Assembly: GCA_951406725.2 (NCBI GenBank)
Contig: OX597831.1
Location: forward strand, 26,288,001 to 26,352,000
Source of the DNA: Octopus vulgaris
Taxonomy: Eukaryota
Direction of reading: 5' to 3'
DNA: 64,000 bases
How positions within the stretch are numbered: position 1 is the stretch's first letter; each line of letters begins with the position of its first letter. Below the pieces are notes generated by a model that saw nothing but the letters and a program-made list of their open reading frames with translations, was not told where the DNA came from and searched no databases. This document shows, piece after piece, positions 1 through 64,000 of this stretch. Made by a program: the position numbers and the translations under genes.

Positions 1-75
1 GATGATGATGATGGAAGCAGACAGACAGACAGACAGAGTGTACCTCTTTTAATTATTCAAATATATATTTTTCTT

Positions 76-480
76 TTGTTTTCACTTGATTACATCATTC
101 ATTAGACTGTGGCCATGCTGGGGCATCACATTGAAGAACTTACTTAAAAGAAATTAACCCCAGTACTTAATTTATATTTTTTAAAGCCTGGTACTTATTC
201 TATTTGACTCTTTTGATGAACTGCTAAGTTACAGGAACGTAAACACACCAGTACCAGTTGTCAAGCAGTAGGGGTGGGGTACAAACACAGACACAAAGAT
301 ACACATACACACACACACACACACACATGAATATGTATGACAGGATTTTTTCAGTTTCCATCTACCAAATCCCCTCATAAGACATTGGTCTGCATGAGAC
401 TACAGTAGACAGTGCCACAGTATGAGACTGAACCTGGAACCATGCAAGTGGGAAGCAAATTCCTTACCACACAGCCATAC
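76..480 (-). mobile_element. SINE type A, diverged copy
   Basis: Reverse complement aligns by eye with the 9252-9654 copy. Confidence 0.8.
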
Positions 481-1158
481 CATATATTTTTTTATAGGAA
501 CATCTGTGTTTTCAACCTGAAAGTTTACCTACTTAAGTGAAATTATCTCAGTCTATCAGAGATATGTTTTCAAGGCCCCTGAGACTCAAACTATCAATCA
601 AAAGAAATTTTTTTATTTATTGTTGTTCCTTTTTTTGTTGTTGTTGTTGTAGTTGTTGGATGCTCCTTGAAAATACTACTAGAGTGATACAGCTTTATCT
701 CTTATGTTATTGCCTTTATTGCTATCATCTCTCTTTATTAGTATTTATGCTGTATTAGCTAGTAGTGATCTTTTGATGAATAGACAAAGATTTTGTGAAT
801 GATTTGACAAGTTAATAAATAGTCCAAGATCAGATTGGTTTCTACACAAATTAAAATAATTATTCAAAGTATTATTTATTTTGTTTACAAAACAGCAGTT
901 TATCATTATTTTATAAAACTAAATAAATTTGCTTTCTTATTATTATTATCTCTGTTCGTTTTGTTTTGGAAAAGTAAACCTTTTTTATTAGTTGTCAACC
1001 GATGTAAAACTCTTATGAAGAAATAGCCCCATCATATTGATTTGTGTCAGTCCATTAGTCATTTAAATTTGCTATATTTTCATTTTCTTGGTAGATATAT
1101 ATATATATGTGTGTGTGTACTATGAGAATATAGCAAATTTATGTATATAACACACCCA

Positions 1159-1480
<322 letters not shown>

Positions 1481-2569
1481 GGATGTATCTATATTCATTG
1501 GTTCTCTGGTTTTCTGTATTGATTAAATTACTGGTGTAAAAATTGTTATATTGCTTTGAGAAATAATTCTATTTATCTAAACAATTTGGTTCTCTGAGAT
1601 CTTAAAGGAAACATCAAAGTATGTTTAATATTTATGATTTTTTTGTCCTTTGCATCAAAGTTCTTTGTGTGTGCCTGGTTTCTTAGTGAAGGAATTGTCT
1701 TTGAAAGAGTTGTCAATAACAGTGCCATCATATGGTAAGGTGTATTAGTCATCCTCTTGGAATACAATATATTGCGTACCTTACAGAAATTATAATAAAT
1801 TTCTATTTTAGTTTACTAATATCAAATTAGCTATGGTCCAGAGGATTTTAACAATTGAAGTTACTTTATAAACTTAGTAAGTACATTGACATTTAAACAT
1901 ATCAAGTAGTTCATAGATTTGCTGTAAGGGATAGAAAACTTTAAAAATTTTGGTTAGAGCCCTTCATCGGAGACAGATATATGGTTTTTTATGGTATGGA
2001 ATAAATATATATTAAGTGTAGGGAGACAGATCATCATGCCAAACCAATTTACTCCACTTTGTCTAGACTCGCTATTTACTTGTGCAGACCATCACTATTT
2101 TTTTTGTGTCCTACTCTATACTTAATTGTGTAAGTATATGTCAGCCTTTCTCAGATGATAACAAACCAAAAATTTGGTGCTTACCTCTTAGTTATTATGC
2201 CTGTGTGAGAAGGTGAACTCCAAACTTGAAGCTAACAAATCAACTGACAATTTTACAGTATACAATTACATAATTAATGATTACAAATTAGGGTTACTAA
2301 GAATCTACTTTTGAAATTCTCATCTTGTTGTGGAAGATTGTTTTGAACTCTTTTCACAATACTGGTGACAGATGTCACTCTACAGTTTTCAATATTTTAT
2401 TTATCACTCTTATAGTCATATCAATAAATGGCTCCAATTTTCTCACATATTTTCTCTTGACCCATACAGTTTTAAATATTATGAGTGACAATAATAACAA
2501 TGTGCTCTCCTCCTAATTTCAGCATTGATAACATTTATCCTACAGACTTAATAGCTTTTCATTCTTATA

Positions 2570-2821
2570 AATAAAACAAATTTTAAAGCCTAGCCAGACT
2601 CATGGGCCCGGTTTCCCGGTTTCAATGGCGTATGTGTTCCCCAGCTGGACAGGATGCCAGTCTATCACAGCGTTACTCATTTTTGCCAGCTGAGTGGACT
2701 GGAGCAACATGAAATGAAGTGTCTTGCTCAAGAACACAATGCGTCGCCCAGTCCAGGAGTCAAAATCACAATCTTACGATCATGGTGCTGACACCCTAAC
2801 TACTAAGCCATGTGCCTCCAC
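2570..2821 (-). mobile_element. tRNA-headed SINE type D (CORE-like body)
   Basis: Reverse complement of the 37304-37553 copy; 13-bp target-site duplication (TSD) tttcattcttata at 2557-2569 and 2822-2834. Confidence 0.85.
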
Positions 2822-2980
2822 TTTCATTCTTATAGTCTTACCTATTTCTTCTTTTGCTAGTTCTGTATGAACACACCATCCAAGATTTGTGATATTAATT
2901 TTGTATATAGTCAGAATTTTATGTTAAGATGTTTTGAAATTACCTTTTCAACAGTGACGTGTCTCAACTGTGTTTATATA

Positions 2981-3379
2981 CTCTTTTACTTGTTTCAGTC
3001 ATTTGACTGTGGCCATGCTGGAGCACCGCCTTTAGTCGAGCAAATCGACCCCAGGACTTATTCTTTGTAAGCCCAGTACTTATTCTATCGGGCACTTTTG
3101 CTGAACCGCTAAGTTATGGGGACGTAAACACACCAGCATTGGTTGTCAAGCAATGTTGGCAGGGACAAACACAGACACACAAACATATACACACACATAT
3201 ATATATACATATATGTGACAGGCTTTTTTCAGTTTCCATCTACCAAATCCACTCACAAGGCTCTGGTCAGCCTGAGGCTACAGTAGAAGACACTTGCCCA
3301 AGGTACCACGCAGTGGGACTGAACCCAGAACCATGTGGTTGGTAAGCAAGCTACTTACCCCACAGCCACTCCTACGCCT
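2981..3379 (-). mobile_element. SINE type A, full length
   Basis: tRNA-like head (TGGCTGTG.GG...GGTTCAGTCC), CCTTGGGCAAGT CORE-like block, internal (TA)/(TG) tract, GAAACAAGTAAAAGAG tail. Confidence 0.9.
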
Positions 3380-3716
3380 ATAGTCTATATAGATCCAAGT
3401 CAAGCTTGAATGTTTTCCCCATTCTCTTGATATACTGAACACACAACCCTAAATATCCATGATCTTTGATAAATTGGAAATATCTGCATAATAGTTAGAC
3501 CAAAACATGTTTAAAAAAAGAAGGTATAAAGTGCCATATCCTGTCACTTAGAAAATATTTCAAAAACTGTTTCATTATCTTTCTGTGAATCTTTTATAAG
3601 ATTCATACTAAACAGTTATCAATATTCATCAATATTCAGTATGTTAATATTTACATCGTTCAAATTTATTACTTTGCCTTATGGTAATAGTTTGTCATTT
3701 TAATTGATCAATGAAT

Positions 3717-3980
3717 ACTCTTTACTCTTTTAATCTTTTACTTGTTTCAGTCATTTGACTGCGGCCATGCTGGAGCACCACCTTTAGTCGAGCAAATCGA
3801 CCCCAGGACTTATTCTTTGCAAGCCTAGTACTTATTCTATTGATCTCTTATGCCGAACCGCTAAGTTACGGGGATGTAAACGCACCAGCATCAGTTGTCA
3901 AGCAATGTTGGGGGGGGGGGGAACAAACACAGACATACAAACACACACACACGCATATATATACATATATATATATATAT
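3717..3980 (-). mobile_element. SINE type A, 3' half
   Basis: Near-identical to the tail half of the 2981 and 9252 copies; stops in the internal microsatellite. Confidence 0.85.
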
Positions 3981-4363
3981 AAGACACTCCTCTTTGTATC
4001 CTTTTTGCAATTTTGCATAGGCCTATGAGCAGATATCGCCATGACAACTTTCTGTGTCATGAACAATGTGACGATCACTCACTACACACCTTCCTTCCAA
4101 GCACTGCTCTAAGCAGCAGAAGTGAGCAAGAACACTAAAACTTAGTGCACGTGCGCAGTAAAGTTCAAGGTCAATCTTTGCTGAGCAGCTTCACTCTCCA
4201 TGCTTTATCTTTGTTACTATGGCAACAGTCCGGATACTTATTGATCGGACTGCATACATTGATTATATTAATTATACTGATAATAATTGATCAATTGTTT
4301 AATCTGTTGTATATCACAAATTAATTGCCCACTCATAACTAATTATCTGCACTTGGACAAACC

Positions 4364-4547
4364 AGATCTTTACCTTTTGACCTACAGATTTAAATAATAA
4401 TTTTTTGTAATTAAACACTTTCAAACTTTGGACACTGGTAGAATGTGTCATATAAAGCCTGCTTTACTCTTAGCAGTTTTGAGAAAAACTTATATTTACG
4501 AAGTAATTTCACTTTAAAGTTCTCTGTAGGTCAAAAGGTAAAGATCC
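4364..4547. mobile_element. MITE with 24-bp TIRs and 8-bp TSD (hAT- or Merlin-like)
   Basis: gatctttaccttttgacctacaga (4365-4388) and its exact reverse complement (4523-4546); TSD gacaaacc at 4356-4363 and 4548-4555. Confidence 0.85.
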
Positions 4548-5309
4548 GACAAACCTAACTCTACAGTTATCCGAGATCATCATCCTCTTTGTGTCAAAAT
4601 TACTGCACTGAGGATTAGACTTAGAACTATGGAATCTCCATTCTAACTCATGAGTTTATTAACATTCGTTTTACTCTGTACTGACCATATTGTAACAGTA
4701 GGTGATTGTGGGAAAGCATAACACGAAGGGACAATTCTCAAATGGTTTACTGACATAATGTGTGATGAGCAGTCTCTGATAATATAAAAATGCTGTTAGA
4801 TTGTTGTCCTATTGACCAAACAATCAACAGTCCAAATGCTATCACAAACACTGTTCTGCCCCTTGACACTTGAGCAAGATGCACAACCCTAAATGGCACA
4901 GTAGTTGTGAATAGGGAAGGCAATAGAGGCAGTGTGTCATTGCCAGGTGTTTCATTAGAATGCAATGTTAGTCTTAAACATTCTCATAGATTAATGGAAA
5001 AAGCACCGAGAAGTCAATCCAGTGTATTTACTGATGAATTCCTATTTGAAAATGAAGACTTCAATGATACCTCAAAGACCCTATAATAGGTTCCAATACA
5101 TTAGTTATAAAGAGATAAAATGCTTCATATGGAAATGTACTTCTCTACCGAGTGTCTCAGCCAGACGGAGGAGACAATTATTCAAATGGAATTACCATAA
5201 ACTATTCATGAAAGCTAATATTTTCTTTTAATGATTCAAAAAAATGGAAACTCCCAATTTCATTTTTGTTTTATATTGTTTTTGAAACTGTTAGTTACTT
5301 GTATCAATA

Positions 5310-5340
<31 letters not shown>

Positions 5341-5350
5341 TATTATTATA

Positions 5351-5402
<52 letters not shown>

Positions 5403-5404
<2 letters not shown>

Positions 5405-5616
5405 GGCGGCAAGCTAGCAGAAACGTAAGCATGCTGGGTGAAATGCTTAGCAGTGTTTCATCTGTCTTTACATTTTGAGTTCAAATTCCGCCGAGGCTGA
5501 CTTTGCCTTTCATCCTTTCGAGGTCAATAAATTAAGTACCATTTGCGTACTGGAGTCGATCTAATCGACTGGCCCCCTCCACCAAAATTTTGATCCTTAT
5601 GCCTAAAGTAGAAAAG
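5403..5616 (+). mobile_element. SINE type B (Nin-like GCCTTTCATCCTTTCG.GGTC.ATAAA domain)
   Basis: Matches the copies at 13348, 28250, 30600, 30815, 36610, 40885 and 42381; sits between (TTA)n tracts. Confidence 0.85.
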
Positions 5617-5671
<55 letters not shown>

Positions 5672-5674
<3 letters not shown>

Positions 5675-5781
5675 GTTTGACTTTTGCTTAGTATTTGTGC
5701 AAGTTGACTCCAAGTCTCACCAAGAGACATCAAGTTAGAAGTTCAAGTTGGTGTAATGCCTATGGTGCTATATATTTGGTT
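5672..5781 (-). mobile_element. 3' UTR fragment of R4/Dong-like LINE with (TAA)n tail
   Basis: Similar to 32460-32580; adjoins (TTA)n at 5617-5671. Confidence 0.65.
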
Positions 5782-7604
5782 GTGGGTAACCCCTACTCTA
5801 AACTTTCAGGCATTGCACCTTTAGCAGCAAGGATTCTTCTTCTTATTATTATTATTATTATTATTATTATTGCTATTGTTATTGTTAAGGCAGTGAGCAG
5901 ACAGAATTGTTAGCTTAGTGGATGAAATGCTTAGTAACTTCCAATCAGTTAAGATCAGAAGCCATGAGAGCCACTGCCTGGTACTACATCAGTATCATCA
6001 TCATCATCATCATCATTATATTAGCACAACAAACAAAATATTTAGCAGCAATTTGTCAATCTATATGTTCTAAGTTCAAATGCTGCCAAGGTCGAGTTTG
6101 TTTTTCATCCTTTCAGGGTTGAAAAAATATGTATCAGTAGAGTGTTGAACTCAGTATAATATATTTGTTGTTGTTGTTATGAACTAAATTTCTCACCATT
6201 CTCCCCAACCTGTTGAAATATCAAAACAGGGAATTATATTAAAAAAAAAAGGAAAAAAAAATAATTAACATTTTATTCAATTAAAACTAATTAAACTACC
6301 CAGGAAACAATTTGTTTTCATGCAAGTTTTCATACTAAATAGTAACCTAAAATATAATTGTACGTTTGACACACATCTTGGAAGATATTGACTCTTATGA
6401 GTTAAGTTATAACTAGAAATTCAATACAACATCTATAGAAAGGGTGGCAGTTAATATTACAACACCTGTTACTATATATTGATTGAAAAACAGCTGTTTG
6501 GTTATCTATCCATTGTTGCATGGATGAGATAAGCTGGTGGTCAGGTTTGTCTTAATTAATTTATATTTCTTAATTATTTTTCTGCTTAATTTCTCTCACT
6601 AATTTCATTGTTTTATGCACCAATCTTTCAGCTTATTTTCTATTAAGTTATCATTCTGTAATGTCTTACAAGAGCAGAGTAAAAAGAGCAAAACACACAC
6701 ATGTATATCAATTAATAAATTAAAATTCACACCTCTTTGTCACCAGTGCCTTATCATATTGAACATTACAACGGGTAAAAAATATACTGAATTTTAACAA
6801 CTGGTTATTGGCACTGCTACGGCAGAGTAGAATCATGAAATATATATATATATATATATAAATTTTCACATGTATATGAGAAAAAGGGAGGGCGTGTGTG
6901 TATGGACGGTAGAGTTTATAATAGTGGGAGAGTCAGAAATGTGTTTATGTAAACATAAGATATAGATATAATCTAACATTGAAAATGAGAAATAGATTTA
7001 TGATTTTATATCAGATAACAGTGGTATTAATATCATAGTAAATCTCCAGCATACAGGGATGTCTTGAACACTGCTGTTCACTATAATTAACTGATAAATA
7101 TCACTAGTTATATATCCTTGTTTTTCTCTGTGATCTATCATAATTTAATGATAGCCTGATAACTTCTAGCACCTTTAATATATTTATACAAGCATAACGC
7201 TTGTAGTTAAGTGAACTGAAAAGACAACTAAGTTACATACAGCTTCTCTATTTAACAGCTGCTAGTCTGTTGATAAGAAACTAGTGTAAATTGTCTATCT
7301 GTATCAGACAATATCAGCTGATAACTTGCTTTTGATTTCATCGCAGCATGTGCATGCAACACTTATATATATCTATACATATATATGCGTTTTTACTTCA
7401 ACTACATAAATCTGCATAACACCTTAAAGTATATATAGTCACAATAATATACACATAAACTGTTCTTTTATTCTTTAAGTAGTGTAGTCATTGAACTGTA
7501 GCAATGCCTGGACATTGTACTTATTGCTGGTATTTGATTTTGTTTGTTAATCTGTATTTGTTGACCTAATGAAACACAACATAAACGCTAACATGCAAAC
7601 AAGT

Positions 7605-7629
7605 ATATGTATATATCTGTGAATGTGTG

Positions 7630-7675
<46 letters not shown>

Positions 7676-7767
7676 TATATATATACACATACATATATAT
7701 ATACACACATATATGTATCTATATATACATATATACATACATACATATATATATATATACATATATG

Positions 7768-7815
<48 letters not shown>

Positions 7816-8009
7816 CATATACCAATATATATATATATATGTGTGTACATATACATACACATGTATATACATATACATATACACATATCTATATACATAT
7901 GTATATAATTAAGAGAAATAACCACTATTAAGTAGTTCAATTGATAGTGAAAGATACTATTTATATTAAATCAATTGAGATATATTATAATAAATATTAT
8001 TCTAAAAAT

Positions 8010-8044
<35 letters not shown>

Positions 8045-8080
8045 GATGATATACACATACATATATACATACATATATAC

Positions 8081-8115
<35 letters not shown>

Positions 8116-8206
8116 GATGATATACTCATATATATATATATACATACATATATACATAATATATATATATATATATACACACATATATATACATGCATAT
8201 AGATAT

Positions 8207-8253
<47 letters not shown>

Positions 8254-8395
8254 CATATATACATATATATATACATACATACATACATATATTCATATAC
8301 ATACATATGTACATATATATATAAACATGCATAAGTATATATACATACATATATGTATATATACATACATACATATATGTACATACATATATATG
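7605..8395. repeat. Compound (TA)/(CA)/(TACA) microsatellite fields
   Basis: Read directly. Similar fields at about 15520-15990, 21580-21685, 35315-35610 and 47920-48400 produce the YI/HT/CV-repeat ORFs. Confidence 0.95.
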
Positions 8396-9251
8396 TCACT
8401 AAAGCAACCGAGGGCACTAGTCAACACGTATATATTCTTGAATTTCAGTTGAAAAATTGCTTTCAAGCCACCCTTACACACACATACACATACATACGTG
8501 TGTGTTTGTTTGTGTGATAGAACACGTGTTACACCTGAGCCATATGGATGTGAAACAAACTGCTTGACTGCACAATAATATGCACCCATACATATATATA
8601 TATATATATATCAATTTTTCATATCATGAAGAAATATGTGCAGTTATGCACACACCTACATATACAATATAATTTATAAATTCCTTATATTCCATTGCAA
8701 CATTCAAGCAAATGATGATAGTCATCATATATGAGAATTTTAAGTTTGGAATGTATTTTATGATATTTCCACTGTGAATAGACTGTAATCTTTCACAGGT
8801 AACAAACCAGATTATTAGTTGAATGCAGTTCACACATTCCACGTGAATGTGGCATCTTGTACCTTCTGCTGATTAAATTTTGTAAACTTTTATTGAGAGA
8901 AAAAATGCAGCGTAGATGTTTACAATTTTGTTATTGGAATCCATCTTTATCTGCCACAATATTTTTTCAATATTTATTCAATATTTATGTTTTATGATTT
9001 ATTGATAGAATAGTAATTTCTCTCCATCTCTTCTTATCATATTACGCTTCCCCCATGAAGCCTAATGGATTTTTCAATAGTAAATATTCCACCAATGAAT
9101 ACTAGAATGTCTATTGGTCTGTTGTTCATTCAACACTAACAAATATGATGATGAATGTGTTTCTCTGAGAAGGTTTAATAATACTGAAACACATCCACAG
9201 TTACCTCCCGTATTTGCTGAAATGATTAAAGTAATATTAATTATTGGAACT

Positions 9252-9654
9252 AGGTGCAGGAGTGGCTGTGTGGTAAGTAGCTTGCTTACCAACCACATAG
9301 TTCCGGCTTCAGTCCCACTGTATGGCACCTTGGGCAAGTGTCTTCTACTATAGCCTTGGGCTGACCAATGCCTTGTGAGTGGATTTGGTAGACGGAAACT
9401 GAAAGAAGCCCGTCGTATATATGTATATATATATGTGTGTGTGCGTGTGTGTTTGTCCCCCTAGCATTGCTTGACAACCAATGCTGGTGTGTTTATGTCC
9501 CCGTCACTTAGCGGTTCGGCAAAAGAGACCGATAGAATAAGTACTATGCTTACAAAAGAATAAGTCCTGGGGTCAAGTTGCTCGACTAAAGGCGGTGCTC
9601 CAGCATGGCCGCAGTCAAATGACTGAAACAAGTAAAAGAGTAAAAGAGTAAGAG
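9252..9654 (+). mobile_element. SINE type A, full length
   Basis: Head aggtgcaggagtggctgtgtgg, CORE-like block, internal microsatellite, (taaaagag)n tail. Confidence 0.9.
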
Positions 9655-9929
9655 TAGTGTCATTTTTTCATTATTGTAAAATTACTTCTCACTCCATGAA
9701 ATATATTTTAATATCAATTTAACTATTAAATGGTGAATTGGCAAAAATATTACAGTTAAACATGATGTCTTGCTCTTTACATTTTCAGTTCACATCCTTT
9801 TGATATCACATCTCCCGTTTATCCTTTTAGAGTTGACAAAACAAAATATCAGCCAAATACTGGGGGTTATGCAATCAGCTGACCTCCATGTTCAAAATTT
9901 CAGGCTTAGTTCCTATATTGTGAAGCTTT

Positions 9930-10158
9930 GTGGCTTAGTGGTTAGGAAATTTGGCTCCCAATTGTAAGGTCGTGAGTTCAATTCCCAGCAATGCATTGTG
10001 TCCTTGAGCAAGACACTTACTTCATGTTGCTCCAGTCCACTCAGCTGGCAAAAATGAGCAGTACCTTTATTTCAAAGGGCCAGCCTTGTCACATTCTGTG
10101 TAAAGCTGAATCCCCCTGAGAACTACATTAAGGGTACATGTGTCTGTGGAGTGCTCAG
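9930..10158 (+). mobile_element. tRNA-headed SINE: type D head/body with the tail of the 14247 element
   Basis: A box tggcttagtgg, B box agttcaattcc, ccttgagcaagacactt, then gtacct.tatttcaaagggcc..gagtgctcag shared with 14445-14542. Confidence 0.8.
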
Positions 10159-10159
10159 T

Positions 10160-10350
10160 AATTTTGGCAGAGGAAATAAGTTAATTGCATCAAACCTCAG
10201 TGTTCAACTGGTACTTATTTTATCGACCCCTCCCCCACCCAAAGGATGAAAGCAAAGCTGATCTCAGCAGGATTTGAAATCAGAACATAGCAACAGATGA
10301 AATGCCACTAAGCATTTTGCTCGACATGCTAACAATTCTACCAGCTCACC
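10160..10350 (-). mobile_element. SINE type B, diverged
   Basis: ctggtacttattttatcgacccc...ccagctcacc is the reverse complement of type B. Confidence 0.75.
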
Positions 10351-10384
10351 ACATTCATAACAACAATAATAATAATAATAATAA

Positions 10385-10415
<31 letters not shown>

Positions 10416-11161
10416 AAGAAGAAGAAGAGGATACATTCTGTAACAAGTAGAAATTTTGAGTAAATATGAAGATCAAAAGTAGCTGTTATTTCAAATATCC
10501 TCAACTAATGCAATATAGGAATACTGAAAAGAAGGTTTTAATATTGATCATGAGGTTACTGGGTTATTGATCCCCCAAGGTTATTATATTATTGATCACT
10601 TGAATATAAAGTTAACACTTACTACTATAAAGCCCTCGCAAAACACCAAACTATTTATATGTTAGGCTTATTGACTCCAGGTTCCTTTCTCACCTTGCAG
10701 TTTACCAGTAGAAGAATATGAAAGCCATCATATTGTTAAAACAAATGTTTTAATAATTGAGAAATGTGCAAATTTTCTAAAAAAAAAAAGAAAGAATATT
10801 GAAGCATTAAAAGTAAAAAAAAAATAACCCCCAAAAATAACATTTACTCCCCTCCCCCTAGTAAACATGTTAAAGTTATCCTGGATTTTGATGTGGCATA
10901 CCAACTCACCATATCTGGTCAAACAGTACAACCCATGCCAGCATGGAAAACGGATTTTAGATGATGATGATGATGATGATGATAATATGTCCCTGTTTGT
11001 TTTAAGAAAGTACAACATTCCGGTAGCCAACCTTTTTTGTTAAAGACAATGGTTCAAAAAAATCTTATCCAATTCTTGCTCCTGTGGAAGAGAAAACACA
11101 GAAATGATGCATGGATGATGATGACAAAAGAAAATGAGAATCATGTATTTTCAAAGACAAT

Positions 11162-11419
11162 AGGCACAGGAGTGGCAGTGTGGTAAGTAGCTTGATTACC
11201 AACCACATGGTTCCGAGTTCAGTCCCACTGCGTTGCACCTTGGGCAAGTGTCTTCTACTATAGCCTTGGTTCGGGCCGACCAAAGCCTTGTGAGTGGATT
11301 TGGTAGACAGGAACTGAAAGAAGCCCGTCATATATATGTATATATATATGTGTGTATGTGTTTGTGTGTCTGTGTTTGTCGCCCCAACATCGCTTGACAA
11401 CCGATGCAGGTGTGTTTAT
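11162..11419 (+). mobile_element. SINE type A, 3'-truncated
   Basis: Aligns to 9252-9500. Confidence 0.85.
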
Positions 11420-13347
11420 TTATCTAGTTATATATCTAACTATTAAGTTATATTCTAAATAGACAACAATTCAATGTTCACTTTTGTGGGATTTAAACTC
11501 AGAACCCAGTTTTCTGCTTTCTCAGACATTCATCACACATTCTCCATCTGTAGACACAAGGTTGCCCTAAAACAACATCTTCCTCATATCAGAAACTGCT
11601 ATCATCCACCACAGATGGGATCGAACATGCTATAAATCTGAAATATCTAAACATCTTTGCTATTATCTGATGGGGTGCCATTTTAGCAAATATTAAATTT
11701 TTGTTTCACAAAGGAAATAATAAATTACTGTGTAATCTGTTTAAATATTGAATTGCCCTAAATGGTGTGCCAGCTCTATTGAAATATCACTTGGAAAATA
11801 TTTACTTTCATAATTCTCTCTTTTACCATCTCTCCATACAATTACATCTCATACAAAAACAACTTTCAATCATTATATTTACAATAAAGATTTTCCTATA
11901 AGCATAAATGTCTAATTTATGAAAATTCCTTATGGTTATGTATTTTCAAAATACTTGAGTGTTTTTAATACTTGTTTTCTTTGCTTTTTTTTTCCTGGAA
12001 TTATTTTCTTTCTTTTCTATTGGAAAAATAGAAGTAACTATAATTGAATTTTACTTCCAATGATTTTCAAAGCAAAAAGTCCCATCTGCTACCTATCTTT
12101 AATACCCTCTGAGACATGTCACAAAGACCAAAAGTGCTACATTTACTTTTATTATTGATAAAATAAATTGCCTCTTCCAAACAAACTATTTTATCGAAAT
12201 ACAAAACAAATTCATAGTTATATCACAAAAAAAATGAAAATACTGATCTTCCTCCACTGCATTATCATCATTATATCAAAATCTACTTTTCTTGTTCATA
12301 AGGAATATCGCATCATTATATCTTTATCAAGCCTGCATCATTTCATCTAAGCACCATGACTCTCTGATTAAGCTACCTTCATCTGTCATTACTACTAAAT
12401 TACAATCTGTGGTGGATTACCTTCGTCGTTTTAAATTTCATCTTAGTTGGAAGCATAACATATTCACTGTAAGAAAATTGTCAGCAGCCTGACACTTTAA
12501 CCAAACAACCACACCCACAGCCTTGTGTGTGTGTATGCATGGATATGTAACAATGAAGACGTAAACGTAGATTAATTGTTTGGGAAACAGATTTTTCTAT
12601 TTTGTTTTCTGTGAATATTTTTGACCTTAATCTTTTCCTGCACTCATCCATATACAAAACAAGGTCATCTTCAGCACAATTGCACACATCTCGTGGTGTG
12701 TTTGCCATTGCAGTTTACATAACTGGATTCCTTGTAATAGAGAGCATGCATGCACATATACACATATATATATATACATGTATCTATGTGTGCATAGTTA
12801 TATTGTAAATTAAAGTGGTTTATCTCTTCCATGCTATCACTTATTAATAATATTCCTTATAATTATAAAGCGGTAGCAAAACTGCTTGTTGCATGCATGG
12901 AGTCTAATATTGAACTGAACACAGTTCAATGGATTAATTCCTTTCAATTGATAGTGACATTATTTGTTAAGAAGATAGAACATTTCACCTATGATGAAGC
13001 ATTGATGAGTTCCTTTATTTCCAAAAAGCTTCGTTGTACAGCTGTTCCTCTTTGATACTTCAAGCTACTGAAGCAGCTTGTTTATTCAGGCAGAAGAGGA
13101 AACACAAACGAATAATCAGCAACGTCACTTAAATTTAGAATATCTTTTTCCTTGCAGCTATTTCCAATACGTATCTTTTCCTTCTTTTCGTTTTAATGTC
13201 TGTTTTCCATGCTGGCATGTGTTGGATGGTTTGCCAGGAGCCAGTCTGCCAGATGAAGAGCTGCCCAGGTTCCATGTCTATTTTGGCATGGTTTCTATGG
13301 CTGGATGCCCTTCCTAACACCATCCACTTTGCAATATGTCCTGGGTG

Positions 13348-13573
13348 TGAGCTGGCAGAATCATTAGCACACCAGGTGAAATGCTTAGCAGTATTTCGTC
13401 TGCCATCACGTTCTGAGTTCAAATTCCACTGAGGTCAACTTTGCCTACCATCCTTTCGGGGTCGATTAAATAAGTACCAGTTATGCACTGGGGTCAATGT
13501 AATCGACTTAACCCCTTTGTCATTCTTTATTTGTCCCCTCTATGTTTAGCCCCCTGTGGGTAATAAAGAAATA
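13348..13573 (+). mobile_element. SINE type B nested in a minus-strand type C element
   Basis: 15-bp TSD aatatgtcctgggtg at 13333-13347 and 13574-13588; host type C sequence at about 13188-13347 and 13574-13700. Confidence 0.9.
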
Positions 13574-14243
13574 AATATGTCCTGGGTGCTTTATGCAGCA
13601 CTGGCAGGGTATTTTTATACTTGTCCAGGTGCTTTTTATGTGGCACCCATGAGCCCATAAGATCAGCTGAAGAGGGATGCAGGGGACATGCCTGTATGTA
13701 AGGACTACCATGATTTTACATGATGTGTCTTCTCAAGTACAGCAGACTGCCAGGAGCCTCAGTCCCCTGTCATCCCCTTTGTGAGGCCCAACGCTTGATC
13801 TTTACCAAAATTACTATTTGTATGCGTGGGAAGGCAATGATTACAGCTCGGCTCATTTTGATCAATTTTAGCCTTGCCTATAGAAACCCCAAATTTTGAT
13901 CCTTCACTTCTCTGTCTTTGTATAACACTAATCAACTGATATATTAATATCCTTTCATTACCATATGAAATATTTGTCTGTTATGTTCAGAAACAACTAA
14001 TCCTAAAACAGGCAAACCCATTGTGGCTACATAGTCAAGAATATGCTTAATTTGAGATGAAAGAGAAACTCACACATATATATTCAAATCGTCATTATAC
14101 ACCAAGATAAATACCAAGCAGGAATGTATGAAAGGTTAAAGCATTTTTTCACTGATAATATTATATCCTTTTTTAATTCTGATATAATAGAAAATATAAT
14201 TTTTAGCTGCACTTTCTTTTTAAATATTTGTATTGAAAATTAT

Positions 14244-14636
14244 AAGTGGAGGCGCAATGGCCCAGTGGTTAGGGCAGCAGACTCGCGGTCATAGGATCGC
14301 GGTTTCAATTCCCAGACCGGGTGTTGTGTGTGTTTATTGAGCGAAAACACCTAAAGCTCCACGAGGCTCCGGCAGGGGATGATGGTGATCCCTGCTGTAC
14401 TCTTTCACCACAACTTTCTCTCACTCTTACTTCCTGTTTCTGTTGTACCTGTATTTCAAAGGGCCGGCCTTGTCACTCTCTGTGTCACGCTGAATATCCC
14501 CGAGAACTACGTTAAGGGTACATGTGTCTGTGGAGTGCTCAGCCACTTACACGTTAATTTCCCGAGCAGGCTGTTCCGTTGATTCGGATCAACCGGAACC
14601 CTCATCGTCGTAACCGATGGAGTGCTTCCCGCCCCC
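14244..14636 (+). mobile_element. Young tRNA-headed SINE, full length
   Basis: A box TGGCCCAGTGG, B-box-like GGTTTCAATTCC, CpGs retained; TSD attgaaaattat at 14232-14243 and 14637-14648. Confidence 0.9.
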
Positions 14637-15887
14637 ATTGAAAATTATTACGGAGATGTACTCGCATAGCAAGTGATTGAAAATTATGTTTCTTCTTAAA
14701 GCTAGATTGCATTTCAGAAATCTTGGATTAGAATTTATTTATCATTAAATATCAAAAATACGATGCTTCCTTTAAAAAAACAGCAGTGACATATTTTATT
14801 GTAAGTTCCAATGTTATCAAAGGCAACAGCATAGCTTTTGAAATGGTTTCCTTAGTATAGTTTTCTGTTTGTGATTTTAAATAATGAAAGTAATCTTTAT
14901 AAGTGATTATTTTAATAACTTGGCAGATGTTTTGTGTTTTGAAACAAGAGGAATCCACTGTGAATACACTTTTTCACAGATTTATTGTAGCATTCATTGT
15001 CTTCAAGTTATCACCTTTCTTAATAACATTAATAGTATTTTTCTAAAATATACTGAAAATAGAAGGGTGTGTGAATAGTTCAGTAGATAACATTCAAGAT
15101 TTATATAACTCATATGTTGGGTGGAGTGGCAGCAATGAGGATGACAGCGATTACAATGCGATAACAACAAAAAGAAGATATTTCAAGCTTTATTTCATAT
15201 CTAGACATTAAGCAAAAGGTTGTAATGTGCTCAAAATATAAAATTCAATTTGAGAAATTGTTCAAGGCAATAGAAGCAGCCACTAATATTGATGTAATTG
15301 CATCACTTGAATACAAATATATTCAAGTTTATTTTCCTTAATAAGTTTTCTAATATTTCTTCTCTTCAATTTTTACTCATTGCCCATGGAATTTACTATT
15401 ACAATAGCTCATATTATAGTTGTTTTTCTTTACTATTCTTCTTCTTCTTATTATTATTATTATTATTATTTGTACAGATAGATACAGGAGACTTGAAATA
15501 GTTAAATACAATTTCCTAGTTTTATACATGTCTGTATATACATACGTGTATGTATGTACTTATATTCATTCTTGTATATGTTATGTGCGTATATAAACAT
15601 ATAAATGAATACATATACATACACACATATATACACATAGATATATACATACATATACACATACACACACACATATATATGTATATATATACACACATAT
15701 ATAAGCATACATATACACATGCATAATCAGACGCACACACACACACATACATGCATGTATACACATATATACATGTAAAAAACTATATACATACACATAT
15801 ACTTTTATATATATATATATAAAACCATATATATTTATATATATATATATATAGATACTACTTATATATATTTACATACAATTTAAA

Positions 15888-15943
<56 letters not shown>

Positions 15944-16322
15944 TACATTTAAATTGTATGTAAATATATGTAAATATGTAATTTATATGTAAATGTATAT
16001 GTAATTAATTGTAATTGTTGCCTCCACTTTTTCACTCCATTTTGTTTACATGACAGGTATGATGTGCTTGTGGAGAGACAGGAGGGAAGGAGAGGGAAAG
16101 ACAGATGGACAAACAGAAACAGAGTGTCAGAAACGATTTAAATTTCCAATGTTTAGGAACAAAGAGACGACTATTCTGTTCATCAAGTGTATAATTTTTC
16201 GAGTTTTTTTAAATGATTGCTGAACATAACATTGTTCATTCATTTCACTCATAACAATACTAACTACCATACTATCATTTAACACTACAATCTACCATGC
16301 TACCAGCTAACAGATACAAAGT

Positions 16323-16688
16323 ACATAGCAAAATAGTTGTATGTGCGTGTGCATGTGTGTGTGTCTTTGTATCTGTTTGTCTACCACTACCACTTGATAA
16401 CCAACGTTGGTACGTTTACATTCCTGCAACTTAGCAGTTCGGCAAAGGAAACTGATAGAATAAGTCCTAGGTTTAAAAAATAGACACCGGGGTTGATTCG
16501 TTCAATTAAAATTCTTCAAGACAGTGCTCCAGCGTGGCCACAGTCAAAATTACTGAAACAAGTAAACGTTGAAAAATACAAAAATGTACAAGTTGCATAG
16601 CAAAGAGGGGAGATTTTTTTTTATCCTTTAGTAGATAATGCACTGAGAGAGAGAGAGAGAGAGGGAGGGAGGGAAGGACAAAGATGGG

Positions 16689-16728
<40 letters not shown>

Positions 16729-16851
16729 TATAACTGAGAAGGAAAATTTTCTGAATATATTAATAATATGGATATGATTCCTACACAGCTAAGAATGAAG
16801 TAAATACTGAACAATATTTTTTCTGTTGTTAGTGCACAAAAAAAAAACAAC

Positions 16852-16884
<33 letters not shown>

Positions 16885-17752
16885 GGTAATATGCAAGTCC
16901 TTGTCTTTCATATACACACACTTTCTAAGATATGAAGAACATTACTTGAATGGCTAAAGTTCCAGATGCACAGAACATAGATCATGTCATAGATATAACA
17001 TTATGTATCCTACACTCATCAATCAAACTGTTTTCCTACTGTTCTAGTCTATTTTGCCACTGAATAAATCTTCGTTGTCTACTAAGAACAATGTTTGGCT
17101 CTCATAGTTGACCTACTTGAAGGACATTGATAAGATATATCCATATTGCTTTTTTTTTTTTCATTCATCCTTTTGTCACAGCCTATTCTTTAGTCCCTGA
17201 ATTTCTAATTATAATAGGTGTCTTTTAGAATGTGGCTGAAGATATTCTCAGTTAAGTAAGCTGTCAATGTAGACACAGTGGTTGAGTATATAGCTTGACA
17301 AATAACCAATCATCTGAATTGTTGTAAGTCAGTCAAACTGTGACAAATTTATTGCTTTGCTGCATTAAAGCAAAAGGCTAGATATCGGGGAATTAGTAAA
17401 GAAATTGCAGCTGTGGATGGGATCAAAAGAAGAGACGCGAGTCAATTAGTTGCCTGTCTTCCATCAAAGTGAAGACAGATACAACTTGTACATTTTTGTA
17501 TTTTTCAACTTTTACTTGTTTCAGTAATTTTGACAGTGGCCACGCTGGCGCACTGTCTTGAAGAATTTTAGTTGAACGAATCAACCCCAGTGTCTATTTT
17601 TTAAACCTAGGACTTATTCTATCAGTTTCCTTTGCCAAACTGCTACATTGCAGGAATGTAAACGTACCAGCGTTGGTTATCAAGTGGTAGTGGTAGACAA
17701 GCAGATACAAAGACACACACACGCACACACACATACAACTATTTTGCTATGT
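16323..17752. repeat. Inverted duplication: arms 16323-16595 and 17482-17752 (SINE A 3' half plus flanks)
   Basis: The arms are highly similar reverse complements, including the non-SINE flanks gaaaaatacaaaaatgtacaagttg and acatagcaaaatagttgt. Confidence 0.9.
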
Positions 17753-17989
17753 GGACCCCCAAAAATCTTGTATGGACCCCGATTGAGAACCACTGATCTA
17801 GAATGTAGCTGAAGATATTCCCTGTTGACTGTTCCTTGTACAAATAAGCTTTCAATATAGACACAGTAGTTGAGTATACAGCTGGACAAATAAAAAGTCA
17901 TCTGAATTCTTGGCAGCCAGTCAAATTGTGGCACATTTATAGCTTTATTGTAGTTGAGTAAAAGGTTAGATATTGGGAATTAGTAAAGA
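17226..17989 (+). repeat. Diverged direct duplication: 17226-17402 and 17799-17989
   Basis: Both run tagaatgt.gctgaagatatt...tagacacagt.gttgagtata...tcatctgaatt...gggaattagtaaaga. Confidence 0.8.
17753..17795 (-). mobile_element. hAT-type terminal inverted repeat (single end)
   Basis: Minus strand reads CAGTGGTTCTCAATCGGGGTCC, a typical hAT/Charlie terminus. Confidence 0.65.
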
Positions 17990-19584
17990 TCCTAACAGAT
18001 AGTAACTTGTAATCAGTGGTATGAGTGTAAATGTCTCTAAGTCATACAAAAATTAGATTAGATGTGAGGGTTATATCTAATGATGACTTTTCTGCCAGTA
18101 ACAATAGGTCTAAAGAATATTGGTGATGCATGTAATGATTAGTTTACTAGGAGAATAAGCATTGAACATTTTCATTAAAAATTAATTTGATAAAACTAAT
18201 TTTCCTCAAGTGCTGAAAAAAAATTACAAATTTTGATCACAAAACATTTTAGATACATATATTCATGACATTTTTCAGATTTTAAGATGAGGTTATTATA
18301 GCTTTATATTATTTTTCAAAGGGTACAATTTTTTAGAATCATATATATAAAAACAAGTAGTTGGCTCAATCAGTTTAAATCAATGAAGATAGCAATTTAG
18401 AATATTCCTCCCTGTCAAAGTACTCCATTTTTTACCGATTGTATATATTTTGTATTATTACCGCATTTATTAACACTATTATAATAGCTGCGTGTGAGTG
18501 ACACTTTCTTTATGGTATTCACTTGCCTGGTGCATCTTTTTTATAGATTCTTCTTATGAATTTAAAGAAGTGCTTAATAAGTTCAACTCTGAGAATGTAA
18601 TATTTCTATGCCTTAGTTGGTGTGCTGTGCTAAAGGGCAAGACTGATTTGTCATGTGTAATAACATCATAGGAAATACATTAAAGAATGAGGTGAAGAGA
18701 TCTTTATACAACTTGATAACTTGACAATGCCCTTTCACTTTCATTAAATATTCAAATCTGGTGTTTAGTTATGGCAAATAGAAAACAGAATTGTGTTATT
18801 CAAGCACAGACATTTGTGTAGTTAGCATAATGAGTTTTTTTTTTTTTTTTTGCTTTTCTTTTATTCTCAACAGTTTACAAAAATTGTATACGTAAATATG
18901 CAAAAGATAAAAAATACAATGAAATTTTAAAATCAATGGAACCATTTTGCATCAGTGACATTTCGATTTGGGGTTTGGATATAGTGCGAATACATTGGCT
19001 GGTTCTTATCAAGACATCGTGACTTCAGTCCAGAACAATAAAGTAGTTGCATGATTAATGTAACCAGGATATAGAGCACCATAGCAGAATGTGTAGATCT
19101 AATAGATATTCTCAACAGCTGAGGAATTAGTGATGATCATAAGCACAATAACTTTCATGAGCTGTTATATTTCTGAATCAAATAACAAGAGAGTCTGTGA
19201 TGTCTATAACTTAAGTCCACCAGTACAAGGCTATGTGGCTTTTCAACAAGCAAATATTCAACATTCATAACACAACTTAGTCCAACTTTTCTCATGTATG
19301 AAATATAGATGTTGTTGTTTAACCTTACACCAACACTGATGGAGCACACAGACCTATGATCAAAATTGTTCCAGCAAATAATCAATTCATGTATCTACAA
19401 CTACATTATTCTAATGTGTCTTCACATTCTTTAAGATACAGAAATGCCCAAAAATTTGGAACATTTAAAAAAAAGATTTAAATTGTTATGCCCAAGTACA
19501 ATTCAATTCAAATATATACAACATAGAGTTATACTTACCAAATAAGTGATACAGTTGTTATTTATATATTAAATATAACTTTGG

Positions 19585-19975
19585 TCTTCTTTCTTCTTCA
19601 TGCCTTTAACCCTCCAACGCAGAGTATAGGTCACTTATAGTTGAATTCCATGTCGTATAATTTTTGGCTTCTGTACTAATACTCTGCTATAAATGTCCCC
19701 CTTTCTCTAGTTCCTTTTGTGTTGATCTCCGCTACGAGTTCTTAGGCCTACCTTTCTTTCTATATCCATCCGGTTCCACTGTAAAGCACTTTTCGCTACA
19801 TTTGGTGTTTTTTCTAATTGTGCTACCAATCCACTTCCACTTTTTCCTAAATATTTCCTCTCTAATCGAAACTTGATTTGTTCTTTGCCATAGCTCCCTA
19901 TTGCTTATTTGTTTGGGCCATCTAATTTTAAGTATACTACACAAGTATCTGTTTATGAATGATTGTATTTGCTTT
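19585..19975 (-). mobile_element. RTE-clade LINE 3' remnant
   Basis: ORF 19732-19944 ILKIRWPKQISNRELWQRT..RKKWKWIG..RKKGRPKNS matches the RTE RT C-terminal region; (GAA)n tail. Confidence 0.85.
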
Positions 19976-21575
19976 GGTCATTTAAAAAAAAAAATTATTT
20001 TCAGACCTATATAGTTCCAAACTTTTGGCCATAACTAGTAAGGTATGAGCATTAAGAAATTTTCTTTTTTTTTTAGTATAGAGGCTCCTTTCTTATAAAC
20101 TTTGCAGGGGCATGTTTCTGTCTACTTTCATGCCATTTGGGACTTGTAGTGTTGGGACTAGGATGTGTACTTGCACATAGATAAAAAGCCTCTGTCTGAT
20201 ATTCATACCTTTGGAATTAGCAGTAAATGAGGGAAATTCTATATGGTCACTTAGGCAGAGAGAAATAAAGGCCAAATCTCCCTTAAATCATACACTACTG
20301 TCTTAGAAGGTGAAAACAGTCATGGTTGGAATGCATCATATTATCATAAATCTACTCATGGAAAATTCGCCAAGGGTTAAATTGCATCAACTGAGACAAC
20401 TTTATTAAGTTTCATCACATGCATACACACACCTTGCAGTCAATAATGAATATTTAATCTGATCCTTAAAACAGTGATTAATTAATTGATTATATGATAG
20501 TGATGCTAGTAATTCCCTACTCTTCATATCAATCATAACTTGACTAAAACCTGCTGCAAACAGAACTTAAATAGCAAAATATTATAAAGAGATTGCCATT
20601 TTAAACTCAGTTCTTTATAAAAACCTAAAGGATTAAATGCAATACTTTGATATTTCATTATCACTACTGTTGTCGTCATTATTCTTTGATATCTTAAAAT
20701 ATAGAAAACATTTTATTTTGAAGTAAAAATTATATGGAATATGAACAACTTTTTTATCAACTTACAGCTGGAGCTTCTTTGCAAATTCAGTTACATTCTA
20801 ATACTTGATAATTAAGAATATTTTAAAATCTAGTTTCAATTACATTTTAATAACTATTGTTTTATATTTGTTCAAATATTTATCTAAAATATGATTTCTC
20901 TCTGATCACTTTCATGTAAATCTTTATATATATTGTATCATCCAATCTTGTCCAACTTCCAATTTTTCAGATGAAAGACACATTTCTTTTCTGTAAATAG
21001 TTTATGTAAAGATTTTTTGGTTTGTTTCAAATATTTAATTACATCTTAATGTTTGATGGATTCCGTTTTATCTAAATCACATCAATAGCTTCAAAATAAA
21101 AATAGATAATCACTGCTAAGATAAGTAGGAAATTACTTTAAACATAATGCTATCATATTTTCAAAGGGATTAATATATTACATATATATATTAATATTCA
21201 GAAATACACAAGGAGTATTACGTGTTTTTATATGTAAACTTGTATGTATATAAACATATGTCTGGTTATAATAGATATATATACATGTGTATATATTTAC
21301 TTGAAGATATAGACACATATCTGCACTTAAGAAACTTCACATGATGTGAAGCTGTGTCAGCCTTTTAAAAAATACTTACTACACCAACTACTGATGTGCT
21401 GAATGCTACTTTTCTTTCATTTTGTTCACCTACATATATATATGTGTGTGTGTGTATACATATAAACATATTTATGTAAATTTACACACATATATATACA
21501 CACAAACATGAATATTATCCTCATTTTAACATCTACTTTTCTGTACTTGCATGGGTCAGAAGAATTTATTGAGGC

Positions 21576-21611
<36 letters not shown>

Positions 21612-21640
21612 CATACATACATACATACATACATACATAC

Positions 21641-21688
<48 letters not shown>

Positions 21689-21751
21689 GGAAAAATTGAA
21701 AATCGAGACAAATGCTCAAGATGTTATTAAATCATTTATATCTTCTTATTG

Positions 21752-21830
21752 TCGGCATGTTTCGATGGATGCATTCAAAATACATCCAACGGGATGAATA
21801 ATGATCAGCAATGCATCAATCTCATCAGGG
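21752..21830 (-). ncRNA. Degenerate hammerhead ribozyme-like motif
   Basis: Minus strand: CUGAUGA-GAUUGAUGCAUU-(loop)-AAUGCAUCCAUC-GAAA-CAUGCC. Intact core boxes, 11/12-bp helix II, helix III ACAUG(U>C). Helix I is poorly formed. Confidence 0.55.
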
Positions 21831-22031
21831 AGGATATAAACAACAGTGCTCATTTTAACAGATATGAATGATTTAATAACATCTTGAGCACTTTCCTATT
21901 TTCTCCTAAAAATGTCTCACTTCTCTCCAGAATTAAATCTCACACAAGTGTGACCATTGTTTCCTGGGACACTTAAGAAATATTTAGCTATCTAGTAATT
22001 ATTCCTCTGGATCTTTCCTATAAATTGTACA

Positions 22032-22069
<38 letters not shown>

Positions 22070-22790
22070 CTATCATCATCATATATATATGTATGTGTGT
22101 GGGTATATATATATATATATGAATGACTATTTCATGGTTTGTCAACTGCCTCTCAAGGATGTACCCTATTTCTTTCTCAATTAATAGCATAAATCAGCTG
22201 CTATACAAAGCAGACATAAGATAGACTAGCACAGTAGTGGACTGATTAATTTGAATATTAGTGCTTTAACAACTTATTCAATAGCAATAAAATGCTTTGT
22301 GATCATGTAATTCCATGAGGCATGATATATTCATGGCTATTTTAACACTTCTTCTATTGTACATAACAGATTTTTATTCAACTGCATTACTATTCACAAT
22401 ACCAATGGTTGGTTGTGAGTACATGCCACTGATGAGGCTCAACAAGGCTAAAATGCATCTGGTATTCACACAAGCTGGGATGATTATTTCACTCTCCAGT
22501 GTATATTGTACTTCTAAAATCAGCATGGCTGCAAGAGATGCTAAATCTGGAAGAATAGTACTGTAAATTGCTTTTCAACAATGTATGTCATTATGCATGG
22601 TACATAGATGGCTATAACCACACACACACACAGATGCTTATATAAGTGCATACATATATGTACTTGTACACACATACATATATAGATACAAATATAAATT
22701 ATATAAATTGCTTCAATATATTGTAACAACATAGGCATATTGTTGTACACACACACATACACAAACATATATTGCCACTATTTCTACACG

Positions 22791-22830
<40 letters not shown>

Positions 22831-22969
22831 TGAGGGTACTACTATTCGTAGATACCAACACACTAAGAGGGACCAATGCGGTCAAAACTACTAAAAATAA
22901 ACAAAATTTTACCGAATGCAAAACTTCAAAACACATCATTTTAAAAAAGAATTCAGTTACATATCACAT

Positions 22970-23210
22970 GTGATTTCGCATTTAATGCAGAATATGCATT
23001 TCATGTTCGTCAGTGCAACAAACTCAAGAAATATAAGAAAAAACATAACATTACAAACTCGATAGCCAACCGTAGAATTCGTCGTAGCTTGTACGAATGT
23101 TTATCCTTACATATCTATGAAAATGGCGGGCTTTTTCGCAATGCATTTCGGTAACAAATTGCCTAGTCGGAATAAAAATTCAGTATTGAACTATTCCGGT
23201 GAAAGCCTCA
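22970..23210. promoter_or_regulatory. CpG-enriched promoter-like patch with YY1 motif
   Basis: Many CpGs compared with the surrounding unique DNA; AAAATGGCGG at 23120-23129; nearby donor-like sites (+ gtaaca 23151; - gtaagg 23110-23105). Confidence 0.35.
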
Positions 23211-23214
23211 ATTG

Positions 23215-23257
<43 letters not shown>

Positions 23258-23556
23258 TTGTATTTTCATATTAGATACACACACAAGTATGTTTATATGT
23301 ATATATATATTTATATAATTGAACTATTTTTATGTAATACACACACAGATAATACATTTAAATATTTTAAATGTATACACGAGTGTATAACAATACATGG
23401 AAAGCAATACTTATGTATATATGTATACAGACACATACTAATCCTTTTTATAAATATATAATTTTGTACAAGTTTTATAGATGTATGTATGCAGTTATAT
23501 ATATGTATATATATGTACATGCAATTACATATAATGCAATTATATATGTATATGCA

Positions 23557-23943
23557 AGGCGTAAAAGTGGCTGTGTGGTAAGTAGCTTGCTTACCAACCA
23601 CATGGTTCTGGGCAAGTGTCTTCTACTATAGCATCAGGCCGACCAAAGCCCTGTGAGTGGATTTGGTAGACGGAAACTAAAAGAAGCCTGTTGTATATAT
23701 GTAGATATATGTGTGTGTGTGTGTGTGTCTGTGTGTGTGTGTCTGTGTCTGTCCCTCCAACATCGCTTGACAACCGATGTTGGTGTGTTTACATCCCCAT
23801 AACTTAGCAGTTCAGCAAAAGAGATCGATAGAATAAGTACTAGGCTTACAAAGAATAAGTCCTGGGGTTGATTTGCTCAACTAAAGGTGGTGCTCCAGCA
23901 TGACCGCAGTCAAATGACTGAAACAAATAAAAGAGCAAAAGAG
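23557..23943 (+). mobile_element. SINE type A with small internal deletion
   Basis: Aligns to 9252-9654. Confidence 0.9.
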
Positions 23944-24239
23944 TATATGTGTATATGCATAGATCAGTGTTTTCTTCATATCTGGTGTTTTAAGGTACTT
24001 TTTTGTCCATGTAAACTAAGTAAATATAAAACTTATTAATCTCTAAGAACATGCAATTTTGAGCTGAATATTCAGGCTTTTTGCTTTGTATCTATACTAG
24101 CATATAGATTTTTTCTTTCTTTTAAAGGTCTCTTGAAGGGAACTTGGATTCCAGCCATGCGTGTGTGCGTGTGTGTAATCTTTATTTTACAACCTTTAGA
24201 GTAGGATAACTGTTACACATATAATCCAAGTAATTGTAG

Positions 24240-24288
24240 ATGTATTTTAAGCATTACCTGAACATTGATAAATGTTATCAGGTCCCAG
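24240..24288 (+). CDS. Candidate alternative N-terminal coding segment of KChIP (within putative exon 24128-24288)
   Basis: Polypyrimidine acceptor ttttctttcttttaaag| at 24127 and consensus donor CAG|gtaagt at 24288. ATG at 24240 gives MYFKHYLNIDKCYQVP plus 1 nt, phase-compatible with exon 29207 (G+AT=Asp). Weak Kozak context; no homology support. Confidence 0.3.
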
Positions 24289-25052
24289 GTAAGTTGGATG
24301 TAGAGCAAGTTGTAAGCTAAGTATAGTGGAAGGATTTAATTAAATGTAACTGTGAAAAATTGAAGATCTATTGATTTTTTTTTCGCTTCGAAGAAATCCA
24401 TGGAATCAGAATGGGGAAGGAACATTAGAGAAAAGAACTAAGTTGCCTGCAGTTGGAAAGTAATGGAGCTTGAAATTCAGTGTCATTTACAGAATTTCAA
24501 TAAATATTCCCCAAGTTTCGTATGACACTATTAATAGATTAATGATTTTTATATTAATTTTATAACAACCAGTGTTCTGTTTGAAGTAAGACTTTTCCCT
24601 GTCATTCAATACATGATCCAGGAAAATATAGTTGAAACCACAGCATCTCTTGTGATATAAAAATAGAATGATTTTTGTCGTCGAATCATTTTTTCTCGTG
24701 TTTCATTGAAAGAATTTTCTGATTATTAATATTGGATAGAACTCAGGCAGCAACTGTGGTTTTCTTTTCTCACTTTCCCTGCTATTAAAGATAATAAATA
24801 GGATTTGTCACCTTTCAAGAGGTAACATCTTAAGAAATCCATCAAAATCAAAGCTTGTTCATTCACATTCTATTTCCATGGAATAATTTAGCATTTGCTC
24901 TCTAAAGGATTACAGAAAGCTGTGTATTTTTAAGGATATTTCTGAATTATTTAAAACATCAAATATACAATACTGATGGTGATCTTTTGAGTAATTTTAA
25001 AGGGACAAATTTACTAAATGTATTTCTTAAATTCAAAAAAAATACTTAAATA

Positions 25053-25080
25053 ATGGATGGTACAATTTGGAAATCAGTCC
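25053..25080 (+). CDS. Candidate alternative first coding exon of KChIP
   Basis: ataATGG (strong Kozak, in-frame TAA just upstream), MDGTIWKSV plus 1 nt, then |gtaagt. Phase 1 is compatible with exon 29207 (C+AT=His). No homology support. Confidence 0.3.
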
Positions 25081-25940
25081 GTAAGTTTCTGCCTTTTGTT
25101 TTCTTTAGTTTTATACTTTTGTTTTATATTTTTTCGTTTCCAACACAAGTTCAGGCTGAAATTTGTATTTTCTTGCATCTGTCATTATCTGATGTTAAAC
25201 AGACCTTAAACAAAATATCTTTATAGAAGTTAGGGAAATATTTAATTATATTTGTTGTTATCCTTGTGTTGTTTTCGAACTATACAATGCCAATACATTT
25301 ATAATACAGACATGCTTTATTTTCATGAGCCTGTTTATTCTGTTCGCCAGTCTTTTAACCACTTTTATCAACCTCAGCTTTATTATCAAATCACTATCAT
25401 CCTATATATTTAGTTCAATACATCTCTTTATCCATTTTTATTATTCAACTAAATCAGGTCAATGACCTCTCACATCAAATCTGATTTTGGTATATCAGTC
25501 TCTTTTATTTCTATCAATTTGTTATCTCCTATTTGGCATTAATATTGTTATAATAATCATATGATTTAAACATTAGTAATGAGAAAATCCTTAACTGGAG
25601 TTGTTATATTTTCAGTAAGGACTATATTTTTCTGTCATTTTCCCCTGTAACTACAAAGTATAGTTTCAAAGTAACTGATGATGTTGCAATTTCCTACAGC
25701 AATAATTTAACCAAATATTTTCGGGATTTAAACTGTTTAATACAAACTCATTTCTGACATTGAAAAGTGATTTTTCATTCACAGTAGGAGTAGAGGTAGG
25801 GAATAAGACAATAATATTTTGATAATAAAGTTTTATTTAAAGAGAGAGAAAGAGAGTGTGTGTGTTTGTGCATGTGTGAGAGAAAGAATGTGTGTGTTTG
25901 TGTAAATGTGAGCTTCAGATCTTCAGTTCAAAAGCCCTTT

Positions 25941-26106
25941 CATCATCATCATCATCATCGTTTAGCGTCCGTTTTCCATGTTAGCATGGGTTGGACGGTT
26001 CTACTGGGGTCTGTGAAGCCAGAGGCTTCATCAGGCCCAGTCAAATCTGGCAGTGTTTCTACGGCTGGATGCCCTTCCTAACGCCAACCACTCCGTGAGT
26101 GTAGTG
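25941..26106 (-). mobile_element. SINE type C 3' module with (GAT)n tail
   Basis: (cat)n-cgttta.cgtccgttttccatg...ggctggatgcccttcctaacgccaacc. Similar copies near 40499(+), 55758(-), 59216(-), 59750(-). Confidence 0.85.
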
Positions 26107-26294
26107 GAGTGATTAGAATTATTACAGTAGTAATTTTCAAAGTGTGATTTCACAAGTCCCTGTTTTCTCACCATTACATAATAAACATCCATTATTGTTC
26201 TGCCTTAAAAATCACTGTTGACAAAAACTTAATCAACAAAATGCAGTGTATTTTCTTTCCTCGCCTTTCTTTTTTTTTATGCTGTTTTGCAATT

Positions 26295-26328
<34 letters not shown>

Positions 26329-26970
26329 CTTACTTTTCTTCTCTTTCTCCACTTTTGCTCTAAATTCAATGAGTTAAAATTTTCTAATTACAAGAAATTG
26401 AATTGTTACTGCAGTTGGTTAGAATTGTGGAGATTGGGGTTTCCTCCTTTTATTTCAGTTGTGAGACACTTTCCTTCTCCATCTCCTATTTATTGTCACC
26501 ACTGGCTGTAGTTATGGGTGGGGAATGGGTCACTCAGCATTAGACTAAACTCCTAGCACTGAGGACAAAATGATCTTCAACAATTCTGAATTTTCAACAT
26601 CAGCTTTTAGGTCCTGCTGTTGTTGATGTTTTTAATCAAATCATCTTGCCACGTGGCTCTTACTGCCCCAGCTATAACCTCTAGGCTGTCTGCTTTGCAC
26701 TTTAGTTTCTGCATCCATAACTAGTCATGGCTCAAGAATGGTGTTGTGGTCTCAAGGGGTTATAAGAACTTGGAAGTTGGAAGTATGTGCTGACCTCTTC
26801 CAACCATATATCAATTCTTATGATCTTTGAAATCTGGATTAGGATGATATACAGAGTCAGAACAAATAACATGAGGCATTTATGGTTTTGCCAATCTGCT
26901 ACTAATTATAATAACGGTTTCAAATTTAGGCCAAAAATTTTGAGGGCTGGTGGTGAGTTGATACCATTAA

Positions 26971-27187
26971 CCCTTTAGTATTCAGGTTACTCTGTCAAAT
27001 GTAATATTTATTCAGATTGTTTTGAATTAGTCATGCATTATCTCATAGGTTTGGGATTTCAATAATGTTATTGTCTATTTTTAAGATGATATAGTAGGTT
27101 AGGTGTGAGAAGCTGGATCTGACCAGTTTGAAATTAAAAAGGGTAAAATATTAGGGGCCAGATATGGTTGGTTTAAATTCTAATGGG
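26971..27187. mobile_element. piggyBac-like MITE family 2, inserted in an old type B SINE
   Basis: TTAA-CCCTTTAG...CTAATGGG-TTAA. Degenerate relatives near 45300-45515 and 49640-49832. Confidence 0.75.
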
Positions 27188-27952
27188 TTAACTTTAAAAC
27201 TAGATTGGCACTTTATTTTATCAACCCCAGAGGGAAGAAAGACAAAGTCAACTGCAGTGAGATATGAACTTAGAATATAAAGAGCTAGAACAAACATCTC
27301 AGTCCTGTGCTTTAATGATTTCGACAATAACAGCAGCAACAACAACAACAACAACAACAACAACGACAATAAATCTAACATGCACAAAATTACACGTTTG
27401 TGCAGCTGATTAAATCACCTTTAGTTTATTATTGATACTTATTATTATACCGATCACAGATGCATGGAAGACATTTCAAGCTTGGAATAATAATAATGTA
27501 TTTTATTAATACTATTAGATCTGTTGTTTCTTCATTTATCATGAACAGAAATATTAAGAATGCTGAGGGTAGGGGTGAAAAATACTCAATAATGAATGGT
27601 CGTTTTGGTCTTTATATACTGCTGTGGTTCGCTTTACCTTTCATCAATCTCTACAGTCAATAAAATAAGTTTATCAACTTCTTCCCTATAAATTTATGTC
27701 TTTCCATGAATATTAGAAATCAATATTACCCGCTCTTATAATAGTTATTTTTCTCTACTGCCTCTGTTGTGATAGATTCATAGAGCGTCCTTTGAGAGAA
27801 TTTTAGCATTATTACTCCTTACATACATTTTCACGTAGGATTTAACATGAAACATTCCTTACTTTGAAGGCAAATGAGATCTATAGATTTGGAGCATTAG
27901 AATACCAAATTTCAGAAAAAAAAAAAAAGCTTATAAAAATAATATTGATTGA

Positions 27953-28177
27953 CCCTTTTGATATCAACCCACCTGAGACCATCCCTAGTTCTATGATTCA
28001 AATTCTCTATTTTAAAGTGATCTAAATATAAAAAAGCTACCATCAAAATTTCATGGTAATTTATGTTTCAAATACCAGTTTGAAAATGACAGAGGCGTTT
28101 TAATAAATTCTGCATTATCTTTAAAATTAAGTGAAACAAAGGCAATGCATTTAAACAGAAATACAGTAATGAAAAGG
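27953..28177. mobile_element. piggyBac-like MITE family 1, diverged
   Basis: ttga-CCCTTTTGATA...AAAAGG-ttaa; similar to 46807-47028. Confidence 0.7.
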
Positions 28178-28231
28178 TTAAAGTAAAAACAAGCTTTCTT
28201 CAGAAATATATTTTGAATTTTTAAGTAAGGT

Positions 28232-28845
28232 GAAGGCATGGCTGTGTGGTGAGCTGGTGGGAGTGTTAGCACACCTGGCGAAATGCTTAGCGGTATTTTG
28301 TCTGCCGCTACATTTTGAGTTCAAATTCCGCTGAGGTCGACTTTGCCTTTCATCCAATTAAGTACCAGTTACGTACTGGGGTCGATATGATCAACTTAAT
28401 CTCTTTGTTTCCTTGTTTGTCCCCTCTATGTTTAGCCCCTTGTGGGCAGTAAAGAAATATGAAGTTTGCTTTCCAACCATATGGTTCCAGGTTCAGTCCA
28501 ACTGCGTGGCACCATTGGCCAACCAAAGCTTTGTGAGTGGATTTAATAGATGGAAACTAAAAGAGATTCAATCTTATATTTACATGTGTGTCTGTGTATG
28601 TATATATATATCTATGTGTGTGTGTGTGTTTGTATCTGAGCTTGTCTCCCATCACTGCTTTACAACTGGTGTTGGAGTGTTTACATCCCCGTAACTTAGC
28701 AGTACGGCAAAAGAGACCTATAGAATAAGTATCAGGTTTTAAAAAAAGTTCTGAGTATGATTTATTCAAATAAGACCCTTCAAGGCAGTGCACCAGCATG
28801 GCCGTAGTTAAATGACTGAAACAAGTAAAAGAATAAAAAAATAAA
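28232..28845 (+). mobile_element. SINE type A interrupted by SINE type B (about 28250-28460)
   Basis: Type A head ggcatggctgtgtggt breaks off and resumes at gaagtttgctttccaacc after a complete type B copy. Confidence 0.8.
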
Positions 28846-29206
28846 GAAACTGAATTTTTCAAAATCTTGTCAGACATGAACAAAGGTTGAAGAATTCATC
28901 AGTAATAGATTATATATAGTGAAGGTACATGGTTCAGTGGTTAGAATGTTGGGCTCACAATCATGAGATAATGAGTTCAATTCCTGGACTGGACTGTGTA
29001 TTATGTTCTTGAGCAAGGCATTTTATTTCACATTGCTCTTATTCACTCTGCTGTAGAAATGAGTCGCGATGTCACTGGTGCCAAACTGTACTAACCATGA
29101 CCAAAGGGGGTCTTTACTCTTTTAGATTGTATACATATATATATATTTAATATCAGAGTATGTTGCTTTATCTGTCATCTAACCTATTTACTATTTTATC
29201 TTGCAG

Positions 29207-29331
29207 ATCATGACATCGATGATCTGGAAATGCAAATGGTGCGGTACAAGCCTGAGGGGCTGGATGTACTGTGCCGAAACACAAAGTTTTCCAGGAAAGA
29301 ACTACAGATAATGTACAGGGGATTCAAGCAG
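29207..29331 (+). CDS. KCNIP: Internal coding exon of a Kv channel-interacting protein (KChIP/KCNIP/calsenilin, NCS family)
   Basis: Acceptor ctattttatcttgcag| and donor CAG|gtaata. 125 nt, phase 1 in and phase 0 out. Translates (x)HDIDDLEMQMVRYKPEGLDVLCRNTKFSRKELQIMYRGFKQ, matching the KChIP core start (vertebrate ..DELEM..V.HRPEGLE.L...T.F.K.ELQ.LYRGFKN|ECP). This frame is not in the ORF track. Paralog cannot be assigned. Confidence 0.95.
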
Positions 29332-30599
29332 GTAATATCTCTTCTTCATCATCTGTCAATACATCCTGTATGTTTGCCGGTATCATTGGTGGTCTAATAC
29401 TGTTGAACACATTTTTCTTTCATCTTCATCATAAAATATGTATGCTTGTATATATACCTACTGGCATATTTACTCATAAATATTTATATATATAATAATG
29501 AGCTTATTGTATACAGTGGTCAGGTACAATACAAGTTTATATACATATATGTATATACAGATATCTATATCTCTCTAAATATATATATATATTACAATGG
29601 AATAATTACTATTATATATAAACATATATATATATAATTTTAAAACTCTAAAAAAATTACAAATGATACAAATTTCAAAACATAAAAAAGTATTTTAAAG
29701 TTTTTCATTTTTTATTATATATACTTCTTGATTTAACCATGGAAATAAGTCAAAGCTGAATTGCCTTTTAAAAAAAAATATTAACAAGGAAAAACAAAGA
29801 ATGAGAATTGTAACATATTGTGACAGAAGGAAACTTGGTATTTTTATGACATAACTTTAAAGTTACAATAAACCCACAAGAAATATATCTTTTTGTTATT
29901 AATTGTATTACCTGAAAAGATTTATATTTTGGTAAAATTAAATTAGAAATGATATACATCATGTTGATCACTCAAATATCTCCATATTTTTATTTTGTTT
30001 GTGCTTTCTTTTTTTTTCTTTTTTCAAGTGTGACTATACTTTAAACAATAAGAGATAATAACATTGATTAAAATATATCTCTGGTGGAATGGAATATTTT
30101 ACTCATTCAATAATGACTTATTATATTCCTTTGATGTAGTAACAGAGATTATTTAATCCACTAGGATCATTTAAACTATGTAACAAACCTTCTGATCTGT
30201 CTTTTTGATCCACTAATGAAGGAAGAACAAATTGAAAATTAGTTCATTATGTCTGAGAACAAAGAGAAAAAAATCCTCCAAACAAGTCTCTTGTTAACTG
30301 GTATTTAATAAGTACAATAACAGAACTAAACCACCACTGAGATGAATGTATAATCCAAATACATCTCCCAGTTCAAGCTGTATCATTTCACTTTACACAG
30401 GGAAAAAGTTAGCGGAGGTTAAATTATTTCATCTTCTTAGCACTCAGAATGTAAGGTCTTGTGCTTATAAATAGAATCTGCACTACATACAATAAAATAC
30501 TGTGATAAGTGATTACTAATTAGAACATTAATGTTTTTGAAGCAATCTACTATTTCCTATGTGTATCAATATTACACAATATGAAGGCAATGAAAGACC

Positions 30600-31030
30600 G
30601 CAAGCTGGCAGAAACGTAAGCATGTTGGGCAATATGCCTACCAGTATTTCATGTCTTTTACATTCTGAGTTCAAATTCCACCGACATCAACTTTGCCTTT
30701 TATCTTTTCGGGGTCGATAAATTAAATACCAGTTGCATACTGGGGTCAATCTAGTCGACTGGCACCCCCTCCCCAAAATTTCAGGCCTTGTGCCTAGAGT
30801 AGAAAAGAATATAAAGGCAATGAGCTGGTAGAGTCATTAGTAAGCTGGACAAAAGGCTTAGCAGAATTTCGTTCATCTCCCCATTCTGAGTTCAAATCTT
30901 GCTGAGGTCAACTTTGCCTTTCATCCTTTTGGGGGTTGATAAATTATGTACTAGTTGAGCACTGGGATTAATGTAATCAACTTACCCACCCACTGAAATT
31001 GTTGACCTTGTGCCAAAATTTGAAACCAAT
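30600..31030 (+). mobile_element. Two tandem SINE type B copies
   Basis: Two agctgg.aga...ctgagttcaaa...ctttgcctt...ggggt.gataaatt units in a row. Confidence 0.8.
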
Positions 31031-31947
31031 ATTACACTTACAATGTTTCTCACTTGTAGAATGTCAGAGTGTTGAAACATAATATTTCCAGTTTGTCACC
31101 ACAAGTGGAACCAGTATCTATTTATACAATAACCTGTGAATATACCTGACAAATTTTCCAGTAGTTGTTACAATTTGGTGTTCTTCAATATTTTTAATTG
31201 TTGTAAAATAAGTGTCTGGGCGTGGCATTTATTTAAGAAGGCTTTTATAGTCTAAGTCTACTTTGAACTAAATTAACAAGTCATACATAAAATGAAATAT
31301 ATTAATAATTGAGATTTCAAATAATTCATTAATTTCAATTTTAGATCATATATGTTTTAATGACATACTTAATTTCTTTTTAATAAGGAAGTAAGAAAGG
31401 TATTTATTAGAAAGAAAACTACTTTTTATCATCTTGCATGATGTTTTCACCATACACAATTAATTATGCAATTTTTCAAACTTTAGCAAATATATATTTT
31501 ATAATTATGTGATTTACAATTAATTATATATTAGTATGTATATGGGAATGTGTGTGTATTATTACAATTGTTTGTTGGCTAAGAAGTTTTGTATGTGGCA
31601 TTTAAGGGTTTTTAAATGCACACATACAGTATGAAAGTTAAAGTACAGATGAAGGCATACAATATCATTGACATATATACATATATGTACATACATGTGT
31701 ATATATATATATTTACATACATATGCACACATATACATACACACATACATATATACATATATGGATAAATATTTATAAGTCTGTGTATGGTGTGGTGTGT
31801 GTGTGTGTGTGTTTGTGCTGAAATGTGCAGGCCCCTAGCAGGACTGAAAAACTACATTCATGCTGCTCATAGTTAAGAGAACAATCCAGTGATGGCACAT
31901 CTTAAAACCAAGTTGCGGCCATCAGGTGTATGTGTGTGCATGTATGC

Positions 31948-32000
<53 letters not shown>

Positions 32001-32459
32001 TGTGAGTGTGTATGAGCTTGTATTGCACTTGATGGCAATGAAGACATATGGGCATATTAGACATGCTCCAATTTCAGCAGAACATTCTGAAGAAAGTGTT
32101 TTGAGTCTGTTAAAGCTTATGGGAAGCCCTACTTCACATATAGGAACTGGAGTGATTTTCTGGGTTTTTTTTAACCATTTCATTTACTTTCATCAAGAAA
32201 GCTGAGTGTAATGACCAGATGCATTCATAACATTAAGTAGCTGATAGATAGATCTTCCTCTAATGCTTACCTTTGTCATTTATATTGTTAAATTGTACAT
32301 GGTAAATCTTACCCAAGTGCTTATCTTTGATACTTACAATGATAAGTAGATAACAGATTTTTCCATCGAATAGGATCCTAATCTGTCATGTGTAATTTTT
32401 CAAAATAATCTGGTACATATTATTATTATTATTTTTATTATTATTATTATTATTATTTT

Positions 32460-32800
32460 ATGTTTGACATTTGTTTTACATTTGTACAAGTTGGCTCCAA
32501 GTCTCACCCAGAGACCTCAAGAGTCATCAAACTGGAAGTTCATGTTGGTATTATGTCTAGGATGCCATATATTTGGTTTTGTACATTGTGTTGTTCTAGA
32601 GAAACCATAAGAAAATTATGTGTTTGTTTTAAAACTTGAGATTACATAGAAAGTATTTTGCATAGGATATGGGCAGTTCCCATGAACACTATCTTTTGAA
32701 TTTCTGCCATTTTGGGGCTTCCTGGTATCTGAGCTAGGTAGCAATCAGCCCCTTTTGCTATCATTCCCAAGGCACCTATGACAACAGGTATTGTTTTAGT
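32460..32800 (-). mobile_element. 5'-truncated R4/Dong-like (RLE) LINE inserted in (TAA)n
   Basis: Minus strand translates KTIPVVIGALGMIAKGADCYLAQIPGSPKMAEIQKIVFMGTAHILCKILSM*; (TTA)n on both flanks. Confidence 0.85.
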
Positions 32801-32806
32801 TTATTA

Positions 32807-32838
<32 letters not shown>

Positions 32839-33020
32839 TTTATTATTGCTGGGTTCCAACCTGAGCCACAACAAAGCCTACTCGCCACACTTCATAGTCC
32901 ATCATCCCTGCTTCTTCTTACATCACCATGAAGTGGGTTCCACAAGACTAATTTGGATGTTTCCAGTTCAGGGTAGTGCATGCAGTGACCAGATAGTCAC
33001 AGCAATCTTTGCCTAATCTT

Positions 33021-33510
33021 CACTTTGAACTTTTAAACCAAAACCAAACGATAACAAAGGAGATCTACTGCAGGCATCTTGAGTGGCTTAAGTCAGCACT
33101 AGAAGAAAAATGACCATCTTTGGCTTCAAGACTAAAGGTGTTCTTCCATCAGGATAATACTCAGCCACATACAACAAGGATGACGTTCCAAAAGCTGGAG
33201 CAGTTTGAATGGGAAATGATATTCACTGGACATTTCCCCAGTATTAGAATGTATTTTGCAGTTTTCAAAATCATTTGGACGAAAAAAATATGAATTCTGT
33301 AGACAAGGTCAGAACAGTACTGCAGATGTCTTTTTTCGTTATGGATAAGTGAATTTTGGAAGAGGAGCCTTGCAAGTCTACCAGATAGATGGAAGAGCAT
33401 TGCAGAAAACAAAGGAGAGTATATTTTAGATTTAAAAAAAACTTTGTTTATCTTAATTTTGAAAAATAAATGAAGTATAAAAAAACTGCATTATTTATGG
33501 GAAGACCCAA
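33021..33510 (+). mobile_element. Mariner transposase remnant with right TIR
   Basis: Plus strand reads EIYCRHLEWLKSALEEK*..VFFHQDNTQPHT..QKLEQFEWE..LPDRWKSIAENKGEYILD; ends aaaaactgcattatttatgggaagacccaa-TA. Confidence 0.85.
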
Positions 33511-34647
33511 TAATTATAACAGGAAAGATAACACCCAAGAATTTCTAACTTAGGAACAATATTACAAATTAAGTCTGTTCAGGTAACCTGGTTGATATTT
33601 GGTACTGAATTTAGTGAACTTCATATGATGAGAGGCAAAGTAAATCTTGGTGGGATTCGAACTGGCAATGTAAAGGTACATAACTGAATACTTCAGATAG
33701 TCCAACACTCTGCCAATTCTGTAATCCACCACTCTAACATCGACAACAACAGCAGCAGTAGCAGCAGCAGTAGTAGTAGTAGTAGTAAACTAACTAAAAT
33801 TAACCTAATTGAAATATCCTGTTTGAATATGCTGCCATTAATTACAAAAGGAGAAGGTGTTATACATCTCTAATTCTATCACAGCTTCCATTTAAAGTCA
33901 GACTCTATTTTGTGATGTCAATTAACAAAGTTTAAAGCCAGTCTCTGGACACCATTTCACTCGTAGTCAATTGTAAATAGGATATTCAAGAGATCAAAAT
34001 GAGGAAATCACCTACAGATATTTACACTGAAGACAACATTAACTGAAAGCAGTATTTAAAGAGAAGTATTAAAGCATTCTTTATTGCAAAGTTATGTGTT
34101 TTCTGAAATATCCCCACCAGAATATTTATACAAAAGTGTTTCAAGATTTGTCTAGTAAATTCAATATTATCAATTAAATTATATTACAGAAGACATGTCA
34201 AATATCTATTCTGTTTCTGCCATGCAGCTCCATGCAGTGAACTGAGTTTAGGTCATTTAAGATATTTAATAGTATTGAAAATTAATGTCAGGTATTTACA
34301 ACAAGTTTTACATAAAACTCAAGCAAAAGAAGAACAACAATTAAATTATTGTAATTTAATTATTCCCGCCAACATTTTTTTTTCTTATTAAATTTATTTA
34401 TAGACAACTTCCCCTCCCTGCCAATTTTGATCCTTTTCTCATATATATTGACAGATTTCAAACTTGTAGTCAAATAATTTAGCATTCTAAAGGATCATGA
34501 AGTCTGCATGGTTTTAACATGGCATGAGGGATCATCCCATTGGATTAGTGATGTCAGTTTTTTGACTTTTGCTTTAATATCTCTTGAGAGAATGTTAATC
34601 TTAGTAACAAAGAAGGTCATAGTTAATTTAACAGCACCTTTGTGTGT

Positions 34648-34708
<61 letters not shown>

Positions 34709-35334
34709 TGTGTGTGTGTGCTTAAATTTACAAACAAGAAGAAAAAGTGCTCAGTACCAAAGGAGAAGGTTATTATTTGTTATAGTGCTAACTATAACTT
34801 CGGTGTTACTATTCTGAGTCTTGTAATTACTCACTGACTATGCACCTAAAGTCTGCATTACAGGTCATCGTACATGTGATAAATGCTATGGATATAGGGG
34901 TCACTTGTAACAGGGTAAAATGGACAGTCTCTGTGAAATCAGAATCATCATCATTTTACATCCAGTTTCAACGTTGGCATGGGTTGAATGTATTCCTAAT
35001 TAAGTCAGTACTTAATTGGGAATACTGCTCACCTAAACAGGTCAGAACATTGCTTCTCACTCGTGCAGCTCATTGAACGAACATACATACATACATACAT
35101 ACATACACACATAAATACATACATACATACATACATGTGTTTATAGTCAAATAATACAATAAAATTTGATGTATATTTACTGAGAAATATTTACAGCTCA
35201 GTGAAAGACAGGTGCTGTTGCATGCTAGTAGAAGACACAAACTGAAAACTGCCAAATTGACAACTGATATCATCATTTTTATTTTACATATGTTTTTCCG
35301 TGTTTACCTGGGTTTTGTATATACTATATATATA

Positions 35335-35375
<41 letters not shown>

Positions 35376-35898
35376 TAATATATACATATACACACATACA
35401 TACACACACACAAATATATATATATATACATACATATACATACATATATATGTGTGTGTGTATATATATACACACATATACATACATACATATATGTGTG
35501 TGTATATATATATACATATGTATATATTCATATATACCTATATATATGTGTGTGTATATATGTATACATATATATAGATACACATACACTCATACAAACA
35601 CACACACATTTAAAATCATAAACTAATGTGTGTATATAAAAAAAGTGGTACTACATCAAAATATATATTTCGGTTAAAGAGTTTTCTTGCACTACTGATA
35701 AATCTTGTGTTATCTTACAAAACAAAACCATCTGTTTTTTTCTTTTTCCTTTCAATAGAATAGGACAAAGTTTAAATATAATTGTATAGGAAGAGGGCTA
35801 ATAAGGAACTATATTACTGTCACTTCTTCTCTAAAGGTGTCATTGTATAACAGTCTCTGTATTGTGCTGTCTGTTGCCACTTCAACAAAACACACATC

Positions 35899-35982
35899 TC
35901 TGAATTAAAATCTTCTGACAAACCTTAGTCACAATTTATGTTCCTAACACTAGTTTATTGATAACTAAGTTATTTTACTAAA
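35899..35982. repeat. 84-bp exact inverted copy of 36484-36567, flanked by a 13-bp direct repeat
   Basis: Base-for-base reverse complement; aaacacacatctc at 35888-35900 and 35980-35992. Confidence 0.92.
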
Positions 35983-36412
35983 CACACATCTCATTAAGAT
36001 TACCATGTGAAAGGGCATAAGTACATAACAGGGTCTTTGTTGATGACTTATGCCTCACAATGAAGATGTATGGCTCAGTAGTTAGAACATTGGGCTCACA
36101 ATCATGAGGTACTGAGTTCGATTCCCAGAACAGGCTATGCATTGTGTTCTTGAGCAAGACACTTTATTTTATGCTGCTCCAGTTCACTCAACTGTTGAAA
36201 TGAGCTGCAGTGTCGCTGGTGCCAAGCTGTATCAGCCTTTACCTTTCCCTTGGATAACATTGGTGGCATGGAGAGGGGAGGCTGGATTAAATTACTACTC
36301 CTTTAAAAGCTTACATTGAAACTGTTCACATCTTTTGTAGTGAGGCATGGTCACATATAGAAACAACAGCAGAAATTACAGGACATTGTTTTCTTTTACA
36401 AATTCCCCTTAA

Positions 36413-36851
36413 CCCTTTTTTTAACCATATTTCTTTTGAGATGCTCTGTGTTTCTTTCAATTAATTTTAAATATAACAAAGAATTTAGTAAAATAACTTA
36501 GTTATCAATAAACTAGTGTTAGGAACATAAATTGTGACTAAGGTTTGTCAGAAGATTTTAATTCAGAACTTTTGAAAACAAGACATTTGTACTACAAAGC
36601 CAGAGGCTGTGGCGGTGAGCTGGCAGAAACGTTAGCACACTGGGCGAAATGCTTAATGGTATTTCTGAGTTCAAATTCCACTGAGGTTGACTGCCTTTCA
36701 TCCTTCCAGGGTTGATTAAATAAGTACCAGTTTCACACTGGGGTCGATATAATCGACTTAATCCGTTTGTCTGTCCTTGTTTGTCCTCTCTGTGTTTAGC
36801 CCCTTGTGGGTAGTAAAGAAATTGGTTTCAGCCAGATTGTTTTCAAAAGGG
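36413..36851. mobile_element. piggyBac-like MITE family 1 with nested SINE type B (about 36610-36822)
   Basis: TTAA-CCCTTTT...AAAAGGG-TTAA; opposite orientation to the 46807 copy. Confidence 0.85.
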
Positions 36852-37303
36852 TTAAAGTTCATTTCCCACAAAGGAAGAATGAATTGTAAGAGTCAAGACT
36901 TCTTCAGCTAAAAGTATTTTACATGATTTACGTTATAGAGCTTAAATCTAAATACCTCTACAATTAAACCATACCACAAACCTCATTAAACAAATCGACG
37001 GAGAAAGCATGCTGTAAGCTGTACCTCTACCTATGCCAGCAATATACCTTCATACTAAATACTCTGAATGTCCTATTTATACTATCCAAATTAAGTTTTT
37101 CATTCAATAAAACATCTAAACTAGATTATATCTTTCAGCAACATATGTTTATTTTAATGAATTTCTTGACACTTAAACAGCCATTTCAGATATCCAGTTC
37201 TGTATTGTCAATTTAATCAGTTAAACAATGTTGTAATTTAATGAACAAATATTTCTTATAGGAGGTTCATTGATGGATAAATTACGTGTGTATGTATACA
37301 TAC

Positions 37304-37553
37304 GTGGAGGTGCGTGGCTTAGTGGTTAGGGTATCAGCATCATGATCATTAGATTGTGGTTTCGATCCCTGGACCGGGCAACGCGTTGTGTTCTTGAGCA
37401 AAACACTTCATTTCACGTTGCTCCAGTCCACTCAGCTGGCAAAAATGAGTAATGCTGTGATGGACTGGCGTCCCATCCACCTGGGGAACACATGTGCCTT
37501 TGAAACTGGCAAACTGGACCCATGAACCTGGCTAGGCTTTAAAAGGGCGCATT
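37304..37553 (+). mobile_element. tRNA-headed SINE type D
   Basis: tggcttagtgg...tttcgatccc, ttcttgagcaaaacactt, gatggactggcgtcccatcc. Related heads at about 28920, 36065 and 42200-42650(-). Confidence 0.85.
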
Positions 37554-39622
37554 TATTTTTTTTTATGTACATACACATATCCATATCAATACACATGCAC
37601 ACACACACACTTGCACACATATGTATTTTATTTCATATGATTATGTAAGAATATTTGTGGAGACTAATGATTCATTTCTTAAGGAAAGGAAATTGTATTA
37701 TATATGTGCGTCTGCCTGCATACATGCTTTTTGTGATGGGCAGCATTGGCATGTTTCAATGGGTAGTGGTGAATGATAAAGCTTAGGAAATTCCTAATAG
37801 AACAGTGTAAGGAAGAGATTGGTGATAAAGATGATGATGCTGATGAAAAGACTAAACTCAGAATTCAGCTGTAATCTGGAAACTACAAACTGTCCTAAAT
37901 AATTATATACAAAAATAAATTACATTTCTCAGCTAATAAACGTTGCATCAAATGTTTAGAAACATCCAGGATTGCATTGTAATTTAAATGGAGTTTACCT
38001 TTAAAAAAAAGCTAATCAACCAATATATTTGAAATAAACTATTTTTCAATCTAGTCAAGAACTTGTATTTAATATTAGAGTTAATTATAGAATTCAGTTT
38101 TTCGGTCTCCTCTCACCTCCTTCTTTCCAACATCTTCTGAGCACCAGAATATTTATCTGACTACTGTAGTGTATACTACCTTGAAAATAACATCATAGCA
38201 GCATGATCAATAACTCGTTAGAATAATTCAATCGCATTCTACCATGCTTGACATGTTATAGTAAGACAGAAGCGCTATTAGCCAAATTCTCTGCTTCCAT
38301 TGGTGGCTCACGCAGTTGCTACCATTCATCAACTTTTTTTTACCATTAATTTATGTTGACATAACTCATCAATTTTCAAGGGAGAATTTCCTTTCCCAGA
38401 ACGAACTGCTGGTATTGATTTCTGATCTTATCTGCGATCATGAGTACTGACAGATGATACTCTCCACATACTGAGGATTTTTATCCTGTTTTATTGCAAT
38501 GGGAATATCAGTTCATTTGTAAATATTTTACTGTTTGTCAAAACATTAAGGTCAATGATTTATTTTATTACATAAATTGGGCTTCGCTCTGTGGCAACAA
38601 CAGCATGGCCAATGAGCTGTAACCGAAATATAGCTTTTGCTAGTTGAAAACTGTGTTAATGAATTGATTGAATGGATTTCATACTAACAGAATTTAGATC
38701 TATATATTGATAAATTACTTCAGGTGTCTGAATCTGTTTGCTTTCTGTAACAGAGAAGCATTGGTTGAGTTCTGTATAAAAACATGTGTGCTTACATGAC
38801 ATAATCATCACACACACACACACACACACACGCATGCACACACACACACACACATGCATGCACACATACATATGATCATCATTTTACATCTGCTTTATAT
38901 GATGGCATGGTTTGGGCAGGTCATCATAGTCCAAGTTCTTTCTTATCAGAAGTTACTGCTCTCACTGACTGGTGCTCATACAGGTCATTATTTTCTATTG
39001 CCAACCACTTTACAAACAGAACTGGTTTCATTTTCTTATAGCACCTGTACTAGAAAGGTTATTAAGACATTTTCAAGACAAGTAAAAGGACCTAACAACC
39101 TTACACGTCCTCCACTCATTTGCAGTCCACTTTACAGAGAGTATTGGGTGTATTTTTCATGGCAGCAACAGTAGGGAGGTTGTCAAATCCTTTGATGAGA
39201 CAGAACTGTTTTATATGTATAAATGTACCAATCACTTTTGAGGGTGTGCAAGAGAGCTTGGTCTGGACTTTCTAAAGAATACTCAATAACATAAGACAGG
39301 TAATGCAATCAAAGAGAGAAAATGTCAGTGAAAGGACTAGGAGCAGCATGATAGCTATAGAGTTTACGGAGAATAGACAGGAATGGAATGTTAGGCAAAA
39401 GCCAACATGGATATAATGATAGGAGGTGATAGTTGACAATAGATACAGGGTGAAGTAGAGTCAGTTTAACATATTTATACTATAATAAAGAATGCTAGTT
39501 ATTAAATAGTTTGGAGTATGTAACTTTTACTAACAGAAATAAAGAATTATTAAAGTCTACACTGTCTAGAAATTTCTAAAAAATTCTAATTTTAATAAAT
39601 TTTTATCATAATGTAGTTATTT

Positions 39623-39653
<31 letters not shown>

Positions 39654-40430
39654 CACGAGGCAGAGTAAAAACTTATATACGCTCTTGTTTTTTCATTGTA
39701 TTTATACAAAAGCAATTTTTCTCTAAAGTCTCCATCTTTTTCGATGCACTTGACCCAGAAGTCCACAAGCTTGTGTATTCCCTCCAAGAAGAAGGTTTTT
39801 GTTTGGTCATATACTGCTTCCTTCACATTTTCCTCCATAGGAAACCGACAACCTTGTAAACCATCTTTGAGCAGTCCAAAGATATGATTATGAGAAGAGG
39901 AAAAATCTGAGCTGTAGGCAAGGTGTTCCAGCACCTCAGAATCCAGTTAGTTAATGGTTTCAATGGCCTGAGCAGCCATGTGTAGGTGTGCATTGGCATG
40001 CAACAACAAAACTTTTCTCAACAACAGGCTTCAGCGTTAGATGTGAATTGCTGACCACAGTTTATCAGCCAACAAAACACTGTATCTTGCATTGTTAATC
40101 AACAACCCCTTTTCCAGTCTTCCAGTATAAGCCCTTTTGATTACCAAAAGAGGGTTAGCATCACCTTTCCCGTGGAAGGCTGAGTCTTGAATTTCTTCGT
40201 CACTGGCAAGCTAGGATATTTCCTCTCCATCACTTCTACATGGTAGTCGTGCACTATCCCCATATTGCGCTAAAAGCCTCTGATGAATTTCAGCACCTGA
40301 CACACCTTCCAACCAGAGAAATCAGACCTCTGCTCTTTGTCCTTCTTTGGTGCACATTGCTAGTGGAGTGGCCATGCTTACACTGTAAAACCAGAAAGAA
40401 AAACTGGCACAATCAGGCTCATACTTCAAT
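39654..40430 (-). mobile_element. Mariner remnant
   Basis: Minus-strand motifs KKFKTQPSTGKVMLTLFW, VLLLHANA, LEHLAYSSDFSS..HIFGLLK..EGIHKLVDFWVKCIEKDGD; terminus adjoins (TA)n. Confidence 0.85.
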
Positions 40431-40884
40431 CACATGACAACAAGAGTACCAACCAAAAGCATGCATGTACAGAAGGCAGTGTGACAATAATGAAGATATG
40501 TTGGCGTTAGGAAGGGCATCCAGCCGTAGAAACACTGCCAGATCTGACTAGGCCTGATGAAGCCTTCCGGCTTCACAGACCCCAGTTGAACCGTCCAACC
40601 CATGCTAGCATGGAAAACGGACGCTAAACGATGATGACGATGATGATGATGATGGTGATGATGTTATGGCAAAAGTGCAGATAATTTTTCACTTTGCTTC
40701 ATATATACATTATTTCAAGTGTAGTGTGAATGATGTGATTGAGGACTACCAAAAGTACAAATTCTGCAGTGCCAGACATGTTACAAGGTTCACAAGAAAG
40801 AACAAGAAGTATCTTGTGACTGATGGTGTATAACAACTTCCAGTAGTCTGGTTTATTCAGGTGATATCTGTGTGCATATATACA

Positions 40885-41108
40885 TTTCTTTACTACCCAC
40901 AAGGGGCTAAACATAGACGGGACAAATAAGGACAGACAAACGGATTAAGTCGATTACATCGACCCCAGTGAACTGGTACTTGATTTATCGACCCCGAAAG
41001 GATGAAAGGCAAAGTCGACCTCGGCAGAATTTGAACTCAGAACGTAGCGGCAGACAAAATACCGCTAAGCATTTCGCCCGGCATGCTAACGTTTCTGCCA
41101 GCTCGCCG
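40885..41108 (-). mobile_element. Young SINE type B
   Basis: CpG-rich; flanked by ctgtgtg(c/t)atatataca duplication at about 40868 and 41109. Confidence 0.9.
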
Positions 41109-41152
41109 CTGTGTGTATATATACACACTGTGTGTATATACACACTCTGTGT

Positions 41153-41191
<39 letters not shown>

Positions 41192-41520
41192 CATACTTAT
41201 AAATTCTGATAAATTAATTAATTTTGAAATCATTTATGGTTTCAAAAATACTGTATGTTCAGTATTGCTTTTTAACCCCTGTATGTATAATTATGTGTAT
41301 CTACCGTTAATTAGTTCTTCTATGATTACAAATTAAGAAAAACATATTATTTTTTTCTATGACCTACTTATGTTCCAGCTGGTGCAATTCAATGCCTCAC
41401 TTCTTCACCAAACACTCAGTCCATTAGAATTAAAGGAAAATTCATGCATTTTGCCTTCTCAAATATTGCAATATTTTCATAGATATTTTACACACAAAAA
41501 TACAGACAGATAGATATATA

Positions 41521-41563
<43 letters not shown>

Positions 41564-41564
<1 letters not shown>

Positions 41565-42057
41565 TGGCCCAGTGGTTAGGGCAGTGGTCGTAGGATCGCG
41601 GTCTCGATTCCCAGACAGGACATTGTGAGTGTTTATTGAGCCAAAACACCTAAAAGCTCCACGAGGCTCCAGCAGGGGGTGGTGGCGATCCCTGCTGTAC
41701 TCTTTTTCCACAATTTTCTCTCACTCTTTCTTCTCTTGGCCTGCTTGCTTAGCCAACGGGGTGGCGTCATTTGAAGGCTAAAACAATGTGAAGCGCATTG
41801 TGACCAGTTGGTGGCACGTAAAAAGCACCAACTGATTGTGTGGCCACTGCCAGCCTCCTCTGGCACCTGTGCAAGTGGCACGTAAAAAGCACCCACTACA
41901 CTCTCGGAGTGGTTGGTTTTAGGAAGTGCATCCAGCTGTAGAAACATCACCAGATCAGACTGGAGCCTGGTGCAGCCTTCTGGCTTCCCAGGCCCCAGAC
42001 GAACCGTCCAACCCATGCTAGCATGGAAAACGGACATTAAACGATGATGATGATGAT
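41564..42057 (+). mobile_element. Chimeric SINE: 14247-type head/body plus type C 3' module
   Basis: 41564-41730 matches 14257-14430; 41810-42057 matches type C ending in (GAT)n. Confidence 0.8.
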
Positions 42058-42380
42058 CACACACACACACACACACACACCTATTCACACATCTATATGC
42101 ACATACATTTATGATGGGATCTCCTGTCAAAGACGATGTATGGGTGTTCAGCTTTTTTCCAAATAACCGGCACAAATTTGTTTGTGGTAACCAAATGTTT
42201 GTGCCACCCATTAGCTCACTCTCTTCACTCAATTGACATTGACTGAACAGGTGCATGGTGCACCACATGTCAGGTGTCAAAGTGATTACGGAACAACATG
42301 AGAGATGAAATGTTTTGCTCAAGAACACAACACACCACCCGATCTGGGGATTGAAACTATGATCTCACCACCATCATAGT

Positions 42381-42606
42381 TATTTCTTTACTACCCACAA
42401 GGGGCTAAACACAGAGGGGACAAACAAGGACAGACAAACGGATTAAATCGATTACATCGACCCCAGTGCATAACTGGTACTTAATTTATCGATCCCGAAA
42501 GGATGAAAGGCAAAGTCGACCTCGGCGGAATTTGAACTCAGAACGTAATGCCAGACGAAATAGGGCTATGCATTTCGCCCGGCATGCTAATGCCTCTGCC
42601 AGCTCG
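42381..42606 (-). mobile_element. SINE type B nested in a minus-strand type D SINE
   Basis: 13-bp TSD ccaccatcatagt at 42368-42380 and 42607-42619. Confidence 0.9.
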
Positions 42607-43064
42607 CCACCATCATAGTGCAACACCCTAACCACTAAGTCATGCATCCTCTCCCAAGTCTCTTTCTTTTCAGAATCATTAAAAGCAAATGCACCATCAT
42701 CCCTGCAGACACATTCTCTCCTGTGACATCACAATTTTCTTTTGCACACTGTCTTGCAATCTGAAATACTTTAGTTGATTGGTTCTCACATCGCTGAACA
42801 TTGGCAAACTTCCTCTTTTCTGCTTCTTCCTTGTACCAAACCTCGTGTCTTCGCCATCAAGAATAAGGACCTAGTACTGTAACAACATGGGTTTAAAGAA
42901 TTTACATATATATCCCTCTATACACGATCATACAAACCCTTTTTATATATATATGTATATATATATAACGGGAAGCTTTATGAAAATAAACAAAAGACGA
43001 AGGCAAGTGGAATACAAACAAACAATTGTATTAGTATGGCGCTCAGGAATATAAATAAAACAAG

Positions 43065-43102
43065 TCTTTTACGTTTCGAGCCTACGCTCTTCAACAGAAA
43101 GA
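43065..43102 (-). ncRNA. Minimal type-I hammerhead ribozyme-like motif (Penelope type)
   Basis: Minus strand: UCUUU-CUGUUGA-A-GAGC-GUAG-GCUC-GAAA-CGUA-AAAGA. Perfect 5-bp helix I, 4-bp helix II, palindromic loopless helix III (ACGU), GUA cleavage triplet. Core A6 is U. Confidence 0.7.
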
Positions 43103-43686
43103 TACACAGAAAAGAAACACAGAGAGAAACAAGGAGAGAAAAAAAATGCGTGCAGAAGCTAGCGAATCAACATGGCGATGTATATATATACACATGCTAA
43201 TACAAGACCCACATTAAACTCCTCACTCATATCACTATCGAACCAAGAGTTTAACTACTATGGCCTGTCCATAGCACTTAATTAGCGTTACCTGCCACTC
43301 TTTGGATCTGCTAAATACCTGTACCTTTTATATATCATTGATTAACAGAAATATTGTACCGAAGTAGTAGGCTAAACAAATTGCATACAGTTTGCTTTTA
43401 GTTCTCACAACTCTAATAGCAGGTGAAAAAAGTGATCTATGATTGAATTGTGTCAGCTGGAATATTATCTAGGTCAAAGAACACATAAAACGTTGGTAAT
43501 TAGTTGTCATAGAAGAATTAATTTGCAACAAATAAAATAGATACACAAACAGGAAAGAAAAAACTTAATGAACATTCATTACATATATGCTGATATCAAA
43601 AATATAAATAAATATAGGAAGTTGGAGATGGTCATCTTTTGCTAATTAATCATACGTACTATATATTTCATACTTGATATTCACTT

Positions 43687-44764
43687 TATTATTGTTGTTG
43701 TTATTATTTAAGATGTCACACAGTACCCAATATCACAATGTTGTTGATTGAAGATATTGTGTCTACTGGGGGTTTATACTGTTTGTTAAGTCACAACAAG
43801 GACTTCAGATGGGCAGTACTTTACACAATATGTGTGCAGTTCGAAGTAGTGTGTACTTTTACGATACACCTAGATTCTAAGGTATTTCTGAAGTTTCCAG
43901 ATTTGTTTTTCAGACTGAGTGGCATTGAACACAATGCTCCAATGACAATAGGAACAACCTTTATGTTTGACTCTCATAGCTGCCACATGTTAGTTATCTC
44001 AATTCTCAGGTCTCCATATTTAGCAATATTTTCTCTTTCTTTCATGATAATATGTTGATCTCCTGGCACTGCCACATCGATTATTAGGCACTCTTGTTTG
44101 TCCATCCTAAAGGTTACTATATTTCCAGCCTTCAGTCCCTAACACCTTGTCTGTCTGGAATTCAAAGTCCCAGAGAATTTTCGCCTTCCCTTTTTCATTC
44201 ATTACCTTTTCCAATGTATGTTGGCACCAAGCAACCCCTTACCTCATATCCATACTTACAGCATAGTAGCCAGTGGAGGGTTTGGGCTACCTTGTCATGT
44301 CTGTACTTGTACTCTTTTTGTGCAAGACTTTCACAAGCACTAACAATGAGAGTCATGCTTTTGACCCTCTTTTGACCTCTGTAGAGGTTCGTTACACTTG
44401 TGTGGTATACATCCCTTTCCACTGAGTTAGTATTCAATGCCTGATCCCGGGCAGCAATGATTAGGCTTTCAGTATTCTTTTTTAGGTCACCCTTTCTGAG
44501 CCACCTCCATGACGCTTCTTGGTTTTTTGAGCTATTAGGTTCACAGTAGAACTGACCATGTAATTCCATGTGGAGTAGGGTTTCTTCTCTCTCGTTGGCT
44601 GTTCTTGATTGGAATTCCTGAGCACTCTCAAGTCCATTTTTGGTAAATCCTTCCGCATTAGCAGCATACTGTAGCAGGTCTTGTTGCTGTTTACCAAATA
44701 TTCTGCCAAGTTTCTTCTTTCACTGTTGATGCACTCCCGTATGCTAATTAGCCCATGTCCACCT
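43687..44764 (-). mobile_element. R4/Dong-like non-LTR retrotransposon remnant (zinc knuckle and restriction-like endonuclease region)
   Basis: GGHGL; LHGQF..WRWLRKGDLKKNTESLIIAARDQAL..LAQKEYKYRHDKVA..HW; KILWDFEFQTD; CLIIDVAVPGD..AKYGDL; VVPIVIGAL. Frameshifted, with (TAA/CAA)n tail. Confidence 0.9.
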
Positions 44765-44979
44765 ATTTGTCCCTCCACCATCGCTTGACAACCGATGTTC
44801 ATGTGTTTATGTTCCCGTAACTTAGCGGTTTGACAAAAGAGACTGTTAGAATAAGTACAAGGCTTACAAAAAATAAGTCCTGGAGTTGATTTTCTCAACT
44901 ATAGGTGGTGCTCTAGCATGGCCACAGTCAAATGACTGAAACAAGTAAAAGAATATATATTATACATATATATATATAC

Positions 44980-45036
<57 letters not shown>

Positions 45037-45554
45037 CAGTGTAACAAGCGTTATCCCAAGAAATAACAAATTAACCGAGAAAGTCATGTGTAAATCAGGA
45101 AACATATTAATACTGGTTGAAGATAAAATTATTGACTGTGCCATACTACCTGCTGCATTCATCTGGATAAATAGCTTTAGATTCAATAGTTTCTGTGCAT
45201 TCTCACTGTGTAAGTTATAGTTCTGTGTATGCAAGTGTTCATGCAGTGTATAGATGAGTGTGTAGTGTGTGTATTTTTTTACTTTAGAATTTATAACATT
45301 AACTCTTTAAGTCTTTAGCATTTCAACCAGTCATATCTGGTCTAAGTATTCTACCTGTTTTACATTCAGACCAGCCTCTCACATTTACCTCACAATGTCG
45401 TTCTAAACATAACCAATCACATCATCGAAATCTCAAAGCTACAAGATAATGCCTGATTAATTCAAAACAATGTTAATTACATGAGGGGTATGTTTAATAG
45501 AATGATCTGAATGCCCCAGAGTAGTATTTTAAGGGCCCCTGACAAATTTTGCTT

Positions 45555-45608
45555 TTAAGATTCCTGGCTTTCACCCAGGCGGCCTGGGTTCAATTCCCGG
45601 CATGGGAA
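45555..45608 (+). pseudogene. 5'-truncated tRNA-Glu(TTC) sequence at the head of a SINE-like element
   Basis: Anticodon arm CCTGG-CT-TTC-AC-CCAGG, T arm CTGGG-TTCAATT-CCCGG, acceptor 3' strand CATGGGA-A. The 5' acceptor strand and most of the D arm are missing. Confidence 0.8.
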
Positions 45609-46310
45609 CGCTTTCTATGGCTGATGCCAGCGCCGCCTTGACTGGCTTCCGTGCAGGTGGCACGTAAAAAGTACCCACTACACTCACGGAGTGGTTGGCG
45701 TTAGGAAGGGCATCCAGCTGTAGAAACACTGCCAGATCAGACTGGAGCCTGATGCAGCCTTCTGGCTTCCCAGATCCCTGGTCAAACCGTCCAACCCATG
45801 CTAGCATGGAGAACGAACGTTAAACGATGATGATGATGATATCGAAATCGAAAATAAATTCGATGACTGGCATCCATGCTAGTGGAGTACTAAGAGCACC
45901 ATCCGAGCATGATCATTGCCAGAGCAGCTAACTGGCTTCTGTGCTGGTGGCACATGAAAAGCACCATTCAAGTGTGATCATTACCAGCCTTACTGGCACT
46001 TGTGTTGGTGGCACATGAAAAAAACATTTAGCGAGGTCATTGCCAGTGCTGCTGGACTGGCTCCTGTGCAGGTGGCATGTAAAAAACACCATTTGAGTAT
46101 GGCTGTTGCCAGTAACACCTGACTGGCCCTCGTGCCAGTGGTACATAAAAGCATCCACTACACTCGGAGTGGTTGGCGTTTGGAAGGGCATCCAGTTGTA
46201 GAAACTCTACCAGATCAGATTGGAGCCTGGTGCAGCCATCTGGTTCACCAGTCCTCGGTCAAATCGTCCAACCCATGCTAGCATGGAAAGTGGACATTAA
46301 ACAATGATGA
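45609..46310 (+). mobile_element. Two tandem type C elements, the second with five internal units of about 64 bp
   Basis: Each ends ggaagggcatccag...catgctagcatgg...(gat)n; units start at 45867, 45932, 45993, 46057 and 46123. Confidence 0.85.
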
Positions 46311-46806
46311 TATGTATTTATTGCAAGAAACAACTAGGTTTTATTTCTCTAGTTTTATACAGTTCAACATGTTTCCAGACACTGAATCATGTCCTCTCAG
46401 AGAGTGCAATTGCAAACTTACACAAATGCATGTGTGAAAATCAAAATAGGAATTTCGGAAGAAGTATCTATAAAATAACTTTTTAAACATCAAATGGCAA
46501 TGGTGGAGAGGTCCACTAGAGTGAAAAAAAATCGGGGGGGGGGGGGGGCATGAGTAAAAAATGGTCAGGAACTGCTGATCTACCGAATTTCACACACAAG
46601 TTAGTGGGCAAGCTAAACTTATCCAAAAGACATTTGTCTAAGGTGCCCTGGGGTGGGGCAGAACCCCGACCCAAATAGTTGCAAAGTGAACCTTTTAACC
46701 ATTTGGCCATACCGCAAATATGTATGTGTATCAGGTGTGTATATTCCGGGTGTGCTAGGTGTGTACTGCACACCCATCGAAAATGGTAAAGTCATTATAA
46801 TATTAA

Positions 46807-47028
46807 CCCTTTTGATACCAACCCGACCAAAACTGCCTCTGGCTCTATAGTACCAATGTCTTGTTTCCATAAGTTTTGAATTAAAATCTTCCACCAAACC
46901 TTAGTCACAATTTATGTTCCTAACACTAGCTTAATGATAACCAAGTTATTTTACTAAATTCTTTGTTATATTTCAAATTAATTGAAAGAAACAGAGAGCA
47001 TCTCAACGGAAATACGGTAACAAAAGGG
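46807..47028. mobile_element. piggyBac-like MITE family 1, intact
   Basis: TTAA TSD at 46803-46806 and 47029-47032; TIR CCCTTTTG(A/T)TACC. Confidence 0.9.
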
Positions 47029-47919
47029 TTAACCTTGCTCATTAATTCAATCCCAAATCTTAATGGAAAACCTTTGTTATACTCCTGGTTGAAATTTGGT
47101 GGCATTGGGTGTGGCATAACACCCAACACAACAACCACCATATGCCACTGGTATGTTTGTGCTTGTGTGTGCGTGTTTATATAGAAAGAGAGACACATAA
47201 TGTCAGTTCGGTTGAAATATTGGGTATGTGATAATATGGGCCCCACTCTACCCTTGTTCAGATTATCTGAATGATAAGTTCTATGTCTGTTTTCATCTTG
47301 AGTTTGTAATGAATAAGGAAAATGTCCAATATTAAAAAGCAGTTGTTCCAGCAAAGGCCACTCCATCAAGTTAACAAGGAAAATATGTCTGAACTAAACA
47401 AAATACAAATCAGCATAACTATAAGTCTGTGGTGAGTGAATCTTGTCGAACAGTCATCTATCTATGTAATGCTAATACATTTTGTTAGGTGCCTCACTAA
47501 TTCTGTTCCTGATAGCCAAACATTTTAGCATTTCTCCTATAATAGCAGAGGATGTTGTGGTGTTTTCGGCTTTCATCTATCTAATTGCTGCCTCTGATGG
47601 TATTGCACAAATATTTATGGCTGTCATTCCAGTCTCTTCATCCAATTAATGTTTCCAGTCTAGTTGCTCATAACTACTTTTGTGTGTGTCTGTGCATGTG
47701 TGAGAGAGAGAAAATGAGAAAGATAATACTGTATACAACATATGTATATTTTGTTGGCATAAAGTTATATGTAGATGTATGTATATATGTATAAACTTTA
47801 TATTACAGTTTGTTCTGATGGTGTAGTGAAAGCTCAAAAGTAATGAATTTCAAACCGATGTATTATTTCTAACTAAAATATATTCTTCCTCAGCAATGCA
47901 GTTTTATAGATGAATGACC

Positions 47920-47958
<39 letters not shown>

Positions 47959-47960
47959 AT

Positions 47961-47991
<31 letters not shown>

Positions 47992-48058
47992 ATACACACA
48001 TACATAGATATATACACATATACATATTGCCGCAGTCAAATGACTGAAACAAAGAAAA

Positions 48059-48094
<36 letters not shown>

Positions 48095-48129
48095 GTAAAT
48101 GTAATATGTGACAATTATTCGGTAGCCAA

Positions 48130-48190
48130 GATAAAACTCCGAGTTTCGGATGCCGAGGTGGAAATCCACATCACCATCTTTTCAGTTATC
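48130..48190 (-). ncRNA. Degenerate type-I hammerhead ribozyme-like motif
   Basis: Minus strand: GAUAA-CUGAAAA-GAUG..GUGGA-UU-UCCAC..CAUC-C-GAAA-CUC-G-GAG-U-U-UUAUC. Helix I GAUAA/UUAUC, long helix II, near-palindromic helix III. Core G8 is A. Confidence 0.6.
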
Positions 48191-48745
48191 CCGCCATCGG
48201 AAAAACCCTGTTGGAAAGTGTTAAAAGACTAAACAAAATTTTATTTTGTTTATAAGCTTTTGTTATCTTACCGTTTTTATCAATATATATATATATCTTT
48301 TCTGCTGTAGGCACAAGGCCTGTATATATATATATATATATATATACATATATAAATAAATAACTATATATGTGTACATATATATATATATATACATACA
48401 CATACATTCACATGCGCTCCACTGCATACACACACAAGTACACATATAGGATTCAATGTCAGAATAATTGAATTATTTGCTCAAGGAATTAGTGAGTGGC
48501 TGAGTTCTTCATAGCTACATATGCCCTTAATGTAATTCTAAGGTAGAATCAGCATGACAGTGTGTGTGATAAGACTAATATCTTTAAATTACAGATACAA
48601 TGCATCTGAGCAGCTTCTATGCAGTTTACATCTACACAATTTCACTCACCAGTCATGGGTCAACCCAAAGATATAGAAAATGACATTTGCTCAAGATTCC
48701 ACACAGTGAGATTGAACCTAGGACCTCATCATTGCAAATCAAATG

Positions 48746-49560
48746 CAAAGTGGTTTCAAAAAGTTCCCAAATTAGTCATGTTTAATACAAAATAACTTAT
48801 TTACCTAAGTTTTAACATCATCTCCTTTGAAACAGTCACATTGTGTAGCATTCCTGCACTAGCCCCAGCATTCTTGCCACTTTTGGAATTCTGCCTGGAA
48901 ATCGTTTTCCATAAGTGAGCTGAGGACCTTCTGTGATTTGCTCTGGATCTCAATAACAGTGTTAAAACAGTGACCTTTGAGCTGCATTTTCATCTTGGGG
49001 AAGGGATGGAAGTCCACAGGTGCTGAATCTAGTAAACAGGGTGAGTGCAAAAGTGATACCATGATGTATTTGGCAAGGAGAGCTCTCCACAGATCCTGTT
49101 TTTCTTACTGAATTTTCTCCTTCAAATGCTTCAAAACATTGCAGTAGAACTCTAAATTGTTGATCTGGCCCTGGGAGACAAATTCTCACTCCACGATACC
49201 ACATCATGCTCATGAAAGGTCTTTCCAGATTGCTTATCGCTTTCCAAAGATGTTCTTCCACTTTTGAAGTGCTCATGCCACTCAAATCATTGCATGCAAC
49301 TCTTTGCCTCAACTCAATAAGCTTGCTGAAACATACTCAATATCTCATTAGCAGACTTGCCAAGTTTTGCGCAAAATTTCACATTGGATCTTTGTTCCTG
49401 TCCATGACAACACCACAGATTACAGCAGACATGTGATCACAAAAACACATATTCCACAACTTGCGAAGTAAACACAGCCATGTCACTGCCTCAGAAAGGT
49501 CACTACTAGCTCTCACTGCACATGTAACCATGTGCTGCTATCTATTGGTGTGCTACAAAA
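48746..49560 (-). mobile_element. Internally deleted mariner element
   Basis: N-terminal EQRSNVKFCAKLGKSANE and C-terminal HSPCLLDSAPVDFHPFPKMKMQLKGHCF..ENDFQAEFQKWQECW motifs. Confidence 0.85.
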
Positions 49561-50040
49561 CTTTCTTCAGTTTCTCTAAGCCTGGCAAAAGAACACGGAA
49601 TGTTGGACCTTAAAACCAGGAACTTTTCATCATTCCCTTGTATTTATTCACCTTGTTTTGATTTAGTTATGCATTACGTCATAGCGTCATAGCTTTCATA
49701 TTTCAATGATGTGATTGTTTATTTTTAGAATAACATTATAGGGTAGGTGTGAGAGGTTTAATCTGGCCAGTTTGAACATATAAGAGGGAGAATATTTGTG
49801 CCAGGTGTAGCTGATTTAAAGGTTTAGGGTAAATGTGATTGTGACTATTTTGTACATATGTATTGGGTTGTTGCAAGCGGACGTTAAATGATGATGATGA
49901 TGATGATATATATATATATATATGAATGCATAAATTAATTATAAGAATAGGGATTTGTATATCCAGTTTTATTCTGCTTTCAATCACATCATTCCATTTC
50001 TGCACCTACATATGTTTCTGCCACAATATAGATACATGAA

Positions 50041-50082
<42 letters not shown>

Positions 50083-50101
50083 TGTGTGTGTGTACATAAT
50101 C

Positions 50102-50495
50102 TTTTTACTCTTTACTTGTTTCAGTCGTTTGACTGTGGCCATGCTGGAGCACTGCCTTTAGTTGAGCAAGTCAACCCCAGGACTTATTCTTTGTAAGCCA
50201 AGTACTTATTCTATCGGTCTCTTTTGTCAAACCGCTAAGTTACAGGGACATAAACACACCACCATCGGTTGTCAAGCGATATTGGGAGGACAAACACAGA
50301 CACACAAACAAATACACATATACATATATATACATATATACGACAGGCTTCTTTCAGTTCCCATCTACCAAATCCACTTACAAAACTATGGTCAACCTAA
50401 TGCACGCCATAGTGGAAGACATTTAACCAAAGTACCATGCAGGGGGATTGAACCCAGAACCATGTGGTTGGTAAGCAAGCTACTTACCACACACC
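50102..50495 (-). mobile_element. SINE type A, near full length
   Basis: Reverse complement of 9252-9654; accounts for the spurious 193-aa ORF. Confidence 0.88.
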
Positions 50496-51523
50496 TATCC
50501 CTGTATATATATATATACATACATTTATGTATCTATAAACACACACAATATATATATGTGCATGTGGTTATGTATGTGTGTGTGTATATATATATATACA
50601 TACACATGTACACATGCATTTTGAACTTTACTTCATCAACTCACTTGAAGATTGAATCCTCTTTCATCTTCTTTCAATCTTTACCATATGAACTGCTGAT
50701 CCATATAATGTGTATCATGCTATCGTTAATAGTGGTTATGTGACTTCAAGACTAATTCTTACTTTAGAAGCTCTATGAGATAACTAGATCAGCTAATGTT
50801 TGATCTGTAGATTCTTAGCAGAAGTTCATATCATTTTTACCACAGTAAAACTTTTTCTTTGCTTTTTGTTTTTTTGTTCTAGAGAGTTTCTTTTCGCTGA
50901 CATTTTAGATTGAGCCTGATATTATCGACTGAAGACCTTTTTTGTGTTTGTATTTGTCTGAAAGGAGACCCTTCACCATTTAAGTTGATGCCAATAAGTT
51001 TAAAGTTTTGCAATTGTTTCTAATGTTCTTAGCATTAGAACTTTTTCAAGTCTCTCTTAGAAAGAGAATAACAAATAACACACGAGCAAACTGTTTAGAG
51101 CTTTACTTACTTTGGCCCTGTTCGGGCACCTTAAATAATAGTGATTGACCAGTGAAATTTTTGGATTATTTAATCCCTAATGAGGACCTGACATCTTCTA
51201 ATTGACTATATATATATATATATTCCACAAATCACAAGTCTCTTAAGAGGGATGTTGGACTACACTTCAAACATCCTAGGCTGTGATCTTAAGAGATGTG
51301 ATTTTTGGAATCATGCATAGCAATGCATTAAATGTTTATAAATTCCATCCAAGGATTATTGTTATTATTATTACATTTATCCTATATTATATCAGTACAG
51401 CATGAGGCAACCCCGGAAAACTGGTTCACCTGTTAGCGTCATTAGGTTGTAGTGGTCAGCATAAGAGTATAGGAGTCTTATTTGCATATTCAAAATGTTT
51501 CCCATAAACAAACTTAAAAGATG

Positions 51524-51555
<32 letters not shown>

Positions 51556-52395
51556 AAAACTTTGCTTAGCTGAGAAGAGAATAATCCTGAAATATTCACA
51601 TGATCTGAGCACCTTTGTGAACTCAAAAAGTAATTTTTTAACAGGTACCCTCATGATAGTAAATTCATTTGAGAAACATAGTCTTGAATAGTAAAACTTC
51701 TTACATACCAGTATTCTAAACTTAACTAAGAAGAATATTCTTCTAGATTGGTAAACTCACCCTGCTTATTATTTTTATTATCATCATTATCATCATATCA
51801 GTTACATTGTCCATCTGTATTTTGGAAGTTCTCTAGTCGTAAAACTTATTACTGGTTCCTTTCTTCATCTATTTGTAGGTTCTGAAGTTTTACCAAACAG
51901 TGTAGCACTATGACATTCCTTTCTTTCCTTCAAACTTTCATATGAATTCACAAATTGTATTTACCCTTCCACTGTATCAATCCAACGTGATTACTTTATT
52001 ATCATCACACAAAGTTGCTGGATTGTGATGCCCCTCCCCCCAAACACACACAAACCACTTCAGTCTCTTCAACTAACAAATAATCATCATTAAACCAAAA
52101 CATCACACATACAAGTGTCATTAAAAACAATTCTTTTACACCAGTGCTGTCAATAGAAACTTTCTTACACAGGACAGAGGACAACCCTATCATCTGCCAC
52201 TCACAGCAGTCTGCTAGGACGACCAATTGTATTGATTTCTCTCTCATGCATATATGCAAGTGAGACAAAAATGGGAGTGTATGACATTCATGGATTTCTT
52301 CTATGGCGTTGAACAGGAATCAAAACTGAGTCTCTAGACATTTATTTCAATTCTCAAGCAACCACAATTCATAAATATTTTTATATTTCTACTCA

Positions 52396-52442
<47 letters not shown>

Positions 52443-53871
52443 AGACAATCACACATACAAGCATTACATTCATAAAAATCTTGCAATAACATCAAGTTCT
52501 ATAATGTGGAATACATTCTCTTTGACTTCCATATAATATGAAAGTCAATGGGGAAATTGGTTTAATTTTGCAGAAATGCACATTACGGTGAGATTTTCAG
52601 GGATCCAATATTTCTTCAATGAGAGGGATGCATTATATATATATATACATATATATATATCATCATCATCATCATTGTCATCGTTTAACGTCCACCTCCC
52701 ATGCTTCGTATGGGTATATATATATATATATATAAGTACCACATGGTTAGTTTCTGTTAACCTAACAGAGCATGACAAAACCAAAGTTTAAAATATGGTA
52801 GGAGGGAAGTATATACATACATCCTGAGCGCCTATTAATAATAATACTGTAATTGTTCCATTGTTGTTGTTTTTTTGTTTTCCCGTTTGGATTAAAATTA
52901 CATATATATATATATACATATATATATACATGCATATATATATATATATATATACACACACATACATGGTGTGTGTGTATGTGAAGTTTTACAGGGAAAC
53001 GGCTACTAGCTGCTATCAGGTGGATGAGGACTAGTAAGCTGAAACTATGAAGTTACTGTTAACTTTTTCTTTGTTAAGGTTAATAAATATGAGCTCTTCT
53101 AAAAAGCATTGTGTGATTCTTCATTTGTTTTTATTTATAACTTCACAAAAAATAATCATTAAGAGAACACACACACACAGCTGCACACATTTGGGTCTTT
53201 TGCTCAATATGTTCCAGCCAGGTCTAAACTTGCTCCCTCCCCCATTTCTGAGACCTTTTTATATTCCTATCACTCATATCTCAGTACCATTATTCTATCT
53301 GTACTGCTCGTCACTCATCACTCCCTCTCACTCCAAGGTATCTGCTATTGCTATCCATCATACATTCTTATCATGGGTCACTTCTGACACTCTCTATCAC
53401 TCTCTCTTGCCTTCTACTGTTCTCTTCTTTCAATTTCTCTCCTTTTACCATCTTTTTTTGCAGCTATCACCCAACCATCCTCATTCTTCCTGTCATCTCT
53501 CTCTCTTCTATTCCTCTTTTCAAACATATTATCTTCAGCATAAGAACATATCGGGAAATAGTGTGGTGACTCTTTAGTCCCATGGGATACAAAGCAATCT
53601 CACTAGTTCTGGCACTATGATAAAATGCACCCAACATAATCTGTAAAGTGGTTGACAAATGAAAGAAGACAACATAGAAATAAGAGGTCCTTTTGCTCCG
53701 ATGAAGATCATGACAACCTCTCTTACGCTGATGCCTGGATTAAATGCCCCCAATACTCTCTATAATGTGATTGATGAAGTGTGGATAATGTAGAGTCAAT
53801 AAAATCTTTTAGTCAGGACAAGGACATGACAACTTTTCAAGTATCGATGCCATGTTAAAACACATCCAGTA

Positions 53872-54391
53872 CCGTAAATCCTCGAGTATAATCCGCATTT
53901 TTTTCCCAAAATTTAAGGTCAAAATCCCTAGTGCATGGTATATACGAGGTTAAAAATGAAAAATACTTTCTAAGCAATGTCCGAGTCTCTATTTGCTGTC
54001 CGGCAATGTTTATTCAGATGCATTTTGTGATGTCGGGTGCGAAAATACCTTAAGCTAAGCCTGAAAGCAATGAAGTCATAAAAGAATCATCCATAACTTG
54101 CAGTAAGCAACATTTATTAAACATTATTACTGTTGTTATTGCTATTTCTTTATTTTCTGCAGACAAAATGCACAAAAAAGCTACACGTTTGCATTATGTT
54201 ATATATACAATAATAATAAAGGATGTTACCATATACATTTATACAAACCAAGGACGTTATATAGACCTCCTTGACTCAAGTTAGAGAAGGAGTGCATATT
54301 ATACACAAGGTTTAGGTTTTTCAGAGGTACAGCCCCCTAAAAATCCCCTGCATATTATATTCAAGGGCGGACTATACTCGAGGATTTACGG
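53872..54391. mobile_element. Tc1/mariner-superfamily (pogo/Tc2-like) MITE
   Basis: TA-CCGTAAATCCTCGAGTATA(A/G)TCCGC TIRs at both ends with TA TSD; interrupts an old type C-like sequence. Confidence 0.9.
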
Positions 54392-57289
54392 TATATTTTG
54401 TAAAGTATCTGGTAAAAAGACAGGCATCCAACATTATTCTCCGTCTTATGTATCCCACATCAATCACCATCTAACCTATTTTTGTCTTGAATAGCCTACA
54501 CAAGAATCCCTAAATGAGACTCCTTTACCCACATTCACTCACGTATCATAAAATATTTTGGTAGAAAGTGAGAAGCAATTTCTATTAAAGTTTATAAATT
54601 TTGGTAAATCCTTATACAGTGGAGAGATAATATTACTGATGTTTTGAAAAAAGCTCTTCACATCGATAACAAATCTGAAAATGTTTATAGAGGTATTAAG
54701 CATATATAAGTTCTTGTAAATGATATTTTCTATAACACACTGCTACTAATTTCCTCAGACTCTGATTAACCATCGCCATTTTTATCTTTAAGTGTCTCTG
54801 TACACTTTATTGTTCTCTGCAAACACGCAGCCCTAGTTAAAGTTAACGTCACTAACATTAATAAATAGCTAAAGATTATCTGTAAACAATTTCTCCCATC
54901 AAATATTCATAATCAATTATTTGTTTAAAATAAATCAAACAGCTGCATTCAGCAAGTTAAAGCAGTGTTAATTAAGCAAACCACAAGCATTCATTTCTCT
55001 TCAAGCAAATATTACAATTGTTGGTGGTGATAGTTTTTGTTGATGTCATAATAAATTACATGCCATGCGTAAAGGGTTAGAAAATGTTATGTTCCATAGT
55101 GAAGTGGTCAACATTGGAAGCAATTGATCACTTACTTTGATTTATACAATTCCATGCAAAACTGTTGGTTTGATTCTCCTTTTCCTTTCAAATAATTATT
55201 GTCTTCAGATTTATATTAATTACTTGACAGTAATCTTTGAGAAATAGCATTGCTTTAAGATTATTTTCAAAATATTTTATCTCTTAAGTCATTACAGAAG
55301 ACAAGATTGGATATTATTGAATATGTTGGCTGCAACCAGCTTATCAGGGAATTGAAATTGGAGAAAATAGTGTCATTCACTGATTTCTTTTCACTAAGCA
55401 CCTACTCCACTCCAACCATTTTGTTTTGGAAAGGGCAGTGTTAATTACTGGTACCATTTACATAAACAACCAGCGAAGAATTCTGAACTCAGAAACTAAA
55501 AGGACCCAACAAAATACTTTTGTCACACTGGTATGGCATGTTGTCACCCATGGCACAGGTTCTCTGGTGTGTTGTTTTTAGTTAGTGTTTTGGATCTGTG
55601 ACAATATGTGTATATAAATTTCTAATGATTGCTGGTAGAGACTTAGGCAGTTAGAAATTGAGCTTCAGTGTGACAAATATACATAGCAATGATTAAGTAA
55701 GGCTCAAGAAGTAGAGAGAAGAGTTGGTTTGTCATTATACAAGAAATCCTTTATACTAATCATCATCATCATCATTTAACATCCATTTTCTATGCTGGCA
55801 TGGGTTGAACAGTTTGACAGGAGATGACCAGCTGAAAGGCTGCTCAGGCTCTATTTTTGTTTTAGCATGGTTTCTATGGTTAGATGCCCTTCCTAACACC
55901 AACGACTTTACAAAATGTACTGGGTGCTTTTTACACAGCAAAGGAAAACTTGTTGTTTCTGCTATACAAGGCTACATTCTGCCTTGCTTGTAGAGAGAGG
56001 TGTGATGCAGTGTTCTCAAGTAGCTCTTAAAGCTCTGTGATTGTTCTTGGTGGGCTTTCACCTAAATACTAAGAAAAGTGCAAGTAAAGGTCATAAGCTT
56101 TTGATTAAGTTCATATGGCATCATATTGCTGCATGCTGATTGGCTGACAATCAGAACAGACTGCTTGACAAGATCATGATCTCAGCATCTTATAAATTTG
56201 GCAACTGAATATTTGAGGTTCAATACTAGGTCTTGTTGCATTATATTTTTAATCAGTGAAATATTTACCAATCCACATTTCCAATGATTATAATATCCTA
56301 AGATGATGAACTGAAGATTCTAGCATTGAATTATATACAGAAATTCATAAAGCCTGTGTGAAACTACAGGCTTCTTTTGATATGCCACAAAGAACATATG
56401 CCTTAGCAGGTTGAGTGAAGAAAAATTGAATAATGCAATGTTCATAACCTTTCAATGCCTGCATAAATGAAATAGAATAGCTTCAATCCAGAATTGAAAT
56501 CATATTGCAGATGTTACAGTAGAACTAGCATAATTAATTTTTATAATTACAGCTATGTGCTTTATATTTCATAATAGTCTTCAAATGTCATTTGTTTTGT
56601 GTTTTTGTTTTTAACTTTTTTAATGGTGCCACATGTTTTTACTAATTGTGGACTAATTCTGTGAGACATTTAATTTTTTTGTTTCTGGTACATTAAGAGG
56701 ATTGAAGTTGAAGTTATGTTTCAAAACAACAGTCTACAGGCATATTAATCATTCCTTGTTGATGTTGCACTCAATGAATGAGCAAATGAGATTAGTCTAA
56801 ATAACTACAAGCTAAAAGAAAGACATACAACTAATTTACAACAGCTTGTAAAATGTGGTGTTCATTTTTAGAAATCAAATACTGCAACAAGTCATTTACA
56901 TCATGTTTGCAAAGATAAGAACATCTGGAACATAGGTAACATTGTACTTACTTATATTTTAAAGGAAATTAGAGATAGCTTTCTCTTAACTGTTGTATCT
57001 TCTAAATATATATTTTACAAAAACTAGACTTATGCGATGGAAATTCTCTGTCTTGTTCTTACACTGTCAAAAACAGAACTAGATACAGAAGAGTGAGATT
57101 AGAAAACATTTTTCTATGAAGCTAAAACTTGAACTAAGAAGAGTATGCTTTAAAATAATCTTGATAGTACAAAACATACGCAGGCTTCTCATAAGGGCTC
57201 AAAGAATCTTAAGAGTACAAGACCAAAGTGGATATTTATGGACATTTTCTACTCATCTCGTAAATGTTGCTCAATACAGAAAATACATG

Positions 57290-57593
57290 CCCTCCGTCGT
57301 CAGCCAGGAGAATTCATCTACGAAGCAATTGCCCCAGCTCCCCTTCAGGGTTGGTGAAAGCGATGTGGGGGACAACAAAAAACCTGGCTGATAACAGTCA
57401 AGGCTGATCTGGAACTCAACCTAGGCCCCCATGTCTACGGCATTCACTGCTGGAATAGGAAGTGGTTGGAGATCACACGGTCGTTAGCCTCAAATCTCCA
57501 GGCCTGGTCGGTGTTTGTGAGAGATGCAGCATTGAGGATGAATGAAGCCAGCTCAACCTACCCCAGGTGAATGCTGTCTCAGACAAGACAAGA
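57290..57593 (+). mobile_element. RTE-clade LINE 3' remnant (second family)
   Basis: RRQPGE..GW*KRCGGQQKTWLITVKADLE..GPHVYG..W..LASN..AWSVFVRDA..STYPR*, followed by an (acaag)n tail. Confidence 0.75.
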
Positions 57594-60500
57594 ATACAGG
57601 AAAAGCTGTTTTAGCTACTGATTTTATGCTGAACAACTGGCCATATGAGATGTTATAATTTGGAGACTTCCACATCCTAATAGTAAACAAAGCCACTCAA
57701 TTACATTGATGTTATTGGCTGAAACACACAACATGAAACTATGTAATTAAGGATCTACTAAAGCAAATGGGGAACAGAGATGCCTGATGTGGCATAATGA
57801 AACACATCTCATGTGTAGTTATATCAACAGAAATTTCTTCATTAGTTATTTTAGCAGAAACTACAGCATGATTTATTAGAAAAAGCAGAGTAATAGAATC
57901 TTTCGTGGTTATTTCTAAAGCCTGACTATGTTGTGCAGCTGGAATCCAAGCTAAAGTTTTGCTTTCCAGTTGTTTCATTCAAATATGGGCAGCAGAGAGT
58001 CCAACTATAAATGAATCACATACATATATTCACCTCTGTATGTGTCAGGCAAGATACCTTTGAAGTTACTATGTGATCAGAAGTCACGTGATCAGTTGAG
58101 GAGCTTGAACGAATCACAAATATAGCCATCTCTGCATGATCAATTGTTTACAAGCGGGGAGCTTATGTTCTGTTTGGAGTTTGGATTTCTTTGACCAGTT
58201 TTTAAAGCAGTTAAGGTCAGATAAAACTTACAAGTTCCTTTCAGCATAACATTATATCACAAAAAATCAGATAGCCAATGCTCAATGGTATTTGAAGCCT
58301 CAAGAACTGTCAGAGCGACATTGAGTTTTTTCAAGTCGTAGTCCACTTCCCATACTGAAGATAGCAATATTTTTACTAAATTAAACTGAAGCATGAGTAA
58401 TTGAAGATGAAAATCAATTTAAACTAAGCTTTAATTAACCTGTAGCATATCATAATTGCAGTATTTTGTAGGTTTTCAACCATTTTTAATATCATTATAA
58501 TACATTATTTATATAAAATTATTAAAATACATTATTAGAGATAAAATTATTATAATACATTATAATACATTATGATACATAAAATTATTACACCTTATTG
58601 TTTTCTTGCTTGTATTAAACATTTAAAGTTATTCTTACTATAAACACATTATCTCTAGCTTTCACTACATTCTCATAATAAAAGCTGAAAATAACAGACA
58701 TATCAAACAATCTATGTATATCTATGTGTCTTTAGAGTATGTGAGTTTGTTGTAAAGATTGTATACATCGGTGCATCTGGATGTTATATTTCAATGCAGC
58801 AAGAACAAAATTTACAAAGAACTTCAAGATAAACCAGGTTGATTTCATTGCGAACATGTGTTGCTAATTCTAAGAATTATGGTGATAATTACTGAAATTA
58901 ATTTGGTATCCCATATTTTGGGGTCACTTTACAATTTTGATTAAGTTTAAAGACTAAACTAGTAAAATGTAGAGAAAAATGAAAATACAACTGTCAGATA
59001 TTTGTTATGGTTTCCAAAATCATTGCAAAGTAGAGAAAATTTCACATATGTTTCTATAAATAACTATATTGTTTTCTAAAACAGTGTGTTGTGATGCTAA
59101 CTAAATCAAGCCATGGTTAGAGATTTCAATCTGGTTTTCTGAGGGAGATAGCAAATACAAAGAAATGCCTTTTGATGAATAGTGGAAAATATAATCATAA
59201 TAAATAACAATATCTATCATCATCATCATCATCATTTAACGTCCGCTTTCCATGCTGGCATGGGTTGGACAATTTGACTGAGGTCTGGCAAGTCAGTGGG
59301 CAGCATCAGGCTCCAATCTGATCTGGCAAGGTTTCTACAGCTGGATGCCCTTCCTATTACCAACTACTTTGAGAGTGTGGTGGGTGCTTTTGACATGCCA
59401 CCAGCACGGGAGCCAGTCAGGGGGCACTGGCATCGACCTTGTTCTGATGGTGAAAATGATAAATTTGTAGATCTTGATTTATTAAAAACTCCATTTTCTG
59501 CTAAATCTTTCAGATGCACAAGAAGAATATTCAACTCTGTGTATGTGTGTGTGGTGGTGGGGGGGATAGTGTGCTGTGGACCCTGACTTCAGAAACCTGT
59601 AAAGAATATAAAGAAATGAAATGATCCAGTTGTGCTATAATATGTACAGTGTGTCAATGTACATGACCAATGGAGAACAAATGTGTCGATAAAAGAAAAA
59701 CAGGCATAAAACAAATCAGTGTACATGAGAAAAAAGTGTGGGTTTTTGATTGTCATCATCATCATCATTTAGCATCTGTTTTTCATGCTGGCATGGCTTA
59801 GATGATTTGACTGGAGCTGGTAAGTTGGAGAGCTGCATCAGACTCCAGTTGTTTCTTTTGGCTTGGCTTCTATGGCTGGATGCCCTTCCTAATGCCAACC
59901 ACACCACAGAGTGTACCTGGTGCCTTTTATGTGTCACGAGCATATTCAACCAAAATCAAATCATCGTTTGTATATGTTTGGTCCAATTCCTCTTAATCTT
60001 CATTAATCTTCTAAAATTTGCAGTACTTTTCCTCCATGAAATTGTTTGAGTGCAGTGAGCTTTATAATAATCTAAACATTTTAAAAGATTATTCGAAACA
60101 AAACTTCAAATAAAATCACGAGCAGACATTCGTAAACAGTTTTATTCTTGAATAACTGATTCCATATTCACTTATGCGTGTTATTAAAGTCTTGCTATAT
60201 CAGGAATTTTAACTGAGTGTTATACCTGGAATTCTCAGTACATCAGGAACATGACCAGGTTAAGGAAGAACTACAACAACTATAAATAGAGGATAAGAAA
60301 AAGTGGTGGCAGGATAGTTAAAGAAATGAAGCATAAATTGGTTTTTTTTTATTACCCACAAGGGGCTAACGAAGAGGGAAATGAAGCAGAAATGTGGAAC
60401 AGAGGCTGTGCTAAAGTTTACAAAAAGAATGTTTCCCTTCACTGTTATTTGAAACCATGTTGACTGAGTAAATAATCTATAGAATATTAGCAGTGGCAGT

Positions 60501-62238
60501 AATGTCAATATATAATATGGTGTAAGTACATTGTCGTCAATAGTTGAAGAATACAATAAATGAAGGACAAGAAGCACTCTAGAAATGAGAGAAAGAAGAA
60601 ACAAAAACTAAATTCAATATATTGGAAATTTACAAATCATTGACTTTTAAGTAGAAAATAAAAGTGTTAGATCAGATTGTCTGTAATGACAATTAAATTT
60701 TTGAAATGTCCATTGTCAGGCTACTCAAATATAGATCAGCAACAAGATTAATAATTGTATTTGTGACTTTGAGTCAAAATTATTGCTAACGAAGTAGTGT
60801 GATGTACTGTTTTCTAGTGTATAATAACTGACAGATGTCAAATATGTGGCCACAGGCAAGGTGTCTGAAAACCACTTGTCTTCGTGAGCTTTTCAACAGT
60901 AATTTCTTTGTTATGTAAAACACCTATAATCTATTAAGTTAAATCTAGTATTTGTTAGGAAAGGAAAAAATAAAATTGGATCATGTAAAATTTCAACACA
61001 GAAATATTAGATACTATTTAGAGTGGATGCAGGTTTATCTGCATGTTTTGAGAGATTTACATCATAACTATGTGGTTTCACTTTTGATTGCACAGTGTGA
61101 AACATTGAGGCAAGTGTCTTCTATTTTAATCTCAGGTCAATAAAAGAAAATTGTGTGGAAGCCCTTCTGGATTTTTTTTTTTTTGCTATGAGGCTGTAGA
61201 CTTAATCTGTTGCCTGGTTTAATACTGCAAGCTGGAATATAGTTGCTCTTAACAGAGTACACTCTGCTCATGCATCCAGGTCAGGCCTCCCTCCCGAAGG
61301 TAATTTACTGCCACAAGTCACTTGTGAAAAAGGTTTCAAGCTTTACCCTTATTTCTCAGACTCAGTCACAGAAGAAGAGTGAAACACATTGTCTTACTCA
61401 AACACATTGTCTTACTCTCTACACTTGGTACCAACACCAATTCTTTATAGTTACTTCCATTCGTTTTGAATGGGTCCAAAGTAAAGTAATGTTAGCAACA
61501 GATATTATAATCAACTCCAAGATATTACAGCTATTTATTGTATCCTCAAAATCTATAAAATGCTCATGAAGTTTATCTGGACTGTCATGGTTTTTAGTGA
61601 ACTAAGAATGTAAGACTCCCCACTGAATTTGACACTAGTTCATCACAGAAGCCTAGAAGGATTAGTCTAAATATAGAAAAATATTTAGTCTGCTGCCATA
61701 TTCCTTCCTCTAATTATAATAATTACTTGAAAATACAGAACTTCAAAGCTCCAATTTGTCTTAATATCAAGCCACATTTGTCTTTAATGATATTATTTTC
61801 TGTTCAATAACAGTAAGCTGAGACAAAGATTTTAATATTTTCTGTTGTGCAAAATATTGTCACGTGTTACCAAAAAATGATGTTCATTTATTAAAATCTG
61901 AATAGAACTGCCATGTTGTTGTCACAAAGGTTCGGTGTTGTTGTAAAGGTTCATAAGAAGCAAAGAAGCTTCATCCTCCGCAATTTATGCCTTTAATTAC
62001 GAATGTATCATTAAAAGTCTATCATCATCACTGTGTCTCTGATATAATGCAACTTACAAGGTTCTTCTTTCACTGCTTTTCTCTTTATCCTTCACTTTTA
62101 CTTTCTCATGGTATATATTTCAGTTAATACGAAGATAATATACAATGATCATGATGTGAGGCATGTATGACTTTTAGTTCTCTTAATTCAGTGAATGTTG
62201 GAAATACGATTATTCCACTAATCTCTCTTTTTCTCTTG

Positions 62239-62270
<32 letters not shown>

Positions 62271-64000
62271 ATTATTATTATTATTATCATTATTATTATT
62301 AACAAACTATAGAGTGTTCCAAGCTCTGTTTTTCTTCATCAGTAATGCCAGTCGCTTTAACGAAGCAACCATAGAGATATTTTTCTCAACCGTTTTTATC
62401 TAACTGCACATACAACGGATTCCTATTTCTTGTATAAATTTTTTTAGGATCCTATCTTTCTATATGCACTGCTTGTAGCTGTAGCAATCTTTCTATAAAT
62501 ACATACACACACACATGTGCATATATCTGCATACACACACACAGACATACTTTAATATATATGAATGCTTTGTTTAATCTATAACTTTTGAATATTATAT
62601 TAGACAAAATATTTTGCAACTTTTTTTAATTATAATGCTTATCACAACATTGATGAAGCTTTTCAAATACGGCTTCAATTTTTATTGTGAAAATTTCTCA
62701 TTCATCATTTTATATATTTGTTAAATTTATAAAACCGTGAGTTTTAAAAACAAATTGGACTTATAATTTGAAATGATAATAAATGTCATGTTTAAATTTC
62801 TATAGTTTATGTATTTTTACTTTTCTCTGAAACTAACGACTACAGTTTTAATATATTTAATTACCAGCTCTTTTGTTTCAATATAAAATATTGTCAAAGT
62901 CTAGAAAGTTTGACCATCTCAGCTATTACGAAGCTTAATTTAGGTTGGATATAAAGAAAAACAGTAAGCCTGAATGAAATAAGGTAAATCTACAAGTAAA
63001 ATAAATCTAATGTTTTTACTTTTTATTTTGACAATGACTAAGAGATTTTTAGCAAAAATATCAGTCGTAATATTTCTCAAAAATGAAAAAAAATACAAAC
63101 AAAAAAAATAAACCTTCTATGTGCCAGATTTTAATATTGTATATATGAAATCTCCTGAGAATCATCTAACCACCATTTAATGGCCATAGATGAAATGTGA
63201 AATGCGTATTACATGTTATTTTCCCTTCTATTAATAAGATGGAAATTTTTTTTTTTATAAAAAATATTGAAGTATGAAGAAAAATCATTAAAGCATTTTC
63301 TTTTCTTTTTTTTTTCCAATTATCAGTTCTGATGCATGACTGACTATGTTCCTCTATTTTCAGTAGATTAAAAACTGATATATAATTACTCAGTGAAAAC
63401 ATCTTTCACCAAACAATCAAATCCGTTGTGGATGTTGTATTTCTGCCTTATTCATCTTGCTATAAATATGCTTTCCAAGCTTCATATTCTAATATGCTGC
63501 TTCTTTTGTTTCTAGTCGTTACCTTGTTTTGTGCATGCTGAATAACTTTCGCACTGACCACATATGAAACTAGTTAATTGAATTTTTACATTATTATTAT
63601 TTTTTTTTTTTTTTTTTGAGAGCCTTTAAAAACCCTGATAAAGGACTGGTTGCTGAGTAAAGCGTGGTGTTTTTTCTTTTAGTATTTACATTTTCTTCTT
63701 CTTTTAGAGTAAAAATAATGACCATTTGAGAAATATAAAATACAGTCTCCTTTCACTCATTTTTCTCTATCATGGTTTAACTCTTCCTACATAATATTAT
63801 TTCAGAACTGTCGGTAAGGACACACTTCAATACATTGATTCATATTATGTTTTGTTTATAGAAAAATTAGGTTTGCTCTATACTATTACAAACATGAGAT
63901 CAAACCATTATATTAGATAAATATAAATCATTTTTCATAACTTCAGAGGTAAACAGAGGTTTATAAAATAAAAATAACATGATGTTGTTAAAAATGTATT

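Follow-up and report, generated by a model that had tools for sequence, protein, structure and literature searches.

The insert in the window and its hammerhead motif

The stretch of octopus DNA analysed here (64 kb; hereafter, the window) lies in a genome of 2.8 Gb and contains, at positions 42967–43179 of the minus strand, an insert of 213 nt placed between two (TA)n tracts. The tract on the left, at the element's 3′ junction (42944–42966), is imperfect and approximately 23 nt long, and that on the right, at the 5′ junction (43181–43190), is a short (TA)5 of approximately 10 nt only. Nine CpG dinucleotides were found within the insert, at an observed/expected ratio of 1.23 versus 0.34 for the window, in agreement with the original prediction of a CpG-retaining insert of about 210 bp between (TA)n tracts. 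Position 42967 represents the fixed 3′ end shared among family copies, and position 43179 the 5′ break, which falls in a preferred class of 200–220 nt described below. A repeat at 42400–42560, approximately 400 bases from the insert, is presumably a cephalopod SINE.

The insert carries a minimal type I hammerhead motif (43065–43102, minus strand), as judged by sequence layout, folding and cross-family alignment; the predicted coordinates and layout, including helices I and II, the core and the palindromic ACGU, were confirmed. Helix I consists of the 5′ strand UCUUU (43098–43102) and the 3′ strand AAAGA (43065–43069), with an outer pair that is U-A here and C·A in older subfamilies. The core C3-U4-G5-U6-U7-G8-A9 (43091–43097) contains U6 (43094) in place of the canonical A6, followed by the subfamily-variable N7 (43093). 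Next come an extra A between A9 and G10.1 (43090), helix II (GAGC/GCUC) with a GUAG loop (43078–43089), and a segment containing G12-A13-A14, the palindromic ACGU and N17, here A (43070–43077). ACGU would form the loopless helix III only in a dimer, and the predicted cut site is located between 43070 and 43069. Among the features of Penelope minimal hammerheads, helices I and II, the extra nucleotide after A9, the palindromic 15.2–16.2 and G10.1-C11.1 were all present, and the CUGANGA core was replaced by one with U6. The extra A, suspected at the outset to be a family-level variant, is an ordinary trait of Penelope hammerheads: it was present in all four families aligned from the genome, and is named as a conserved trait of this class (PMC4209133, part consulted).

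The 25-nt core matched 6,664 exact copies in the genome, compared with none for the reversed control; the occurrence of this hammerhead-like motif is far beyond chance. The hammerhead model of Rfam was not matched at E≤10 in a scan of positions 41000–45000. The stability of the lone 38-mer was not unusual (folding z −1.64, not significant), the predicted ACGU duplex contributed only −1.7 kcal/mol, and in the minimum-energy fold the two core strands paired to each other. The predicted share of the open core was 0.007 for U6 with U7 and 0.04–0.16 for U6 with other N7 bases, versus 0.23 for A6. The motif with both helices occurred once in the window, not in tandem, and no partner motif was detected within the 64 kb. 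The solo copy in the window is likely to be inert.

Relationship to a coding Penelope-like retroelement

A genome search with the insert as query gave 1,319 candidates, the best 40 of which were 98–100% identical, indicating a large and young repeat family. Copies extending further upstream reached sequence coding for reverse transcriptase (RT) and a GIY-YIG endonuclease, and a protein search yielded 94 scored ORF matches with 99–100% identity, stop-free across the match. Twelve loci were then fetched for long frames. In six of them, the motif was located on either side of the ORF, approximately 4.5 kb apart; two (L205 and L206) overlap and together form a three-motif tandem, and the remaining four carried the downstream motif only. 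All 19 motifs in these coding loci contained U6-U7, with GUU at the cut site. The overlapping pair (G000:C6:117390500–117402500) is arranged head-to-tail with three U6 motifs at a period of approximately 4.47 kb, and this tandem is a candidate both for a source locus and for a natural substrate of dimer cleavage. One further locus, L099, showed the repeat–ORF–repeat unit with a broken ORF.

The protein encoded at L199 contains DKG, YIDD and a linker of the form CX4CXXC, and its GIY-YIG domain includes CCHH. Pfam analysis of the element protein detected RVT_1 (E 1e-7) and GIY-YIG, the latter at E 0.006, under the curated cut-off though its motifs were present; two homologs passed this cut-off. 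The organization is that of Penelope-like (EN+) elements, with a single ORF, carried by copies outside the window, in which RT is followed by a C-terminal GIY-YIG, with direct-repeat pseudo-LTRs at the 4.5 kb period and with the tandem arrangement noted above. DKG was located upstream of RT and CCHH within the endonuclease. The linker between RT and endonuclease conforms to CX2-5CXXC, by which the Neptune and Nematis clades are defined in the consulted part of PMC8557442. As judged by protein motifs and layout, the element is of Neptune/Nematis type; the 120 homologs listed contained no named reference.

The window copy belongs to a sister subfamily with GUA at the cut site and is 93.6% identical to both pseudo-LTRs of L199. 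Another GUA-subfamily copy, L164, retains endonuclease sequence upstream. Because of the match to L199 and this upstream endonuclease sequence, the insert is interpreted as a truncated piece of a coding element and not as a retrozyme: almost certainly the 5′-truncated tail, derived from the 3′ pseudo-LTR, of a young protein-coding Penelope-like retrotransposon that landed in (TA)n. The original prediction had offered a Penelope origin with two alternatives, and had proposed a search for linked RT and GIY-YIG ORFs. The origin was borne out, with intact coding copies in the same genome, as was the solo pseudo-LTR, the insert being a single copy collinear with the pseudo-LTR of coding copies. The other alternative, a non-autonomous ribozyme element, was not, as longer copies run into the RT–GIY-YIG ORF and the length of 213 nt recurs in two subfamilies at several breakpoints. 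The element type and the window copy are by themselves ordinary.

Substitution of U for A6 across the lineage

Whether U6 is fixed, and whether it reflects a family-level variant rather than decay, was left open by the original prediction. Based on genome pattern counts, U6 was present in 17,610 of the 18,333 copies in which helix II was held exact, comprising 6,664 with U6-U7 and 10,946 with U6 and another N7; the remaining 723 had a different base at position 6. These exceptions appear to be mostly transitions, since a hand count of the first 100 listed gave 72 C, 19 A and 9 G. A looser pattern detected 25,455 U6 motifs, compared with 198 matches for the control. Similarly, when copies were chosen by flanking sequence, U6 was found in 60/61 young copies and in 69/71 older copies, with 19 of 90 older copies lacking a recognizable motif. 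U6 is lineage-wide and a variant of the family rather than a sign of decay, as also observed in the coding loci. In contig data from four runs carrying four organism codes, N7 was listed as variable and N6 was not, a weak indication given by a table that missed the known N17 variant.

The A6 copies were located in the cluster with the greatest divergence, and A6 is also the base of the sister families; the A6U change is therefore derived, and these alignments place its origin in the oldest subfamily sampled.

Constraint on the motif

For the constraint analysis, 131 copies were aligned, and 125 of them, chosen by flank, were clustered on the flanks alone; those left out were a truncated copy and five that are nearly identical to one another and stem from a single decayed insertion. 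Clustering gave six subfamilies with 1.4–12% internal divergence. Within the motif, differences between their consensuses were limited to N7 (U, C, G or A), N17 (A or U, never G) and the outer pair of helix I, which changed from the C·A mismatch of the older subfamilies to U-A. By contrast, C3, U4, G5, G8, A9, G12, A13, A14 and helix III were unchanged, and loop II was also invariant.

Changes were detected in one of 32 constrained columns versus 33 of 69 ungapped flank columns (p 2.7e-6), in three of the 38 columns of the whole motif against the same flanks (p 1.5e-5), and in 18 of 51 columns when the downstream flank alone was used (p 4e-4), in a comparison of columns that are not independent events and with flanks that are pyrimidine-rich and of low complexity, and that may mutate faster than average and so inflate the contrast. 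The constancy of U6 itself was not significant, because approximately half of the flank columns were likewise invariant. The hammerhead core consensus leaves N7 and N17 free (PMC7151607, part consulted), and the pattern of conservation is that predicted for a hammerhead under selection. The invariance of loop II hints at a binding role, as catalysis should leave this loop free.

Covariation in helices I and II, a check proposed originally, was observed in part. Across nine hand-picked rows, double changes occurred in eight of nine helix pairs, a level reached in none of 500 shuffles, with most of this signal coming from two other families; covariation is thus seen between families, and within the U6 lineage it is confined to one pair of helix I.

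Predicted activity of the U6 motif

The motif is probably a self-cutting RNA that has been slowed and has not decayed: the lineage-wide A6U change is likely to lower the rate of self-cleavage while leaving the motif under selection. Some weak cleavage has probably been retained. A fuller proposal, which we put forward tentatively, is that of a natural A6U hammerhead present in approximately 25,000 copies, maintained by selection over five or more later subfamilies, and possibly still cleaving because the protein of the retroelement, dimer formation or a different metal ion compensates for a core change that disables ordinary hammerheads. As far as the relevant parts of the cited papers go, natural hammerheads with A6C provide the nearest precedent: one cleaves at <0.1 per min (PMC3088659), and such hammerheads are slow in Mg2+, cleave well in Mn2+ and prefer the latter (PMC7151607), the rate in one ribozyme being 3.55e-6 per min at 0.3 mM Mg2+ (PMC7151607). 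In a mutagenesis screen, changes in the CUGA turn gave low activity, with the exception of a C3-G8 swap (PMC9901934, part consulted).

The main alternative, which we regard as less likely, is that the U6 motif does not cut and is kept for another function, such as binding the element's protein, regulating translation or reverse transcription, or acting in DNA as part of a promoter. Changes at position 6 are strongly deleterious in vitro in the portions consulted of PMC3088659, PMC9901934 and PMC7151607, the invariance of loop II would suit such a function, and the U6 lineage has nevertheless amplified to its present copy number. According to the consulted part of PMC11167929, cleavage by a Penelope hammerhead required its protein, hammerhead mutants still inserted in vitro and uncut RNA served as template for insertion. 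In agreement with these findings on the template, none of the 67 octopus copies at risk ended 100–108 nt from the 3′ end, the interval that contains the cut site. However, the A6 sister family showed a similar upstream pile and no pile at the cut site (30 copies, by eye), and thus the lack of such ends does not separate U6 from A6. In addition, repeated changes in the core were limited to N7 and to A or U at N17, both of which catalysis tolerates, and the constrained core positions and helix III stayed unchanged, which argues against a non-cutting function.

It is very unlikely that A6U was a loss of function fixed by chance in a master copy, with the motif now a neutral relic. A neutral change can become fixed because few master copies seed each subfamily, and Naiad elements spread without canonical hammerheads (PMC8557442, part consulted), but the low level of change in the motif compared with the flanks across six subfamilies, together with the conversion of the outer helix I mismatch to U-A, largely refutes this explanation.

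Slow cleavage thus remains the preferred reading. Penelope hammerheads are poor cutters alone and dispensable for insertion in vitro, and this lineage altered a conserved core base, kept amplifying and kept all other constrained core positions. If the U6 motif cleaves, the hammerhead consensus widens, and searches requiring CUGANGA would overlook motifs by the tens of thousands in genomes of this kind; the A6-to-U6 series would then be a natural test of the purpose of Penelope hammerheads. If it does not, the motif would be selected for a function different from cutting. Both answers can be tested, as the same genome contains intact coding copies along with matched A6 relatives.

Insertion ends and proposed mechanism of insertion

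To describe insertion ends, we used 91 copies chosen by their 3′ motif, which came from 90 of the 100 matches at the head of a list of 5,435. The 3′ end of the element was fixed and the 5′ end variable, and (AT)n was found at the 3′ junction in 84/91 copies, supporting the microsatellite targeting suggested originally. The 5′ end lay at 200–220 nt in 30 of the 91 copies, 12 of them at one position; expressed per copy at risk, 30/54 ended in this interval and only 2/24 in the next 150 nt, length calls in this set not being true ends for approximately eight of the shortest, which are internal duplications or deletions, and for those of >370 nt, which stop in simple repeats. Both young subfamilies contributed to this class, and its breakpoints ranged over 202–219. 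A transcription start was considered as the explanation of this pile and set aside as such: upstream repeats extended past 330 nt in seven of the eight distinct repeat–body junctions shown, and a predicted hairpin is located at the same place, with the pile on its 3′ arm, so that a start site and a stall both stay in play. That the 213-nt unit is a non-autonomous retrozyme or SINE of its own, copied as a unit, would fit the preferred length and the high identity of the best 40 matches, but is highly improbable given the spread of breakpoints in two subfamilies, the collinearity with the pseudo-LTR of coding copies and the single window copy, non-LTR retrozymes being defined by non-coding tandem units, each with a hammerhead (preprint 10.64898/2026.07.22.740005, part consulted).

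The truncated tail of a coding element, our preferred interpretation, could arise as follows. The GIY-YIG domain would nick the (TA)n target, and reverse transcription would begin at the pseudo-LTR end, within RNA that has not been cut. Where units lie in tandem, TATATATT separates the end of the repeat from the element body, and for this reason the RNA past the pseudo-LTR end, running on as UAUAUAU, could anneal to the nicked TA target and prime. Synthesis would often halt 200–220 nt upstream, by a hairpin stall or at the 5′ end of the RNA, and the truncated product may be joined through AT microhomology. The motif would cleave slowly, only when two copies pair via ACGU in tandem transcripts, and would probably be helped by the element's protein.

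Two further arrangements were noted among the copies. Five of the 91 copies (L159, L221, L240, L246 and L260) share a short internal duplication close to the 3′ end and represent a variant of the young family; its recurrence suggests that this variant has its own source copy. At L225, L226, L109/L110 and L292/L293, truncated repeat ends formed short inverted pairs a few hundred bases apart, an arrangement described for Penelope insertions.

Comparison with known systems

The following comparisons refer to the consulted parts of the cited sources. The octopus motif shares with metazoan Penelope pseudo-LTR hammerheads (Cervera and de la Pena 2014, PMC4209133) the type I layout, a loopless palindromic helix III, a short helix I, the extra nucleotide between 9 and 10.1, G10.1-C11.1 and the prevalence of solo truncated copies. 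It differs in having a helix II of 4 bp and a CUGUNGA core instead of CUGANGA, the core variant described there being U3-A8. Like the C-terminal-endonuclease elements of Neptune/Nematis type (Craig et al. 2021, PMC8557442), the coding element has one ORF with RT followed by GIY-YIG, the DKG, CX2-5CXXC and CCHH motifs, pseudo-LTRs, tandem copies and a preference for (TA)n; unlike in those elements, the hammerhead core is non-canonical. A natural change at core position 6 is shared with the A6C hammerhead of phage Bcep176 (Perreault 2011, PMC3088659; Naghdi 2020, PMC7151607), but the octopus base is U and not C, it occurs in approximately 25,000 retroelement copies compared with a rare phage case, and the activity of Bcep176 was measured while the octopus motif is known from sequence.

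With Poseidon of Anolis carolinensis (Frangieh 2024, PMC11167929), the octopus element shares AT-rich targets, the absence of ends at the cut site and, as proposed here for octopus, an internal start of reverse transcription on an uncut RNA template. In contrast, the Anolis element belongs to the Poseidon clade and its hammerhead overlaps the ORF start, whereas in octopus the conserved Met lies approximately 0.75 kb downstream of the motif, and the RNA contains UAUAUAU, which is homologous to the target. Non-LTR retrozymes (preprint 10.64898/2026.07.22.740005; PMC7229834) also have a non-coding stretch with a type I hammerhead and kinship to Penelope pseudo-LTRs, but as tandem non-coding units, in contrast to the truncated piece of a coding element in the window.

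The Penelope element and the minimal hammerhead class are already known, and the lineage-wide A6U core is new as far as the literature search goes. No natural A6U hammerhead was found in the papers and supplements searched; figures, one supplementary file, preprint supplements and Lunse et al., on dimer-cleaving small Penelope hammerhead variants that may include A6U, were outside its scope. The single A6U match concerned twister, not hammerhead.

Other hammerhead families in the genome

A second abundant family carries a canonical A6 minimal hammerhead, with helix I GACAC/GUGUU and helix II GGCUG/CAGCC (L271, L272, L273, L276, L284, L287 and L290; G000:C1, 0.58–9.05 Mb). It is often preceded by a tRNA-like head, with a motif resembling a B box and a run of (AAT)n, and may represent either a hammerhead-bearing Pol III SINE or SINEs whose tails received insertions of Penelope ends. 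Some members of this family form inverted pairs (L285, L286), and one, L287, is a head-to-tail dimer. Within the A6 sister family, a subfamily with G at position 17, outside the NUH rule, has a helix I of only 3–4 pairs (L062, L068, L079–L082, L084, L085, L089 and L100). Finally, a U6 variant with an altered helix II and a UUCG-containing loop was detected in two occurrences (L330 and G000:C1:3779215).
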